Shown here one piece after another: positions 1 through 64,000 of a stretch of 64,000 bases of DNA. Position numbers and translations under genes: made by a program. The notes beneath the pieces are model-generated. The model was given only the letters and a program-made list of their open reading frames with translations. It made no database searches and was not told where the DNA came from. Position 1 is the stretch's first letter. Each line of letters begins with the position of its first letter. This stretch comes from an uncultured Bacilli bacterium (lineage in GTDB: Bacteria; Bacillota_I; Bacilli_A; RF39; UBA660). Where the stretch lies: contig CAKPGL010000002.1 of assembly GCA_934154785.1 (NCBI GenBank), forward strand, positions 1,780 to 65,779, given 5' to 3'.

Positions 1-24
1 TAAAATAGCTAGAATTTTTTTCAT
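1..24 (-). CDS. 5' end (first 8 codons, MKKILAIL) of a minus-strand gene that runs off the window
   Basis: ATG is the reverse complement of 22-24. An AAGGAGA RBS (reverse complement of 31-37) sits 6 nt upstream. Only 8 codons are visible. Confidence 0.3.
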
Positions 25-25
25 T

Positions 26-256
26 TTATTTCTCCTTCTTTACTGGATCATATCCACTTGTACCCCAAGGGTTACATTTTAATATTCTTTTAATTGTTAG
101 AATAGAACCTTTAATGCTTCCATATTCGTTAATAGCGTCAATACCATATTGTGAACAAGTAGGTAAGTGGCGACAAGAATGGTGCCAAGGCCCTGGTACT
201 TTTTGATAGATTTTTATTAGTCCAATTAAAACTCTTTTCATAATCATCGATATCAT
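26..256 (-). CDS. yidD: membrane protein insertion efficiency factor YidD
   Basis: 76-aa ORF with the YidD core [11 protein letters not shown]...YG...NPWG. In-frame ATGs at 256, 247 and 241 leave the exact start uncertain. Confidence 0.85.
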
Positions 257-309
257 TATACTAAATTTTAAAAAAAAAGTAAAATATGTGTACTTATATA
301 TTTAAATTT

Positions 310-318
310 TGATATAAT
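310..318 (+). promoter_or_regulatory. extended -10 promoter element upstream of rnc
   Basis: TGaTATAAT at 310-318, just upstream of the rnc RBS AGGTGA (325-330). Confidence 0.4.
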
Positions 319-335
319 GTTTACAGGTGAATTTT

Positions 336-1001
336 ATGACAGTACTAGAAAAGTTTAATATAGATACTAAACATAAATCTTTGTATGAAGAAGCATTTAC
401 GCATACTTCTTACGCTAATGAACATAACTTGGTAAGTTATGAACGTTTAGAATACTTAGGTGATGCTGTATTAGAACTTATAATGAGTGAATATTTATAT
501 AAAAATACTGAATATGAAGAAGGAATGATGACTAAGTTACGTTCACATTATGTATGTGAAAATGCCCTTTACGAGTATTCAATGCGTTTAGGTCTAAACG
601 AGTTTCTTTTGCTTGGACACGGTGAAGAAACAACTGGTGGAAGAACTAGAAAAGCTATTGTAGCGGATATATTTGAATCATTTACAGGTGCTCTTTTTTT
701 AGATCAAGGAATTAATTATGTTAAAGACTTTATTTATAAAAATGTTATTCCCCTTATTGAAAATAAGCAAGTTGAGTTTTTTAGTGATTATAAATCAATT
801 CTACAGGAGTATGTTCAAACAGATCGTCGTAGTTTAGAATATGACGTTATTGATGAAGAAGGACCTAGTCACAATAAAGTATTTACAGTAGTTGTTAAGA
901 TAGATGGTATAGTATATGGCAAAGGAGTTGCTCATTCTAAAAAAGAAGCTGAACAAGAAGCAGCTCACGATGCTCTAAAGAAGGCTCAAAATGTTAAATA
1001 A
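336..1001 (+). CDS. rnc: ribonuclease III
   Basis: Carries the RNase III signature ERLEYLGDAVLE and a C-terminal dsRBD (KKEAEQEAA). ATG 336 follows the RBS AGGTGA; the GTG at 327 in the ORF track overlaps the RBS. Confidence 0.95.
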   Translation: MTVLEKFNIDTKHKSLYEEAFTHTSYANEHNLVSYERLEYLGDAVLELIMSEYLYKNTEYEEGMMTKLRSHYVCENALYEYSMRLGLNEFLLLGHGEETTGGRTRKAIVADIFESFTGALFLDQGINYVKDFIYKNVIPLIENKQVEFFSDYKSILQEYVQTDRRSLEYDVIDEEGPSHNKVFTVVVKIDGIVYGKGVAHSKKEAEQEAAHDALKKAQNVK

Positions 1002-2238
1002 AGATATGATAGAAGATATCTTTTTTAATGAAATTATTAATGAAGCAAATAAGAGTGAAGTATCAATAATAGAAGCAGATAATCTTGAACATTTATATAA
1101 TATAGGATTTAATGCCTGTATAGAAGGTAAACTTAATTCAGGAAATATTAGTGATTCTAAACCTATTTTGATGATTAATAATAAAAAACAACTAATAAAT
1201 ATGTTAGAAGAGTATATAAATGAAGTAGATAAAACATTTAATTATTTTTCTAATTGTGAATATAAACAGAAAATAAAAGCTTATATGGCTTTTGTATGGA
1301 ATAATGCTATATACGAAGACTTTGCTAGTCCTTGTACTTATTTAAAAAAACAAATAGATTTTTTAAAAAATCCTAAGTTTGATTTAGGTACTTATAGTTA
1401 TGCTGATAACATAGATTTTTCTGCTGTAATGAATTCAAAAAATAAATCCGCTATAAATTTATTAAGTGGTAGTAGTATTGTAACTACAGTTAGAAAGCAA
1501 GGAATAAAAGCTGAAACACCATTTGTATTTGAAGTAAAGATAACTTCTAAAGATACTAGTAGTGAATATTTATTACCTAGTATTAGTTATGGAATTAGTA
1601 ATAATGAATGTTACATATACGCTATTCAAGATAAAAATAATTCTAAAGATAGTGTTTTTTCTAAGAGCGTGAATCGTATTCTTTATTCTTTAAATAGTGA
1701 TATTCTTGATAATGAAAGTTTAGATTATAAGAGTGCTAAAGAAAATAATATTGATGAATATGATAGTTATCATTTAAATAAAGATGATGAAATAATTTAT
1801 GATTACTTTCCAGAAAATATTAGTAAAGTGTCACCATCAGCGATAATTGCTTTAACTGTATTTTTAGATTCTTTATCAAATATAGGTATGGATAAAGTAA
1901 AAGTTGTATCTTGTTTACCAATTCGTTATTATGGTAAAGAAATATTTTATTTAAAGAAACATAAATATATGGTTAATAAAGATAATTTAACTAAAGAAGA
2001 AGCAAATAAATTATTATTGGAGTATAAGAAAGAACATTTAAGAATTCAGAGAAATTTATCTGAAAAATTAATTCGTAATTTCCGCCGCTTAGAGCATCAC
2101 TTTAATAATTGTTTTATATCTTCTTATCCTTTAGAATTAGATGAATACCTACATTTTAGATTTAGAGAGTTTAATTTATCTAATAATTTATTACTAAATA
2201 GTATTATAGATAGTAAAGTTGAACATAAAATAAAGTAA
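991..2238 (+). CDS. hypothetical protein (415 aa), no recognised domain
   Basis: Long uninterrupted ORF overlapping the rnc stop by 11 nt, which suggests translational coupling. N/K/I-rich. No family motif recognised. Confidence 0.6.
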   Translation: MLNKDMIEDIFFNEIINEANKSEVSIIEADNLEHLYNIGFNACIEGKLNSGNISDSKPILMINNKKQLINMLEEYINEVDKTFNYFSNCEYKQKIKAYMAFVWNNAIYEDFASPCTYLKKQIDFLKNPKFDLGTYSYADNIDFSAVMNSKNKSAINLLSGSSIVTTVRKQGIKAETPFVFEVKITSKDTSSEYLLPSISYGISNNECYIYAIQDKNNSKDSVFSKSVNRILYSLNSDILDNESLDYKSAKENNIDEYDSYHLNKDDEIIYDYFPENISKVSPSAIIALTVFLDSLSNIGMDKVKVVSCLPIRYYGKEIFYLKKHKYMVNKDNLTKEEANKLLLEYKKEHLRIQRNLSEKLIRNFRRLEHHFNNCFISSYPLELDEYLHFRFREFNLSNNLLLNSIIDSKVEHKIK

Positions 2239-2296
2239 TAATACTTGTCAAAGTATAAAAAATATTATAGAATAAAAAAACAAGGAGAGATATTAT

Positions 2297-3007
2297 ATGG
2301 GAAGAGCTTATGAAGTAAGAAAAGCTAGTATTCAAAAAACAGGTGCTGCTAGAGGTAAAATATATTCTATGTACGCTAGAGAAATATATGAAGTTGCTAA
2401 AAACGGTGGTACAGAATTAGAATCTAATGTTGCTTTAAAAAGATTAGTTGATAAGGCAAAAAAAGAACAAGTTCCAAGTGATATAATTAAAAGAGCTATT
2501 GATAAAGTAAATAGTGGTGCTGATGAAAGTTATTCAACGGTACGTTATGAATTGTTTGGCCCAAGTGGTTCTAATGTGATTGTTGATTGTTTAACTGATA
2601 ATGTTAATCGTTCTGTTAGTCTTATTAGAGCAGCATTAAATAAAACAAGTGCTAAAATGGGTGCAATGGGTAGCGTAGCATTTATGTATGATAATTTATG
2701 TATCGTAAGTTTTAAAGGTTTATCAGAAGAAGAAACTTTAGAAGCATTAATAGAAGCAGGAGTAGATGCTGATATTGAATTACAAGGTGATAGTATTGTT
2801 CTTTATGGAAAGCCATCAGATTTATACGCTATTAAAGAAGCTATTTTAGCTAAAAAGCAAGTAGAATTTGATGTTGATGAAATTTCTATGATACCTAAAG
2901 ATACAGTTAAACTTGAGGGTGAAGCATTAGAAGATTTTCAAAAACTATTAACTTTACTTGATGAAATAGAAGATGTAAATCATGTTTATCATAATGTTGA
3001 ATTATAA
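2297..3007 (+). CDS. YebC/PmpR-family (YeeN-type) DNA-binding regulatory protein
   Basis: The N-terminus MGRAYEV-K-K...RGKIY..YAREIY and the ALK..V.KAK....P.D.I.RAI pattern resemble the YeeN/YeeI subgroup of YebC. RBS AAGGAGA. Confidence 0.85.
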   Translation: MGRAYEVRKASIQKTGAARGKIYSMYAREIYEVAKNGGTELESNVALKRLVDKAKKEQVPSDIIKRAIDKVNSGADESYSTVRYELFGPSGSNVIVDCLTDNVNRSVSLIRAALNKTSAKMGAMGSVAFMYDNLCIVSFKGLSEEETLEALIEAGVDADIELQGDSIVLYGKPSDLYAIKEAILAKKQVEFDVDEISMIPKDTVKLEGEALEDFQKLLTLLDEIEDVNHVYHNVEL

Positions 3008-3110
3008 TAACTATATTTAAAAGGATCTTTAATTAATCAAAGATTCTTTTTTCTATAATTTGACATAAGAGTATTAAATGATATAATAGTACCTACAGAG
3101 GGGGATATGT

Positions 3111-3848
3111 ATGAATTTTAGTAGTCAAGAACATTTAGAATTATATTTAAAAGGATTAAAGGAACTAGGATTTGGTTCACAAGGTGTGGTATATCAAGAT
3201 AAGAAAAATAATAAAGCTATAAAAATTTATGATTTATTTTTAGATGGCGATGAAGAAGAATATATGTATGATAAGAATGAAATATTAAGATTTAATAATA
3301 TTGTTAATGATACTTATGTTTTCCCTGAAGACGTAGTATCTATTAATAATAAAGTAGTTGGATACATAAGTAAATATGTACAAGGTAAGTCTTTATATAA
3401 AATTAATCCTTTATTAATTAAATTAGATGATTTTACAAATTCTATTAACTCGGTTATAAAAGATACAGATAAATTAACTAGAGAATCAATTGCGACTTAT
3501 GATGTTATGTATAATATAATGTATATTAATAAAAAGTTTTATATAATAGATACTGATGAATATAGTTATACATTTAAGGATTTAAAACGATTATCAAAAG
3601 ATAATAATAGTAACTTTGATACTTCTATTAAATATTTCTTAGTAGATTGTTTATTCGATGAATTTGTAGAAAGTTATAAATTGTTATATGAAATGTATAA
3701 AGATGATTACTGTGATAGTATAACTTTTTTAAAAGAATTTAAAAAATTACTTAGTGAGTATAATGGTAAAGAAATAAATAAATTACATGAAGTAAAAAAT
3801 TGTACTAACAAAGAAAAAAGAATAGAAAAATTTATTCGTTACGTGTAA
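3111..3848 (+). CDS. small protein-kinase-like fold protein (245 aa)
   Basis: Kinase-like motifs in order: G-loop LGFGSQGVVY, AIK lysine (KAIKIY), hinge-like YISKYVQGKSLY, catalytic-loop-like YDVMYNIMY (D and N kept), and DFG-like IIDTDEY. RBS GAGGGGGA. Confidence 0.55.
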   Translation: MNFSSQEHLELYLKGLKELGFGSQGVVYQDKKNNKAIKIYDLFLDGDEEEYMYDKNEILRFNNIVNDTYVFPEDVVSINNKVVGYISKYVQGKSLYKINPLLIKLDDFTNSINSVIKDTDKLTRESIATYDVMYNIMYINKKFYIIDTDEYSYTFKDLKRLSKDNNSNFDTSIKYFLVDCLFDEFVESYKLLYEMYKDDYCDSITFLKEFKKLLSEYNGKEINKLHEVKNCTNKEKRIEKFIRYV

Positions 3849-3923
3849 CATAAAAGTATTATGAAATAATAAGTTCATAGTACTTTTTTTCTTATTCGTG
3901 ATATAATAAAAAAGGTGAAGGGT

Positions 3924-6185
3924 ATGAAAAGATTTAATCCTAATATAAATAATGGTTTAAGTAGTGATTTAGTTAAATATCAAATAGAAAATAATAATGT
4001 TAATATTGATACTACGGTTCCTACTAGAAGTTATAAAACTATAATATTAACTAATATTTTTACTTTATTTAATACATTAAATTTTATTTTTGCGGTAATT
4101 ATTTTCTTTACTGGTAGTTATAAAAATTTATTATTTTTAGGTACGGCATTTTGGAATACCCTTATTAGCGTTATTCAAGAAATACGTGCTAAAAGAGAAG
4201 TAGATTCTTTAAGACTATTATGTGAACCTAAAGTAACAGTGGTTAGAGATAGTAAAGAAGTTACTATTGGAATAAATGAAATAGTACTTGATGATATAAT
4301 TAAATTTAAATTAGGTAATCAAGTTATAGTAGATTCTATAATATTAGAAGGTGAAGTTTCTGTAAATGAAGCATTTATAACTGGAGAGTCAGAACCAAAG
4401 ATATATAAGAAGGGAGATATGCTTCTTTCTGGTAGTTTTATTGTAAGTGGTAGTTGTACAGCTAAAGTAGAACATATTAAGGAAGATAACTATAGTTCTA
4501 AGATTTCTAAAGAAGCTAAATATTTAAAAAAGGTTAATTCTATTTTATTAAGTTCTTTAAATAAAATTATTAAAATATTATCTATAGTTATTATACCTTT
4601 AGGAACTTTATTATTTTGCAATCAATACTTTTCATTACATAATCCTTTAAATACAGCATTAATTAATACAGTTGCGGCTTTAATTGCTATGATACCAGAA
4701 GGATTAGTTCTTCTTACTAGTACAGTACTTGCTGTTAGTGTTATTAGACTTTCTAAAGATAAAGTTTTAGTAAAGCAACTTTATTGTATAGAAACTTTAG
4801 CACGTGTAGATACAATTTGTTTTGATAAAACAGGTACTCTTACCTTAGGTGATATGAAAGTAAAAGATGTAGTTTTATTAAATAAAAGATATTCTCTAAA
4901 TAGCATTATGACAGATATTTGTGGAAATCTTAATAATGATAATGCTACAATGGAAGCATTAAAAAAGTATTTTAAGGGTGATACTTATAATAAGGCTAGT
5001 AAAATAATACAGTTTTCTTCTGATAAAAAATATAGTGGTATAGAAGTTAATGGTAATACTTATTTATTAGGAGCACCAGAATTTGTATCAGATTCTTCTA
5101 TAGATTTATCAAAGTATGAAGATTATCGTGTTTTAATGTTAGTTAAAAAAGATACCAAGAATATACCTATAGGATTAATTTTACTTGAGGATAACTTTAG
5201 AACAGATGCTAAAGAAACAATTGATTATTTTATTAATCAGGGAGTAGATATAAAAATAATATCTGGAGATAATCCTAAGACAGTAAAAAGTATTGTTAGT
5301 AGATTAGGGTTAAATATTGATAAATATGTTGATTGTAGTAAACTTAGTGATGAAGAATTAATGTCTTGTGTAGATAATACTAATATATTTGGTAGGGTTA
5401 CACCTTTTCAAAAGAAAATAATTGTTAAGAAACTACAAGAATTAGGTCATACTGTTGCTATGGTAGGTGACGGTGTAAATGATGTTTTAGCACTAAAACA
5501 GTCAGACTGTAGTATAGCTTTAGCAAGTGGTAGTACAGCTGCTTACAATGTATCAGATTTAGTATTATTAAATTCTGACTTTACTTCTATACCAAATATT
5601 GTAAAAGAAGGAAGAAGAACCATAAATAATATTGAGAAATCTGCTAGTTTATTTATAGTAAAAACAGGTTACGCTGTAATGTTAACATTTATTTTTATGA
5701 TAATTCCTTTTAATTATCCATTTATTCCAATTCAACTTACTCTTACTAGTTCTCTTACTATTGGAATACCATCTTTCTTATTAGCGTTAGAACCAAATAA
5801 TGATAAAGTATCTGGTAATTTTTTAACTAATGTATTTAAAAAAGCGTTACCAACATCTTGTATTATAGTTATTCATATTCTTGTTATAACTTTATTACCA
5901 ATACCTAGTGATCAAAAAACTACTTTATCATTAATAATGGTAGGATTTATAGGATTTACTCATATTTATAGAATATGTAAACCATTAAAACCATTTAATT
6001 TAATGATGCTAATTGTACTTATAGGTATATTTATATTTGGAATAGTAGGATTAAATGAATTATTCTCATTAACTATAATAAACTTAAGAATGTTATTAAT
6101 AATTGTTTTATTGATAATAAATAGTTTAGTAGAATTTAAAATAGTAGATACTACAAATGAGTATTTAAAGAAAAAAAATAATTAA
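3924..6185 (+). CDS. cation-transporting P-type ATPase (HAD superfamily)
   Basis: Phosphorylation motif CFDKTGTLT, TGES actuator motif (ITGESEP), hinge GDGVNDVLALKQSD, and multiple TM segments. ATG 3924 follows AAGGTGAAGG; the track start GTG 3915 lies within the RBS. Confidence 0.9.
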   Translation: MKRFNPNINNGLSSDLVKYQIENNNVNIDTTVPTRSYKTIILTNIFTLFNTLNFIFAVIIFFTGSYKNLLFLGTAFWNTLISVIQEIRAKREVDSLRLLCEPKVTVVRDSKEVTIGINEIVLDDIIKFKLGNQVIVDSIILEGEVSVNEAFITGESEPKIYKKGDMLLSGSFIVSGSCTAKVEHIKEDNYSSKISKEAKYLKKVNSILLSSLNKIIKILSIVIIPLGTLLFCNQYFSLHNPLNTALINTVAALIAMIPEGLVLLTSTVLAVSVIRLSKDKVLVKQLYCIETLARVDTICFDKTGTLTLGDMKVKDVVLLNKRYSLNSIMTDICGNLNNDNATMEALKKYFKGDTYNKASKIIQFSSDKKYSGIEVNGNTYLLGAPEFVSDSSIDLSKYEDYRVLMLVKKDTKNIPIGLILLEDNFRTDAKETIDYFINQGVDIKIISGDNPKTVKSIVSRLGLNIDKYVDCSKLSDEELMSCVDNTNIFGRVTPFQKKIIVKKLQELGHTVAMVGDGVNDVLALKQSDCSIALASGSTAAYNVSDLVLLNSDFTSIPNIVKEGRRTINNIEKSASLFIVKTGYAVMLTFIFMIIPFNYPFIPIQLTLTSSLTIGIPSFLLALEPNNDKVSGNFLTNVFKKALPTSCIIVIHILVITLLPIPSDQKTTLSLIMVGFIGFTHIYRICKPLKPFNLMMLIVLIGIFIFGIVGLNELFSLTIINLRMLLIIVLLIINSLVEFKIVDTTNEYLKKKNN

Positions 6186-6236
6186 AATAGTAGTTATTTT
6201 TTTCTTTTTATATTATAATTATACTGGTGATAGTAA

Positions 6237-7046
6237 ATGAAAAATAAGTATTTGAGTTTTTTTATTCCAATAATAATTACTTTAATTATATGTATTAGTT
6301 TTATTGTAACTGTAAATATTAGAATGGATAAATATAATAAAAGACAAGCAGAAATAGAAGAAGCAAATAAAATTAAAGAACAAGATAATCCTGTAATCAA
6401 AGAAGATACGAGAAAACCAGTAAAAAACTTATTAGCGGATAAAATTGGTGTTGGTGTTAGTTACGTGGCTCCTGATTTTAAGGCTAACAAACTTATGATA
6501 GTGGCGCATCCCGATGATGAAACTCTTTGGGGTGGTATGCACTTGATAGAGGATGATTATGCTGTTATTTGTGTAACTTGTGGTGTTGTAAAAAAAAGAG
6601 AGTTAGAATTTGCTAGTGCTATGGATTATTCTAATGATGAATACGCTATGTTAGGACATACAGATTTAAAAAATGGTTATATTAGTGATTGGACTGATGA
6701 ATATCAAGATATTGAAAAGGAACTTACGAAAATAATTGATAGTAAGAATTGGGATATCATAGTAACACACAATCCTAATGGAGAGTATGGGCATAAACAT
6801 CATAGAAAAATAAATAAAATAGTTACTAGTAATACAAATGATAAAAATAAACTTTATTATTTTGGCAAGTTTTACACTCAAAATGATATTGGTAATATTG
6901 ATTCTAGTACTGCCTTTACTGGTGAAAGACTAAATAAAAAAATAGGTATGTTAAAACTATATCCATCACAAGGATTACCTGATACTAATCCAAGATACTA
7001 TCAAATGTATCCTTATGAAAACTGGATATCTTATAATAATTGGTAA
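6237..7046 (+). CDS. PIG-L/LmbE-family deacetylase with N-terminal membrane anchor
   Basis: AHPDDETLWGG motif and later GEYGHKHH. N-terminal TM helix. RBS GGTGA. Confidence 0.8.
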   Translation: MKNKYLSFFIPIIITLIICISFIVTVNIRMDKYNKRQAEIEEANKIKEQDNPVIKEDTRKPVKNLLADKIGVGVSYVAPDFKANKLMIVAHPDDETLWGGMHLIEDDYAVICVTCGVVKKRELEFASAMDYSNDEYAMLGHTDLKNGYISDWTDEYQDIEKELTKIIDSKNWDIIVTHNPNGEYGHKHHRKINKIVTSNTNDKNKLYYFGKFYTQNDIGNIDSSTAFTGERLNKKIGMLKLYPSQGLPDTNPRYYQMYPYENWISYNNW

Positions 7047-7049
7047 TAT

Positions 7050-7078
7050 AAAACAGATAGAGGAAATCTATCTGTTTT
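7050..7078. terminator. bidirectional intrinsic terminator between convergent genes
   Basis: Stem AAAACAGATAG (7050-7060) pairs with CTATCTGTTTT (7068-7078). A-run and T-run flanks. Confidence 0.6.
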
Positions 7079-7517
7079 TAGTGTCTTTCTTACCATATAA
7101 CCAATCTAATGATACTTTATATCTTTTACATAATTCTATAGCGAATGCTGTTAAAAGTAAAGTGTTACCTTGTTCATAAGAAAATATAGTAGATGGTGTT
7201 GTATTTAAAATATCTGCTAATTTCTTTAAAGTTAAATTATTACTTTCACGTAATTCTTTTAATCTTTTCCCAACAACTTTTTTATTTATATTACATCTTT
7301 TATTATTAGGATAATTCTTTTCTTTAGATAAATTAAATAAATAATCTAAACTTACATTAAAGTGGTCTGCAATAGCGTTAGCTTTATTAATATTAGGAAT
7401 TTCTTTTTCATTTTCCCAGTTACTAATACTAACTCTGTTACCACCAATGATATTTGCAAGTTCTTGTTGCGTTAACTCATTATCTTGTCTAATATCTGCT
7501 ATTTTACTAAAATACAT
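7068..7517 (-). CDS. XRE-family transcriptional regulator with two tandem HTH domains
   Basis: Two Cro/C1-type HTH units: LTQQELANIIG..RVSISNWEN and LTLKKLADILN..PSTIFSYEQG. Each ends in SLD(Y/W)L(F/Y). RBS AGGTGA. Confidence 0.85.
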   Translation of the reverse strand: MYFSKIADIRQDNELTQQELANIIGGNRVSISNWENEKEIPNINKANAIADHFNVSLDYLFNLSKEKNYPNNKRCNINKKVVGKRLKELRESNNLTLKKLADILNTTPSTIFSYEQGNTLLLTAFAIELCKRYKVSLDWLYGKKDTKNR

Positions 7518-7605
7518 ACTATCACCTAATTAAAATCTTCTCATTTTTGAAGAAATTATTCAGATTTAGTAGGAAAATACGAATAAAATGTGATATAATG
7601 TAGTT

Positions 7606-7741
7606 AGTAAGTGAAAGAACTATCTTTTACTTACTGTATTAGAAGAATAATAATCAGTATAACCGTAATCCAAAACCACTGAAAAAAATACAGATTAACT
7701 TTATTCTTTTAATCAGGGGGCAGACATTGTCTGTCTTTTTA
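7606..7741 (+). ncRNA. candidate stand-alone structured small RNA (about 135 nt), family unknown
   Basis: Extended -10 TGaTATAAT at 7591-7599. Nested helices 7606-7612/7629-7635, 7639-7650/7701-7712 and 7652-7660/7688-7696. Ends in a hairpin plus T5 at 7718-7741. No ORF. A separate consensus promoter follows. Confidence 0.35.
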
Positions 7742-7763
7742 TGTAATTATATGTAAATTTTTC

Positions 7764-7792
7764 TTGCTAATTTATAAAAATTATTTTATAAT
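7764..7792 (+). promoter_or_regulatory. sigma-A type promoter for the leader and surface-protein operon
   Basis: TTGCTA (7764-7769), 17-nt spacer, TATAAT (7787-7792). Confidence 0.6.
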
Positions 7793-7821
7793 TGTATTGT
7801 AGTATGAGAGGCTGAAGAAGT

Positions 7822-7917
7822 ATGAATAATGATGTAATATTTACAACTAGTTTACCGGGGGGGGGGGTATTAAGTAATACTTCTCTAGATTTAATATATA
7901 TAAAAGCACAAAGATGA
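7822..7917 (+). CDS. 32-codon leader ORF containing the poly-G tract (MNNDVIFTTSLPGGGVLSNTSLDLIYIKAQR)
   Basis: ATG 7822, weak RBS (GAGG 7807-7810), and stop TGA 7915-7917 located inside the downstream terminator hairpin. It is open only at the present G11 length. Confidence 0.3.
   Translation: MNNDVIFTTSLPGGGVLSNTSLDLIYIKAQR
7857..7867 (+). repeat. G11 homopolymer (candidate slipped-strand phase-variation tract)
   Basis: Eleven consecutive G read directly at 7857-7867. It is the only long G/C homopolymer I noticed in this AT-rich window. Confidence 0.9.
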
Positions 7918-7953
7918 TTAGAAGTAATTCTAATTTGTTTTTGTGCTTTTTTG
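7902..7953 (+). terminator. intrinsic terminator / attenuator upstream of the surface-protein operon
   Basis: Outer stem AAAAGCACAAA (7902-7912) pairs with TTTGTGCTTTT (7940-7950). Inner stem ATTAGAA (7917-7923) pairs with TTCTAAT (7928-7934). T-run follows. Confidence 0.65.
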
Positions 7954-8030
7954 TATTACCTCAGTCTCAAAAAAGGAAGTGATAAAAAAGTAAAAACTAT
8001 AATTTACAAATTAAATAGAAGGAGAAAAGT

Positions 8031-9221
8031 ATGAAAAAAGTATTATATTTAATGCTTACAGTATTTTGTGTTGTATGCTTGTCTGGTTGTGGTAAGAAAT
8101 ATACTGTATCATTTGATACTGATGGTGGAACTAAAGTAGAAGAAATAAAAGTAAAGAAAAACGCTACGATAGAAGTTTTACCAACTACAACAAAAGATGG
8201 TTATACATTTATTGAATGGCAATTAAATGGAAAAACATTTGATAAAAGTACTAAGATAACAAGTGATATAACATTAAAAGCTAGTTGGCAAAAGAATGCA
8301 GAACCAACTGTAGAAGTAAAGAAATATAAAGTAACATTTAATACAGATGGTGGAAGTAAAATAGAAAGTGTTGAAGTTGAAGAAAATAAGACATTAGAAA
8401 AACCAGAAAATCCAACAAAAAAAGGATATACTTTTGATAAATGGATGTTAAATAATAAAGAATATGACTTTGATACGAAAGTAACAAAAGATATTACTTT
8501 AAAAGCAACATGGAAAAGAGAAGAAACAAAACCAGCTGAAGAAGTAAAATATACAGTAAAATTTGATTCAAATGGTGGAAGTAATGTTGCTAGTCAAACA
8601 GTAGTAAAAGGAAATAAAGTAACTAAGCCTGCTAATCCAACAAGAAGTGGCTATACTTTTGAAGGATGGACTTTAGATGGCAAAGTATATAACTTTAATT
8701 CTACTGTTATTAAAAATATTACTTTAAAAGCAACATGGAAAAAAATAGAAGAAACAAAGCCAGCTGAAGAAGTAAAATATACAGTAAAATTTGATTCAAA
8801 TGGTGGAAGTAGTGTTGCAAATCAAACAATAGTAAAAGGAAATAAAGTAACTAAACCTGCTGATCCAACAAGAAGTGGCTATACTTTTGTTGGTTGGACA
8901 TTAAATGGTAGTAGTTATGACTTTAATACTCCAATAAATGGAGATATAACATTAAAGGCTAATTGGAAAGAAGTAGTAGTTGCTAAAACATATACCGCTA
9001 CTATAGAAACAGTAGATCCTTATTCACCAGATAGATATATAACAATAAAGGAAAATGGTGTTGCTATAAAAATAGCTAAATTAATGTATACAGATAATGT
9101 AGAAATAATTTGTGCAATAAATGGTACAAAAATAAGTGTAGCATATGCCGATATAAATGGTGAATCATCATTTAAAGTACAATTATTAGATGGTAGTATA
9201 GTAACTGCTAAAGTAGGATAA
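8031..9221 (+). CDS. surface lipoprotein with four Listeria-Bacteroides (Flg_new, InlB B-repeat type) repeats
   Basis: Signal peptide with lipobox LSGC. Four units of about 70-76 aa follow the pattern Y.V.F..(D/N)GG......V......(P)..P...GY.F..W.L.G..(Y/F)(D/N)....I..(D/N)ITLKA.W. RBS AAGGAGA. Confidence 0.85.
   Translation: MKKVLYLMLTVFCVVCLSGCGKKYTVSFDTDGGTKVEEIKVKKNATIEVLPTTTKDGYTFIEWQLNGKTFDKSTKITSDITLKASWQKNAEPTVEVKKYKVTFNTDGGSKIESVEVEENKTLEKPENPTKKGYTFDKWMLNNKEYDFDTKVTKDITLKATWKREETKPAEEVKYTVKFDSNGGSNVASQTVVKGNKVTKPANPTRSGYTFEGWTLDGKVYNFNSTVIKNITLKATWKKIEETKPAEEVKYTVKFDSNGGSSVANQTIVKGNKVTKPADPTRSGYTFVGWTLNGSSYDFNTPINGDITLKANWKEVVVAKTYTATIETVDPYSPDRYITIKENGVAIKIAKLMYTDNVEIICAINGTKISVAYADINGESSFKVQLLDGSIVTAKVG
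8523..8978 (+). repeat. tandem 228-bp (76-codon) direct duplication inside the lipoprotein gene
   Basis: Copies at 8523-8750 and 8751-8978. The first 150 nt or so are nearly identical by eye; the 3' third has diverged. Confidence 0.85.
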
Positions 9222-9231
9222 GGAGGTAAGC

Positions 9232-11727
9232 ATGAAAAAGAAAATAATAAGTTTATTATTAGTATTAAGTGCTTTTTTAATTACTAGTGGAGTAAGTGCT
9301 AAAGAGATGTCAAAAGATGATATAAAACCTGGAACTTATATGATAGGAACACATCTTTTTACAAGAGTTACCGCTGGTGAATATGATGGTACATTAACTG
9401 TCAGATATATAATGTTAGCAGCAAGGACAATAAATAGTGCAAATATAGATGACATGATTATTTATTTAAAAAACTCACGTGGTAAATGGGTAAATGCTGT
9501 TACAAATGAAGAGGTAACAGTACCAAATAAAGTAGATATTTATTATGAGAATTCAGTAGAAGAGTTTTTACCTAAAACAGAAATAGATTCTGGTTTAGAT
9601 ATTACATCGGCTCAATGGTTATTTTATCCATTATTTGATGAAAGAACAGTTGCAGAAACAACAAGTGGAAATATAAAAGAGTATCAATTTGAACTTTATG
9701 AAAAAACAGGTTCTGATTATACTTTTATTAATTCTCGCACTGTTAATCCTAGAGTTGGTGCTCCAGTGTATGTTTCTGCAACTAATGAAGTAAAAACATA
9801 CGTTGGTAGATTAGCAATCACAAATTCAAAAGGTGAAAAAATATATAGTGATTATTCAAACGAAGTAACAGTAGATACAAAAAATGAATTAGCTGTTCCA
9901 AACATGATAAGTGAATTGAATATCCAATACGATAGTTCCAGAGCTGATTGGTTTTTCAATATGTATTTGGATGAAGAATTTAAAAATAAATATCCAAGTG
10001 ATACTAGATACAATTTTGAATTATCTGAGAAAACAAGTTCAGGATATGTTTATGTAGATGATGCTTTTACTGAAGGAATGAGGGGAAAAGATGCGAGTGC
10101 TGATATTTCAAATGAAACTAAGACTTATGTAGCAAGATTATACATTAAAAATTCAGAAGGTGGAAAAATCTACAGCAATTATTCAGAGGAATTAACATTA
10201 AGCCTTAAGGATTCTATTCCAACACCAGAAATTTTCTATGAGTGTGATATGAGTGGTTGTTCAGTAAATGTGGCCGATTTTTACTTTAGAACATCTTGTA
10301 ATAACTCTAGTTCTTGTTCATCTACTGTTGCTGACAAACTTATAGGTAATTACTATTATAATGTTTATGAAAAAAATGGTAATAAGATAGATAATGGATA
10401 TGCTTTGGGTGCTAGAGGGAAAACTGCAAGTATTACAGATATTTCAAATGAAGAAAAAACGTATGTAGCTAAGTTATATCTTACAAATTCAAAAGGCGAA
10501 GAAGTAGTTAGTAAAGAATCAAATGAAATAACAATATCTGCTAAAGATATTTTAGGAAAACCAGAATTGAAATATGGCTGTACTGGTGCATCTTGTTCAA
10601 TTTGGATTAATTACAATACGGAACTTGCTAATGAAGTAAACTATGTAGTTTATGAAAAAACAAATGAAAGTTATACAGAAGTAGGTACTGCTATTTCAAA
10701 TGGTGGAGAAGCAGGTACTGCAGTAAGTATAACACTTACAAATGAACCAAAAACATATGTTACAAGATTTTACATAACAAATTCTGCTGGTGAGAAATTA
10801 TACAGTGATTATTCAGATGAAGTAATAATCAACGCTAAAGATATTCTAGGAAAACCAGTGTTAGAATATAGTTATGAAGCATCTGAAGGAAAGTTAAATT
10901 TTAATCTTAAATCTGATTCAAAATATTTAACCTCACCAGAAAATGCATTTGATTATAGTGTTGAATTATATGAAGAAAATGGAGAAAGTTTTGATTTAAT
11001 CAAAACAGAAAAATATAACACTTCTACTGGTGGCTCTACTATGTCTATAACTGTTCCAAGTGATGTAAAAACATACAAGGCAAGATTATATATTAAAAAC
11101 TCAAATAGTGAAAAAATTTATAGTGATTACTCTAATCTAATATTTATTGATCCAAATGGTATTATTCAATTAGAGGAAGTTGCAGTGGTAGGATATGAAG
11201 AAGAAAATAAACAAAAAGTAACTTATAAATTTAAAGATGATATATATACAAAATACACTAATATAGAAGTGTTATATATGTATGAAGGAAAAACAGATTG
11301 GGAATTATATTCTGATACTATAACTGCTTCTGAAGAATTTGAGATAGAACAAACATTTGGTCAGATACCTGAAAGAATTAGTGTAAGATTATATAAAGAA
11401 GTGGATGGTCAGAGAGTGTATACTAGTGGATACACCATATCTTATGATTCGGATACACCACTATTAACAGGTAGTGGTGTGGCTGTTGAACCAGAAACTA
11501 ACAAACGTATAGCGTCTTATATGTTTAAAAATGATATATATACAAAATACACTAATATAGAAGTATCGTATATGTATGCAGATTGGGAATTATACTCTGA
11601 TACAATAGAAGCTAATAAGGTATTTAGTATAAAATATGATGATACTCAAACACCTTCAAAAATAAAGGTTAGACTATACAAAATAGAAAATGGTCAAAGA
11701 GTCTATAGTAAAGATACAATTTTATAA
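9232..11727 (+). CDS. secreted modular repeat protein (831 aa), unknown family
   Basis: N-terminal signal peptide (LITSGVSA-KE). Five modules of about 110 aa each end in KTY(V/K)(A/G/T)(R/K)(L/F)(Y/A)(I/L).NS.(G/S)E(K/E).(Y/V)S.(Y/E)S(N/D/E).(V/L/I). Two C-terminal units of about 98 aa (DIYTKYTNIEV..MY...DWELYSDTI...RLYK...GQRVY). RBS AAGGAGG. Confidence 0.85.
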   Translation: MKKKIISLLLVLSAFLITSGVSAKEMSKDDIKPGTYMIGTHLFTRVTAGEYDGTLTVRYIMLAARTINSANIDDMIIYLKNSRGKWVNAVTNEEVTVPNKVDIYYENSVEEFLPKTEIDSGLDITSAQWLFYPLFDERTVAETTSGNIKEYQFELYEKTGSDYTFINSRTVNPRVGAPVYVSATNEVKTYVGRLAITNSKGEKIYSDYSNEVTVDTKNELAVPNMISELNIQYDSSRADWFFNMYLDEEFKNKYPSDTRYNFELSEKTSSGYVYVDDAFTEGMRGKDASADISNETKTYVARLYIKNSEGGKIYSNYSEELTLSLKDSIPTPEIFYECDMSGCSVNVADFYFRTSCNNSSSCSSTVADKLIGNYYYNVYEKNGNKIDNGYALGARGKTASITDISNEEKTYVAKLYLTNSKGEEVVSKESNEITISAKDILGKPELKYGCTGASCSIWINYNTELANEVNYVVYEKTNESYTEVGTAISNGGEAGTAVSITLTNEPKTYVTRFYITNSAGEKLYSDYSDEVIINAKDILGKPVLEYSYEASEGKLNFNLKSDSKYLTSPENAFDYSVELYEENGESFDLIKTEKYNTSTGGSTMSITVPSDVKTYKARLYIKNSNSEKIYSDYSNLIFIDPNGIIQLEEVAVVGYEEENKQKVTYKFKDDIYTKYTNIEVLYMYEGKTDWELYSDTITASEEFEIEQTFGQIPERISVRLYKEVDGQRVYTSGYTISYDSDTPLLTGSGVAVEPETNKRIASYMFKNDIYTKYTNIEVSYMYADWELYSDTIEANKVFSIKYDDTQTPSKIKVRLYKIENGQRVYSKDTIL

Positions 11728-11781
11728 TAAAAGGAGGCACAATTTGTGCTTCTTTTTGGTATAATAAATACGGTGATTAAT

Positions 11782-13077
11782 ATGAATGAAATTAAATGTC
11801 CAAACTGTGGAACTGTTTTTCAAATAAATGAAACAGATTATGAATCTATAGTTAAACAAATTAGAGATAAAGAATTTGAAAAAGAAATAACTTCTAGAGA
11901 GATGCAATATAAAATAGATAAAGAAAACGCTATTAAAATAGCGGAATCTAATATTGAAAAGAAATTAACTGAAGAATTAAATCAAAAAATAATAGAGATT
12001 AATGAGTTACAAAGTACTTTAAAAATAAAAGAAGAACAAACTAAGAATAAAGTAGAAAATATATATAAAGATGAAATAAATAAAAAAGATTTAGAAATAA
12101 GTGAATTAAAAAATAAGATTAAACTACAAGAAAGTAAAAGTTCTTTAGATATAAATAACGCTATTAGTGAAAAGTCAAAAGAAATAATTAATCTAAATAA
12201 CAAATTAGAAATATCTAAAAGTGAATATTTGTTAAAAGAAAAAACTTTAAAAGATAGTTACGAAGAAAAGTTAAAAAGTAAAGATGAACAAATTGCGTAT
12301 TATAAAGATTTTAAAGCTAAACAATCTACTAAAATGATTGGTGAGTCATTAGAACAACATTGCAATAATGAATTTAATAAACTTAGACCATTATTTAAAA
12401 ATTCTTATTTTGAAAAAGATAATGATATTAAAACTGGTTCTAAAGGAGATTTTATCTTTAGAGATTATGATGATGAGGGAACTGAAATAGTTTCTATTAT
12501 GTTTGAAATGAAAAATGAAGCTGATCTAACTGCTACTAAACATAAGAATGAAGATTTCTTAAAGGAATTAGATAAGGATCGTAAAGAGAAAAATTGTGAA
12601 TATGCTGTACTTGTATCCTTGTTAGAAATAGATAATGAATACTATAATACTGGTATTGTCGATATGTCGTATAAATATGATAAAATGTATGTAATTAGAC
12701 CACAATTCTTTATTCCACTTATTACGTTAATTAGAAGCCTTGCTAATAAAACATTAGAGTATAAAAAGGAATTAGAAATAATTCAAAATCAAAATATTGA
12801 TATTTCACATTTTGAAGAAAATATGAATGCTTTTAAAGAAGGCTTTAGTAGAAATTATCGTTTAGCTAATGAAAAGTTTAAAAAAGCTATTGAAGAGATA
12901 GATAAAACAATTGATCACTTACAAAAAACTAAAGATGCTCTTATATCCAGTGATAACAATTTAAGACTTGCTAATAATAAAGCAGAAGAACTTACAATAA
13001 AAAAATTAACTCGTAATAGTGAGACTGTGGCTAAAATGTTTGAAGAATTAAAAGAGAAAGAAGAAGCACCTATTTAG
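11782..13077 (+). CDS. DUF2130-type protein: N-terminal zinc ribbon, long coiled coil, C-terminal PD-(D/E)xK-like domain
   Basis: MNEIKCPNCGTVF zinc ribbon, then K/E-rich heptad region, then GDFIFRDY...IMFEMKNE (a D...E.K motif). ATG 11782 follows GGTGA and a TGgTATAAT -10 at 11757-11765; the track start 11746 lies upstream of that. Confidence 0.75.
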   Translation: MNEIKCPNCGTVFQINETDYESIVKQIRDKEFEKEITSREMQYKIDKENAIKIAESNIEKKLTEELNQKIIEINELQSTLKIKEEQTKNKVENIYKDEINKKDLEISELKNKIKLQESKSSLDINNAISEKSKEIINLNNKLEISKSEYLLKEKTLKDSYEEKLKSKDEQIAYYKDFKAKQSTKMIGESLEQHCNNEFNKLRPLFKNSYFEKDNDIKTGSKGDFIFRDYDDEGTEIVSIMFEMKNEADLTATKHKNEDFLKELDKDRKEKNCEYAVLVSLLEIDNEYYNTGIVDMSYKYDKMYVIRPQFFIPLITLIRSLANKTLEYKKELEIIQNQNIDISHFEENMNAFKEGFSRNYRLANEKFKKAIEEIDKTIDHLQKTKDALISSDNNLRLANNKAEELTIKKLTRNSETVAKMFEELKEKEEAPI

Positions 13078-13088
13078 GTGTTTTTTTT
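13063..13088 (+). terminator. intrinsic terminator after the DUF2130 gene
   Basis: Stem CACCT (13067-13071) pairs with AGGTG (13076-13080), extended by A:T pairs, followed by T8. Confidence 0.5.
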
Positions 13089-13107
13089 AAGTATTTAATG
13101 GAATTAG

Positions 13108-13143
13108 TGTCAATTTGACAGATATTAGAAATAGTGATATTAT
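13108..13143 (+). promoter_or_regulatory. strong sigma-A type promoter with a palindrome over the -35 element
   Basis: TGTCAA-t-TTGACA palindrome at 13108-13120. TTGACA (13115-13120), 17-nt spacer with TG, TATTAT (13138-13143). Confidence 0.6.
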
Positions 13144-13168
13144 AACGGGCAAATGAAGGGGGATTAAT

Positions 13169-14080
13169 ATGATTACATTAAAAGAATTACAGTATGTTGA
13201 TGCTTGGGCATCAAAAACACCTATGCCAGGTATTGAATATAGTAGAGAGGTTATGAAAGAAATAGAAAACTGTTATAATACTTATAATAGCTTATATAAA
13301 GATAAAGAATATAACATTATTTTTAGTAATGGTGAAGAAATAAGTTTTGCTATTTTAACTAAAAACTTATGCCATATGCTAGGAATTGACTATAAAAATA
13401 TAAAAGGAGATTATTTTGCTAATTATAGAAGAAATGTACTAGGTACTTCTTCAGAAAATTTAGCAAGTTATGAGTTACTAGAGTTACTAATAGAAAATTC
13501 AGAAAAAGTAATTGAACATGATAATAATATTTTAAATCGTGATAAAGCAATTAATTATTATAAATCTGGTATAAAATGTCAAATATTTAGGAGGTTAAGT
13601 AATTTTGATAAATTTAATTTTGGAGCTATTAACTATAATCCAGGCGATGATAAACATGATTATTCTAAAGAGAAAGTCTTCTTTGTAGCAAGTAATGAGC
13701 CAGTATGTCCTTATTTTATGATGGGTATCCGTTCAAATACTGCGGTTAAAGATTTAGAAGATGAAGAAAATATTGACAAATTAGGTACTAATGAAGATAG
13801 TGGTAATCAATACTTTGTAACAACTTTATTTGCACCATCTAATCCAAAAGAAAAGTTTGAAAATCAGGAAGTAATTATACCAACACAATTGTTAGTTTCT
13901 GATAATAATGAATTAAAGAGAATGAATGCTACACCAGAAGAAAAAATTCAATTATTAACTATGTATAAGAGTATCATTAATGAATATAATATTCCTAATA
14001 GAATTAATATTTATGGTGATTATGAAACAATGTTAAATGATTTAAGTAGTAGCAAAGAAAAATCTAAAATATTAAAATAG
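13169..14080 (+). CDS. hypothetical protein (303 aa)
   Basis: Long ORF with RBS GAAGGGGGA and its own promoter. No family recognised with confidence. Confidence 0.6.
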   Translation: MITLKELQYVDAWASKTPMPGIEYSREVMKEIENCYNTYNSLYKDKEYNIIFSNGEEISFAILTKNLCHMLGIDYKNIKGDYFANYRRNVLGTSSENLASYELLELLIENSEKVIEHDNNILNRDKAINYYKSGIKCQIFRRLSNFDKFNFGAINYNPGDDKHDYSKEKVFFVASNEPVCPYFMMGIRSNTAVKDLEDEENIDKLGTNEDSGNQYFVTTLFAPSNPKEKFENQEVIIPTQLLVSDNNELKRMNATPEEKIQLLTMYKSIINEYNIPNRINIYGDYETMLNDLSSSKEKSKILK

Positions 14081-14196
14081 AGCGTTCATACGTTCTTTTT
14101 TTGCGAAATGGAAAAAATCTATTTCAATTTTTTTAATAGTGTGATAAAATTGAAATAGTAGAGTGGATAAATTACGGCTATAATAGGAGGATAATT

Positions 14197-14619
14197 ATGG
14201 GATTTAATTTAAAAAAATGGTTAAAAGAGGATCAAACTGATAATTTTGCTACTGAAGGAACTGATGTAAGTGATAGTTATTATACATTAAAACCAGAGGA
14301 AGCATTACTTGAAAATGATGGTAATAGTAAGATGGTATTGTTAGAACCACGTGCTTATTCTGAATCACAACAAATAGTTGATTTCTTAAAATCTAGAAAT
14401 GCGGTTGTAGTAAATTTAAAACGTGTTACATCTGACCAAGCTAAAAGAATCGTTGATTTTTTGAGTGGAACTATTTACGCTATTGGTGGCGATATTCAAA
14501 AAATAGGTGGAGGTATTTTCCTTTGTACACCAAATAATATAAATATTCAGGGTAAAATAACTGACGAAAAAGAAGGAAAAGACATACATAATAATAATGA
14601 TATTAACATAGAATGGTAA
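14197..14619 (+). CDS. sepF: cell division protein SepF
   Basis: DUF552 core: [28 protein letters not shown]....[28 protein letters not shown]. Synteny sepF...divIVA-ileS as in Bacillus. Confidence 0.85.
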
Positions 14620-14685
14620 AAAAGTATTGAAGATTTAGTTTTAGTGTGCTAAAATAGTTGTTATTAGCACCGAAGAGGTGAAGAT

Positions 14686-15144
14686 ATGGGAAAATTTACA
14701 ATTAGACAAAACGGTTATGATATTAATGAAGTAAATAATTTCTTAGATCAAGTTATTAACCAAGTTGAAAGAATGGTTAAGGATATTAAGAAAAAAGATG
14801 AGTATATCAATTCTATTTCTAATATTGAAGAAGAAAATAAGAAATTAAAAGAAAAGGTAGCGCAACATGAGCGCCTTGAGAGTACTTTAAATCGTGCTAT
14901 AATCATGGCTGAGAAAACAAGTGAACAAATTAGAACTGCTGCTCAAAAAGAGAGTGAAATTATCATAACTGATGCTAAAAGAAATGCTAATCGTATTGTA
15001 AATGATGCCCTATTAAAGGCTGAAAAAACAGAAATGGAAGCAGATATGTTAAAACGTAATGTTACTATTTTTAAGAAGCGTTTGAGAGGTATTGTTGAAG
15101 CCCAATTAGAAGTAATTGATGATATAGAAAAAATTGAAATGTAA
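14686..15144 (+). CDS. divIVA: DivIVA-domain protein
   Basis: N-terminal F....GYD..EV..FLD motif followed by a coiled coil. Sits immediately upstream of the ileS T-box, as in Bacillus. Confidence 0.8.
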   Translation: MGKFTIRQNGYDINEVNNFLDQVINQVERMVKDIKKKDEYINSISNIEEENKKLKEKVAQHERLESTLNRAIIMAEKTSEQIRTAAQKESEIIITDAKRNANRIVNDALLKAEKTEMEADMLKRNVTIFKKRLRGIVEAQLEVIDDIEKIEM

Positions 15145-15152
15145 AACAAATG

Positions 15153-15352
15153 AACGAGACGTTATATTTAGAATATTGTAGAGAGTCTATGGTTGGTGAA
15201 AATAGACATTGCATAAATATATAAATCACTCGGGATGTGTTTGGGGGATAATCCTAAGACGGTAACGCGTTATAGTTTCAAGTATAATATTTTTATTATA
15301 AAAATAAGGTGGTACCACGCTAATGCGTCCTTAAAAATGGTGCTTTTTTTTG
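15153..15352 (+). promoter_or_regulatory. T-box riboswitch leader (Ile specifier AUC) controlling ileS
   Basis: AGAGAG box and GGTGAAA in stem I. Candidate specifier ATC-A at 15225-15228. Conserved T-box AATAAGGTGGTACCACG at 15303-15319. Terminator helix plus T8 ends near 15350. Confidence 0.85.
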
Positions 15353-15372
15353 TATAAATGGGAGGTTTATTT

Positions 15373-18300
15373 ATGTTTAAAGAATTAAAAAAAGGAAAAA
15401 TAAGTGAAATAGAAAGTGAATTTGTAAAATATTGGAAAGATATTGATATTTTAGATAAGTCGACAAATAGAAAAGATTGTAATGAAAATTATGTTTTTTA
15501 TGATGGACCAATATATGCTAATGCAAAACCTGGTATTCACCATGTATTTGCTAAGACTATTAAAGATTCTTTCTGTAAATATCAAGTAATGAATGGTAAA
15601 AGAGTATTACGTAAAATAGGATTAGATACACATGGGTTACCAATTGAGGTAAATGTTGAAAAGAAATTAGGATTTAAGTCAAAAGCTGATATTGAAGCAT
15701 TTGGTGTTGAAAATTTTTGTAAAGAATGTAATCATGAAACTGCTTCTAATATAGATGAAGTAGATAAAGTTACTGATATGATGGGTCAATTTATTGATAC
15801 TAAAAATCCTTATATTACTTGTAGTAATGATTATATTGAATCTGAATGGTGGATTTTAAAAGAAATGCACAAGAAAGGTTTAGTATATTATGGTTCTAAA
15901 GTACTTCCATATTGTCCTAGATGTGGTACAGAACTTGCAACACATGAAGTTTCCCAAGGATATCAAGAAGATACTGTTAATACTGTTATTGTTCCATTTA
16001 AATTAGTAGGTAAAGATGAATATTTACTTGTTTGGACAACAACACCTTGGACTTTAATGGATAATGTTGCGGCTTGTGTAAATCCTAATTATGAATATTT
16101 AAAAGTAGAATCTAAAGGATATAAGTTTATTGTTGGAAAAACTTTAGCAAATAAAGTATTAGGTGATGAATACGAAGTATTAGAAACATATAAAGGTTCT
16201 GATTTAGTAGGACTAGAATATGAACAATTAATGCCTTTTGCTAAAGTTGATGGTAAAGCTTTTATTGTAGTTGCGGATGAATATGTAACTGATGAAGATG
16301 GTACAGGAATTGTTCATATAGCTCCAGCTTATGGTGCTGATGATAACCGTGTTTGTACTACTAATGGAATTTCATTTATTCAAAGTGTTGATGCTTCAGG
16401 TTGTTATAAAGTAGGTCCTTGGAAAGGAACTTTAGTTACTGATAAAGAACTTGAAATAGATATTATAAAATGGCTTAAAGAAAATGATAAACTATTTAAG
16501 AAAATTAAAATGACTCACGATTATCCACATTGCTGGAGATGTAAGAGTCCACTTATTTATTATGCTAAACCAGCTTGGTATATAAGAAATACAAGTTATA
16601 AAGATAAAATTATAGAAGCTAATAAAACTATTAATTGGTATCCTGATTATATTGGAACTAAAAGATTTAATAACTGGCTAGAAAATATGCTTGACTGGGG
16701 TATTTCTAGAAATAGATATTGGGGTTGTCCACTTCCTATTTGGACCTGTCAAGAATGTAATCATTTTGAAGTTATTGGTTCTAAGGACGAATTAAAATCA
16801 TTAATGGTAGAAAAAGATATTGATGTTAATTCATTAGAGTTACATAGACCTTATATTGATAAAATTCATATTACTTGTAGCAAATGTGGTCATGTTATGA
16901 ATAGAGTTCCAGATGTTATGGATGTATGGTTTGATTCTGGTTGTATGCCTTATGCCCAATATCATTATCCTTTTGAAAATAAGGAATTATTTGAATCACA
17001 ATTCCCAGCTGATTTTATTGCTGAAGGTGTAGACCAAACTCGTGGTTGGTTCTATGTTTTATTAGTTATTTCTACTATTATATCTGGTAAATCAAGTTTT
17101 AAAAACGTTGTTGTTAATGATATGATGTTAGATGCTAATGGCAAAAAGATGAGTAAATCAACTGGTAATATAATTGATCCTATTGAAATAATGAAACAAT
17201 ATGGTGCTGACGCTAATAGATGGTACATGTTATATACTTCTCCAGTTTGGACACCACTTCGTTTTGATGTAGATGGTTTAAAAGAAGTTTCTTCTAAGTA
17301 TATCTCAACATTTAAAAATACTTATTCATTCTTCCAAATGTACGCTAACGCTGATAATATAGATCCAAGAGAATATACTGTTGATTATGAAAAAAGAGAA
17401 TTAATTGATAAGTGGATTTTATCTAAATTAAATAAACTTATTAAAGAAGTAACTGATGCTTATAATAGTTATGATTTAACTGTTGTTGTAAGAAAGATAA
17501 CAGATTTCTTAAATAATGATTTATCTAATTGGTATATTCGTATTAATCGTCGTCGTTTCTGGGAAAGTGAATTAACAGAAAATAAAAAAGCTGTATATTT
17601 AACAACTTATGAAGTATTACTTACACTTACTAAATTAGTTGCGCCAATTACACCATTTATTTCTGAAGAAATTTATAAATGTTTAACAGAAAAAGAATCA
17701 GTTCATTTAGAAAGTTTCCCTAAATATAATGCAGATTTAATTAATGATGCTATTGAAGAGAAGATGGATTTAGTAAGAGATATCTGTAGTTTAGGTAGAT
17801 TTGCTCGTGATGATGCTAAAATAAAAGTACGTCAACCAATTAGTGAAGTTATTATTGATAGTAATAATAAAGATATAATTGGGGATATTGATACTATTAT
17901 TAAAGAAGAATTAAATGTTAAAAATATTTTATATATTTCAGATATGACAAAATATATGGATTATGTAATTAAACCTAATTTTAGAGAAGTAGGTAAAAAA
18001 CTGGGTTCTAAAGTAAAAGCTTTCCAAGAAAGTTTAACTACTTTAACAAATGAACAAATATCTACTTTAAAGGAGAAGTCTATTGTTATTAATGTTGCAG
18101 GTGAAGATTTAGAAGTAACTCCTGATATGGTAGAAATAAATGTTAAGGTTAAAGAAGGATATTATAGTTCAAGTAACGCTAAGACATTTGTTATCTTAAA
18201 TACAGAGCTTACTCAAGAATTAATATTAGAAGGTATTGCTCGTGAACTTGTTAGAAAAATTCAATCATTAAGAAAAGACGCTGACTTAGTTATTACAGAT

Positions 18301-18471
18301 CGTATTAAAGTATATTATGATGGTGATACTTTAATTGATGATACAATAAAAACATACAGTGAATTTATTAAGAATGAGACATTAGCGGTAGAATTAATTA
18401 AAAAATCGAATGTTAGTGAAAAATTTGATATGAATGATACTACGGCCGAACTTAAGATTGAAAAAATATAA
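15373..18471 (+). CDS. ileS: isoleucine--tRNA ligase, long (type 2-like) form
   Basis: PGIHHV (HIGH region), KMSKS, CP1 editing domain, about 1032 aa. ATG 15373 follows GGAGG; the track start 15358 contains the RBS. Confidence 0.95.
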   Translation: MFKELKKGKISEIESEFVKYWKDIDILDKSTNRKDCNENYVFYDGPIYANAKPGIHHVFAKTIKDSFCKYQVMNGKRVLRKIGLDTHGLPIEVNVEKKLGFKSKADIEAFGVENFCKECNHETASNIDEVDKVTDMMGQFIDTKNPYITCSNDYIESEWWILKEMHKKGLVYYGSKVLPYCPRCGTELATHEVSQGYQEDTVNTVIVPFKLVGKDEYLLVWTTTPWTLMDNVAACVNPNYEYLKVESKGYKFIVGKTLANKVLGDEYEVLETYKGSDLVGLEYEQLMPFAKVDGKAFIVVADEYVTDEDGTGIVHIAPAYGADDNRVCTTNGISFIQSVDASGCYKVGPWKGTLVTDKELEIDIIKWLKENDKLFKKIKMTHDYPHCWRCKSPLIYYAKPAWYIRNTSYKDKIIEANKTINWYPDYIGTKRFNNWLENMLDWGISRNRYWGCPLPIWTCQECNHFEVIGSKDELKSLMVEKDIDVNSLELHRPYIDKIHITCSKCGHVMNRVPDVMDVWFDSGCMPYAQYHYPFENKELFESQFPADFIAEGVDQTRGWFYVLLVISTIISGKSSFKNVVVNDMMLDANGKKMSKSTGNIIDPIEIMKQYGADANRWYMLYTSPVWTPLRFDVDGLKEVSSKYISTFKNTYSFFQMYANADNIDPREYTVDYEKRELIDKWILSKLNKLIKEVTDAYNSYDLTVVVRKITDFLNNDLSNWYIRINRRRFWESELTENKKAVYLTTYEVLLTLTKLVAPITPFISEEIYKCLTEKESVHLESFPKYNADLINDAIEEKMDLVRDICSLGRFARDDAKIKVRQPISEVIIDSNNKDIIGDIDTIIKEELNVKNILYISDMTKYMDYVIKPNFREVGKKLGSKVKAFQESLTTLTNEQISTLKEKSIVINVAGEDLEVTPDMVEINVKVKEGYYSSSNAKTFVILNTELTQELILEGIARELVRKIQSLRKDADLVITDRIKVYYDGDTLIDDTIKTYSEFIKNETLAVELIKKSNVSEKFDMNDTTAELKIEKI

Positions 18472-18501
18472 TATATAAAACTATTTTAGAATAATATGAT
18501 G

Positions 18502-18580
18502 AAAGTATACACAAAAGTAAAATCGACTTTGTTTCTATGCTAAGAAATATAGTTTGATTTAGAAATGTGTATACTTTTTG
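18502..18580 (+). terminator. long-loop hairpin terminator after ileS
   Basis: 12-bp stem AAAGTATACACA (18502-18513) pairs with TGTGTATACTTT (18566-18577), followed by TTT. The loop is unusually long, about 52 nt. Confidence 0.45.
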
Positions 18581-18808
18581 TTTTATAAGTTTAAGTTAAA
18601 AATCATTATAATATTTACAAAGAGTTTAAAAAATGATATATTTTATATAGGGTAGTGATACTCAATTATTGGTATAAGTGTTATTATGGAGAACGTTAAA
18701 ATTGTATATTAAAAAAATGATAGTTATAAAAATAATTATTATTTATATTTATATGGTCTACGTAATTAAACATTTACTAAAAAATAAGAGAAAGAAAGAG
18801 GTAAGTTT

Positions 18809-19831
18809 ATGAATTGTCCTAATTGTGGAACGTTAAATAATCAAGATTCAAAATTTTGTATAAAGTGTGGTAATCAACTTTCTACTAATGATGTAGAACA
18901 AATGGTTTCTATTCCAATAAATGAACCAGTATCTACAATAAATCAAAGTGAAAACAATATGTACTCTAGTGAGCAAATTCGCTCTAATAGTTTAAATGCA
19001 AATTATATGAAGCCAGAGTATAATCAATCAACGCAAAACATTGATTCAACAAATTATCAATCAAATCAAACAAATGATAATGTTGGTTTTCAAAGTAATG
19101 TTTATCAGCAACCGGTTTATACTCAAACAACAACACAACAATCAGTAAATAGTGGTAGTAATGCTAGTACAGCACCATTAAATTATTTAATGTATATAAT
19201 AGCGGTTTTAATAAAACCATTTAAAAGTTTTAAAGATGAAGAAACAAAGTTAAATAATACTAAACATTCATTTATTTTAGCACTTATTATTTCTGGAACT
19301 ATGACCATAATAAATTTGATAAAAACTATATTTTTAACTGTAAGGGTTGCAAGTTATAGTTGGACTAAAGGTTATACTTATTCTTGGGAATGGGATAATT
19401 TAAAGAATATTAAGTGGCTTGAAGTTATTGGAAAAAATTTCTTAATATATGCTGGTATAATTTTAGCAGTAGCGTTAGTGTTCTATTTAGGAAGCTTAAT
19501 TGTAAAAAAAGAATTAAGCTTTGTAAAATCATTATCAATCGCTTCAACAGCTATTATACCTGTAGTTATAGGTGCAATGATAATTTCTCCATTGGTGGGA
19601 AAGATTTGGAATCCATTAAGTGTTGTGTTTACTGTTGTAAGTGGTACTTATTCGTTAATTATTCTTTATGAATTAATGAATGATAAACTAAAATTAGATG
19701 AAGATATAAAGATTTACTTTAATGTGGTTTGTCTTGGTATATTAGCGGTTGCGGGATATTATGTATATATGAAATTATTAATGAGTTCAGTAACTGATGG
19801 ATTAAATGGATTATTGGATTTATTTAAGTAA
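18809..19831 (+). CDS. zinc-ribbon membrane protein with Q/N-rich linker and Yip1-like multi-pass C-terminal domain
   Basis: MNCPNCG...KFCIKCG zinc ribbon, a Q/N/S-rich low-complexity stretch of about 90 aa, then 5 predicted TM helices. Confidence 0.7.
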   Translation: MNCPNCGTLNNQDSKFCIKCGNQLSTNDVEQMVSIPINEPVSTINQSENNMYSSEQIRSNSLNANYMKPEYNQSTQNIDSTNYQSNQTNDNVGFQSNVYQQPVYTQTTTQQSVNSGSNASTAPLNYLMYIIAVLIKPFKSFKDEETKLNNTKHSFILALIISGTMTIINLIKTIFLTVRVASYSWTKGYTYSWEWDNLKNIKWLEVIGKNFLIYAGIILAVALVFYLGSLIVKKELSFVKSLSIASTAIIPVVIGAMIISPLVGKIWNPLSVVFTVVSGTYSLIILYELMNDKLKLDEDIKIYFNVVCLGILAVAGYYVYMKLLMSSVTDGLNGLLDLFK

Positions 19832-19868
19832 TTTATTTAATTAATAAACTGTTCAAAATGTGATGCTT

Positions 19869-19892
19869 AAACCAAGATTTAAATCTTGGTTT
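19869..19892. terminator. bidirectional terminator between convergent genes
   Basis: Perfect palindrome AAACCAAGATTT/AAATCTTGGTTT at 19869-19892. Confidence 0.55.
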
Positions 19893-19920
19893 GCTTGATT
19901 AGTTTTGAGTATTAGAAAAA

Positions 19921-20619
19921 TTAATCACTATGATTTTTGTTTTTAATATATTCACGGAGCATTTTAGTAAGTGCTCTTTTTTCTATTCTGGAAACATAAC
20001 TACGAGAAATACCTAGTTTTTTAGCAATATCTTTTTGAGTTATTTCTTTATTACCATCTAGACCATATCTTTTAATGATTATATCTTTTTCTCGGTCTGT
20101 TAATACTTTAAAATAATTTTTTAAAAGATTTATATTGTTTTTATTATGTATTTCCATAGCGTAATCAGGGTCGGGGGTTTTTAAAATATCTAAAAAAGTT
20201 ATTTCATTGCCATCTTTATCAAATCCTATAGATTCATTTAAACTAATATTTTTATTATTTTTTTTATTACTACGATAGTACATTAATATCTCATTTTCTA
20301 TACATCTCGCACAATATGTAGTTATTCTAGTACCATGTTTATAAGAGTATGAATCTATCCCTTTAATAAGACCAATTGTACCTATACTAATTAAATCGTC
20401 AGTATCATTATTTTTATTATCGTATTTTTTAACAATATGCGCAACTAATCTTAAGTTATGTTCAATTAATTTATTTCTTGCGTCAACATCTCCTAATTTA
20501 GCTTTTTCTATAAGAACTTCTTCTTCCTCTTTAGATAGTGGATCAGGGAATACATTATTAGAGTAAGCAGCACTAAATAAATAGAAATCTTTAAATAAAA
20601 ATTTTAATAATTTAAACAT
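19921..20619 (-). CDS. sigK: sporulation sigma factor, SigK-like (pro-sigma-K, uninterrupted)
   Basis: NNVFPDPLS, LIEHNLRLVAHIVKKY, IGTIGLIKGIDSY and GISRSYVSRIEKRAL match my recollection of B. subtilis SigK more closely than SigE. A hydrophobic pro-sequence of about 18 aa precedes the YSNN motif. Confidence 0.75.
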   Translation of the reverse strand: MFKLLKFLFKDFYLFSAAYSNNVFPDPLSKEEEEVLIEKAKLGDVDARNKLIEHNLRLVAHIVKKYDNKNNDTDDLISIGTIGLIKGIDSYSYKHGTRITTYCARCIENEILMYYRSNKKNNKNISLNESIGFDKDGNEITFLDILKTPDPDYAMEIHNKNNINLLKNYFKVLTDREKDIIIKRYGLDGNKEITQKDIAKKLGISRSYVSRIEKRALTKMLREYIKNKNHSD

Positions 20620-20713
20620 ATTTCACTTCCTAATAAAAATATATGTAAAAAATTTTAAAAAATAAAAGGAAATAAAAAAGTTTTGTTGTATGTTTAAATT
20701 AGGGAGGTAAGAA

Positions 20714-22027
20714 ATGAAGAAAGTTTTATTAAGTGTTTTGTTAAGTTTAATTTTGAAGGAGGGAGTTAGTGCTAAAATATATTATTCTGATTATTCAGAG
20801 TTTAGTGATTATAGTTTAGAAAAAATAGAAAGTAGTGATTTAGTAAATGTAGAGGTAAAAAAGGTTTATAATAAATATTTTAGTGTGGCTGTAGGTGATT
20901 ATTATAGATTAGATGAAAATCCAGTATTTTATCCCTATATCAATGTAAATATTTATAAAGATACAGAATTTACAAATTGGAGTAGTGTATATCCTGAAGA
21001 TAGGTTAGGTAGAATTATTGAAATTAAAAATGTTTGTGATAGTAATGATTGTAAATTTAATCACTTTGAGTATAGATATAAGGATAGATTATATTTTCAT
21101 TATCAAAACATTGAAAAAGTATTAGATGAGGACTCTGTTTTAAAAGGATATATAAAAGATGAACATGACTATAAAAGCTATTATAGAACCCAAGTTAGAG
21201 ATAAAATAAATATTAGTGATGAAATAATTATTACAAAGAATAGTCAAACTATAAATGATTTTATAGATAGTACTGTACCTTATCAAGTTAGTGGTAATAT
21301 AGATTACTCTAAAAATGATATATATACTGTAAATATAGTTACTAGTTTTGTGACTATACCATTAAGAGTAGAAGTACTTATTTTTGATAATATTGTAGAT
21401 AATTATAATAAAGATTTGTTTAATAAAAATTTAGATATAGAAAAATTAAATAAGGAAATAGAAGTATATAAAAATAAACTTGTTATTAGTAAACAAAATG
21501 AAAGTACTTTGAATAAAAAGATAGGAGATTTACAACTTGATATAAATAATTTCTATATTTTAAATACAGAAATGAAAGAAAAAAATACTTTGTTGGAAAG
21601 TAAAATAAATGATTTATATCAAGAAAACGGCTTATATCAAAAATCAATTTTGGAATGGAAAAATACTAATGATAACTATGAACTAGAAATATCTAAAAAG
21701 AGTAGTGAAATAAATCTCTATAAAAAGAAAATCCTCGATTTGAACAGAATAATATATGAAAAGAATATTGAAAATACTAGTAAGGATAGTATTATAAAAG
21801 ATTTAAATAATAGGATTGAAGATTATGAATTAAGTTTATCTAAAGATAATGATATTTTAAAAAAACTTAATTTATGTAATGAAGTAAATAATAACCTAAA
21901 TAAGAAAATTAATAACAGTAAAACTATAGAAAAACAGAATGTAGTTTACATATTATTTATTAGTATTATATTCTTTTTTATAGGATGTTCAATATTAAAA
22001 ATAAAGTCGATTAAAAAAAATAACTAG
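20714..22027 (+). CDS. secreted/anchored coiled-coil protein (437 aa), unknown function
   Basis: N-terminal signal peptide, globular N-terminal half, long N/K/E/L coiled coil, and a C-terminal TM helix (VVYILFISIIFFFIGCSIL). RBS GGGAGG. Confidence 0.65.
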   Translation: MKKVLLSVLLSLILKEGVSAKIYYSDYSEFSDYSLEKIESSDLVNVEVKKVYNKYFSVAVGDYYRLDENPVFYPYINVNIYKDTEFTNWSSVYPEDRLGRIIEIKNVCDSNDCKFNHFEYRYKDRLYFHYQNIEKVLDEDSVLKGYIKDEHDYKSYYRTQVRDKINISDEIIITKNSQTINDFIDSTVPYQVSGNIDYSKNDIYTVNIVTSFVTIPLRVEVLIFDNIVDNYNKDLFNKNLDIEKLNKEIEVYKNKLVISKQNESTLNKKIGDLQLDINNFYILNTEMKEKNTLLESKINDLYQENGLYQKSILEWKNTNDNYELEISKKSSEINLYKKKILDLNRIIYEKNIENTSKDSIIKDLNNRIEDYELSLSKDNDILKKLNLCNEVNNNLNKKINNSKTIEKQNVVYILFISIIFFFIGCSILKIKSIKKNN

Positions 22028-22030
22028 TTT

Positions 22031-22037
22031 TGTCGAA
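22031..22037 (+). promoter_or_regulatory. consensus Spo0A box upstream of spoIIAA
   Basis: TGTCGAA in the context TTTTGTCGAAACT, about 50 nt upstream of the GTG start at 22088. Confidence 0.45.
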
Positions 22038-22087
22038 ACTAAAACTAATACTTAAATTATGTGTTAAATTATTAACGAGGTGATAAA

Positions 22088-22429
22088 GTGTTAAGTATTA
22101 GTTATGAATTTCGTAGAGGAATTCTATTTATTAGATTGATAGGTGAACTAACTAAATATACATCTTGGAAATTAAAACATGAGATAACTGATATGATTGA
22201 AGATAATGGTATCACTAATGTTGTGTTTAATTTATCAAAACTTATTTATATTGATGATACTGGTGTTAATAATTTATTAGAAAATTTTAAATTATGTAAA
22301 AAAAATAATGGTTCTGCTTTATTGTGTGGAGTTAATAATAATATAAAAATGGCTTTTAGAAATAATAAATATAGTATGGACAAAGTAATTGATGATGAAC
22401 TTAGTGCATTTGGCAAAATTGTCATATAA
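22088..22429 (+). CDS. spoIIAA: STAS-domain anti-sigma-factor antagonist (SpoIIAA-like)
   Basis: 113-aa STAS fold. It has DDTG where SpoIIAA has DSSG (a Thr at the phosphosite position). Sits directly upstream of a SigF-like gene. GTG start follows GAGGTGA. Confidence 0.7.
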   Translation: MLSISYEFRRGILFIRLIGELTKYTSWKLKHEITDMIEDNGITNVVFNLSKLIYIDDTGVNNLLENFKLCKKNNGSALLCGVNNNIKMAFRNNKYSMDKVIDDELSAFGKIVI

Positions 22430-22432
22430 TAT

Positions 22433-23098
22433 ATGAATGAACAATTATTAAATTTAATCAAGGAAAATGAAAAGTTAATTTATAAAATAACCCATTTTTT
22501 TACAAATTATGAATCTAAAGAAGATTTGTTTCAAGTAGGCTGTATAGGTTTAATAAAAGCATATCAAAATTATAAGGAGGGATATAATACTAAGTTTACT
22601 ACTTATGCTTATCCATATATATTAGGAGAAATAAAAAAATATGTTAGAGAGGATAAAGGAATAAAAGTAAGCCGTGATATTACAAAATTAAATTTAAAAA
22701 TAGAAAAAGCAAATGTACTATTAACTCAAAAACTAATGCGTGAGCCAACTACTTTAGAACTATCTAATTTTTTAGGAATAAATGAAGAATATATTATTGA
22801 AGCCCTATCATCTAATAATATTATTTATAGTCTTGATGAACCTATAGAATGTAATGATGACACAGTAAGTTTATATGAAAAAATAGGATCAATTAATACA
22901 CTTGATAAAGAAACGCTTATTGCCTTAAAAGAGGAGTTAAACTCTTTAAATAAAGAAGACTACAATATAATAAATAGTCATTATTTTAAAGATTTAACGC
23001 AAAGTGAAATAGCAGAAAATCTTGGTATAAATCAAGTACAAGTATCAAGAAGAGAAAAAAAGATATTAGTAAAATTAAAAGACAAACTAACAGCTTAA
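22433..23098 (+). CDS. sigF: SigF/SigG/SigB-group sigma-70 factor (SigF-like by context), compact 221 aa
   Basis: DLFQVGCIGLIKA, F.TYA.PYILGEIK.Y.R.D...KVSR and GINQVQVSRREKKIL match the SigF/G/B group. Starts 4 nt after the spoIIAA stop. No SD sequence seen. Confidence 0.75.
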   Translation: MNEQLLNLIKENEKLIYKITHFFTNYESKEDLFQVGCIGLIKAYQNYKEGYNTKFTTYAYPYILGEIKKYVREDKGIKVSRDITKLNLKIEKANVLLTQKLMREPTTLELSNFLGINEEYIIEALSSNNIIYSLDEPIECNDDTVSLYEKIGSINTLDKETLIALKEELNSLNKEDYNIINSHYFKDLTQSEIAENLGINQVQVSRREKKILVKLKDKLTA

Positions 23099-23188
23099 TA
23101 TTAAATAACTTTAGTTTGTTTTTTGTTGCATTTTTTAAAAATGTAATATATAATTATTTTAGTGTAACATAATAGTAAAGGTGATTTT

Positions 23189-25228
23189 ATGAATAGGAAC
23201 GTTCGTCAAGGTAAATTATTAACAAAATTGCAAGAGATGTCATTTTTTAAGAAAAATATATTATTTATTGCTATTTGCTTTGTTTTACTTGCTTTTTCTA
23301 CAATTGGGTATGCCGCTTTAAATCAGAAATTATTTATTAGTGGAGATTTAGCACTTCGTGCAGTTAAAGATATTCGTATATCTGATTTAAAATTAGTAGA
23401 AACTTTGTCTGGTGGCTATGAACAATATAATAGTAAGTATACAGCAGATACTATAACTATTACATCAGCTTTAGCGGAAGATGGTTCCGCAACTACTTAT
23501 CAAGCGACTATTACTAACTATGGTACTACTGATATGGAAATAGCATCTATCTCTTCTAACAGTACTACTTGGTTTGCTGATTGTACTATTAGTGGTCTTG
23601 CAAAAGGTGATGAAATTTCTGCTGGTGCCTCAAAAACATTTAAAATAACTTTAAAAAGAAAGGCAAATATTGCAACAACAAGTTACGTAGCTGCTACACT
23701 GGTAGAATTTAAATTCCAAGAAGCCAAGGTTAGATATTTAGCATATAACATTGGTGGAAATAGTATCCAAAATGGTACACCTTCACCTAGTAGTGCATCA
23801 GAAATAGAAAGTGTAGGAGAAAAAACTGATAATTTGTTGGATATGGCCGATTTTAATGTAAATTTTACTGATTCATATTATACTAATACAAAAACAAATT
23901 ATATTCTAAAACCTAGTACTACGTACACCTTGTCATTTGATTATAAAATAAATTCCGCTACAACTACTGTAAAATTTGGTGTAGGATATGGTACTAGCGG
24001 TTATTCTACTGATATTGTATATTCAAGTAACTATTCAAACCAAAGTTCGGGCAGAAATACATTAACATTTACTACACCTGATACTATAGGTAATGATAAA
24101 TATTTGGCTGTAAGATTCGCAAGGACATCTGCTTCAGCTAGTGTAGATGTAGATATTAGTTCAATACAATTAGAAGAAGGAAGTACATCTTCTTCATATG
24201 AACCATATGGATATAAAATACCAATAAAGGTAAGTGGTAAAAATTTGTTTAATGCACCGTTATGGGAAACGAGTGTTACTGGAAATGGAATTACAGTAGA
24301 ATACTTAGAAAGTGAGGATTGCTTTTTACTAAATGGTACTGCTACATCGACAAACATTGTTGCAGGAAAGTATATAAATATACCGAGTGTACAAGGCACG
24401 TCATATGTTTTGTCAGCTAAGTATGTAAGTGGAAGTATAGATAGAACAAATGGTTCCGGTGGTAAGTATGCTGTAGCGTATTTTGGAAATGCTGATACAA
24501 TAAACACAACGAATAACTGGCATAGCATACATTTACAAAACCAAGATGTTACTGGTTCTGTAAAAGTAAATAATAAAAACTATATAACTAGGTTTTGGTT
24601 TTATGTATCTCAAGGTGTTACTTTTGATAATTATAAGGTTAAAATTCAATTAGAAGAAGGCAGTACCGCAACTGATTATGTTCCTTATGTAGAACCTAAA
24701 ACTTATAACATTTATTTAGATGAACCACTTCGTAAAGTTGGAAATTATGCAGATTCTATTGATTATGCAAATGGGAAAATAATTAGAAATGTAGGAATAA
24801 AAAATCTTTCAGAAATTAAATCGTTAAGTAGTTGGGATGATAAAACAACTCATTGGTATGGTTACTTTTCGCTTTTAGATGATGCTAAGGCAATTTCGGA
24901 ATTGAAAATTATGTGCGATAAATTTGAGTGTAAATATCCAAGAAACTCTAATATAGCAGAAACCTATTTGTCAAATGATACTGCATCATATCCTAAAATA
25001 ATATATTATAGCATTGTAAAAACAGAGTGTCCAGAAGTTAGTTCGCAAAGTGAAATGTTAACCTGGTTAAAAAATACCAATGCTAACATACATTATGTTT
25101 TGGCAACACCAATCGAGGAGACAATTGAATTACCAGAAATTACTGTATCATCTTCATATACTAATTATGAAATTTTAACAAATGTAGAACCAAGTAGTTT
25201 TACGTCTGAAGTAAAAGTTAAAAATTAG
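23189..25228 (+). CDS. membrane-anchored extracellular protein with two jelly-roll-like modules ending in a (I)QLEEGST..(S/D)Y.PY motif
   Basis: N-terminal signal anchor followed by YAALNQKLFISGDLALRA. Duplicated QLEEGST...Y(E/V)PY motif (DNA at 24167-24210 and 24647-24690), a motif I associate with phage tail-fibre and lectin-like domains. RBS AAGGTGA. Confidence 0.7.
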   Translation: MNRNVRQGKLLTKLQEMSFFKKNILFIAICFVLLAFSTIGYAALNQKLFISGDLALRAVKDIRISDLKLVETLSGGYEQYNSKYTADTITITSALAEDGSATTYQATITNYGTTDMEIASISSNSTTWFADCTISGLAKGDEISAGASKTFKITLKRKANIATTSYVAATLVEFKFQEAKVRYLAYNIGGNSIQNGTPSPSSASEIESVGEKTDNLLDMADFNVNFTDSYYTNTKTNYILKPSTTYTLSFDYKINSATTTVKFGVGYGTSGYSTDIVYSSNYSNQSSGRNTLTFTTPDTIGNDKYLAVRFARTSASASVDVDISSIQLEEGSTSSSYEPYGYKIPIKVSGKNLFNAPLWETSVTGNGITVEYLESEDCFLLNGTATSTNIVAGKYINIPSVQGTSYVLSAKYVSGSIDRTNGSGGKYAVAYFGNADTINTTNNWHSIHLQNQDVTGSVKVNNKNYITRFWFYVSQGVTFDNYKVKIQLEEGSTATDYVPYVEPKTYNIYLDEPLRKVGNYADSIDYANGKIIRNVGIKNLSEIKSLSSWDDKTTHWYGYFSLLDDAKAISELKIMCDKFECKYPRNSNIAETYLSNDTASYPKIIYYSIVKTECPEVSSQSEMLTWLKNTNANIHYVLATPIEETIELPEITVSSSYTNYEILTNVEPSSFTSEVKVKN

Positions 25229-25251
25229 CTTACAATTAAGTAAGCTTTTTT
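25227..25251 (+). terminator. intrinsic terminator
   Basis: AGCTTAC (25227-25233) pairs with GTAAGCT (25240-25246), followed by T5. Confidence 0.6.
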
Positions 25252-25252
25252 G

Positions 25253-25282
25253 GTATATAAATAGATATTTTTTTCCATAATA
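25253..25282 (+). promoter_or_regulatory. forespore (sigma-G/F type) promoter candidate for spoVAC-AD-AE
   Basis: GTATA (25253-25257), 18-nt spacer, CATAATA (25276-25282). This fits the published sigma-G consensus GHATR-17/18-CATXHTA. Confidence 0.5.
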
Positions 25283-25299
25283 AACTTAGGAGGAATTAT

Positions 25300-25737
25300 A
25301 TGGAAAAAAGAAAATATAAAGAAATTGTTGATAAACATACTCCCAAAGAAAACACCTTATATAATAGTTTAATAGCGTTTATAACAGGTGGTTTAATGGG
25401 AGTAGCGGGTCAAGGATTAGTAGATTTATATTCTTACTTATTTAATATATCTACTAAAGATGCTTCAGTATTTATGATAGTAACGTTAATATTTATTGGA
25501 TGTTTACTTACTTGTTTTGGTTGGTTTGATAAAATTGTTAATTTTGCTAAATGTGGTCTTATTGTTCCAATTACAGGATTTGCTCATTCAATGATGAGCG
25601 CTACTTTAGAATATCGTAAGGAAGGATTAGTAACAGGAATAGGTGCTAATATGTTAAAACTAGCTGGTTCAGTAATTATATTTGGGGTAGTTAGTGCATA
25701 TATATTTGGACTTATTAGATTACTAATAATGGGATAA
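25300..25737 (+). CDS. spoVAC: stage V sporulation protein AC
   Basis: Close match to the SpoVAC pattern: GG...GQG, VP(I/V)TGFA.SM.SA.LEY..EGL..G...NM.KLAG.VI.FGVV.AYI.G.IR. Confidence 0.85.
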   Translation: MEKRKYKEIVDKHTPKENTLYNSLIAFITGGLMGVAGQGLVDLYSYLFNISTKDASVFMIVTLIFIGCLLTCFGWFDKIVNFAKCGLIVPITGFAHSMMSATLEYRKEGLVTGIGANMLKLAGSVIIFGVVSAYIFGLIRLLIMG

Positions 25738-25738
25738 T

Positions 25739-26725
25739 ATGACAACAAAATATAATAATGTATATATAAATGCGACAGGTACAGTAACAGGTCCTTATGA
25801 AGCAAACGGTCCGTTTAGTAAATACTTTGATAGAAGTTATAATGATTTTTATTTTGGTACATCTACTTGGGAACAAGCAGAAAGTAAATTGATTATGGAT
25901 AGTATTGATATATTACTTTTTAAGATAGGCAAAACAAGATTTGATATCGATTTACATATATCAGGTGATCTATTAAATCAAATAGTAGCGTCTAATTATG
26001 CGGCTTCTAATTTAAAAATACCTTATTTAGGAATATATAATGCTTGTGCAACTAGCGTAGAGGGTTTAATAATAGCGTCTAATTTTATTGAGAGTAAACA
26101 AATAACTAATGCAATTGTATCAGTGTCATCACATAATAATGGTGCTGAAAAGCAATTTAGATATCCTGTTGAGTATGGTGGTCCTAAGAGAAAAACAACA
26201 ACATTTACTACCACTGGTGGAGCGAGTGCTTATTTGTCAAGAGAAAAATCCTCTATTAAAGTAGATTCTACTACAGTAGGAATTGTAACAGATTTAGGTA
26301 TAAAAGACGTTTATCATATGGGAGCAGTAATGGCTCCAGCAGCAGCTTCAACCATATATAATCATTTAATTGATTTAGGGAGAACAATTGATTATTATGA
26401 TTTAATTTTAACAGGTGATTTAGGTATTTATGGTAAAGATATATTAAAAGAATATATGAAAACAGAATATAATATAGAATTAAATAATTATGATGATGCA
26501 GCATCTATGATATTTAATATAGATAGAGAACCTGTATATGCTGGTGGTAGTGGTCCAGCTTGTTTACCCTTAATTGCATATTCTTATATATTTGATATGA
26601 TGAAAGAAAAAAAATATAAAAAGGTTTTATTAGTAGCAACAGGTGCGTTAATGAGTCCTACTATGGTTAATCAAAAACTTACTATACCTAGTATTGCTCA
26701 TGCTATTAGTTTGGAGGTAGTATAA
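25739..26725 (+). CDS. spoVAD: stage V sporulation protein AD (thiolase-like)
   Basis: 328 aa with the GIYNACATS active-site-like segment. Positioned between spoVAC and spoVAE. Confidence 0.85.
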   Translation: MTTKYNNVYINATGTVTGPYEANGPFSKYFDRSYNDFYFGTSTWEQAESKLIMDSIDILLFKIGKTRFDIDLHISGDLLNQIVASNYAASNLKIPYLGIYNACATSVEGLIIASNFIESKQITNAIVSVSSHNNGAEKQFRYPVEYGGPKRKTTTFTTTGGASAYLSREKSSIKVDSTTVGIVTDLGIKDVYHMGAVMAPAAASTIYNHLIDLGRTIDYYDLILTGDLGIYGKDILKEYMKTEYNIELNNYDDAASMIFNIDREPVYAGGSGPACLPLIAYSYIFDMMKEKKYKKVLLVATGALMSPTMVNQKLTIPSIAHAISLEVV

Positions 26726-27075
26726 TGATATATGTAAATGCATTTTTGTTTTGTGGTATAGTCTGTGTAATAGGACAGCTAATACTTGATAATACTAAGC
26801 TTACCCCAGGTCATATTACTTCTATGTTTGTTGTATTAGGGGCATTCTTAGATACTTTTAGTTTGTATGATAAAATTATACTTTGGGCTGGTGGAGGAGC
26901 AATGGTACCAATTACTAGTTTTGGTCATCTTCTAATTCATGGTGCTATGGCATCTGCTAGTGAATATGGTTTCATGGGATTATTAATGGGTATGTTTGAT
27001 TTAACAGCATCAGGTATAGCTTCTGCTATTATATTCTCTTTCTTTTTAAGCTTTATATTTAAACCTCAAGATTAA
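26725..27075 (+). CDS. spoVAE: stage V sporulation protein AE (AEb-type)
   Basis: 116-aa membrane protein with CVIGQL..D..KLTP.H, VPITSFG..L.HGAM and IFKP at the C-terminus. Confidence 0.8.
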   Translation: MIYVNAFLFCGIVCVIGQLILDNTKLTPGHITSMFVVLGAFLDTFSLYDKIILWAGGGAMVPITSFGHLLIHGAMASASEYGFMGLLMGMFDLTASGIASAIIFSFFLSFIFKPQD

Positions 27076-27184
27076 AGTTACTAAACAAGCGTAAATTTTT
27101 CTAAACCAGAATTTAGTCTAAAAATTTAAGAATGGAACTTGTAAAGACGTTACTAAAGATAATTTCTATAGTTGTGCTGATAAA

Positions 27185-27212
27185 AAGAATAGTATAAAAA
27201 CTATTCTTTTTT
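27185..27212 (+). terminator. intrinsic terminator after the spoVA genes
   Basis: AAGAATAGT (27185-27193) pairs with ACTATTCTT (27200-27208), followed by a T-run. Confidence 0.6.
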
Positions 27213-27213
27213 G

Positions 27214-27242
27214 TTGCAAACCTATGTTTGTTTTGATATAAT
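27214..27242 (+). promoter_or_regulatory. sigma-A type promoter for priA
   Basis: TTGCAA (27214-27219), 17-nt spacer with TG at -15/-14, TATAAT (27237-27242). Confidence 0.6.
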
Positions 27243-27269
27243 GGTTATAGTTTAAGGAGAGTGAGTAAT

Positions 27270-29444
27270 ATGGTATGTGAAGTTCTGGTAGAAATAAAGG
27301 CTAAGAATATAGATAAGACTTTCACTTATCATATTCCTGATAATTTAAGTAATGATATTTCTATAGGTAAAAGAGTTTTGGTTCCTTTTGGTAATCGGAA
27401 AATAGAAGGCTTTGTATTAAATATATTGGAACATATGGAACTTAATTACCCTTTAAAGGATGTAGCTGAAGTGATTGATGATGAACCAGTTTTAAATAGT
27501 GAATTATTAGAACTTGGGAAATTTATTAGTAAGAAAACGTTATGTAATTTAATTAATTGTTACCAAGTAATGCTACCAACGGCTTTAAAAGCACGTAAAG
27601 GTTTAGAGGTGCCTAAAAAGTATAAAGTTTATTTAAAATTAAATGGAAAAAAAGAAGACATTATTAAAAATATTAAAAATAATAAACAATTAGAAATAAT
27701 AAATATGTTAAGTGAAAAAGAAGTTGAAAAAAAAGTATGTACTGATATATCTGTTTCTTCTGTTAAAACATTATTAGATCATAAATATATTATAGAAGAA
27801 AAAAAAGAAGTATATCGTATCGATGAAGAAGAACAACTAGAAACAAAAAGAAATATTTTAACAGAAGAGCAGGATAACGCAATTAAAAAAATAACTTCTG
27901 CGTTTTATACATTTAAACCATTTTTACTTCATGGTGTAACTGGTAGTGGCAAGACAGAAGTTTATATGAATATAATTGAAAAAGTACTAAATGATAAAAA
28001 AGAAGCCCTAGTATTAGTTCCAGAGATAAGTTTGACTCCGCAGTTTGTAGCAAATTTTAAGAAACGTTTTGGAAATAAAATAGCCATATTACATAGTGGT
28101 TTATCTGATGGTGAAAAATATGATGAATGGCGAAAAATAGTGCGTAAAGAAGTAAGTATAGTAATAGGCGCTAGAAGTGCGGTTTTTGCTCCTCTTACTA
28201 ATTTAGGTATTATCATAGTTGATGAAGAACATTCCGCTACTTACAAGCAAGAAAATAATCCTAGATATAATGCTTTAGATGTATGTTTATATCGTGCTAA
28301 AAGATATAATATTCCTGTTATTTTTGGTAGTGCTACTCCTTCAATTGAAAGTTATACTAGAGCAAAAGAAAATATTTATGAACTAATTGAATTAAAACAT
28401 AGAGTGTTTACAACTTTACCTAAGGTTAAATTAGTTGATATGAAAGATGAAATTCGTAAAGGTAATAAAATATTATGTGAGGAATTAATAGATAAATTAA
28501 ATTATTGTTTAATAAGCAATAAACAAGCTATTATTTTATTAAATAGACGAGGTTTTTCAACAGTACTTACTTGTGGTAGTTGTGGTTATACTATGAAATG
28601 CCCTTATTGTGATATTCCACTTACTTTTCATAAATCTACTAATTCTATGCGTTGCCATTATTGTGGTTATATATCTAAAAAGTTAGAGGCATGCCCAGAA
28701 TGTAAGAGTAAAGAGTTGTCATATTTAGGCATGGGTACTGAAAAATTACAAGAGTGGATAGACAAGAATATTAGTGGTGCTAAAACAATTAGGATGGATG
28801 TTGATACAACGTCTAGAAAAGGTGCTTTGAATAAAATAATAGATAGTTTTAAGAAAAAAGAGTTTAATATTTTAATAGGAACACAAATGATTTCTAAAGG
28901 TTTAGATTTTTCTGATGTTACTTTAGTTGGTGTAGTAAGTGGCGATGCATCTTTAAATATACCAGATTTTCGTAGCGCTGAAAGGACATTCGCTCTTTTA
29001 AATCAAGTGGCTGGTCGTGCAGGGCGTGGCGTTGAACCAGGAGAAGTTATTATACAAGGGTTTAATATAGAACATTATAGTATAGTATGTGCTAGTAAAC
29101 ACGATTATAAAACTTTTTATAATGAAGAAATGAGTATTCGTAAGAAATTAAAGTATCCACCTTACTGTAATATTTGTCTTTTAAGATTAAGTGGTAAGAG
29201 TCAAGAAGAATTATTTAATGAAGCAAATAAAATAGTTAAATATTTAAATACTATAAGTAAAATAATAGTCTTAGGGCCTAGTAATGCTAATGTACCAAAA
29301 ATAAATAATATTTACTATGTAAATGTAATAATTAAGTATAAAAAAATTACTGATATTATAGAACAAATAAAGTTTTTAAAGCAAAAATATTTAACAAACA
29401 ATAAGTTGAACTTGGATATTGATTTTAATCCAAATCAAATATAA
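27270..29444 (+). CDS. priA: primosomal protein N' (replication restart helicase PriA)
   Basis: Walker A GVTGSGKTEVY, DEEH box, Cys-rich zinc region (CGSCGY...CPYCD...CHYCG...CPEC). ATG 27270 lies 9 nt after GGAGA. Confidence 0.9.
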   Translation: MVCEVLVEIKAKNIDKTFTYHIPDNLSNDISIGKRVLVPFGNRKIEGFVLNILEHMELNYPLKDVAEVIDDEPVLNSELLELGKFISKKTLCNLINCYQVMLPTALKARKGLEVPKKYKVYLKLNGKKEDIIKNIKNNKQLEIINMLSEKEVEKKVCTDISVSSVKTLLDHKYIIEEKKEVYRIDEEEQLETKRNILTEEQDNAIKKITSAFYTFKPFLLHGVTGSGKTEVYMNIIEKVLNDKKEALVLVPEISLTPQFVANFKKRFGNKIAILHSGLSDGEKYDEWRKIVRKEVSIVIGARSAVFAPLTNLGIIIVDEEHSATYKQENNPRYNALDVCLYRAKRYNIPVIFGSATPSIESYTRAKENIYELIELKHRVFTTLPKVKLVDMKDEIRKGNKILCEELIDKLNYCLISNKQAIILLNRRGFSTVLTCGSCGYTMKCPYCDIPLTFHKSTNSMRCHYCGYISKKLEACPECKSKELSYLGMGTEKLQEWIDKNISGAKTIRMDVDTTSRKGALNKIIDSFKKKEFNILIGTQMISKGLDFSDVTLVGVVSGDASLNIPDFRSAERTFALLNQVAGRAGRGVEPGEVIIQGFNIEHYSIVCASKHDYKTFYNEEMSIRKKLKYPPYCNICLLRLSGKSQEELFNEANKIVKYLNTISKIIVLGPSNANVPKINNIYYVNVIIKYKKITDIIEQIKFLKQKYLTNNKLNLDIDFNPNQI

Positions 29445-29465
29445 TAAAAATGTAATAATTAAATA

Positions 29466-29495
29466 AATCCTGTTTCTTTATCTAGAAACAGGATT
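29466..29495. terminator. bidirectional intrinsic terminator
   Basis: 12-bp stem AATCCTGTTTCT (29466-29477) pairs with AGAAACAGGATT (29484-29495). Confidence 0.7.
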
Positions 29496-29507
29496 ATATA
29501 TTTTATA

Positions 29508-30196
29508 TTACATTTTTTTCTTTTTATCAAATATTAAATAACTTTTACCATATTCATTTGGTATGCGACTTTCTTTAATAGCAAATGACTCGGTATCTTC
29601 ATGAATTAGTTCTCTAATATATTCTTCCCATTCTTTTAAATTTGGAATATCATATCCTAAATAACCATTTGCAAAATAAGTGAATTCATTAAGAACTAAA
29701 AATAATTCTTTATGATATCTTGTGCTTGTTTAACTAAATCAATTGTTGCCTCACTTGGCATGACTCCTATTAATAGTTCATAATTACTAATATTTGTTTT
29801 AGATGTAAACTTTTCTTTTTTCAAGGTTACATGTTCCATTTTTGAAATTACTAGGTTTGGATCGTAAACAGTGATATTTCCATTTTTGCATCTTTGTTGC
29901 TTTATTGATATATATTTAGCTAAGATTGGATAGCAACCACCTCCAACTTCTAAAATATTATAATTGATATCATGGTTTTTCATTATTTGTTTTATATAAT
30001 ACATATATGTATTTATTTGTCTTGGTAATATTCCTAAACAGGCATATATTTGATTTAATTCACACAGTCTATCTTTTTTATTGATTGCCTCTTCATAATT
30101 ATTGATTATATATTCAAGTAAATTTCTATCATACATTTTTCCATACAATTTTAAATAATTTATAACTTTACTACTTTCTGTTTCTGTTAGTTTCAT
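29508..30196 (-). pseudogene. frameshifted gene (about 229 codons if repaired); N-terminal part has a Rossmann/SAM-MTase-like ILEVGGGCYP motif
   Basis: The 166-codon ORF stops at TAG 29696-29698. A different frame is open from about 29725 down to TAA 29508-29510 (…LVLNEFTYFANGYLGYDIPNLKEWEEY…KKKKM). One extra A in the A5 run (29698-29702) would fuse the two. Confidence 0.5.
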
Positions 30197-30302
30197 CTAA
30201 ATGCCATCTCCTTGTTAGAGTATTTTATATAAAAAGTTTTTATTTGTCAAATTTCATAGGAAAAAATTCTAATATATGATAAAATAAATATTGGTGATAA
30301 CA

Positions 30303-31268
30303 ATGGATTTAAATAATGTAGTTGTTAATAAAGAATTAAAAATAGTATTTATGGGTACTCCAGAATTTAGTGTACCAATCCTAAAAGGATTAATTGATAA
30401 TTATAAGGTGCGTGCTATAGTAACACAACCTGACCATCCTGTTGGTAGGCATGGAGAATTAAGACCTACACCTATTAAGCAAGTGGGAATAGATAATACT
30501 ATTTTGGTATTACAACCAGAAAAAATAAAAAATGATATTCAAAGTATTATTTCTCTGGAACCTGATTTAATTGTTACCTGTGCTTATGGGCAGATACTTC
30601 CTAAGGAAATACTTGATTGCCCGAGATTAGGTTGTATTAATGTTCATGCTTCTTTATTACCAAAACTTCGCGGTGGTGCTCCAATTCATAGAGCAATAAT
30701 AAATGGTTATACTAAGACCGGCATTACAATTATGTATATGGCACCAGGTATGGATGATGGTGATATTATTAGTCAAGAAGAAATAGAGATTACTAATGAT
30801 GAAACTGCTGCTAGTTTACATGATAAGTTAAGTATTTTAGGTAGAGATTTATTATTACGTACTTTACCATCAATTATTAATGGAACTAATACTAGAGCAA
30901 AGCAGGATCCTGCATTAGTTACCTATGGATTTAATATCAAAAGAGAAGATGAAAAAATTGATTTTAATAGGACTAAAAGGGAAATATATAATCAAGTTAG
31001 AGGATTGAATTCTTGGCCTGGAGCGTATTGCATGTTTAATGGAAAAGTATTAAAAGTTTGGGAATGTCGTGAAGGTGAAATTAATAATCCTAAATATATA
31101 AATGGTGAAATAACAAAAATATATGAAGATGGTATTGGGGTTAAAGTATCTAACGGTGAGGTAGTGTTAAAAGTAGTTCAACCTGAAGGAAAAAGTAAAA
31201 TGTCAGCATTGGATTTTGCTCGTGGTATAATGAACAAAGAAAATATCGTAGGAAAAGTTTTAGAATAG
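30303..31268 (+). CDS. fmt: methionyl-tRNA formyltransferase
   Basis: IVFMGTPEFSVP and NVHASLLPKLRGGAPI motifs. ATG 30303 follows GGTGA. Confidence 0.9.
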   Translation: MDLNNVVVNKELKIVFMGTPEFSVPILKGLIDNYKVRAIVTQPDHPVGRHGELRPTPIKQVGIDNTILVLQPEKIKNDIQSIISLEPDLIVTCAYGQILPKEILDCPRLGCINVHASLLPKLRGGAPIHRAIINGYTKTGITIMYMAPGMDDGDIISQEEIEITNDETAASLHDKLSILGRDLLLRTLPSIINGTNTRAKQDPALVTYGFNIKREDEKIDFNRTKREIYNQVRGLNSWPGAYCMFNGKVLKVWECREGEINNPKYINGEITKIYEDGIGVKVSNGEVVLKVVQPEGKSKMSALDFARGIMNKENIVGKVLE

Positions 31269-31269
31269 T

Positions 31270-31893
31270 ATGAAAAAAATAAAAGAGTATTTTATTATAA
31301 TTAAACAACTATGGTCTAATAAGAAAACACGTGCTTGGATTGGTTTAGGTTTTTACTTTATATTCTTTTTAATTCTTGCAGTTTTTATGCGTATTTCACC
31401 AGGATCAAAGGAACCGGCAACATCAACAGAGTATACAAAAACATCTGATATTAAAACGATTATTTCTAATTTAGAAGATTTATCAAGAAAAGACTATAAC
31501 TATAAAATAGTTATTGCGGATATTGAAGTTATTGGAACTGTCGTAAATGGAACAAATTCATTTGATTATTTAGGTAATAACTATATATTTGTATATGATA
31601 AAATATACAAAAGAGTAGATTCTAATTTAGAACTAGTTGATAACTTACTTAATACAGGGATTCCGATAAATTTAATTACTATTGATAAAATCTTAAATTG
31701 TTTACAAAATTTAGATTATAGGTATGATAGTTATATTAATTCTAATTTTGAAGTTATTTATGATGTGCAATCTTCAAAAATGGCGAGTGATTTATTAGAT
31801 ACCATGACAGTTAAATTGTATGGTAAAGACAACGTAACTAATAAAATAGTTATTAGTTATAAAAACAATGATTATGTTTTAAATATATATTAA
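31270..31893 (+). CDS. hypothetical membrane-anchored protein (207 aa)
   Basis: One N-terminal TM helix, then a soluble domain. No recognised motif. Confidence 0.5.
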   Translation: MKKIKEYFIIIKQLWSNKKTRAWIGLGFYFIFFLILAVFMRISPGSKEPATSTEYTKTSDIKTIISNLEDLSRKDYNYKIVIADIEVIGTVVNGTNSFDYLGNNYIFVYDKIYKRVDSNLELVDNLLNTGIPINLITIDKILNCLQNLDYRYDSYINSNFEVIYDVQSSKMASDLLDTMTVKLYGKDNVTNKIVISYKNNDYVLNIY

Positions 31894-31911
31894 GAATAAA
31901 GAGGTGTAAGA

Positions 31912-32217
31912 ATGGATGCTTTTATAGTATTATTAATTATTTGTATTATTGTATTTTGTTTTAAAAGAACGTTTAGTGGATTTGTTTATGCCGTAGGTGC
32001 TTCAGAAATATTATTTCGTTTGTTATATTTTTTACGTATTAGGTTATTTGCAGGAGATGTATCGGCATTCCTAGGTAAGTATTTTCCAGAAAATATTCCC
32101 GCTGTAATTGCTCATTATACAAATGGTGTAATATATGAAATATTAATATGGTTATTTGTAGGAATTATGATAGTATTTGAATTTTATACAATTAGAATAT
32201 TTTTTAAGAAAAGATAA
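31912..32217 (+). CDS. hypothetical small membrane protein (101 aa)
   Basis: RBS AGAGGTG. Three predicted hydrophobic helices. Confidence 0.5.
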   Translation: MDAFIVLLIICIIVFCFKRTFSGFVYAVGASEILFRLLYFLRIRLFAGDVSAFLGKYFPENIPAVIAHYTNGVIYEILIWLFVGIMIVFEFYTIRIFFKKR

Positions 32218-32243
32218 TTTATAATTTGAATAGGGGTAATAGA

Positions 32244-32606
32244 ATGAAAAAAAATAACGGTTTTACTTTAATAGAATTACTTGCAGTAATTGTTGTTATA
32301 GGAATAATTGCTACTATTTGTGGGGTTAGTGTAACATCAACTATTAATAATTCTAAGCAAAATGCTTATAATCAACAGGTCGCTAATATAATTAAAGCTG
32401 CCGAGGAGTGGGCTTTGGAGCATACAGAAGAGTTACCTGAGGAAGTTGGGGCTTCTAAACAGGTAAGTATAAAACAACTTATTGATACTGGAAAGTTATC
32501 AGATTATCCTAAAAATCCCATGAGTGCTAGTGAACCAATGAATGGTTATGTTAAAATTAGTTGTAATGCCAACTGCGCATCTTACAAGTATGAATATATT
32601 AATTAA
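32244..32606 (+). CDS. type IV pilin / ComGC-like pseudopilin with prepilin N-methylation motif
   Basis: KKNNG-FTLIELLAVIVVIGIIA class III signal (G|FTLIE). C-terminal Cys pair (C...C). ATG 32244 preferred over the TTG at 32226. Confidence 0.8.
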   Translation: MKKNNGFTLIELLAVIVVIGIIATICGVSVTSTINNSKQNAYNQQVANIIKAAEEWALEHTEELPEEVGASKQVSIKQLIDTGKLSDYPKNPMSASEPMNGYVKISCNANCASYKYEYIN

Positions 32607-32623
32607 ATAATGTTAATTTTTAG

Positions 32624-32661
32624 ACAAATATATTGTATTTTTATAATATATTTGTTTTTTT
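32624..32661 (+). terminator. intrinsic terminator after the pilin gene
   Basis: ACAAATATATT (32624-32634) pairs with AATATATTTGT (32645-32655), followed by T6. Confidence 0.6.
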
Positions 32662-32776
32662 ATTATTTTTGTGTTATATTATATCACCCGCTTTGACCTA
32701 ATTCGACAGGATTAGAAAAAGTTTTATGTAATAATATGACTTGTGTTTCATATAAATTTAAATAGAGGTGATAATA

Positions 32777-33268
32777 ATGAAAGAAATGAATAAATTAGAA
32801 AATAAAAATGATATACAAACACAAATTATTATAAAGGAAGGCGAAAATATTTATAATTCTCTTAGAAATTCTGATATTAGAGTATACATTGATGGCTTTA
32901 GTGGTAAATTAAGTCTACATGATAAAAGATGTTTATCTTTATATCTAAGTATTTTACAAAATGAAAATTTTTTTAAGGAATTAATGGATAATATGAATTA
33001 TCAAAAGTTTACTAATTTTAGTACTCAGGATACAAATAGTTATCATTATGAAAAAGAGTTTGCGGAATTTACTAAAGTATTTGAGATGGATAATAGTTTA
33101 GAAGTAATGGTTTTATATTTGATTGATTACCCTCTTATTAGACAATTAATATTAAAAGAGGGCTACCAAGTATGGAATATAAAATTAGCAGTATATGATT
33201 ATATTAGCAATAATATTAAAAATGCTATTGGAATTAACAAAAATAATCAAAAAGTATTGACAAAATAA
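32777..33268 (+). CDS. hypothetical protein (163 aa)
   Basis: ATG 32777 follows GAGGTGA. A reverse-orientation Spo0A box TTCGACA lies at 32702-32708 upstream. No recognised domain. Confidence 0.5.
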   Translation: MKEMNKLENKNDIQTQIIIKEGENIYNSLRNSDIRVYIDGFSGKLSLHDKRCLSLYLSILQNENFFKELMDNMNYQKFTNFSTQDTNSYHYEKEFAEFTKVFEMDNSLEVMVLYLIDYPLIRQLILKEGYQVWNIKLAVYDYISNNIKNAIGINKNNQKVLTK

Positions 33269-33285
33269 TGATTTAACTATATAAT
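33257..33285 (+). promoter_or_regulatory. consensus sigma-A promoter of the infC-rpmI-rplT operon
   Basis: TTGACA (33257-33262), 17-nt spacer, TATAAT (33280-33285). It overlaps the last codons of the upstream ORF. Confidence 0.7.
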
Positions 33286-33291
33286 CTAATA

Positions 33292-33505
33292 CGTACAAAG
33301 AGGAAAGCAGGTATTCACACCTCACCTGAAGACTTAAGTCTTGGGTATAATGCCAATATTTAGATATATTTAATTAATATATTTTGTTGGATTAAAGTGA
33401 ATACTATGCGTATTCACTTTTTATATTGTGTTTTCTTCAAAGTTATAATAGTTTGAAGAAGTAAGAATAGAAAGAAAAAACAAATCAATTTAATTGATTT
33501 AGTTC
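33292..33505 (+). promoter_or_regulatory. ribosomal protein L20 leader (transcription attenuator) upstream of infC
   Basis: Structured leader of about 210 nt at the position known from Bacillus. Terminator AAAGTGAATA (33394-33403) pairs with TATTCACTTT (33411-33420), followed by a T-run. A further hairpin lies at 33431-33460. Confidence 0.55.
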
Positions 33506-33520
33506 TTGGAGGTGTTATTT

Positions 33521-34051
33521 ATAGCTAGTAAGGAAAAAGTATTGTTTGTAAATGAGCAAATACGTGCAAAGGAAGTAATGGTAATTGGCCCAAATGGAGA
33601 ACAACTTGGAGTAAAAGCTATCAAAGATGCTTTGACGCTTGCTGAGTATGCAGGATTTGATTTAGTATTAATTAATCCATCTGCTAATCCACAAGTTTGC
33701 AAAATTATGGATTATAATAAATTCAAATATGAAACAAAGAAACGTCAAAAAGAAAATATCAAAAAGCAACGTGAAACAAATTTAGAAATGAAAGAATATC
33801 GTTTATCTGTTGTAATTGATGTTCACGATTTTAATACTCGTGTAGTAAATGCTAGTAAGTATTTAGAAAAAGGTCACAAGATTAAAGTTAGTATTCGTTT
33901 TAAAGGTAGAGAACTGGCACATCCAGAATTGGGTCGCGATGTATTGCTTCGTTTTGCTGAAACTGTTAGCAACATTGCTGAAATAGAGCAAAAACCGACT
34001 TTAGAAGGACGCTTTATGACAATGATATTAATGCCAAAGAAAGAAAAATAG
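33521..34051 (+). CDS. infC: translation initiation factor IF-3 (probable non-AUG ATA start)
   Basis: INEQIRAKEV.VIGPNGEQLGV and the C-terminal IF3 domain. GGAGGTG (33508-33514) lies 6 nt before the in-frame ATA at 33521. No ATG or GTG is suitably placed. Confidence 0.9.
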   Translation: MASKEKVLFVNEQIRAKEVMVIGPNGEQLGVKAIKDALTLAEYAGFDLVLINPSANPQVCKIMDYNKFKYETKKRQKENIKKQRETNLEMKEYRLSVVIDVHDFNTRVVNASKYLEKGHKIKVSIRFKGRELAHPELGRDVLLRFAETVSNIAEIEQKPTLEGRFMTMILMPKKEK

Positions 34052-34063
34052 GAGGAAATAATT

Positions 34064-34252
34064 ATGCCAAAAATGAAAACACATAAAGGTACTGCAAAAG
34101 TATGTAAAGTTAGACCAGATGGAACAGTAAAGATTGGTCATCCAGGTACTAGACACAATACAGGAAAGAAAAACGCTGCTTCAAATAGATGTGGTAGATC
34201 TGCATCATTATTAAGCAAGAGTGATTACAAAAGAATCAAAGATTTAATATAA
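34064..34252 (+). CDS. rpmI: 50S ribosomal protein L35
   Basis: MPKMKTHKG..K; 62 aa. Sits between infC and rplT. RBS AGGAGG. Confidence 0.9.
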   Translation: MPKMKTHKGTAKVCKVRPDGTVKIGHPGTRHNTGKKNAASNRCGRSASLLSKSDYKRIKDLI

Positions 34253-34267
34253 TAGGAGGAATTAAAC

Positions 34268-34813
34268 ATGACAAGAGTTAAAGGTGGTACAATTCATCGT
34301 GCCCGTCGTAAAAAAGTATTAGATGAAGCAAAAGGATACTTTGGAAGTAAACATAGATTATATAAAACTGCTAAAGAACAAGTAATGCATTCTGGAAAGT
34401 ATGCTTATAGAGATAGAAAAGCTAAGAAAAGAGATTTTAGAAAATTATTTATTACAAGAATTAACGCTGCTTGCCGTTTAAATGATATTAGTTATTCTAA
34501 GTTCATGAATGGTCTTAAAAAAGCTGGTGTAGTAATTAACCGTAAGATGTTATCTGAAATCGCAATTGAAAGACCTGAAGAATTTACAAATTTAGTTAAG
34601 ATTGCTAATGATGCATTAAATGGTAAAACATTTGAAGCACCTGCAAAAAAAGAAGCAAAAGCAACTAAAGAAGTAAAAACTGCAAAAGAAACAAAAGAAG
34701 AAACAGATTTATCTAAACTTACAGTTGCAGAATTAAAAGCTTTAGCAAAAGAAAAAGGTGTAGAAGGTGTTTCTACAATGAAAAAAGCTGAATTATTAGA
34801 TGCTTTAAAATAA
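34268..34813 (+). CDS. rplT: 50S ribosomal protein L20 with an extra C-terminal extension of about 60 aa (K/E/A-rich linker plus Rho_N/SAP-like helix-hairpin)
   Basis: The first 118 aa or so are canonical L20 (TRVKGG...RRKKVL..AKGYFG...[18 protein letters not shown]). The tail is ...[34 protein letters not shown]. Confidence 0.9.
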
Positions 34814-34833
34814 CCAAACGGTTATTTTTTTTT
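34810..34833 (+). terminator. intrinsic terminator after rplT
   Basis: ATAACC (34810-34815) pairs with GGTTAT (34820-34825), followed by T8. Confidence 0.6.
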
Positions 34834-34863
34834 AGAATTTACATAGTATTTAATGGTGATAAT

Positions 34864-35412
34864 ATGTTTAGTAAGAAAAGACTTTATATATTTTTGAGTA
34901 AATTTCTTTTTTGTATAATAATTACTTTACTTATTTTAATTGGTATTAAAGCTAGTCCTAATTTTAAGACTAACTTTTATAAACAAGTCTTTGAAACTAA
35001 TATATCATTTTCTAAGATAAATAAAATATATGAAAAATATGCTGGTACTTCTATTCCATTTAAAGATTTATTTATAAAAGATATAACTCCAGTATTTAAT
35101 GAAAAACTAAACTATAAAGGAAAAGAAACTTATCTAGATGGCGTAAAACTTACTGTTGATACAAACTATTTAGTGCCAACATTAAATGATGGTTTAGTTG
35201 TTTTTGTCGGTGAAAAAGAAAACTATGGTAATACTATTATTATTAATCAGATAGATGGTACTGATGTATGGTATTCTAATATTGAAAATTCCGCCATTAA
35301 ATTATATGATAATGTAAAAAAGGGGGAACTTGTTGGTAACGCTAAAGACGAAACTCTATATCTAGTATTTAAAAAAGATGGTACAGTTTTAAATTATGAA
35401 GATTATCTATAA
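34864..35412 (+). CDS. SpoIVFA-like membrane protein with degenerate M23/LytM domain
   Basis: N-terminal TM helix. The C-terminal G.VVFVG.....G..IIINQ.DG....Y.N.......D.V..GE.VG pattern lacks the catalytic His residues. Overlaps and precedes spoIVFB, as in Bacillus. Confidence 0.6.
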   Translation: MFSKKRLYIFLSKFLFCIIITLLILIGIKASPNFKTNFYKQVFETNISFSKINKIYEKYAGTSIPFKDLFIKDITPVFNEKLNYKGKETYLDGVKLTVDTNYLVPTLNDGLVVFVGEKENYGNTIIINQIDGTDVWYSNIENSAIKLYDNVKKGELVGNAKDETLYLVFKKDGTVLNYEDYL

Positions 35413-36142
35413 AATTAAATTTCATCCACTTTTTTATATTACATCCATGTTAATGTTGTTTACAGGTTATTTTAAGGATTTTTCTTTATTTTTAATAATT
35501 GTGATGTTCCATGAATTAGGTCATGTACTTGCAGGTCTTATATTTAAATGGAAAATAAAAAGCATAAATGTTTTACCATTTGGCGCAATTACAATATTTG
35601 ATGAAGGATTAACTAAATCTCTTTTAGAGGAGTTTGTTATTAGTATAATGGGACCTTTGTTTCAAATTATTATTTATAACTTACTAAGATTAAGATATAA
35701 TGTTTTTTTAATTCATTATTCATTGTTAATATTTAATTTACTGCCGATAATTCCTTTAGATGGTTCAAAAATACTAAGTGTTATTTTAAATTTGTTTTTT
35801 CCTTTTAAAAAGAGTTTATTTGTATCAATTATTTTATCAATCATTTTAGTAATATTATCTTTTATATCATGTTTTTATCATTTTAATTTAGTATTTATAC
35901 TTGTACTGCTATTCTTATTAGTAAAAGTTTTTAATGAATTTAGTAGTATCAATTATATTATGAATAGATTTTTTTATGAAAAGTACTATTTTCCTAAAAG
36001 TTATAAGCGTAAAAAAGTTATTAATGGTAAAAATATAAATAAACTGTTTAAAGAATGTAGTCATATTTTTAAAGTAGGTAATAATTATTATACAGAACAT
36101 GAAATTTTAAGAAAAAGGTTTGACTTTAAAGGTAAACTGTGA
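35396..36142 (+). CDS. spoIVFB: site-2 (M50) intramembrane metalloprotease, SpoIVFB-like
   Basis: HELGH zinc motif and NLLPIIPLDG motif within TM helices. Synteny spoIVFA-spoIVFB-rplU-prp-rpmA-obg. Confidence 0.8.
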   Translation: MKIIYKIKFHPLFYITSMLMLFTGYFKDFSLFLIIVMFHELGHVLAGLIFKWKIKSINVLPFGAITIFDEGLTKSLLEEFVISIMGPLFQIIIYNLLRLRYNVFLIHYSLLIFNLLPIIPLDGSKILSVILNLFFPFKKSLFVSIILSIILVILSFISCFYHFNLVFILVLLFLLVKVFNEFSSINYIMNRFFYEKYYFPKSYKRKKVINGKNINKLFKECSHIFKVGNNYYTEHEILRKRFDFKGKL

Positions 36143-36240
36143 TAAAATCTATTACTGTGTAGAGCCTCACTCTACAACCGCTCAGAAAAAGGTTATAAAC
36201 TTCGGTACCTTAATGGCGAGTCTTAGAAAGTTAGGAGGTT
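36143..36240 (+). promoter_or_regulatory. probable ribosomal protein L21 leader
   Basis: Relatively GC-rich structured segment of about 100 nt (for example GTAGAGCCTCACTCTAC) immediately upstream of rplU, at the position of the Firmicutes L21 leader. Confidence 0.4.
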
Positions 36241-36244
36241 ATTT

Positions 36245-36547
36245 ATGAAAGCTATTATTGAAACTGGTGGAAAACAATATAATGTTGAAGAAGGTACTAT
36301 CCTTTATGTAGAAAAATTAGATGTTGAAGCTGGTAAAAAAGTTAGTTTCGATAAAGTATTAATGGCTAATGGTGAAATTGGACATCCTTATTTAAACAAC
36401 GTTGTTGTTGAAGGTGAAGTTGTTAAACAAGGAAAAGCAAAAAAAATCAAAGTATTTAAATATGTTCAAAAAAACAACTATCATAGAACTCAAGGTCACC
36501 GTCAACCTTATACTAAAGTAGAAATTAAAGCAATTAAGAATATCTAA
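36245..36547 (+). CDS. rplU: 50S ribosomal protein L21
   Basis: MKAIIETGGKQY.V.EG...YVEKL; 100 aa. RBS AGGAGG. Confidence 0.95.
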   Translation: MKAIIETGGKQYNVEEGTILYVEKLDVEAGKKVSFDKVLMANGEIGHPYLNNVVVEGEVVKQGKAKKIKVFKYVQKNNYHRTQGHRQPYTKVEIKAIKNI

Positions 36548-36548
36548 T

Positions 36549-36854
36549 ATGATTAATATTAAGATTACAAAAATAAATGATAATATAGATAAGATTTCTA
36601 TATTAGGTCACTCTGGGTATAAAGAGTCTGGTAGTGATATTGTTTGTGCATCTGTTTCTAGTATTTGTATAACTACTGTTAACGCTATTATTAGAATAGA
36701 TAGTAACGCTATTGAATATGATGAAAAAGATGGTTATTTGACGGTTGATATAAAAAAACATACAACAGTTATTGATATTTTAATTCAAAATATGATTGAA
36801 TTATTATACGAATTAGAAGAAGATTATAAAAAATATATTAAAATTGATGAATAA
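36549..36854 (+). CDS. prp: ribosomal-processing cysteine protease Prp (YsxB)
   Basis: GHSGY...[10 protein letters not shown] catalytic His/Cys pattern. Sits between rplU and rpmA. Confidence 0.85.
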
Positions 36855-36868
36855 GGGAGGTGCACTTC

Positions 36869-37168
36869 GTGTTGAATTTAATGAAGCTAAATATTCAATT
36901 ATTTGCACATAAAAAAGGACAAGGTTCTACTAAGAACGGACGTGATTCAGAATCAAAACGTTTAGGAGCTAAGGCTGCTGACGGGGAATATGTAACAGGT
37001 GGTTCAATTTTATATCGTCAACGTGGAACTAAGGTATATCCAGGACATAATGTAGGTATTGGTTCAGATGATACATTATACGCTAAAGTTCCTGGCTATG
37101 TAAAATTTGAAAGATTAGGTCGTGACCGTAAACAAGTTAGTATTTACGATGAAAAAGTAAGTGCTTAA
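36869..37168 (+). CDS. rpmA: 50S ribosomal protein L27 with N-terminal propeptide
   Basis: ...[22 protein letters not shown], the Prp cleavage context. GTG 36869 lies 8 nt after GGGAGG; ATG 36881 is an alternative start. Confidence 0.9.
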
Positions 37169-37184
37169 TTATAATTAGTTTTAT

Positions 37185-37225
37185 AAATATATTTACATTT
37201 ATTTACAGTGTAAATATATTTTTTT
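37185..37225 (+). terminator. intrinsic terminator after rpmA
   Basis: 13-bp stem AAATATATTTACA (37185-37197) pairs with TGTAAATATATTT (37209-37221), followed by a T-run. Confidence 0.65.
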
Positions 37226-37300
37226 GTGTTAATTTTTTGTTAACTGATGCGTTTTATATTTATGTATGGTATAATGAAACCTGTTAAGAAAGTAGAAATT

Positions 37301-37480
37301 ATGTTGGAAGGTGGTAGTATTATAAATTTATTTGATAAACTTAATATATTTAGAATATTAGAAAACTTAGCAATTGTTCAAAACTCTACTACTGTTATAG
37401 TAATTCAAACTATTATATATGCTTTAATAATAATTATACTTATCTTAATAATTATATTAATGATACTTGATAGAAAATAA
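37301..37480 (+). CDS. possible small membrane protein (59 aa)
   Basis: Has its own TGgTATAAT -10 (37267-37275) and a downstream hairpin (37494-37505/37531-37542, then T-run). C-terminal I/L-rich TM helix. Weak RBS. Confidence 0.3.
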   Translation: MLEGGSIINLFDKLNIFRILENLAIVQNSTTVIVIQTIIYALIIIILILIIILMILDRK

Positions 37481-37603
37481 TTTAAGAGATTAAAAGAAAG
37501 TAAAAGTAAGTTTCTTGGGTGAAAGTTTAAATTTACTTTCTTTTTTCTATGCAATTTCATAAATATAGTGTATAATATTAACAGTTTAAAAAGAGGTGAC
37601 ATT

Positions 37604-38875
37604 ATGTTTATAGATGAAGTTATTATAGATTTAATTGCTGGTAGTGGTGGTAATGGTTGTATGGCTTTCCGTCGTGAAAAATATATTGAGATGGGAGGAC
37701 CTTATGGTGGCAATGGTGGAAAAGGTGCTGATATAATATTCGCTGTTGATGAAGGTTTAAATACTTTACTTGATTTACGTTATAAAAAACAAATTAAGGG
37801 TGATAAAGGTGGTAATGGTTTAGGTAAAGGTATGCAAGGAGCTAATGCTGATGATATAGTTATTCGTGTACCACTCGGAACTGTTATTACTGACGTTGAT
37901 ACGGGATTAGTTATAGCGGATTTAATTCATAAAGATGATAATGTTGTAGTAGCACGTGGAGGACGTGGTGGTAGAGGTAATATGGCTTTTGCTACACATT
38001 CTAATCCCGCTCCAAGTTATTGTGAAAATGGTGAACCTGGAGAAATGCGTAAGGTTAAAGTTGAGTTAAAACTTCTTGCTGATGTTGGTTTAGTTGGTTT
38101 ACCTAGTGTAGGTAAGTCTACCATAATATCAATGATTTCTGCATCTAAACCTAAAATTGCAGCTTATCATTTTACAACGTTAACACCAAATTTAGGAGTT
38201 GTAAGAGCAAGCCGTAATCGTTCTTTTGTCGTTGCGGATTTACCTGGTTTAATAAAAGGTGCTTCTTTAGGCGAAGGATTAGGCGATAGATTTTTACGTC
38301 ATATAGAACGTACTAGAGTAATTGCTCACGTTATCGATATGAGTGGTTTTGAGGGTAGAAATCCTTATGATGATTATGTAACTATTAATGAAGAATTAAA
38401 GAATTTTAATCCTAAACTTTTAGAAAAGCCACAAATAATAATTGCTAATAAAATGGATATTCCTGGTGCTGAAGGTAATTTAAAAGAATTTAAAAAGAAG
38501 GTTGATTTAGAAGTATTTGAAATTAGTGCAGCTTTAAATCAAGGACTTGATAGTGTTGTAGATGCTTTAGCGGACATGTTAGACAACATAGCTAAAGAAC
38601 CTTTATATACTGAAGAAAAATTTGAAAGTCATGTTCTTTATAAATTTGAGGAAAAAGAACCATTTACTATTGTTAATGATAATAATACTTGGGTTATTAA
38701 AGGTGAAGTAGTAGAAAAACTATTCAAGATGACTAAATTTAATTCTGATGAATCAGTTTTAAGATTTTCTAACAAACTAAGAAAACTTGGTGTAGATAAT
38801 AAGTTAAGAGAATTAGGTGCTAAAGAAGGCGACAATGTTAGAATTCTTGATTATGAATTTGAATACAAAGAATAA
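37604..38875 (+). CDS. obg: GTPase Obg/CgtA
   Basis: MFIDEV....AG.GGNG..AFRREK, Gly-rich Obg fold, G1 GLPSVGKST, G3 DLPGLI, and a C-terminal OCT domain. ATG 37604 follows GAGGTGA. Confidence 0.95.
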   Translation: MFIDEVIIDLIAGSGGNGCMAFRREKYIEMGGPYGGNGGKGADIIFAVDEGLNTLLDLRYKKQIKGDKGGNGLGKGMQGANADDIVIRVPLGTVITDVDTGLVIADLIHKDDNVVVARGGRGGRGNMAFATHSNPAPSYCENGEPGEMRKVKVELKLLADVGLVGLPSVGKSTIISMISASKPKIAAYHFTTLTPNLGVVRASRNRSFVVADLPGLIKGASLGEGLGDRFLRHIERTRVIAHVIDMSGFEGRNPYDDYVTINEELKNFNPKLLEKPQIIIANKMDIPGAEGNLKEFKKKVDLEVFEISAALNQGLDSVVDALADMLDNIAKEPLYTEEKFESHVLYKFEEKEPFTIVNDNNTWVIKGEVVEKLFKMTKFNSDESVLRFSNKLRKLGVDNKLRELGAKEGDNVRILDYEFEYKE

Positions 38876-38883
38876 AAAAGAAG

Positions 38884-39177
38884 CTAGAGATTTAAGTCTT
38901 TAGCTTCCTTTATTATATCATTAATTTTATATTTAGAATTATCTCTTGCCTCTAATATAAAGTAAGTTTTTTTAGGAGCAATAATTATTCTATTAGGGGG
39001 AGTATTTCTATAGATTTTAATTATTTTTCCTTTTTTATCAATTGCGATAATATCGATATTTATTTTCATAAAAAAGGTATGAACAGATTTGCATTTAGGA
39101 AATAAGTATTCTTCATTTATGCTTTTTTTAAACATTAAACCTTTAAATCTATCATAGATATTAGTACAAATTTTCAT
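38884..39177 (-). CDS. DUF192 (COG1430) family protein
   Basis: F.GLMF.....E..LF..C.SVHTFFM...IDIIAID..G.I pattern; 97 aa. Confidence 0.7.
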   Translation of the reverse strand: MKICTNIYDRFKGLMFKKSINEEYLFPKCKSVHTFFMKINIDIIAIDKKGKIIKIYRNTPPNRIIIAPKKTYFILEARDNSKYKINDIIKEAKDLNL

Positions 39178-39266
39178 TTTACCACCATTTAAATTTTATC
39201 ACATCAAGTATTATTTGACAAATAATAAAAAAAATTATAAACTATTATTAGATAGGAGAAGTATTT

Positions 39267-39467
39267 ATGAAAATTAGAAATAATAGGGGTCAAGCTTTAG
39301 TTGAATATTTACTTATCATTGCGGTAATTAGTGTTATTGTTATTAGTATTGTTAAGATGTTTGGAGGATATTTACAAGACGCTATGACTAAAGCATCTTG
39401 CAATATTGTTGATAAAGTTTATGTTGAAGGAGAGCATCCTGGCGAAGGTACTTGTGAAAGCAAATAG
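39267..39467 (+). CDS. Flp/Fap-type (type IVb, Tad-like) pilin candidate
   Basis: 66 aa: basic N-terminus, then RG-QALVEYLLIIAVISVIVISI (the G/xxxxEY Flp motif plus a hydrophobic helix). RBS AGGAGAAG. Confidence 0.55.
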   Translation: MKIRNNRGQALVEYLLIIAVISVIVISIVKMFGGYLQDAMTKASCNIVDKVYVEGEHPGEGTCESK

Positions 39468-39483
39468 AAAGACAGTGTTATAA

Positions 39484-39924
39484 ATGGATAATAGCTTAAA
39501 AAGAAGTATTATTTTAGATCATTATCAATCTCCAAGAAATAAAGGATTGATTGATGATAGTACTTATATAAAAATTAATATGAACAACGAAAGCTGTATT
39601 GATGAAATAAACTTAATGGTTAAGTTAGATGATAATAAAATTAAAGATATAAGGTTTAATGGTGAAGCTTGTGCAATATGTACTAGTGCAACATCAATTA
39701 TGACCGAAACACTTATTGGTAAGACTATTGATGAAGCAAAAAACATTATTAAAAACTATTATAATATGATTGATGAACAAGACTACGATGGTAATGTTTT
39801 AGAGCAGGCAGTAGTGTATGATGATATATATCGTCAACCAAATCGTAAAAAATGTGCATTACTTCCTTGGTGGGGAGTTGCTAAGTCATTAGAGGGGGAA
39901 AACAAAGATGTTCAAAAATTATGA
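39484..39924 (+). CDS. sufU: SufU/IscU-type Fe-S cluster scaffold/sulfur transfer protein
   Basis: ILDHYQSPRNKG, NESC.DEI and GEACAICTSATSIMTE (three conserved Cys residues). Confidence 0.85.
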   Translation: MDNSLKRSIILDHYQSPRNKGLIDDSTYIKINMNNESCIDEINLMVKLDDNKIKDIRFNGEACAICTSATSIMTETLIGKTIDEAKNIIKNYYNMIDEQDYDGNVLEQAVVYDDIYRQPNRKKCALLPWWGVAKSLEGENKDVQKL

Positions 39925-40342
39925 CTTGAGACCAGTTAAGATTGGCTGCTTTAGTGGTGTATATACTGGTGGACATGCAACAACAGGAGAAGATGGACTT
40001 CCTAAAAAAGTTATCTTAGCGGAATTAGATGAGAATACAGTAAAAGATATAATCTGTATGATTGATGAAGAAAATTCTAACGCTATTGATATTTTTAGTG
40101 GTGATTTTTATCCTATTTTAAAAAGAGATAAAAATGGTAGAATTACAGAAGAACCTAGATATCTTGAAACTAATTATTACTATGCTCTTAATGTTTATCC
40201 TAAAGAACAATTAACAGCAAGTTTTATGTATCGCGTTTACTGTAATTGTTTGGCAGATAGTGCTTATAGTAAGTATCAAAAGAATTTTGCTAAAAAAGTA
40301 AAGGTTTTAACTCTAAATTCTAATCATAAGAAAGAAAAATAA
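39908..40342 (+). CDS. hypothetical protein (144 aa)
   Basis: Overlaps the sufU end by 17 nt. RBS GAGGGGGA. No recognised motif. Confidence 0.5.
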   Translation: MFKNYDLRPVKIGCFSGVYTGGHATTGEDGLPKKVILAELDENTVKDIICMIDEENSNAIDIFSGDFYPILKRDKNGRITEEPRYLETNYYYALNVYPKEQLTASFMYRVYCNCLADSAYSKYQKNFAKKVKVLTLNSNHKKEK

Positions 40343-40389
40343 TCTTTCTTTTTTTTTGTTCCAATAGTATAATACCTATAGGTGATCTT

Positions 40390-41700
40390 ATGCAAGAACA
40401 AAATTTGAATATAGAAAAAGTAAAAGAAATATCTAAGTTAAAGCAAGAACCTGAATGGATGACAGAGTTCCGTGTTAATGCTTATAATACTTTTGTTAAT
40501 ACTCCTAATCCTATATTTGGACCTGAATTAAATATTGATTTTTCAATAATAAATTATTATAAAAAAATAACTGATAAGGTTCATAACAGTTGGGAAGATG
40601 TACCAACTTCTGTTAAAGATACTTTTGATAAAATTGGTTTACCAGAAGCAGAACAAAAGTATTTAGCAGGTGTCGGTGCACAATTTGAGAGTGAAGTAAT
40701 ATATCATCATATGCTTAAAGAGTTAGAGGACAAAAATGTTATATTTTGTGATACCGATACAGCGTTAAAACAATATCCTGAATTATTTAAGGAATATTTT
40801 AATAATTTGGTTAAGTATGATGAAAATAAGTATACTGCATTAAATGGTGCCGTATGGAGTGGGGGAACTTTTATATATATACCACCACATACTAAATTAG
40901 ATAGACCTTTACAAAGTTATTTTAGAATTAATAGTAAAAACATGGGTCAGTTTGAAAGAACAATTATTATAGTTGATGAATATAGTGATTTACATTATAT
41001 GGAAGGATGTACCGCTCCTACTTATACTAGTGATTCTTTACATGCGGCAGTAGTTGAAATTTATGTAAAAAAGGGTGCTAAATGCCGTTATACTACTATT
41101 CAAAATTGGTCTAGTGATGTATATAATTTAGTTACTAAAAGAGCCATTGTTGAAGAAAGTGGAACAATGGAATGGATAGATGGAAATATTGGCTCTAAAA
41201 CTAATATGAAATATCCATCTTGTATATTAGCTGGTGAAAATGCAGTTGGCAATTGTATATCTATTGCTGTAGCAACCAAAGATCAATATCAAGATACTGG
41301 TGCTAAAATGATACATTTAGCTCCTAATACTAAGAGTAATATAATTAGTAAATCTATTGCTGCTAATGGTGGAATAGCTAATTATCGTGGTACTGTTAAT
41401 ATTTCTAAAGACGCTATTAATTCTAAAAGCATTGTTAAGTGTGATACTATTATTTTGGATGATAAGTCTAAGAGCGATACAATTCCTAAAAATAAAGTTA
41501 GTAATTCTAGTTCTACTTTAGAACATGAAGCTACTGTATCTAAAATAGATGAAGATAAGTTGTTTTATTTGATGAGTAGAGGTATTCCTGAAGAAAGAGC
41601 TAAGGAATTATTAATTATGGGCTTTATTGATAAATTCCGTGAAGAATTACCAATGGAATATGCTGTAGAATTAAATGCTTTATTAAAAAATTATTTTTAG
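40390..41700 (+). CDS. sufB: Fe-S cluster assembly protein SufB
   Basis: FRINS.NMGQFERT.IIVDE, Y(M/V)EGCTAP.YT..SLHAAVVEI, RYTTIQNWS..VYNLVTKRA and GSK..MKYPS match SufB. Confidence 0.9.
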   Translation: MQEQNLNIEKVKEISKLKQEPEWMTEFRVNAYNTFVNTPNPIFGPELNIDFSIINYYKKITDKVHNSWEDVPTSVKDTFDKIGLPEAEQKYLAGVGAQFESEVIYHHMLKELEDKNVIFCDTDTALKQYPELFKEYFNNLVKYDENKYTALNGAVWSGGTFIYIPPHTKLDRPLQSYFRINSKNMGQFERTIIIVDEYSDLHYMEGCTAPTYTSDSLHAAVVEIYVKKGAKCRYTTIQNWSSDVYNLVTKRAIVEESGTMEWIDGNIGSKTNMKYPSCILAGENAVGNCISIAVATKDQYQDTGAKMIHLAPNTKSNIISKSIAANGGIANYRGTVNISKDAINSKSIVKCDTIILDDKSKSDTIPKNKVSNSSSTLEHEATVSKIDEDKLFYLMSRGIPEERAKELLIMGFIDKFREELPMEYAVELNALLKNYF

Positions 41701-41857
41701 TATAAACTTAATTATTTGTATTATATCTTATTTAAATTTTCAAAATTGTCTTAAGACAAATTTAAGAAAAGTGTCCCTTTTCTTTTTTTATTATATAAAA
41801 AGTGTGATTTGTAATTATTTTTTTAATCTAGTATTATTGTTTCTGGGAGGGAAAGAT

Positions 41858-42205
41858 ATGTTAAATAATGCAGTTATTGTAGGTAGAATTGTACAAAATC
41901 CGGAATTAAAAGAAACAGAAAAAGGAGGAAAACTCGCTAATATAGTTTTAGCGGTTCCTAGAAGTTTTAAAAATTCAAATGGAGAGTATGAAACAGATTT
42001 TATTAATTGTACTTTGTGGCGTGGTATTGCTGAAAGTACAGCAGAATATTGTAAGAAAGGTGACCTTGTTGGTATAAAAGGTCGTATTCAAACAAGTAAT
42101 TATCAAGATTCTGAAGGAAACAAAAAGTATACTACAGAAGTAGTAGCGGAGAAAGTTACATTTCTATCTAAAAATCACACTAAAGAAGCAGAAGAAACAG
42201 AGTAA
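41858..42205 (+). CDS. ssb: single-stranded DNA-binding protein, short form lacking the acidic C-terminal tip
   Basis: MLNNAVIVGRIVQNPELK....G...A...LAV.R.F.N..GE.E.DFI.C..W OB fold; 115 aa. Ends ...KEAEETE without a D-D-D-(I/L)-P-F tail. ATG 41858 follows GGGAGGGA. Confidence 0.85.
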   Translation: MLNNAVIVGRIVQNPELKETEKGGKLANIVLAVPRSFKNSNGEYETDFINCTLWRGIAESTAEYCKKGDLVGIKGRIQTSNYQDSEGNKKYTTEVVAEKVTFLSKNHTKEAEETE

Positions 42206-42234
42206 TTCTGTTTTCTTTGTATGGAGGTGTATAA

Positions 42235-43128
42235 ATGAACTATTATAACGAGATAAAAGAAAATCTAATAAATAATGAGATTACTAAGAAAGTAAAAGAT
42301 TATTCTAAAAACAAAAGTGATTTAAATACTTATTACAATGTAGGTAAATTACTAGCGAAAGCTGGTAAATATTATGGTGAAGGTATTATTAAAGAATATT
42401 CAAAGAAATTGACTATAGATTTAAACAAAAAATATAACGAAAGAACTTTGCGAAGAATAAGACAATTTTACTTGTTACAAATATCTCAAAAATGGTCGAC
42501 ATTGTCGACCAAATTGACTTGGAGCCATTATTCAGAATTGCTAGCAATAGAAGATATAAATAAAATAAATTACTATATAAAAATAGCAGAACAACATAAT
42601 TTATCTGTACGAGAACTAAGAACAAAAATAAAGAATAATGAATATGAAAGATTAGATGAAGAAGCTAAATTAAAATTAATTAATAAAAAGAATACTGAAG
42701 TAAAGGATTTTATTAAAGAACCAATAATTATTAACAATAATTTAGATTATAATGATATCTCGGAAAAGATATTAAAAAAATTAATATTAGAAGATATAGA
42801 TAGTTTTTTAGATGAATTGGGGACTGGTTTTAGTTATATCAAAAATGAATATAAAATAAAAATTGGAACCAATTACAATTATATAGATTTACTACTTTTT
42901 AATTATGAGTACAATTGCTTTGTAGTAGTAGAATTAAAAGTAACAGAGTTAAAAAAAGAACATATTGGGCAAATTGAAGTATATATGAATTATATTGATA
43001 GTAATTTAAAAAAAATTAATCAAGATAAAACGATTGGTATTATTATAGTTAGAAAGAATAATAAATTTATAATGGAATATTGTAGTGATAAACGTATTTT
43101 ATCTAAAGAATACATGTTAATCCAATAA
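42235..43128 (+). CDS. DUF1016 / YhcG-family PD-(D/E)xK nuclease-like protein
   Basis: YYNVGKLL...YGEGIIKEYS..L...Y....LRRIRQFY, LTWSHYSELL, LSVRELR..I....YERL, and C-terminal IDLLLFNY...FVVVELK...GQ.EVYMNY. Confidence 0.8.
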   Translation: MNYYNEIKENLINNEITKKVKDYSKNKSDLNTYYNVGKLLAKAGKYYGEGIIKEYSKKLTIDLNKKYNERTLRRIRQFYLLQISQKWSTLSTKLTWSHYSELLAIEDINKINYYIKIAEQHNLSVRELRTKIKNNEYERLDEEAKLKLINKKNTEVKDFIKEPIIINNNLDYNDISEKILKKLILEDIDSFLDELGTGFSYIKNEYKIKIGTNYNYIDLLLFNYEYNCFVVVELKVTELKKEHIGQIEVYMNYIDSNLKKINQDKTIGIIIVRKNNKFIMEYCSDKRILSKEYMLIQ

Positions 43129-43210
43129 TAAGCATTTATAAGTTATTATTTAAAATATTAAAAAATTATCTATTTTTTATTTTTGGACATACACTTATAA
43201 TGGTGATAAC

Positions 43211-45118
43211 ATGTTTTTTAAAAGTATACATAAAAGAGAAAAAATAATTCTTTTGGTAATAGTATTTTTATTTATATTAATAATTGCAAAAGTTTTTTAT
43301 ATTCAAGTAATTGATTATAAGAAGTTAAATAAATATGCTGGAAGCTTATGGAGTAGAAATTTACCAATAGAAGCCAATAGGGGTATTATTTATGATCAAA
43401 ATGGCGTAGTACTTGCTGATAATGTTACAACAACCTCGTTAGTTGTTATACCTAATCAAATCATTGATAAAGAAACTACAGCAAGGAAAATAAGTGAAAT
43501 TTTGGGAACTAGTTATGATGATATGTTGAAGCATGTTAGTAAGAGGACTTCAATAGAGCGTGTACATCCAGAAGGAAGAAGATTATCATATGATGTTGCC
43601 GATAAAATAAGTGATTTAAAATTACCAGGGGTATATTTAATAAAAGAGTCTAAAAGGTATTATCCTTATGATACATTACTTTCTCATACTATTGGTTTTG
43701 TTGGAATAGACAATCAAGGTTTGAGTGGTTTAGAGCTTATGTATGATAATTATTTAACAGGAGAATATGGTGCTATTAAGTATTTAAGTGACGCAAAAGG
43801 ACAAAAACTTAATCTAGCCGAAAAATACGAGGAACCACAAGATGGCATAAATATGACACTTACAATAAATTATGATATTCAAGCTGCTTTAGAAAGAGAA
43901 TTAGACAATGCTTTAATAAAATATAATCCGGATCAGGCATTAGGTTTAGTAATGGATCCAAATAGTGGAGAAATACTTGCTATAGCGAGTCGACCTACAT
44001 TTTCTCCTAGTAATTATAAAAATTATACTGTAGAAGAAATCAATAGAAATTTACCTATTTGGGCTACGTATGAACCCGGTAGTACTTTTAAAATAATTAC
44101 TTTAGCGGCTTCTCTAGAAGAAAAAACTGTAGACTTAGAAAATGAACACTTTTATGATTCTGGTAGTGTTAAAGTTAGTAACGCTACTATTCATTGTTGG
44201 AAACATGCTGGACATGGTGAGCAGACATATTTAGAAGTAGTAGAGAACTCTTGTAATCCTGGATTTGTTAGTTTAGGACTTCGTCTTGGTAAAAATAGAC
44301 TTTTTCATTACTTAGATTTGTTTGGATTCGGTAAAAAAACTGGAATAGACTTAAACGGTGAAAGTTCTGGAATTATGTTTAAACTTGATAAAGTTGGTGA
44401 CTTGGAACTTGCAACGACTGCGTTTGGTCAAGGTGTATCTGTTACACCAATACAACAAGTTACAGCAGTTAGTGCTGCCATAAATGGAGGCATTTTATAT
44501 AAGCCATATATAGTTAAAAGCTTAAATGAACCAGAAACAAATAGTATTATTTTAGAAAATAAGCCTACAATAGTTAGAAAAGTAATTAGTGAAGACACCA
44601 GTAGTAAAGTACGACATGCACTAGAAAGTGTTGTTAGTAATGGTACAGGTCGTCCAGCTTATATAGATGGTTATCGTGTTGGTGGTAAAACAGGTACTGC
44701 TCAAAAAGTAAAAGACGGAAGATATATGGTAGGTAATTATATTGTTTCATTTATAGGCTTTTTACCAGCAGATAATCCGCAAGTTGTTGTTTATATAGCG
44801 ATTGATAATGCAAAAGGTGTAACACAATATGGAGGTACTATAGCAGCGCCAATAGCGCGACAAGTATTAATGGATTCTGCTTCTGCTTTAGGTATTGGAA
44901 AAAGTAGTGGTGGTATGGAAAAAGAATATAATTATAATGATAAAAAATATGTAGAAGTGCCTAATGTTGTAGGAATGAGTGTAAAAGATGCAACAAAAAG
45001 TTTAAAAAGTTTTAAAGTTGAATATAGTGGTAATGGAAATGTAGTTTCTTATCAATCACCTAACGCAGGTGAAAGAATATTAGAAGGTGAAACTATTAAA
45101 CTGTTATTAACAGAATAG
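43211..45118 (+). CDS. class B penicillin-binding protein (transpeptidase) with one C-terminal PASTA domain (SpoVD/PBP2B type)
   Basis: STFK (EPGSTFKI), SCN (ENSCNPG), KTGTA and a PASTA domain (VPNVVGMSVKDA). N-terminal TM anchor. Sits upstream of mraY. Confidence 0.85.
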   Translation: MFFKSIHKREKIILLVIVFLFILIIAKVFYIQVIDYKKLNKYAGSLWSRNLPIEANRGIIYDQNGVVLADNVTTTSLVVIPNQIIDKETTARKISEILGTSYDDMLKHVSKRTSIERVHPEGRRLSYDVADKISDLKLPGVYLIKESKRYYPYDTLLSHTIGFVGIDNQGLSGLELMYDNYLTGEYGAIKYLSDAKGQKLNLAEKYEEPQDGINMTLTINYDIQAALERELDNALIKYNPDQALGLVMDPNSGEILAIASRPTFSPSNYKNYTVEEINRNLPIWATYEPGSTFKIITLAASLEEKTVDLENEHFYDSGSVKVSNATIHCWKHAGHGEQTYLEVVENSCNPGFVSLGLRLGKNRLFHYLDLFGFGKKTGIDLNGESSGIMFKLDKVGDLELATTAFGQGVSVTPIQQVTAVSAAINGGILYKPYIVKSLNEPETNSIILENKPTIVRKVISEDTSSKVRHALESVVSNGTGRPAYIDGYRVGGKTGTAQKVKDGRYMVGNYIVSFIGFLPADNPQVVVYIAIDNAKGVTQYGGTIAAPIARQVLMDSASALGIGKSSGGMEKEYNYNDKKYVEVPNVVGMSVKDATKSLKSFKVEYSGNGNVVSYQSPNAGERILEGETIKLLLTE

Positions 45119-45126
45119 GAGGAAAT

Positions 45127-46119
45127 ATGATAACATTAACTAAAACGTTTTTAGCACTCATGATTGGTTTTTTACTTGCTACATCTTTAGGAACTATTTT
45201 AATACCAGTTCTTCGAAAATTAAAAGCTAAACAAAGTCTTAGTGTTTATTTAGAAGAGAGACATCATTCTAAAAGCGGTACACCAACAATGGGTGGTTTA
45301 ATCTTTATTATACCTACAATAATTACTATGTGTATACTTAAAATAATGGGTAAAATAATTATTAGTTATAACTTTTTAATAGTAATATTTACATTTTTAG
45401 GTTATTTCTTAATAGGATTTATAGATGATTTATTAATTATTAAAAGACATAATAATGCTGGATTAAGTGAAAGTGCTAAACTTATATTTCAAACTATAAT
45501 AGCGGTAGTTTTCTTCTTTCTATTTATGAAAGCAGGTAATGAACCATTGCTATGGATTCACACTTTAAATATTAAAATAGATATTAAATGGTGGTACGGA
45601 GTATTTATATTACTTGTCTTAATAGCAAGTTCTAATGCTGTAAATATAACTGATGGTTTAGATGGCTTGGCTACTGGTCTTTCTATAATAGCTTATATAG
45701 CCTTTGGTTTAATTACTTGGAATACTGGTTGGTTAGAGGGATATGAAGAAATAGCACTTTTTGAGTTTACATTAGTTGGTTCTTTACTAGGATTTTTGGT
45801 ATTTAATATTAATCCCGCTAAAGTATTTATGGGCGATACTGGTTCTTTAGCACTTGGAGCAACCCTTGGTTCTATAGCTATTCTTACTCGTCATGAAATA
45901 TTGTTAATTTTAATAGGAATAGTATTTGTTTGTGAAACATTAAGTTGTGTAATACAAAGAATATACTATAAATTAACTAGAAAAAGAATATTTCCAATGA
46001 CACCAATTCATCATACATTTGAAAAATTAGGTTGGAAAGAAACTGATATAGTACGATTTTTTTGGATAATAGGTCTAATTGCCGCCATGGTATCTATCGC
46101 GTTTGGTATATTGTTATGA
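45127..46119 (+). CDS. mraY: phospho-N-acetylmuramoyl-pentapeptide transferase
   Basis: GTPTMGG, NAVNITDGLDGLA, MGDTGSLALG and PIHHHFE-like (PIHHTFE) motifs; 10 TM helices. Confidence 0.95.
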   Translation: MITLTKTFLALMIGFLLATSLGTILIPVLRKLKAKQSLSVYLEERHHSKSGTPTMGGLIFIIPTIITMCILKIMGKIIISYNFLIVIFTFLGYFLIGFIDDLLIIKRHNNAGLSESAKLIFQTIIAVVFFFLFMKAGNEPLLWIHTLNIKIDIKWWYGVFILLVLIASSNAVNITDGLDGLATGLSIIAYIAFGLITWNTGWLEGYEEIALFEFTLVGSLLGFLVFNINPAKVFMGDTGSLALGATLGSIAILTRHEILLILIGIVFVCETLSCVIQRIYYKLTRKRIFPMTPIHHTFEKLGWKETDIVRFFWIIGLIAAMVSIAFGILL

Positions 46120-46140
46120 AAGTTTAAATAGAAAGTTAAG

Positions 46141-47241
46141 GTGTATATTTTGAAAGATAAAAAATTAGAAATAACTTTATTAATTAGTATTACCTTAATA
46201 TCTATATTTGGTCTCATTATGGTATATTCTGCTTCAAATATTTGGGCAGAATATAAATATAATGATGCCTTTAAATATGTAAGACATCAAACTATATTTT
46301 TTATAATTGGTTATATAGGAATGCTGATAATTAGTAAAATTAATTATCAAAAATACTTAAAGCGAGCTAATTTGTTACTTCTAGGTTGTATTATTCTTTT
46401 AATTTTAGTAGCAATACCAGGAATAGGCATGGTTAGAAATGGTAGTAGGAGTTGGTTTGGTATAGGTTCATTTGGAATACAACCTAGTGAATTTACTAAA
46501 TTAGCTCTTATTATATTTACATCCAAGTACTTAGTTAATAATGAAAAGAATATGAAGTTTATAATAAAAGGTGTACTACCAATATTAGGAGTTACTTTAT
46601 TTGTATTTGGTTTAATTATGTTACAACCAGACTTTGGAACTGGTGTAATAATAGTAATGTCTATAATTGGGTTATTGTTTATAGGTGGAGTAAATCTTAA
46701 ATTATTTGTTGGTATGGGTATAGTAGGAGTAGTGGGTATTACTGGTCTTATTTTAGTTGCACCTTATCGTATGAGTAGAATATTATCTTACCTAAATCCT
46801 TGGTCAGACCCTCTAGGTAGTGGTTTTCAAATAATACAGAGTTTATATGCTATCGGTCCAGGAGGATTATTTGGATTAGGATTTGGTAATTCTATTCAAA
46901 AACATTTTTATCTTCCAGAACCACAAACTGATTTTATATTCGCTATTATTAGTGAGGAATTTGGTTTTCTAGGAATATTAATAGTTTCTATACTATTTTT
47001 AACTATTATAATAAATGGTTTTAAAATATCTAAGCGTTGCAAAGATTTATTTGGAAAATATTTATCTTTTGGAATAACTTTTCAACTTGCTTTTCAAACT
47101 GTATTAAATTTAATGGTTGTAGTAGGTTTGATACCGGTTACAGGAGTAACGCTTCCATTTCTCTCATATGGTGGCTCTAGTTTACTTATTACATTATGCA
47201 GTATGGGAATATTATTAAATATAAGTAGATATAATAAATAG
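46141..47241 (+). CDS. SEDS-family peptidoglycan polymerase (FtsW/SpoVE/RodA)
   Basis: IQPSEFTKLALI, PE..TDFIFA.I.EE.G and LPF(L)SYGGSS motifs. The start may be TTG 46150, which is 7 nt after AAGGTG, rather than GTG 46141. Confidence 0.9.
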   Translation: MYILKDKKLEITLLISITLISIFGLIMVYSASNIWAEYKYNDAFKYVRHQTIFFIIGYIGMLIISKINYQKYLKRANLLLLGCIILLILVAIPGIGMVRNGSRSWFGIGSFGIQPSEFTKLALIIFTSKYLVNNEKNMKFIIKGVLPILGVTLFVFGLIMLQPDFGTGVIIVMSIIGLLFIGGVNLKLFVGMGIVGVVGITGLILVAPYRMSRILSYLNPWSDPLGSGFQIIQSLYAIGPGGLFGLGFGNSIQKHFYLPEPQTDFIFAIISEEFGFLGILIVSILFLTIIINGFKISKRCKDLFGKYLSFGITFQLAFQTVLNLMVVVGLIPVTGVTLPFLSYGGSSLLITLCSMGILLNISRYNK

Positions 47242-47298
47242 CAATTTGACAATTCTATAAAACTTCTTTATAATACAAAATCAGATGGGGGAAGAATT

Positions 47299-48162
47299 AT
47301 GGCATTTTCAATATATAAACATAGACAACGTGGTAGTAAGTTATATGAAATAGCAAGTATTAAAGAGATTATAGAGTTAGGACAATTTCAACTTGCTATG
47401 AAAAAAATTCATGAATTTATAGATAATTATGGTAATGATATTGAAATTTTATATCTTTATGGTAAACTTTTACGAAAAACTGGTTATGTTGAAGAGTCTA
47501 TAAATAGTTTTAAAAAGGCTTTAGAAGTTATGCAAGAAAAAAACACCGATTTTTATTATAATGCAACTATTGCTGAACTGTTTAAAGTATATTTTATTAA
47601 TTGCTATTATAAAGAAGCTTATGATATATTAATTAATGCGCCTAGTGCATTAAAGTTTGAACATTATAACGATAATATGCCAGATCTTAGTGAGTTTAAA
47701 AAATTACTAGAAATTCGCTTAGGTATTTATAAAGAACAGGACGATGAAAGTGTTTTAATACAAAAAGTCTTATATTATGATAGAGAAAGATCTATAGACC
47801 ATGTAAAAAAACATCTAAAAGAAAGTGGACGTTTAGATCATAGCATTTTTAATGATGTTGATATAGATAAATTGTTTGCTTTAGTGGAAGATTCTATAAA
47901 AGCATCTAAAAAGATGCAGAGATTTGCTTTTAATGATTTATATATGTTTGAATTTTATAGAATTGGTCAAGATAACTCGAATAAGTTAATGGTAGTTACT
48001 AATAAGGGAACTAATGAAATTATATCAATGTATCCAACTCAAAGTAATATAAAATGCCAAATAAATGATAATTTATATAGACAGGTCTTAGAAGAAGAAT
48101 CGTCTAAAGTAAAAAAAATATCACAAATAGATAAGTTTAATAAAAGATATGGTTTAAAATAG
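47299..48162 (+). CDS. hypothetical protein with TPR-like N-terminal helices (287 aa)
   Basis: Helical-repeat-like segments (LYLYGKLLRKTGYVEESINSFKKALE). RBS GGGGGA. No specific family recognised. Confidence 0.5.
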   Translation: MAFSIYKHRQRGSKLYEIASIKEIIELGQFQLAMKKIHEFIDNYGNDIEILYLYGKLLRKTGYVEESINSFKKALEVMQEKNTDFYYNATIAELFKVYFINCYYKEAYDILINAPSALKFEHYNDNMPDLSEFKKLLEIRLGIYKEQDDESVLIQKVLYYDRERSIDHVKKHLKESGRLDHSIFNDVDIDKLFALVEDSIKASKKMQRFAFNDLYMFEFYRIGQDNSNKLMVVTNKGTNEIISMYPTQSNIKCQINDNLYRQVLEEESSKVKKISQIDKFNKRYGLK

Positions 48163-48219
48163 GTATATTTTATATCTATTTTTTTTTATTTATGATAAAA
48201 TTAAATTGGGTGAAAAACT

Positions 48220-48948
48220 ATGCTTTATACTTCAACACAAAATGAAAAAATTAAAAATTTACGTAAATTAAATAATAAAAAATATCGTGATGAGAACTCT
48301 CTTTTTCTTATTGAAGGAGAGCATTTAGTTTTAGAAGCATATAAAAATGGTTATTTAAAAGAATTATTATTAGAAGAAAATACTAGTTTAAGTATTAATG
48401 TACCAACTAGTTATTTAACACGTAATGTTATGAAATTTATTAGTGAATTAGATAATCCTTCTAATATAATGGGTGTATGTACTAAATTAGTAGAGCAAGA
48501 AGAACTAGGAAATAAAATATTAGTGCTTGATAATGTACAAGATCCAGGTAACTTAGGAACAATTATTCGTAGTGCAGTAGCGTTTAATATAGATACAATT
48601 ATTTTAAGTGATGATACAGTTGATTTATATAATTCTAAAGTTATTAGAGCTAGCCAAGGAATGATTTTTAAAATAAATATAGTAAGAAAAAGCTTGTTGG
48701 TAGTTATTCCTAATTTAAAAAAACAAGGGTATAAAATTTATACCACAAATGTAAAAAATGGAAAAAGTTTAAAAAATGTTGAAAAGGTCTCTAAATTTGC
48801 TATAATAATGGGTAATGAGGGATTAGGAGTTAAAGAAAGTATTTCTTCTTTAGCTGATGATTTTCTTTATATTGATATGGCTAAAGACTGTGAAAGTTTA
48901 AATGTTGCAGTTGCGGCAAGTATTATATTGTACGAGTTAGATAAGTAG
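48220..48948 (+). CDS. TrmH/SpoU-family RNA 2'-O-methyltransferase
   Basis: DNVQDPGNLGTIIRSA.AF, IIMGNEGLGV and ESLNVAVAASIILYE SPOUT motifs. Confidence 0.85.
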   Translation: MLYTSTQNEKIKNLRKLNNKKYRDENSLFLIEGEHLVLEAYKNGYLKELLLEENTSLSINVPTSYLTRNVMKFISELDNPSNIMGVCTKLVEQEELGNKILVLDNVQDPGNLGTIIRSAVAFNIDTIILSDDTVDLYNSKVIRASQGMIFKINIVRKSLLVVIPNLKKQGYKIYTTNVKNGKSLKNVEKVSKFAIIMGNEGLGVKESISSLADDFLYIDMAKDCESLNVAVAASIILYELDK

Positions 48949-48955
48949 GTGTAGT

Positions 48956-49453
48956 ATGAAGCGTATTTTAGTAGGACAAATTGTTAATACACATGGTTTA
49001 AAAGGGGAACTACGTATTATATCTAATTTTCCATATAAAGAATTAGTATTTACTAAAGGCTTTAAAGTATATGTTGGGAAAAGAAATGATTTATGTGTAA
49101 TAAATAGTTATCGTAAGCATAAAATTTATGATATGGTAACTTTTGACGGTATAGATAATATCGATATGGCTATTGCCTATAAGGGTGATTATGTATATAT
49201 TGATAGAGATGACTTAAAAATAGATGGTTTTATTAATGAGGATATTATTGGATTTACTGTATATAATGAAGACTTGTTAATTGGTGAATTAACGGATATT
49301 ATTAACAATGGGGCACATGATATTTTAGTTATTAAGTCTTCTAATAATGATAGAATAATGGTGCCTTTTGTAGATGAATATGTTAAAAAAGTTGATTTAG
49401 ATAATAAAAAGATTATGATAGAAACAATTGAGGGTTTGTTAGATGGTAATTGA
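48956..49453 (+). CDS. rimM: 16S rRNA processing protein RimM
   Basis: VG.IVNTHGLKGELRI plus a PRC barrel. Sits upstream of trmD. Confidence 0.9.
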   Translation: MKRILVGQIVNTHGLKGELRIISNFPYKELVFTKGFKVYVGKRNDLCVINSYRKHKIYDMVTFDGIDNIDMAIAYKGDYVYIDRDDLKIDGFINEDIIGFTVYNEDLLIGELTDIINNGAHDILVIKSSNNDRIMVPFVDEYVKKVDLDNKKIMIETIEGLLDGN

Positions 49454-50129
49454 TATATTAACATTATTTCCTAATATGTTTGAAGGATTTTTATCTGAAT
49501 CAATAATAAAACGTGCTATTGACGCAAAGAAAGTTACAGTTAATGTTCATAATATTAGAGATTATTCAAAAGATCCACATAAAAAAGTTGATGACTATGG
49601 TTATGGTGGTGGTGAAGGCATGGTTCTTATGCCCCAACCAATATTCGACGCTGTTAAAGACTTAAGAAGAGAAGACAGTTATGTAATATTAACGACACCA
49701 CAAGGAACAACATTTAATCATAATTTGGCTCACGAGTTAACTTTAAAAAAACATATTATTATTATTTGTGGTCATTATGAAGGATTTGATGAGAGAATTC
49801 GTACTTTAGCGGATATAGAAATAAGTATTGGTGATTTTGTTTTAACTGGTGGTGAGTTACCAAGTATGGTTATTTGTGATAGTGTTATTCGTCTTATTGA
49901 TGGCGTCATTAATGAAAATTCTCATAAAAATGATTCTTTTGAAGATACTTTACTGGATTATCCAGTGTATACTCATCCTGCTAATTACGAGGGTTTAGAA
50001 GTGCCGGAAGTATTATTGTCTGGTCACCATGAAAATATTCGTAAATGGCGTTTAAATGAACAAATTAAACGTACTAAAGAACGTCGCCCTGATTTACTAG
50101 AAAAGAGTGATTTTAATGGCAAATGTTAA
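49443..50129 (+). CDS. trmD: tRNA (guanine37-N1)-methyltransferase
   Basis: IDILTLFP.MF, YGGG.GMV and I.CG.YEG.DER..........SIGDFVLTGGE motifs. Confidence 0.95.
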   Translation: MVIDILTLFPNMFEGFLSESIIKRAIDAKKVTVNVHNIRDYSKDPHKKVDDYGYGGGEGMVLMPQPIFDAVKDLRREDSYVILTTPQGTTFNHNLAHELTLKKHIIIICGHYEGFDERIRTLADIEISIGDFVLTGGELPSMVICDSVIRLIDGVINENSHKNDSFEDTLLDYPVYTHPANYEGLEVPEVLLSGHHENIRKWRLNEQIKRTKERRPDLLEKSDFNGKC

Positions 50130-50583
50130 TCGCTATGTTTTATGTAAAAACAATAATAACAAAGAGTTAGTTTATTTAAATTACAATCTATCTGAGGGAT
50201 TTAAGTTTAAACCTAAAAACAAAGTAAAATATAATGGTGTTAAAGTAAATGAAATGGTTATTATTAATCCTAGTTTCGTTGAAAAAGTATTAAAAAGGAA
50301 AATTAAACATAAACTTGATTTATATTTACAATTTTTAATAAAATTACTAGAAGAAGATAATACGGACCCAACCAATTTAAGGCATGCTTTAAATGATTTA
50401 GATAGATATAGACGAACTATTATTAATAAATATAGGGCTTACTTAGATAAGAAATATGTTGACTTATTATTAAAGAAAATAGACGTTCTTGAAAGAGAAA
50501 TAAAAGAAAAACTTTTCCTTTGTATGCAAAAGGAAATACAACCAGAAGAAGAACTACAAGAAACACGCAGAAGAGGAAGATAA
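50116..50583 (+). CDS. hypothetical basic coiled-coil protein (155 aa)
   Basis: ORF overlapping the trmD end. K/R-rich with a C-terminal RRRGR. No recognised family. Confidence 0.45.
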   Translation: MANVNRYVLCKNNNNKELVYLNYNLSEGFKFKPKNKVKYNGVKVNEMVIINPSFVEKVLKRKIKHKLDLYLQFLIKLLEEDNTDPTNLRHALNDLDRYRRTIINKYRAYLDKKYVDLLLKKIDVLEREIKEKLFLCMQKEIQPEEELQETRRRGR

Positions 50584-50619
50584 GACTTCCTTTTTATTAT
50601 AAAAGAATAGAGGAATTAT

Positions 50620-51366
50620 ATGAAAAAATTTAAAACGCTATTTAGTTCTATTTTATATATACTATTATTTTTATGTATCAATTTTGGCTCTATAATTGTT
50701 TTTTCATTAATATTTAGATTAAATACTAATTTAGATATAAATAGTCAAGATTACATTACTTTTTTAGCACGGTTTTTAAGTAAGAATAAAATTTATATGG
50801 TTTTACTGTCAACACTAATACTGGTGCCTATAATTTTAAAAATTTATAAGAAAAATAAAATAAATATTAATTTATCTTTAAAAAAAGAATGTATTAATTA
50901 TTCCATAATGGGATTTAGTATAAGTTTAATATTAAATATATTGTTATATGATTTTGGCTTGCAAAGGAATATTAGTTTTAAAATCGAACCACTAATGGGA
51001 ATACTTGCTACAGCGGTAATTGGTCCTATATTAGAAGAATTAGTTTTTAGAGGTATTATTTATAATAATCTTAAGAAGTCTTTTTCAATAAAAAATGCTT
51101 TATTAATACTAAGTTTAATGTTTGCTGTTTATCATTTTAATTTTGTTCAAGGACTATACGCATTTTTGTTTAGTATAATAATAACTTATTATTATGAAAA
51201 AACAGATAACTTTCTTGTTCCTATGTTTATACATATTGTTGGTAACTTGGCAATTTCATTAGTGTATCCTTATTTATTACAATTAGATTTTATTTATATT
51301 CAACTAGTTTTAATTTTATTAATTATTGTAAATACTATAAATGTTGTATTATTAAATAAAAAGTAA
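50620..51366 (+). CDS. CPBP-family (CAAX-type) intramembrane glutamic endopeptidase
   Basis: EELVFRG, FA.YH and HI..N motifs in a polytopic membrane protein. Confidence 0.8.
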   Translation: MKKFKTLFSSILYILLFLCINFGSIIVFSLIFRLNTNLDINSQDYITFLARFLSKNKIYMVLLSTLILVPIILKIYKKNKININLSLKKECINYSIMGFSISLILNILLYDFGLQRNISFKIEPLMGILATAVIGPILEELVFRGIIYNNLKKSFSIKNALLILSLMFAVYHFNFVQGLYAFLFSIIITYYYEKTDNFLVPMFIHIVGNLAISLVYPYLLQLDFIYIQLVLILLIIVNTINVVLLNKK

Positions 51367-51416
51367 CAAATATTTACAAGGAATATTAAATGTGCTACAA
51401 TTATTAAGGTGATTGA

Positions 51417-52154
51417 ATGATAAAACACATTAAAAACATTGATGTTCACTATGAAGATTTTGGTGCTAAAAGTAAGGACACGATTGTTCTTTTACATGGT
51501 TGGGGACAAAATATAGAAATGATGCAACCACTTGCTAATCCATTCAAAGATAAAAATCATATAATTATTTTAGATTTACCAGGGTTTGGCTCTAGTGAAG
51601 AACCTAAAGAAATTTGGTCTGTTTATGATTATGCTGATTTTTTACACGAATTTTTAAGTGATTTGTCTGTTACTGAACCAATTATTTTCGGCCATTCATT
51701 TGGTGGTAAAATAGGACTAGCTTATGCAAGCAAGTACAAAGTAAAGAAATTAGTAGTTTTTGGTAGTCCTTTCCGTAAAGAAATTGAAAAATTATCTTTA
51801 AAAACAAAAATGTTAAAAACAGTAAAAAAGTTATCTGGCTTAACAGTTTTAGCGGAACTTGCTAAAAAACATTTTGGTTCTACAGACTATAAAAATGCTA
51901 GCCCTAGAATGCGAGAGATTTTAGTATCAACAGTTAATTTAGATATTACAGATGATGTAAAAAAAATTAAGTGTCCAACGTTAATTATTTGGGGAACCAA
52001 CGATATGGCTGTGCCAATAGAAGACGCTTATGTTTTAGAAAAAATGATATCTGATGCTGGTGTTATTGAGTATCCTGGTAGTCATTATACATATTTAGAG
52101 TATTTAAATCCTATAATTAATGTATTAAATAATTTTTTAAGTGATAAGGAGTGA
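51417..52154 (+). CDS. alpha/beta-fold hydrolase
   Basis: HGWG oxyanion region, nucleophile elbow GHSFGG, late D and H; 245 aa. Confidence 0.8.
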   Translation: MIKHIKNIDVHYEDFGAKSKDTIVLLHGWGQNIEMMQPLANPFKDKNHIIILDLPGFGSSEEPKEIWSVYDYADFLHEFLSDLSVTEPIIFGHSFGGKIGLAYASKYKVKKLVVFGSPFRKEIEKLSLKTKMLKTVKKLSGLTVLAELAKKHFGSTDYKNASPRMREILVSTVNLDITDDVKKIKCPTLIIWGTNDMAVPIEDAYVLEKMISDAGVIEYPGSHYTYLEYLNPIINVLNNFLSDKE

Positions 52155-52158
52155 AATT

Positions 52159-53349
52159 ATGAAAATTAGAGTTGGAGTTATTTTTGGTGGCGAAACAGTT
52201 GAGCATGAAGTTAGTATAATATCTGCTGTTCAGGCAATGAACAGCATGAATACAGAAAAGTATGACATAATTCCTATATATATAGCAAAAGACCGTACTT
52301 GGTATACTGGTGGTATGCTTACGGATATTGAAGTATATAAAGATTTTGAAGATTTAAAAAGATATGCTAAACAGGTATGTTTATGTAAACGTGATGGTAG
52401 ATTTTATTTAGTAAATACTAAAGGTATGTTTAGAAAAGACGTAGCTGAACTTGATATAGCATTCCCAATAGTACATGGAAATAATGCTGAAGATGGAACA
52501 TTACAAGGATTACTTGATTCTATAGGTATTCCTTATGTTGGAAGTAGAGTATTAGGTTCGGCTTTAGGACAAGATAAAGTAGTAATGAAACAAGTATTTG
52601 AAGCATTAAATTTACCTTGTGTAAAATATACTTGGTTTTTTGATAATGAATTTGTTGATAATGCTGATAAAATCAAGAAAGATATTAAGAAATTAGGTTA
52701 TCCTGTAATTGTAAAACCTGCCACTCTTGGTAGTAGTGTTGGTATTACTTATGTAAAAAAAGAAGAAGATATTGATGACGCTATTAATGAAGCCATCAAT
52801 TACGATAATAAGGTAGTTGTTGAAAAAGCTGTTGAAAACTTGGTGGAAGTTAATTGTAGTGTTCTTGGTAATTATGAACATCAAGAAGTAAGTGAAATAG
52901 AAGAAGTAATGAGTGCTGAAGAATTTTTGACTTACCGTGATAAATATTTAGGTAATGCTAAAGGCGGTAAATCTAAAGGTATGGCTTCAACTAATCGTGT
53001 AATCCCTGCAAGAATTTCTAAGGAGTTATATAGTGAAGTACAAGAATTATCTAAGCAAACTTTTAGAGCTCTTAATTTGAGTGGTGTATGTAGAATAGAT
53101 TTTTTAATCAATAAAAAGACTAACGAGTTATATATTAATGAACCAAACACTATCCCTGGTTCTTTAGCATTTTATCTTTGGGAACCAGTTGGTAAAAAAT
53201 ATTCAGAACTCTTAGATGAAATGATTAATATTGCTATTAAAACGTATAAAAATCGTGAGAAAAAAGTTTACTCATTTGAAACTAATATATTACAAAACTT
53301 TAATGGCTTAAAAGGTGCTAAAGGTGTGAAAGGAAAATTAGGAAAATAA
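52159..53349 (+). CDS. ddl: D-alanine--D-alanine ligase
   Basis: GGET.EHEVSIISA, GQDK..MK, PVIVKPA.LGSSVGI and INE.NTIPG motifs. ATG 52159 follows AAGGAG. Confidence 0.9.
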   Translation: MKIRVGVIFGGETVEHEVSIISAVQAMNSMNTEKYDIIPIYIAKDRTWYTGGMLTDIEVYKDFEDLKRYAKQVCLCKRDGRFYLVNTKGMFRKDVAELDIAFPIVHGNNAEDGTLQGLLDSIGIPYVGSRVLGSALGQDKVVMKQVFEALNLPCVKYTWFFDNEFVDNADKIKKDIKKLGYPVIVKPATLGSSVGITYVKKEEDIDDAINEAINYDNKVVVEKAVENLVEVNCSVLGNYEHQEVSEIEEVMSAEEFLTYRDKYLGNAKGGKSKGMASTNRVIPARISKELYSEVQELSKQTFRALNLSGVCRIDFLINKKTNELYINEPNTIPGSLAFYLWEPVGKKYSELLDEMINIAIKTYKNREKKVYSFETNILQNFNGLKGAKGVKGKLGK

Positions 53350-53411
53350 TCCTAATTTTTTTATTGCTTAACAATTTGTTTCATAATATAATAAAGTTAG
53401 AGGTTTTTTAT

Positions 53412-53678
53412 ATGGAAATAGAAAATATAGTATTTATAGATAATTTACCTAAACTTGATTTGCATGGCTTTGATAGGGAGACAGCACGGGTAGCGGTATG
53501 TGATTTTATAAGAGATAATATTAAAATGAAAAATGAGTTTGTAAACATAGTACACGGTATTGGTAGTGGTGTTGTTAAAGCTACGGTTCATGATGAATTA
53601 AGAAAAAATAAAAATGTTATAAATTTTAAAACATATTATTATAATCAAGGCTGTACAATAGTGAAAGTTAAGATTTGA
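53412..53678 (+). CDS. Smr-domain protein (88 aa)
   Basis: LDLHG...ARV and HG.GSGV.K motifs. ATG 53412 follows AGAGG. Confidence 0.7.
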   Translation: MEIENIVFIDNLPKLDLHGFDRETARVAVCDFIRDNIKMKNEFVNIVHGIGSGVVKATVHDELRKNKNVINFKTYYYNQGCTIVKVKI

Positions 53679-53812
53679 CAAATATAAAAAAAGTGATATA
53701 ATAATTCCCAACAACGGGGGTTAGGACACAAAATAGTAATATTATTGTTGTATAATTTGACAATAATAATTAATTATGTTAGTATATAGCCGTACGAAAA
53801 GGGGGATATAGT

Positions 53813-55522
53813 ATGTACGAAGAAAATAAGACAGGTTCAGTTTTAAAAGATATCTTATTACAGGTTATTTTAGTAGTTATTTTTGTATTTTTATTGTTAT
53901 GGTTATTTCCTACTAAATGGGATGTTAACAAGCAATTAAAGGATGGATTTGATCCATTATATCAACAATTATTTACTGATCATATAACAACTATGCAAGA
54001 ATCTGCTCAAAGTTATTATACAAAAGAACGTTTACCTAAAAAAGTAGGCGATAAAGTATCAATGACTTTAGGAGAAATGTTAGATAAAAAGTTGTTAACT
54101 TCATTTGTTGATAGTAACAATAAACAATGTAGTTTAACTGGTTCATATGTTGAAATAACTAAAATGGATAAAGAATATATGATGAAGGTTAATTTGAATT
54201 GTAGTGATAAAAGTGATTACATTATTACTTATTTAGGATGCTATAATTATTGTGAAGATGCTTTGTGTGAAAAGAAAGACGATAATAAGCAAACAAGTAA
54301 TAATAATAGTGGCAAAAAAGATGATAATAAACCTACACCAGTTGTAAAAAAATATGAATATGAATATGAACTTATTACAAATGGTAAATATGGAGATTGG
54401 TCTAACTGGTCAAAATGGTCTACTAATAAAGTAAGTCAAACAGACTATCGTCAAGTTGATACTAAGAGAGTAAGAGAAGTAATCGGTACTGTTTCTACTG
54501 GTAAAACAACTAGATATGTTGCAGCAGAAAAAGATACCTCAACAAAGACTTATGATACAAAGAAAACATTAAAATGCCCAACAGGATATTCACGTTATAG
54601 TAATGGTAAACTTTGTGTTGCTAATCCAAAATCAGGTACAACAACTACAACAAGAAATGTTGTAAAACAAGTTCCTGTTCAAACACAAACTGATGCTATT
54701 GCAACAATTGTAAAGGTTTGTCCAGATGGTCGTATTACAACTAATGATTGGTGTTTTGCAACCGTAACTACAAATGATGTTAAACCTGCTTCAGCTGGTA
54801 ACCCAGTGTATAGTGCTTGGACATATTCAGACACAAAACAATTTACTACAAAACCAGTTGATACTGATACAAAAAGATATGAATATGTTTCAACCAAAAC
54901 AGTTTTAGCTTGTAGAGGATGTAAAACAGAAAAACGTTATACTTATAAAGTTTATACTAGAACTGCTACAACAATTTATAATTGTAATAATTATCCAGGA
55001 TATACATTATCAGGTTCAAAATGTGTAAAAGCAACTTCAAGTCTAACATCTGTGCATGGAACATGGCATGAAGAAACTAGATATTCTTGTGCAGATGGTT
55101 CAACACCAGTAAATGGTAAATGTACTACAACAACTTATGTTGATCAAGTGGTACAAGAAACAGTTACATCTGATAAAAATAAATGTGATGGCAATGCTTA
55201 TGATGCAACTACTGGATTATGTTACACTAGGGGAGAATATGTTTATAGTTGCCCATCTGGTGTAAATGGAACAATTAAAAATGGTAAATGCGTTGTAGAA
55301 ACTGTAAAATATACTTGTGATGAAGGAAAATTAGTTGGAAGTAGATGTAAGATTACAGAAGAAAATTATGAAAAACAGTATGGTTATGTAACTTACTACA
55401 GATATAAAACAAGAAGTTATATATCTGGTAGCATAAAAACTGCTTGGAGTTCATCAAATAGTGACAAAAATTTATTAAATAAAGGTTATACTTTAACTGG
55501 AAATAAAAGAGCAGTAAATTAA
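53813..55522 (+). CDS. membrane-anchored, Thr-rich extracellular protein with pilin-head-like N-domain and about 7 C-x(8-12)-C hairpin motifs
   Basis: N-terminal TM anchor (no G|FTLIE site). TLGEMLDKKLL..FVD.NNKQC...SYVEI.K....Y..KVNL.C resembles pseudopilin globular heads. Later motifs include CPTGYSRYSNGKLC, CPDGRITTNDWC, CNNYPGYTLSGSKC, CADGSTPVNGKC, CDGNAYDATTGLC, CPSGVNGTIKNGKC and CDEGKLVGSRC. Confidence 0.7.
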   Translation: MYEENKTGSVLKDILLQVILVVIFVFLLLWLFPTKWDVNKQLKDGFDPLYQQLFTDHITTMQESAQSYYTKERLPKKVGDKVSMTLGEMLDKKLLTSFVDSNNKQCSLTGSYVEITKMDKEYMMKVNLNCSDKSDYIITYLGCYNYCEDALCEKKDDNKQTSNNNSGKKDDNKPTPVVKKYEYEYELITNGKYGDWSNWSKWSTNKVSQTDYRQVDTKRVREVIGTVSTGKTTRYVAAEKDTSTKTYDTKKTLKCPTGYSRYSNGKLCVANPKSGTTTTTRNVVKQVPVQTQTDAIATIVKVCPDGRITTNDWCFATVTTNDVKPASAGNPVYSAWTYSDTKQFTTKPVDTDTKRYEYVSTKTVLACRGCKTEKRYTYKVYTRTATTIYNCNNYPGYTLSGSKCVKATSSLTSVHGTWHEETRYSCADGSTPVNGKCTTTTYVDQVVQETVTSDKNKCDGNAYDATTGLCYTRGEYVYSCPSGVNGTIKNGKCVVETVKYTCDEGKLVGSRCKITEENYEKQYGYVTYYRYKTRSYISGSIKTAWSSSNSDKNLLNKGYTLTGNKRAVN

Positions 55523-55528
55523 TCAATC

Positions 55529-55556
55529 AAAGAAGTGCTGAGAAGCACTTCTTTAT
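55529..55556 (+). terminator. intrinsic terminator
   Basis: AAAGAAGTGCT (55529-55539) pairs with AGCACTTCTTT (55544-55554). Confidence 0.65.
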
Positions 55557-55673
55557 TGCCCTAAAAATAAATTTAATTTATAAAAAGAGAGTTGTAACTA
55601 ATTGACAAAGCTATGTCATTTGTGATATCCTAGATTAGGATAGGTGAGAGTCGCTTATAGATAGGAGGATAAT

Positions 55674-56093
55674 ATGAAGGATGCATACATCTTTGATTAC
55701 GTTAATGAAAATGAATTTAAAAAACTTGAGCGTTCATTAAAAAAATATAATATGTTAGCATATAAAAAGCTATATTTTGAATATTATCCAGCACTAAAAG
55801 AAGGAAGATTTTTAGGGGAGAAAGTTGCTACAAATCAAGATAATGGAACAGAAACTTATGAACTTAAATTACCAACAGACGCAATGTTTTCTAAAGTTCA
55901 TGGTGATATTAAATTACATTATCATGTATATCAAAAAGAATTAACAGTAATGTTAGATACTATTAGCCCTGAAGATATATTAAGTGAAGGACATCAGTCA
56001 GAATTAGTAACTTATAAAGGTGTAATGATTTCAAAACAACATTCTGAAAAAGATTTATTTAAAATAAACTTATTAAATATGATTCAAAAGTAG
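55674..56093 (+). CDS. hypothetical protein (139 aa); C-terminal half has a weak RelE/ParE/Gp49-like pattern
   Basis: RBS AGGAGGA. The pattern ...TYELKLP......G.IKLHY.VY...LTVMLD.I.P recalls the toxin-fold beta strands. This is a low-confidence impression only. Confidence 0.5.
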   Translation: MKDAYIFDYVNENEFKKLERSLKKYNMLAYKKLYFEYYPALKEGRFLGEKVATNQDNGTETYELKLPTDAMFSKVHGDIKLHYHVYQKELTVMLDTISPEDILSEGHQSELVTYKGVMISKQHSEKDLFKINLLNMIQK

Positions 56094-56100
56094 CGTTATG

Positions 56101-56718
56101 CTACTTTTTGTATTGTCTAAATTCTTGTAAATCAATTTGTTTAAATAATTTATTTATGTATTCTTTATTTATCTGAAATACTAAATTTTTGTTTCGATAG
56201 AGTCCAATTTCATTACCACTTTTTTCAATACGAGCAATAAGACTAACTTTAACAATATCTTCTTTTAGTAATTCAATAAATTTTTCAAATGGTTTAAGTT
56301 CATATATTGCCATTTTATAATAATGAAAATATTTAGAATTTTCATCTTTTTTATTTTCAGCATAGACTAATGCTAACAGATTAAGTTTTAATAGCAGATG
56401 CAGTTTTATTGAATCTAAATAAACAAATGATTCACTTTCTACAATATTGTTATTTGAATCATAAATATTGAGATACAATTTTTCTTCTCCTGTGTTAATG
56501 TGTAATTTAAATTTAACACCACTTTTGATAGTTGTTTTGTATTTATAACTAAGGTTTGTTGCTAAAACTTTATATTCGGGGTAGTCTTTGTCACTGTAAC
56601 CATGTTCGTTTTCAAATGTTAATCCAATACCACCAAAACTTTTGCTAATACTTCTTATCCATCCTTTACCCTCTATTTCTTGAAATTTTTTAATTAATAA
56701 TCTTATATTTTCATTCAT
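56101..56718 (-). CDS. MvaI/BcnI-family restriction endonuclease-like protein (orphan)
   Basis: KFQEIEGKGWI...GGIGLTFE, DYPEYK (D-x2-E-x-K) and LALVYAE....YFHYYK.AIYEL resemble my recollection of BcnI. ATG 56718 follows AAGGAGAA; the track start is 56754. No methyltransferase gene is adjacent. Confidence 0.45.
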   Translation of the reverse strand: MNENIRLLIKKFQEIEGKGWIRSISKSFGGIGLTFENEHGYSDKDYPEYKVLATNLSYKYKTTIKSGVKFKLHINTGEEKLYLNIYDSNNNIVESESFVYLDSIKLHLLLKLNLLALVYAENKKDENSKYFHYYKMAIYELKPFEKFIELLKEDIVKVSLIARIEKSGNEIGLYRNKNLVFQINKEYINKLFKQIDLQEFRQYKK

Positions 56719-56851
56719 AATTTTCTCCTTCCTTGAAAAATTATACATATTCATATCTTTAGTTGCAAATAACCAATTTTTAATAATGTTAACATTTGTG
56801 TTTATAATTTTAATATTTATGTTAAGGAATTTTTAAAGATGTAAAACATCA

Positions 56852-56910
56852 GGACCTTTAAATTTGGTAAAAAATAATTTTTTTATAACCGGGCGGTCGA
56901 GTGTCGGTCC
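56852..56910 (+). pseudogene. degenerate tRNA(CAU)-like relic in inverted orientation relative to the functional tRNA genes
   Basis: GGACCTTTA... at 56852 versus the tRNA 5' end GGACCCTTA. An exact 16-mer ATAACCGGGCGGTCGA (56885-56900) equals the anticodon-loop-to-T-stem segment of the tRNA at 57071-57086 (opposite strand). The D arm and anticodon 5' half are replaced by A/T. Confidence 0.45.
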
Positions 56911-56916
56911 TTTAAG

Positions 56917-56945
56917 CAAAAAAAAACAGACAACGTCTGTTTTTA
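56917..56945. terminator. bidirectional terminator (ends the minus-strand tRNA operon)
   Basis: A-run, then ACAGAC (56926-56931) paired with GTCTGT (56935-56940), then T-run. Confidence 0.6.
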
Positions 56946-56953
56946 ATGCTTAT

Positions 56954-57039
56954 TGGTGCAGGTGAAGGGACTTGAACCCCCATGCCGTAAGGCGCTAGAT
57001 CCTAAGTCTAGTGCGTCTGCCAATTTCGCCACACCTGCA
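56954..57039 (-). tRNA. tRNA-Leu (anticodon UAG), CCA encoded
   Basis: The reverse complement folds as a cloverleaf: acceptor TGCAGGT/ACCTGCA, anticodon stem CTAGA/TCTAG with loop CTTAGGA, long variable arm, TTCAAGT T-loop. Confidence 0.9.
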
Positions 57040-57044
57040 TCAAG

Positions 57045-57121
57045 TGGTGGACCCTGAAGGACTCGAACCTTCGACCGCCCGGTTATGAGCCGGATGCTCT
57101 AACCAACTGAGCTAAGGGTCC
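57045..57121 (-). tRNA. tRNA with CAU anticodon (elongator Met or lysidine-modified Ile2), CCA encoded
   Basis: Acceptor GGACCCT/AGGGTCC, D-loop AGCTCAGTTGGTTAGAGC, anticodon loop CTCATAA, T-arm GAAGG-TTCGAGT-CCTTC. The G1-C72 pair excludes an initiator. The overall sequence recalls Bacillus tRNA-Ile2. Confidence 0.85.
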
Positions 57122-57308
57122 AGAATCATCACTTGCTTCTATATAATAACATAATAACCGGGCGTTGGCAAGATGTTTTCTTAAATTTGACAAAAAAATT
57201 TTTTTATGATAGTATAACAAGCATCAAGCAGAAGCGAATATACATTAATTTGACAAAATATAAATATTATAGTAGTATATAAGCGATTCTTGAAAAGGGG
57301 GAATTAAA

Positions 57309-58370
57309 ATGAAAGACAATGCTAGAATTATTAATGTTAGTACAATTATGAAAGATGGACAATTATATTTACAATACACTATTGAGAATAATGGAGATAT
57401 AAAGGAATTTGAACGTCCTTATTATGACCAAAATGGTAATATTGATCCAGAAGTTGCAAACATTTTAGAAATTGCTAAAAAAATTGATTCAAGAGAACGA
57501 GAAACTGAAAAACCAGTAAGAGACTTAGTTGTTTATACTGAACCAAGTTCTAAATTTAAAATTTCTAGAAACACACTTGGTACAATTGCTGCAGGTCTGG
57601 CTGGTGTATTGATTGGTGTTGGAATTATGGCAGCTACTCGTGGTTGTAGCAAGCAACAAAATTCTGTAAACCAAGATGTTCCTACTAACGACGATACAGT
57701 TATAGAACAAAATGATGATGAAATGAAAATTTCATATATGACTGAAGAAGAATTTACTAGTGGTGTCAAAGCGTTAACAGATTATGTAAATGAGACACTT
57801 GGTTTTGATTACAAACCAGTTGATTTAACTTCTTTATATTTCTCTGCTAATATGTCTCATATTTCTAACGATTTATTTAAAAAATTAGTTACTGAATGCT
57901 ACCTTCCAGATACAGATATGGATATTGCACTTAATACATTATCTGCACTTGATTCTTTACAATCAACAATAGGTGTTGAAGGAACAAGTAAAGATAGAAT
58001 AGACTTTGATTTTAGTAAATTATTTGTTGATAAGACTGCTGTAGAAGTTAACGAATATTACAAAACTAAATATAATTCTGTAAAAAGTGCTTCTAAAGAA
58101 ACAACACAAGAAATAGTTAAAGAATTAGAATCATATATGTTTATGGATTCAACTAAAGGATATAATAATTTAGCAGCTGGAGAAAGATTAGCGTTCAATA
58201 ATTATGTAGCGGATGCTATAGCGATAGCGGCTAATGCTAAAGGTGTTTCAATGTCTTCTGCATTTGATACTACAATTAATGAGACAACAGTTACAGATTA
58301 CATAAACAGTTTAACAGATAAGATGAATTGTTTAGCTGTAACAGAAGCAGAAAAAGTTTTAACAAAGTAA
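57309..58370 (+). CDS. hypothetical single-pass membrane protein (353 aa)
   Basis: RBS AAGGGGGA. One central TM helix (LGTIAAGLAGVLIGVGIMAAT). No recognised domain. Confidence 0.6.
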   Translation: MKDNARIINVSTIMKDGQLYLQYTIENNGDIKEFERPYYDQNGNIDPEVANILEIAKKIDSRERETEKPVRDLVVYTEPSSKFKISRNTLGTIAAGLAGVLIGVGIMAATRGCSKQQNSVNQDVPTNDDTVIEQNDDEMKISYMTEEEFTSGVKALTDYVNETLGFDYKPVDLTSLYFSANMSHISNDLFKKLVTECYLPDTDMDIALNTLSALDSLQSTIGVEGTSKDRIDFDFSKLFVDKTAVEVNEYYKTKYNSVKSASKETTQEIVKELESYMFMDSTKGYNNLAAGERLAFNNYVADAIAIAANAKGVSMSSAFDTTINETTVTDYINSLTDKMNCLAVTEAEKVLTK

Positions 58371-58439
58371 TTAAAGATAGGCCTCGGTCTATTTTTTTTA
58401 CTTAAAATGTTTTTCTGCATATACTATAACGGTGATAAA

Positions 58440-59402
58440 ATGAATAATTTGATTGGGAATACACCGATGATAAAAGTAAAATATAAATATAATGACAATA
58501 TAAACTATATTTATGTAAAGCTTGAACAGTATAACTTAACTGGAAGTATTAAAGACCGAATAGCTTTATATATAATAAAACACGCAACGGAGAATGGCGT
58601 ACTAAAAGAAAATATGCCTATTGTTGAAGCTACCAGTGGAAATACCGGTATATCCTTTGCCACTTTAGGAGCTAAATATAATCATCCTGTTTATATATTT
58701 ATGCCCAATTGGGCTAGTAAAGAACGAGTTAATTTAATGAAACTATATGGAGCAAAAGTTATTTTAGTTAGCAAAGAAGAGGGTGGTTTTAAAAAATGTA
58801 TTGAATTGGCAGATAAATTAGCGTCAGAAATAAATGGTTTTAGACCAAATCAATTTAGTAATACTTTAAATATAAAATGCCATTTTGAGACTACTGGAAC
58901 TGAAATAATAAAACAACTAACAAATATTAATCTAGGTGGTTTTGTAAGTGGTATTGGTACTGGCGGTACATTAATGGGTATTAGTCGTAAATTAAGAGAA
59001 TACTATCCTAATATGATTAATTGTGCTGTAGAACCAATGCAAATGCCACTTCTTACTAATGGGAAAATAAAAGAAAGCCATAAAATAGAGGGGATAGGAG
59101 ACGATTTTATACCAGAATTAGTAAATACTGACGAAATAGATTGTGTATTTGATATAGATGATAATGACGCAATTAATATGTCTCGTTTACTTAGCAAAAA
59201 ACTTGGTTTAGGTGTTGGTATATCTAGTGGTGCTAATTTTCTGGGAAGTGTTTTATTACAGGATAAAATAAAAAAACCATTAGTAACAATATTTCCTGAT
59301 GACAACAAAAAATACCTCAGCACAGACTTAATAAATGAAATAGATAATAATAGTAATTTTTTATCCAATAAAATAGAATTATTAGAATACTCATTGATTT
59401 AA
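58440..59402 (+). CDS. cysK: cysteine synthase / O-acetylserine sulfhydrylase family PLP enzyme
   Basis: IGNTPMIK, PLP lysine in TGSIKDR, SGNTGIS and GTGGT loop. ATG 58440 follows GGTGA. Confidence 0.8.
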   Translation: MNNLIGNTPMIKVKYKYNDNINYIYVKLEQYNLTGSIKDRIALYIIKHATENGVLKENMPIVEATSGNTGISFATLGAKYNHPVYIFMPNWASKERVNLMKLYGAKVILVSKEEGGFKKCIELADKLASEINGFRPNQFSNTLNIKCHFETTGTEIIKQLTNINLGGFVSGIGTGGTLMGISRKLREYYPNMINCAVEPMQMPLLTNGKIKESHKIEGIGDDFIPELVNTDEIDCVFDIDDNDAINMSRLLSKKLGLGVGISSGANFLGSVLLQDKIKKPLVTIFPDDNKKYLSTDLINEIDNNSNFLSNKIELLEYSLI

Positions 59403-59444
59403 TCAAACATGAAATGTTATAATAATACATATGGAAGGTGACTT

Positions 59445-60839
59445 ATGAAAATATATAATACATTAACACGTAAAGTAGAAGAATTTGTTCCTAATGATCC
59501 AAAAGAGGTAAAAATGTATACCTGTGGTCCTACGGTTTACCATTTTGCTCACATAGGAAATCTTCGCACTTATATATTTGAAGATATATTAGAAAAAACT
59601 TTAGAGTTCATAGGATATAATGTTAACAGGGTTATGAATATAACTGATGTTGGTCATTTAGCGAGTGATTCTGATTCTGGTGAAGATAAAATGTTAAAGG
59701 GTGCTAAAAGAGAACATAAAACAGTTTTAGAAATAGCGGATTTTTATACTAATGAATTTAGAAAGGACACAGCTAAGTTAAACATATCTTGGCCTAAAAC
59801 AGTTTCTAAAGCAACAGATAATATAGATGAATATATTAAAATAATAACTAAACTTTTAGAAACAGGATATGCTTATCAAGCTGGAGGCAACATTTATTTT
59901 GATACCGCTAAATTAACAGATTATTATAAACTTACTGGTCATAAAGAAGATGAAATGGTAGTAGGTGTTCGAGATAGTGTTGAGTACGACGACAGTAAAA
60001 AAAGTCAAAATGATTTCGTTTTATGGTTTACTAAATCAAAATTTGAAGATCAAGAATTGAAATGGGATTCTCCTTGGGGATTTGGCTATCCAGGATGGCA
60101 TATTGAATGTTCCGGAATAAGTATGAAATACTTAGGTGAATACTTAGATATTCATTGTGGTGGCGTAGACAATATATTTCCACATCATACTAATGAAATA
60201 GCACAATCTGAAAGTTATCTTGGACATAAATGGTGCAATTATTGGGTTCACGGCGAACACTTAAATGATATAAATGGTAAAATGAGTAAATCCAAAGGTG
60301 AATTTTTAACAGTAAGTCTTCTTGAAGAAAAAGGATATAATCCAATTGTATATCGCTTTATGTGTTTACAGTCACATTACCGTAAAGTACTAATGTTTAG
60401 CTTTGATGCTTTAGATAATGCTAGCGTTGCTTATCAGAAATTAAAAAATAAGGTTTTATCTTTAAAACAAGAAGGAACTTTAGATAAAGACGCTGCTCAA
60501 ATATATTTAAATAATTTTAAAGAAGCTTTAGAAAACGATTTAAATACATCTTTGGCAATAACTACTTTGTATGATACATTAAAATCTGATTTATCAGATA
60601 TTTCTAAACTATATGTAATAAAAGAAATGGATAAGGTATTATCATTAGATTTGTTAAGTGATAAAACTAATGCTATTGATATTGTTTTAGAACAATATAT
60701 TAAGGAACAAATTGAAAAACGAAATATCGCTAAGAAAGAGAAAAACTTTGCCTTAGCAGATTCTATTCGTGACGAATTAAAAGAAAAAGGAATTATTATA
60801 AAAGATACTCGTGAGGGTACAATTTATGAAATAATGTAG
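59445..60839 (+). CDS. cysS: cysteine--tRNA ligase
   Basis: CGPTVY...HIGN (HIGH), WPGWHIEC-like GYPGWHIEC and KMSKS motifs. Confidence 0.95.
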   Translation: MKIYNTLTRKVEEFVPNDPKEVKMYTCGPTVYHFAHIGNLRTYIFEDILEKTLEFIGYNVNRVMNITDVGHLASDSDSGEDKMLKGAKREHKTVLEIADFYTNEFRKDTAKLNISWPKTVSKATDNIDEYIKIITKLLETGYAYQAGGNIYFDTAKLTDYYKLTGHKEDEMVVGVRDSVEYDDSKKSQNDFVLWFTKSKFEDQELKWDSPWGFGYPGWHIECSGISMKYLGEYLDIHCGGVDNIFPHHTNEIAQSESYLGHKWCNYWVHGEHLNDINGKMSKSKGEFLTVSLLEEKGYNPIVYRFMCLQSHYRKVLMFSFDALDNASVAYQKLKNKVLSLKQEGTLDKDAAQIYLNNFKEALENDLNTSLAITTLYDTLKSDLSDISKLYVIKEMDKVLSLDLLSDKTNAIDIVLEQYIKEQIEKRNIAKKEKNFALADSIRDELKEKGIIIKDTREGTIYEIM

Positions 60840-60851
60840 GAGGAATAAATA

Positions 60852-61547
60852 ATGATTTGGGGTTATGAATCTGCACTAACTATTATATTAGCAGTAATTG
60901 CATTTTTAGTAACAGTAGGTGCACAAATAAATATTAATTTTACTTATGATAAATATAGAAAAGTTAGAAATAAGAAAGGTTATACTGGTCAAGAAGTGGC
61001 AAGAAAAATCTTGGACGCAAATGGATTAAAAGATATTTATGTTGTAGAAGTAAAAGGAAAATTAACTGACCATTATGATCCAACTCGTAAGGTAGTGCGT
61101 TTGTCATCTGACATTTTTAATGGCGACAGCATTGCTTCAGCCTCTGTAGCTGCTCATGAATGTGGCCATGCAATTCAAGATGATACAGGTTATAAATTTA
61201 TGAAAATAAGATCATTTTTAGTACCAGTGGTTAATTTTATTTCTTATTTAGGTTATTTTTCATTAATTATCTCTATTATTGCGGGTGCAACAGGATATAT
61301 AAAACTTTGCTTACTTATATTAGTAGCAACATTAGTATTCCAATTAGTTACATTACCTGTCGAATTTGATGCTTCAAAAAGAGCAGGAGTTCAGCTAGCA
61401 AAGTTAAATTTACTTGATAATAATGAATTACCTCAGTCAAAAAAAGTATTAACATCTGCCGCTCTTACTTATGTAGCAGCACTAGCTTCAACAGTCATAG
61501 ATATACTTCGCTTATTAGTGATGTTAGCGGAACACGACGATCGTTAA
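60852..61547 (+). CDS. YugP-type putative neutral zinc metallopeptidase (membrane)
   Basis: HYDP..K...LS and AAHECGHA.QD motifs. C-terminal TM helices. Confidence 0.8.
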   Translation: MIWGYESALTIILAVIAFLVTVGAQININFTYDKYRKVRNKKGYTGQEVARKILDANGLKDIYVVEVKGKLTDHYDPTRKVVRLSSDIFNGDSIASASVAAHECGHAIQDDTGYKFMKIRSFLVPVVNFISYLGYFSLIISIIAGATGYIKLCLLILVATLVFQLVTLPVEFDASKRAGVQLAKLNLLDNNELPQSKKVLTSAALTYVAALASTVIDILRLLVMLAEHDDR

Positions 61548-61552
61548 TTCTA

Positions 61553-61587
61553 AAGAATATGTACGCATTTACATATTCTTTTTTTTA
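61553..61587 (+). terminator. intrinsic terminator
   Basis: AAGAATATGTA (61553-61563) pairs with TACATATTCTT (61570-61580), followed by T7. Confidence 0.65.
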
Positions 61588-61674
61588 TAATCTATGTTAT
61601 AATTAAGAAGATAGGAGGGAGATAGTTAGAGGTATGATTTTTTGATAGACTTATAAAAAATAATGGAGGAATGT

Positions 61675-62589
61675 ATGAAAAAGAAAGAATTATTATATGT
61701 ATTTATTGGTACTATATTAATAGTAGTAAGTAGTATCGGATTATTTTACGGTTTAAACAAACTTGTAGATGATAATAGAAAAGAAACTATAACAAATGAT
61801 ATTTTATTTACAAAAGAAACTTTACCTAGAGTTGATGCTTCTTTAGCAACCCAACCTTTAGTAGATGCTTTTGTTTTAAATTTTACTGGAAAAACAACTA
61901 AAGAAATGGATGTTGCGTACACTAATACTCATCCTGGCTATGTAAAACTAATTAATAATGAAACTGACTTAATTGTAGTTACAGAGCCAAGTAAAGAAGA
62001 ATTAGAACTTGCTAAAGAAAAAGGAATTGAATTAGACGTAACACCAGTTGTTAATGAGGGATTTGTTTTCTTTGTTAATAAAGAAAATCCTGTAAATAGT
62101 GTTTCTCTTGATAATATCAGAAAAATTTATACTGGTGAAATTACTAACTGGAAAGATTTAGGCGGTAATGATGCTAAAATGGTAGTATATCAACGTCCAA
62201 CTAATTCTGGTAGTCAAACAGGCTTGCTTAGCTTAGTTATGAATGGCTTAACTGTAAAGGTTCCAACTTTGCAAGAAAAAATTGAAACGATGTCAGGTAT
62301 CGTTGATGTGGTAGCAGATTATGATAATGGAATTAACGCAATTGGTTATTCTTACTATTATTATGCTAATACTATGTATAAAAATGATAAATTAAAATAC
62401 CTGGCTATAGATGGAGTAGAGCCTAATTATACAACAATTCAAAATGGTACTTATCCAATTAAAACAGCGTACTATATAGTTACACGTAAAGGTGAGAATA
62501 ATGCTGAAACCTTAAAATTAAAAGAGTCTATGTTATCAAAAAGAGGACAACAAGTAGCGAGTGAGGCCGGCTATGTCCCAGTCAAATAA
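61675..62589 (+). CDS. membrane-anchored PstS-like (PBP type II) substrate-binding domain protein
   Basis: N-terminal TM/signal anchor. ...I..I..G.I.NWK.LGG.D..I.VY.R...SGSQ pattern typical of PBP_like_2 domains. No ABC permease or ATPase genes nearby. ATG 61675 follows GGAGGA. Confidence 0.65.
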   Translation: MKKKELLYVFIGTILIVVSSIGLFYGLNKLVDDNRKETITNDILFTKETLPRVDASLATQPLVDAFVLNFTGKTTKEMDVAYTNTHPGYVKLINNETDLIVVTEPSKEELELAKEKGIELDVTPVVNEGFVFFVNKENPVNSVSLDNIRKIYTGEITNWKDLGGNDAKMVVYQRPTNSGSQTGLLSLVMNGLTVKVPTLQEKIETMSGIVDVVADYDNGINAIGYSYYYYANTMYKNDKLKYLAIDGVEPNYTTIQNGTYPIKTAYYIVTRKGENNAETLKLKESMLSKRGQQVASEAGYVPVK

Positions 62590-64000
62590 AAAGAAAATAT
62601 TGATATTTATCTTAATTTGGTTAATTTGTTTATTAATAACTGGTGGGGTTTGGTATTTTCTAAATATTCAAAATAAAAAGGGTAATAACACTTATACACC
62701 AGAATATAAAGATGATAAACCAGAGTTAAGAAAAGATGTACCTGGTATAACAATATTTGATAGATATGATGAAAATGATTTAGTAGTAGAAAAAGTAAAA
62801 GAAAATAAAGTTAATTATTATAAAATTTCTGGTTTAAAAAATAAAGAAATAGAAAATAAAATTAACAAAGAAATTGAAGAAAAATGTAAAAGTTTGTTAA
62901 CTACATCTGGTGAAGTATATTCTTATGTGACTGCTAATTTTGGGAACATTTTATCTGTATCATGTACTGATAAAGGCACTACATATTTTAATTATGATTT
63001 AACGACTGGTAATCAACTTAAACTAGAAGATTTATTTACAAACAATGCTAATATGTATGCTATTTTGGCATCAGCATTTAATAATAGCATATCTTTAGGT
63101 ATTGGATATAAAGAACTATATGATGAAAATTCTAATAGTTTTGATGATAAAAAATATGCTGAAGTAGAAGATAAAGTATTTAAAGTTATTAATGAAATTA
63201 AAGCTGGAAATTACCACTTTTCTATAAATAATAATAGAATAGATGTTAGAGTTGGCGAAGAATATGCAGAAGTAGGGGTAAGCGACTATGCTGAATATTT
63301 AGCTTATTATAATCGTTTTAAGACGGAAGATTCAATTTATGAACAACAAAATATTGGTAAAAAAAACTTATTAGTAACATCATTCTTTTCTTCCGATATG
63401 TATTTACTATATCGCTTTGATGAAATAGGTGATTATGCTTTTATTGATTATGCTGCTCCAGATTGGCAAGCAGGCATATCTTATGATGCGGCTAAAGAAG
63501 TATTTAGTAAATCAGATATAGCAAAAAAAATTAATGAATTAGAGCAACAATTAGATAAGAACAAATTTACTTATATAAATTCAACTATAGATATAGGTTA
63601 TTTTGATGATTATGAAATTTATACTGTTAATACTCTTGAACTTCGTAAGTGTGTATTTAATAAAAATGAGTACTATAACGGTATTAGGGAAGAAATATAT
63701 CGTAGCAAAACTTCTTTTGGTGGTGGCTTCTACAATCCTGGTTATTATGATTCTACCGGGGCAAAATGTACAACGATAGATTTTTCGCCTAACTATTTTA
63801 ATGCGTCACTAAATAAAATATCAAGTGTTCAAGATATATTTAAAAGTGGTGTTAACTATAATGAAGTTTTAAAGGGGTTATATAAAGACTATATAGCTAA
63901 AACATATCCAGAAGTAACTGATGAGTCTTTAATAGATAATATTTTATCTACTCTAACTTATGAACTAAATATTCAACACCATGGAATTTCTATTGTTGGT
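62573..64000 (+). CDS. hypothetical membrane-anchored protein, 3'-truncated by the window end (at least 476 codons)
   Basis: Not in the supplied ORF track. I translated it by hand: ATG 62573 (MSQSNKKKILIFILIWLICLLITGG...) stays open to position 64000 and overlaps the upstream stop by 17 nt. Confidence 0.6.
   Translation, partial: MSQSNKKKILIFILIWLICLLITGGVWYFLNIQNKKGNNTYTPEYKDDKPELRKDVPGITIFDRYDENDLVVEKVKENKVNYYKISGLKNKEIENKINKEIEEKCKSLLTTSGEVYSYVTANFGNILSVSCTDKGTTYFNYDLTTGNQLKLEDLFTNNANMYAILASAFNNSISLGIGYKELYDENSNSFDDKKYAEVEDKVFKVINEIKAGNYHFSINNNRIDVRVGEEYAEVGVSDYAEYLAYYNRFKTEDSIYEQQNIGKKNLLVTSFFSSDMYLLYRFDEIGDYAFIDYAAPDWQAGISYDAAKEVFSKSDIAKKINELEQQLDKNKFTYINSTIDIGYFDDYEIYTVNTLELRKCVFNKNEYYNGIREEIYRSKTSFGGGFYNPGYYDSTGAKCTTIDFSPNYFNASLNKISSVQDIFKSGVNYNEVLKGLYKDYIAKTYPEVTDESLIDNILSTLTYELNIQHHGISIVG

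Follow-up and report, generated by a model that had tools for sequence, protein, structure and literature searches.

A variable poly-G tract in a short leader reading frame as a candidate terminator-gating switch for a surface-protein operon of uncultured gut Bacilli

Changes in the length of poly-G tracts underlie phase variation at the simple-sequence-repeat contingency loci of Campylobacter jejuni, Neisseria and Helicobacter, and repeats are known to act through frameshifts within genes, through promoter spacing, through the binding of regulators, and as targets of sRNAs or RNases in 5' untranslated regions (5' UTRs). We know of no documented repeat-based switches in the uncultured gut Bacilli lineage. 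Leader translation can control transcription in a different way, as in the pyrBI and pyrE leaders of Escherichia coli, where translation into or near the attenuator hairpin prevents it from folding and so governs read-through, and where an early stop raises termination. Ribosome-mediated attenuators are also known in Firmicutes (bmrCD/BmrB, vmlR, lmo0919 and the erm leaders), in which drug-induced stalling decides between antiterminator and terminator structures. Low-G+C Firmicutes are believed to transcribe and translate largely without coupling of the two processes, and uncoupled, run-ahead transcription has been described in Bacillus subtilis. In E. coli the rph-1 frameshift has a polar effect on pyrE (PMC4404585). 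In Helicobacter pylori the sRNA RepG targets the G-repeat in the tlpB leader, with a response that is graded with repeat length (PMC8295292), and the repeat in the 5' UTR of Haemophilus influenzae hmw1A is subject to RNase III cleavage, again with a graded length response (PMC12721329).

The locus lies in a stretch of DNA of 64 kb, called the window throughout, whose assignment to a Firmicute in an initial annotation agrees with the T-box and L21 leaders that it contains and with the finding that its nearest relatives are MAGs of uncultured gut Bacilli. Here a run of 11 G residues sits within a 31-codon leader ORF that ends inside a predicted intrinsic terminator, ahead of a surface-protein operon. 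We tentatively propose that slipped-strand changes in this run turn the operon ON and OFF, heritably and reversibly, by way of the terminator, and that the switch is carried on a recombining cassette, a combination that we regard as possible rather than probable. If it is true, a repeat in an upstream ORF that gates an intrinsic terminator would be an added mode of repeat control over a multi-gene operon, and the operon would be switched without any alteration of its promoter or its coding sequence. Full-text searches of one literature library found no repeat-controlled upstream-ORF attenuator, a result that applies to that library and is not proof of absence.

Each of the described systems resembles the locus in part. 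Like the contingency loci of the pathogens, it combines a long G run, an AT-rich genome, a position near surface-protein genes and a polymorphic length that shifts a reading frame, but the frame that is shifted is that of a 31-codon upstream ORF and not that of a structural gene, nor is the run a promoter spacer. With pyrBI/pyrE it shares the geometry of an ORF that runs into the hairpin of an intrinsic terminator. What varies in pyrBI/pyrE is nucleotide-dependent pausing of the polymerase, and the rph-1 mutation arose in the laboratory and is fixed. At the present locus it would be the length of the tract that varies, reversibly and heritably, and it would act through a coupling that is hypothetical in this organism. 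The bmrCD/BmrB, vmlR, lmo0919 and erm leaders likewise have a short leader ORF 5' of a terminator, but the present leader has neither a competitive antiterminator nor an evident stalling signal. As in RepG/tlpB and hmw1A, the variable repeat is located in a transcribed 5' leader and would act once transcription has begun; in contrast to those systems, the adjacent sRNA candidate shows no more complementarity to it than shuffled sequences do, and the predicted structure is insensitive to its length.

The leader begins with a sigma-70-like promoter, TTGCTA-17-TATAAT at 7764-7792 on the plus strand, which is the top match (10/12) within positions 6500-9500 and from which transcription is predicted to start at about 7799. 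Taken alone this match is weak evidence, because in the AT-rich window (27% G+C) each strand holds about 0.8 matches of at least 10/12 per kb. The promoter is kept in 13/13 haplotypes, and in the alleles that lie behind a clpB-like gene its -35 element is TTGATA, giving a match of 11/12, for which the rate is 0.09 per kb per strand. The leader ORF starts at an ATG at 7822 on the same strand, 9 nt 3' of a Shine-Dalgarno sequence GAGAGG at 7807-7812 (GAGGGG in one allele, that of contig L117), and its 31 codons, MNNDVIFTTSLPGGGVLSNTSLDLIYIKAQR, are followed by a TGA at 7915-7917 that lies inside the 5' arm of the terminator. Gene callers have annotated the ORF identically on 22 contigs, and six in-frame variants of the peptide were found. 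The peptide has no Pfam match, no signal peptide and no transmembrane segment; a role as a type I toxin was rejected, as there is no hydrophobic helix. No Rfam 15 family was assigned to the leader, either in a gathering-score scan of the window or in a permissive scan of 7500-8100, where the best match had an E value of 0.86 and the hairpin was matched by microRNA models. The promoter, the leader ORF, the G11 run, the hairpin and the stop are all present where the initial annotation had placed them, and its reading of the other two frames (...GGG TAT TAA for G10 and ...GGT ATT AAG TAA for G12) was correct. Both early stops do fall upstream of the hairpin, as it had said, but at a distance of about 25-30 nt from base 7902 and not of more than 30 nt.

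The tract itself occupies 7857-7867 on the plus strand and makes up most of codons 12-16 of the ORF (CCG GGG GGG GGG GTA). A count over the 64 kb agrees with the earlier remark that the window holds no other long G or C run: the G11 run is unique, being the sole run of either base longer than 5, the next longest measures 5, and the i.i.d. expectation for such a run is 2e-4. In order to compare the tract among strains, copies of the locus were retrieved from many human-gut metagenome assemblies by exact-protein look-ups of neighbouring genes, and an allele was taken as the segment bounded by TTTACC and TATTAAG, both of which are conserved. The lengths are those of assembly consensus sequences, not of reads, and the strains compared are 91-99.7% identical to the window, a comparative depth of one species. 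The alleles found were G11 (11 nt), in the window strain and in L097; TG10 (11 nt), in L003 and others; TG9 (10 nt), in L001 and L002; AG9 (10 nt), in L085; G9 (9 nt), in L105 and in L117, an assembly of 84x coverage; and the interrupted TAGGGTGGGGG (11 nt), in L118. The length heterogeneity that the initial annotation had proposed to look for in related genomes is thus present, with runs of G9, G10 and G11 and with all three reading frames represented. Among unselected distinct strains the leader ORF is in frame in two and out of frame in five. Between L105 and the window, which share 99.64% identity over 9,167 aligned bases, the tract is the only indel. Contig L004 begins within the run, a hint of length switching inside a population. 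The allele of L118 is in frame and, being interrupted, locked, and further in-frame alleles in which the run is broken once (PGEGV, PGRGV and PGAGV) belong to the 90% cluster of the leader peptide. As in a contingency locus, where runs of about G8 or more stand out, the run exceeds the expectation from composition and is polymorphic in length between conserved flanks, and a change in its length changes the frame of the leader ORF. Judged from these assemblies, the G tract is a genuine mutational hotspot among strains, and we consider it very probable that a real hypermutable tract lies within the leader ORF.

Downstream of the tract, an intrinsic terminator is predicted at 7902-7952 on the plus strand, consisting of a 22-bp hairpin (7902-7950) with one bulge and a folding energy of -20.8 kcal/mol, followed by U6 (7947-7952). 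The fold of the whole leader has a z score of -3.4 relative to shuffles and contains a second, independent hairpin of 11 bp at 7861-7886 on the plus strand, common to the MFE and centroid structures, in which the 3' part of the tract together with UAUU is paired with AAUACUUCUCU; the G residues are predicted to pair with CUUCUCU at 7880-7886. The energy of this hairpin (-10.6 kcal/mol) is the same for G8-G12, as is the predicted fold of the entire leader, and on this ground a length-dependent RNA structure was rejected. Folding of the leader revealed no competitive antiterminator. The sole alternative is a 7-bp pairing of 7878-7884 with 7920-7926, that is, of the 3' arm of the G-tract hairpin with the apex of the terminator, and at -9.0 versus -21 to -32 kcal/mol it is not competitive, so that a classical antiterminator was rejected. 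When a ribosome footprint was masked at the in-frame stop the terminator was abolished in the folding, whereas a mask at either early stop left it intact; the folding calculation suggested in the initial annotation accordingly gave a strong terminator whose formation is prevented by a mask over its 5' arm and by no other. The geometry is that of pyrBI/pyrE, the stop of the 3n+2 frame at 7915-7917 falling within the 5' arm at 7902-7923. It is not that of a trp-type attenuator, as there are no mutually exclusive structures and, for the sensing of a charged tRNA, no run of codons for a single residue except the glycine codons made by the tract.

The tract could also have served as the spacer of a promoter, and two such candidates were considered and rejected. 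The plus-strand candidate, TTTACC-N18-TAATAC, has a -10 hexamer in which the invariant T6 is missing, and an RNA begun there would run into the terminator all the same; on the minus strand, TTACTT-N17-TAAACT has a -35 element that matches at only 2/6 positions. Neither was reported by the promoter scan of 6500-9500. Pairing of the RepG type was rejected as well, as the predicted interaction of the adjacent sRNA candidate with the tract or the leader is no better than that of shuffles. With the fold, the pairing of that sRNA candidate and the promoter-spacer readings all rejected, the reading frame is the only length-dependent property of the tract that we identified.

The operon opens with a gene at 8031-9221 on the plus strand for a lipoprotein with the lipobox LSGC and four Flg_new (InlB B-repeat) domains, preceded by its own Shine-Dalgarno sequence, GGAG, at 8021-8024. 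The number of repeats differs by strain, and the protein is 320, 321, 396 or 472 amino acids long. The second gene, at 9232-11727 on the same strand, encodes a secreted repeat protein of 831 amino acids with a signal peptide and no Pfam family, and in other strains it is swapped for genes of unrelated proteins of 877, 655 (dockerin/Flg_new) and 535 amino acids. An off-frame fusion of the leader ORF into the lipoprotein gene was rejected, since both off frames meet immediate stops; the lipoprotein's own Shine-Dalgarno sequence and signal peptide also contradict it. Between 7953 and 8030 there is no sigma-70-like promoter with a match of at least 9/12. The only candidate for a promoter belonging to the operon itself is a lone TATAAT hexamer at 7998-8003 on the plus strand, which reads AATAAT in the low-coverage contig L119.

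These features suggest a way in which the length of the tract could govern the operon. Transcription would start at the 7764-7792 promoter, and the terminator at 7902-7952 would stand between it and the lipoprotein gene. Where the segment measures 3n+2 nt (11 nt here), ribosomes would reach the TGA at 7915-7917 and cover the 5' arm of the terminator in full. The hairpin would then be blocked, and RNA polymerase would proceed into the operon (ON). Where the segment measures 9, 10 or 12 nt, ribosomes would halt 25-30 nt before the hairpin, at the TAA that comes directly after the tract, and the terminator would be free to fold (OFF). A possible role for the G-tract hairpin at 7861-7886 and the U-rich sequence 3' of it could be that of a pause site which lets the ribosome catch up. 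We infer the translation of the leader ORF, termination at the hairpin, the relief of termination by the ribosome and the polarity of the switch. Such a mechanism is plausible, with pyrBI and rph-1/pyrE as precedents, and on the basis of the anatomy, the variability of the tract and the folds we hold the full attenuator to be a candidate that falls somewhat short of an even chance.

Several observations count in favour of this attenuator. The promoter, the lipoprotein gene and all that lies between them have moved together into the clpB context, the allele of L118, which is interrupted and locked, is in frame, and a related MAG, L032, carries an apparent intragenic G10 switch. To these are added the outlying and polymorphic tract, the strength of the terminator and its response to the masks, a predicted fold that is the same for G8-G12, the lack of a promoter matching at 9/12 or better ahead of the operon, and the conservation of 7868-7955. 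Other observations count against it. At the composition of this DNA the probability that a frame contains no stop in 12 codons is about 0.3, and a calculation from the per-codon stop frequency puts the chance that one frame in three, and no more, reaches the hairpin at about 40%. A stop within the 5' arm of a terminator is, moreover, ordinary here, as the adjacent XRE gene also runs into its own terminator, whose 5' arm contains the last four codons and the TAG. Since no competitive antiterminator is available, the attenuator requires the ribosome to be close to the polymerase, and tight coupling of the two is disfavoured by the codons of the tract: GGG accounts for 3% of Gly codons and CCG for 3% of Pro codons, and the tract makes three consecutive GGG codons, which would slow the ribosome. 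The run-ahead transcription described in B. subtilis, the possibility of an activator-dependent promoter at the TATAAT of 7998-8003, and the several non-synonymous variants in the N-terminal part of the peptide also speak against it. Of the phase-variable attenuator put forward in the initial annotation, what has held up is the hypermutable tract and the dependence of the terminator on its 5' arm, and it is supported by the lack of an operon promoter matching at 9/12 or better between 7953 and 8030 and by a recombining cassette that starts just 5' of the 7764 promoter; it is weakened by a geometry that proves to be ordinary, by the rare GGG codons and by the dispensability of the XRE gene and the sRNA candidate. 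If the attenuator does operate, the locus would provide a natural genetic test of the distance from ribosome to RNA polymerase in a low-G+C Firmicute.

In the leading alternative, a serious rival to which we give a somewhat lower probability than to the attenuator, the leader ORF would be a small gene that varies in phase on its own. The tract would then toggle the 31-amino-acid peptide, and the operon would be transcribed from a promoter of its own at about 7998-8003, possibly with an activator, and would be unaffected in cis. This arrangement, too, would explain the anatomy. The promoter, Shine-Dalgarno sequence, ORF and terminator do form a complete transcription unit, the ORF has been annotated repeatedly by gene callers, stops inside terminator stems are normal here, as the XRE gene illustrates, and the TATAAT at 7998-8003 is a perfect -10 hexamer 27 nt 5' of the lipoprotein ATG. 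That hexamer, however, has neither a -35 element nor a TG extension, the peptide belongs to no family and has no signal peptide or transmembrane segment, and the ORF is out of frame in most of the unselected strains. The pattern of substitution bears on the same question. In codons 2-12, 3/4 substitutions among 13 haplotypes are synonymous, versus 21% expected (P = 0.03), an excess that counts both for the attenuator and for a small gene; directly ahead of the tract the 13 distinct haplotypes carry G, T or A, all of which give synonymous Pro codons. However, other members of the leader-peptide cluster add the non-synonymous changes T9N, S10I and D4G, variants that the N-terminus of the peptide evidently tolerates and that indicate weak constraint at the level of the peptide. 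The 16 C-terminal codons are invariant even at synonymous sites, which resembles constraint on RNA rather than on protein. Across 7868-7955 there is one variable site in 88 nt, versus 14 in 181 nt of the flanking leader (P = 0.025). That one site, which is also the only variable site of the terminator across the 13 haplotypes, is G7913A in L117, and the change turns a G.U pair into an A-U pair and leaves the terminator stem paired. The part of the G-tract hairpin outside the tract (7868-7886) is invariant in all haplotypes. As far as these alignments go, the variation in the leader is more in keeping with constraint on RNA elements than with constraint on a peptide that has a function.

A second reading is that the tract is hypermutable but has no part in regulation, being a recent slippery run in a dispensable leader ORF whose length drifts neutrally. 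All three frames occur without obvious bias (two in frame and five out of frame in the unselected distinct strains), interrupted alleles exist, and the module is confined to one species-level lineage, all of which speak for drift. Nevertheless, a G11 run is not expected to arise or persist by drift at 27% G+C, where the next longest G run is 5, and the one other run of at least 8 in about 570 kb of DNA from related MAGs is found at a classical switch position. The site of the tract, ahead of a hypervariable surface-protein operon, is also typical of contingency loci. We regard neutral drift as a good deal less likely than the attenuator and as somewhat less likely than a small gene.

It is also conceivable that the tract acts as RNA in the 5' UTR, independently of translation, as the target of a C/U-rich sRNA or as one arm of a hairpin that is structured or processed, with graded tuning of mRNA stability or translation. 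What defines a target of RepG is a G-repeat within leader RNA (PMC8295292), and hairpins between a 5' UTR repeat and a complementary arm have been described (PMC12721329). The predicted pairing of the tract with CUUCUCU and the invariance of the downstream leader at the nucleotide level suit such a role. We give it little credence. The adjacent sRNA candidate scores -10.0 kcal/mol against the tract when the mean for shuffled sequences is -13.1 kcal/mol, and it is missing from the copies in the clpB context; the energy of the predicted hairpin is equal for G8-G12; and 160 nt and one terminator separate the tract from the ribosome-binding site of the operon.

Illumina chemistry is error-prone on long G runs, and one low-coverage contig (L004, about 8x) begins inside the tract, but we find it highly improbable that the differences in length are sequencing or assembly artefacts, because assemblies of the same strain from several samples (L101, L103, L106 and L108, some of which may share reads) always give G11 with flanks that are 100% identical, which argues against random homopolymer error, because the G9 of L117 comes from the 84x assembly, and because alleles vary together with linked SNP haplotypes.

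To return to the proposed attenuator cassette, its limits can be traced from the contexts in which it occurs. The intergenic region of 513 nt is 96-100% identical among strains, the tract apart. In L093 and L118, a block that begins at about 7747 follows directly on the terminator of a clpB-like gene and comprises the promoter, leader ORF, tract, terminator and lipoprotein gene, with no XRE gene and no sRNA; homology between the XRE and clpB contexts thus starts just 5' of the promoter, and two more contigs break at 7768. On this comparison the functional cassette starts at the 7764 promoter. The initial annotation had noted the tandem-HTH XRE regulator and the sRNA candidate immediately upstream; as the cassette also occurs behind the clpB-like gene without them, they are neighbours and not components of it.

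Outside this lineage little of the arrangement is seen. Those XRE orthologues that were looked up, at 72-77% identity, retain no more of the intergenic region than roughly its initial 85 nt and have no sRNA, leader or operon, and an nhmmer search of 80 XRE-family loci of other MAGs found no similar leader. In a genome collection the best match to the XRE protein was at 52%. Scans of JGI metagenome contigs and IMG/VR viral contigs gave no match, and among the loci compared the whole module is restricted to one species-level lineage. Whatever the mechanism proves to be, uncultured human-gut Bacilli bear poly-G contingency tracts beside fast-evolving surface-protein cassettes, which is of relevance to strain-level variation, to interactions with phages and the immune system, and to the breaks that occur in metagenome assemblies. 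The only other G or C run of at least 8 in the loci examined (about 570 kb of related MAG DNA) is a G10 tract in L032, a related Bacilli MAG from rabbit gut, where it lies six codons into a membrane-protein gene. From this single case the clade appears to employ poly-G switches; in that assembly the frame stops just after the G10, and one G fewer would open it.

The operon downstream of the leader, in which the lipoprotein gene is followed by a second gene that is swapped among strains, is a hypervariable surface-protein locus. This second gene (9232–11727 in the window) is exchanged for counterparts in the related loci L001, L003/L104 and L117, and its product, which is 831 aa in length in the window, is 877 aa, 655 aa (a dockerin/Flg_new protein) or 535 aa in other cases. 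The lipoprotein itself differs between strains in the number of its repeats, giving proteins of 320, 321, 396 and 472 aa.

The cassette comprising the promoter, leader ORF, G tract, terminator and lipoprotein gene is also found immediately behind a clpB-like AAA+ gene in two related contigs, L093 (1–1420) and L118 (1–1345). This arrangement represents either a second genomic context for the cassette or a second copy of it. The left edge of the cassette, at position 7768 of the window, is the point at which contigs L098 and L099 break. The copies behind the clpB-like gene do not include the candidate small RNA that precedes the leader in the window. This candidate (7591–7745, plus strand, approximately 140 nt) is made up of an extended -10 element, TGATATAAT (7591–7599), a 13 bp 5' hairpin (7606–7635), a second, long-range helix in which 7638–7650 pairs with 7701–7713, and an intrinsic terminator (approximately 7716–7745), all on the plus strand. 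L001 and L002 carry it with 100% conservation, and no match to it was found in Rfam.

A further long-range helix is predicted around the leader, between GAGGCUGA (7808–7815) and UCAGUCUC (7961–7968). It encloses the entire leader ORF and the terminator and overlaps the leader Shine-Dalgarno site, which it could, if it forms, sequester in read-through transcripts, though the pairing could also be due to chance.

Upstream of the small RNA candidate, the tandem-HTH XRE regulator gene is a member of a family present in multiple copies in MAGs of uncultured gut Bacilli (genome-contig matches L005–L046); a single MAG can contain as many as four or five of these loci, as in Lapin-022 bin92, Lapin-008 bin76 and NALB_7961_7. 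A PIG-L family deacetylase gene (6237–7046) lies between the P-type ATPase gene and the XRE gene, and the convergent PIG-L and XRE genes share a bidirectional terminator (7050–7078) whose 5' hairpin arm, read on the minus strand, contains the XRE TAG stop codon (7068–7070) and the final four codons. Comparison of the window with L117, L094 and L095 indicates that some strains lack the PIG-L gene and have the ATPase gene next to the XRE gene; in L085 and L097 the PIG-L gene is apparently truncated or split. In one strain (L002), its place directly downstream of the XRE gene is taken by a gene encoding a 719 aa large serine recombinase with Resolvase and Recombinase domains (3842–6001 of L002), followed by a further HTH gene, and this region is probably an integrated mobile element.

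A poly-G tract was also found in a related Bacilli MAG from rabbit gut. This G10 tract (L032, 1495–1530, minus strand) lies six codons past the ATG of a gene whose product has an N-terminal membrane or signal segment, and leads to an immediate stop; G9 would give an open frame. The arrangement appears to be a classical intragenic poly-G switch.

Elsewhere in the window, a T-box leader (15141–15335, 97 bits), a ribosomal protein L21 leader (36166–36233) and tRNA-Leu and tRNA-Met genes (56954–57121) are consistent with a Bacillota chromosome.
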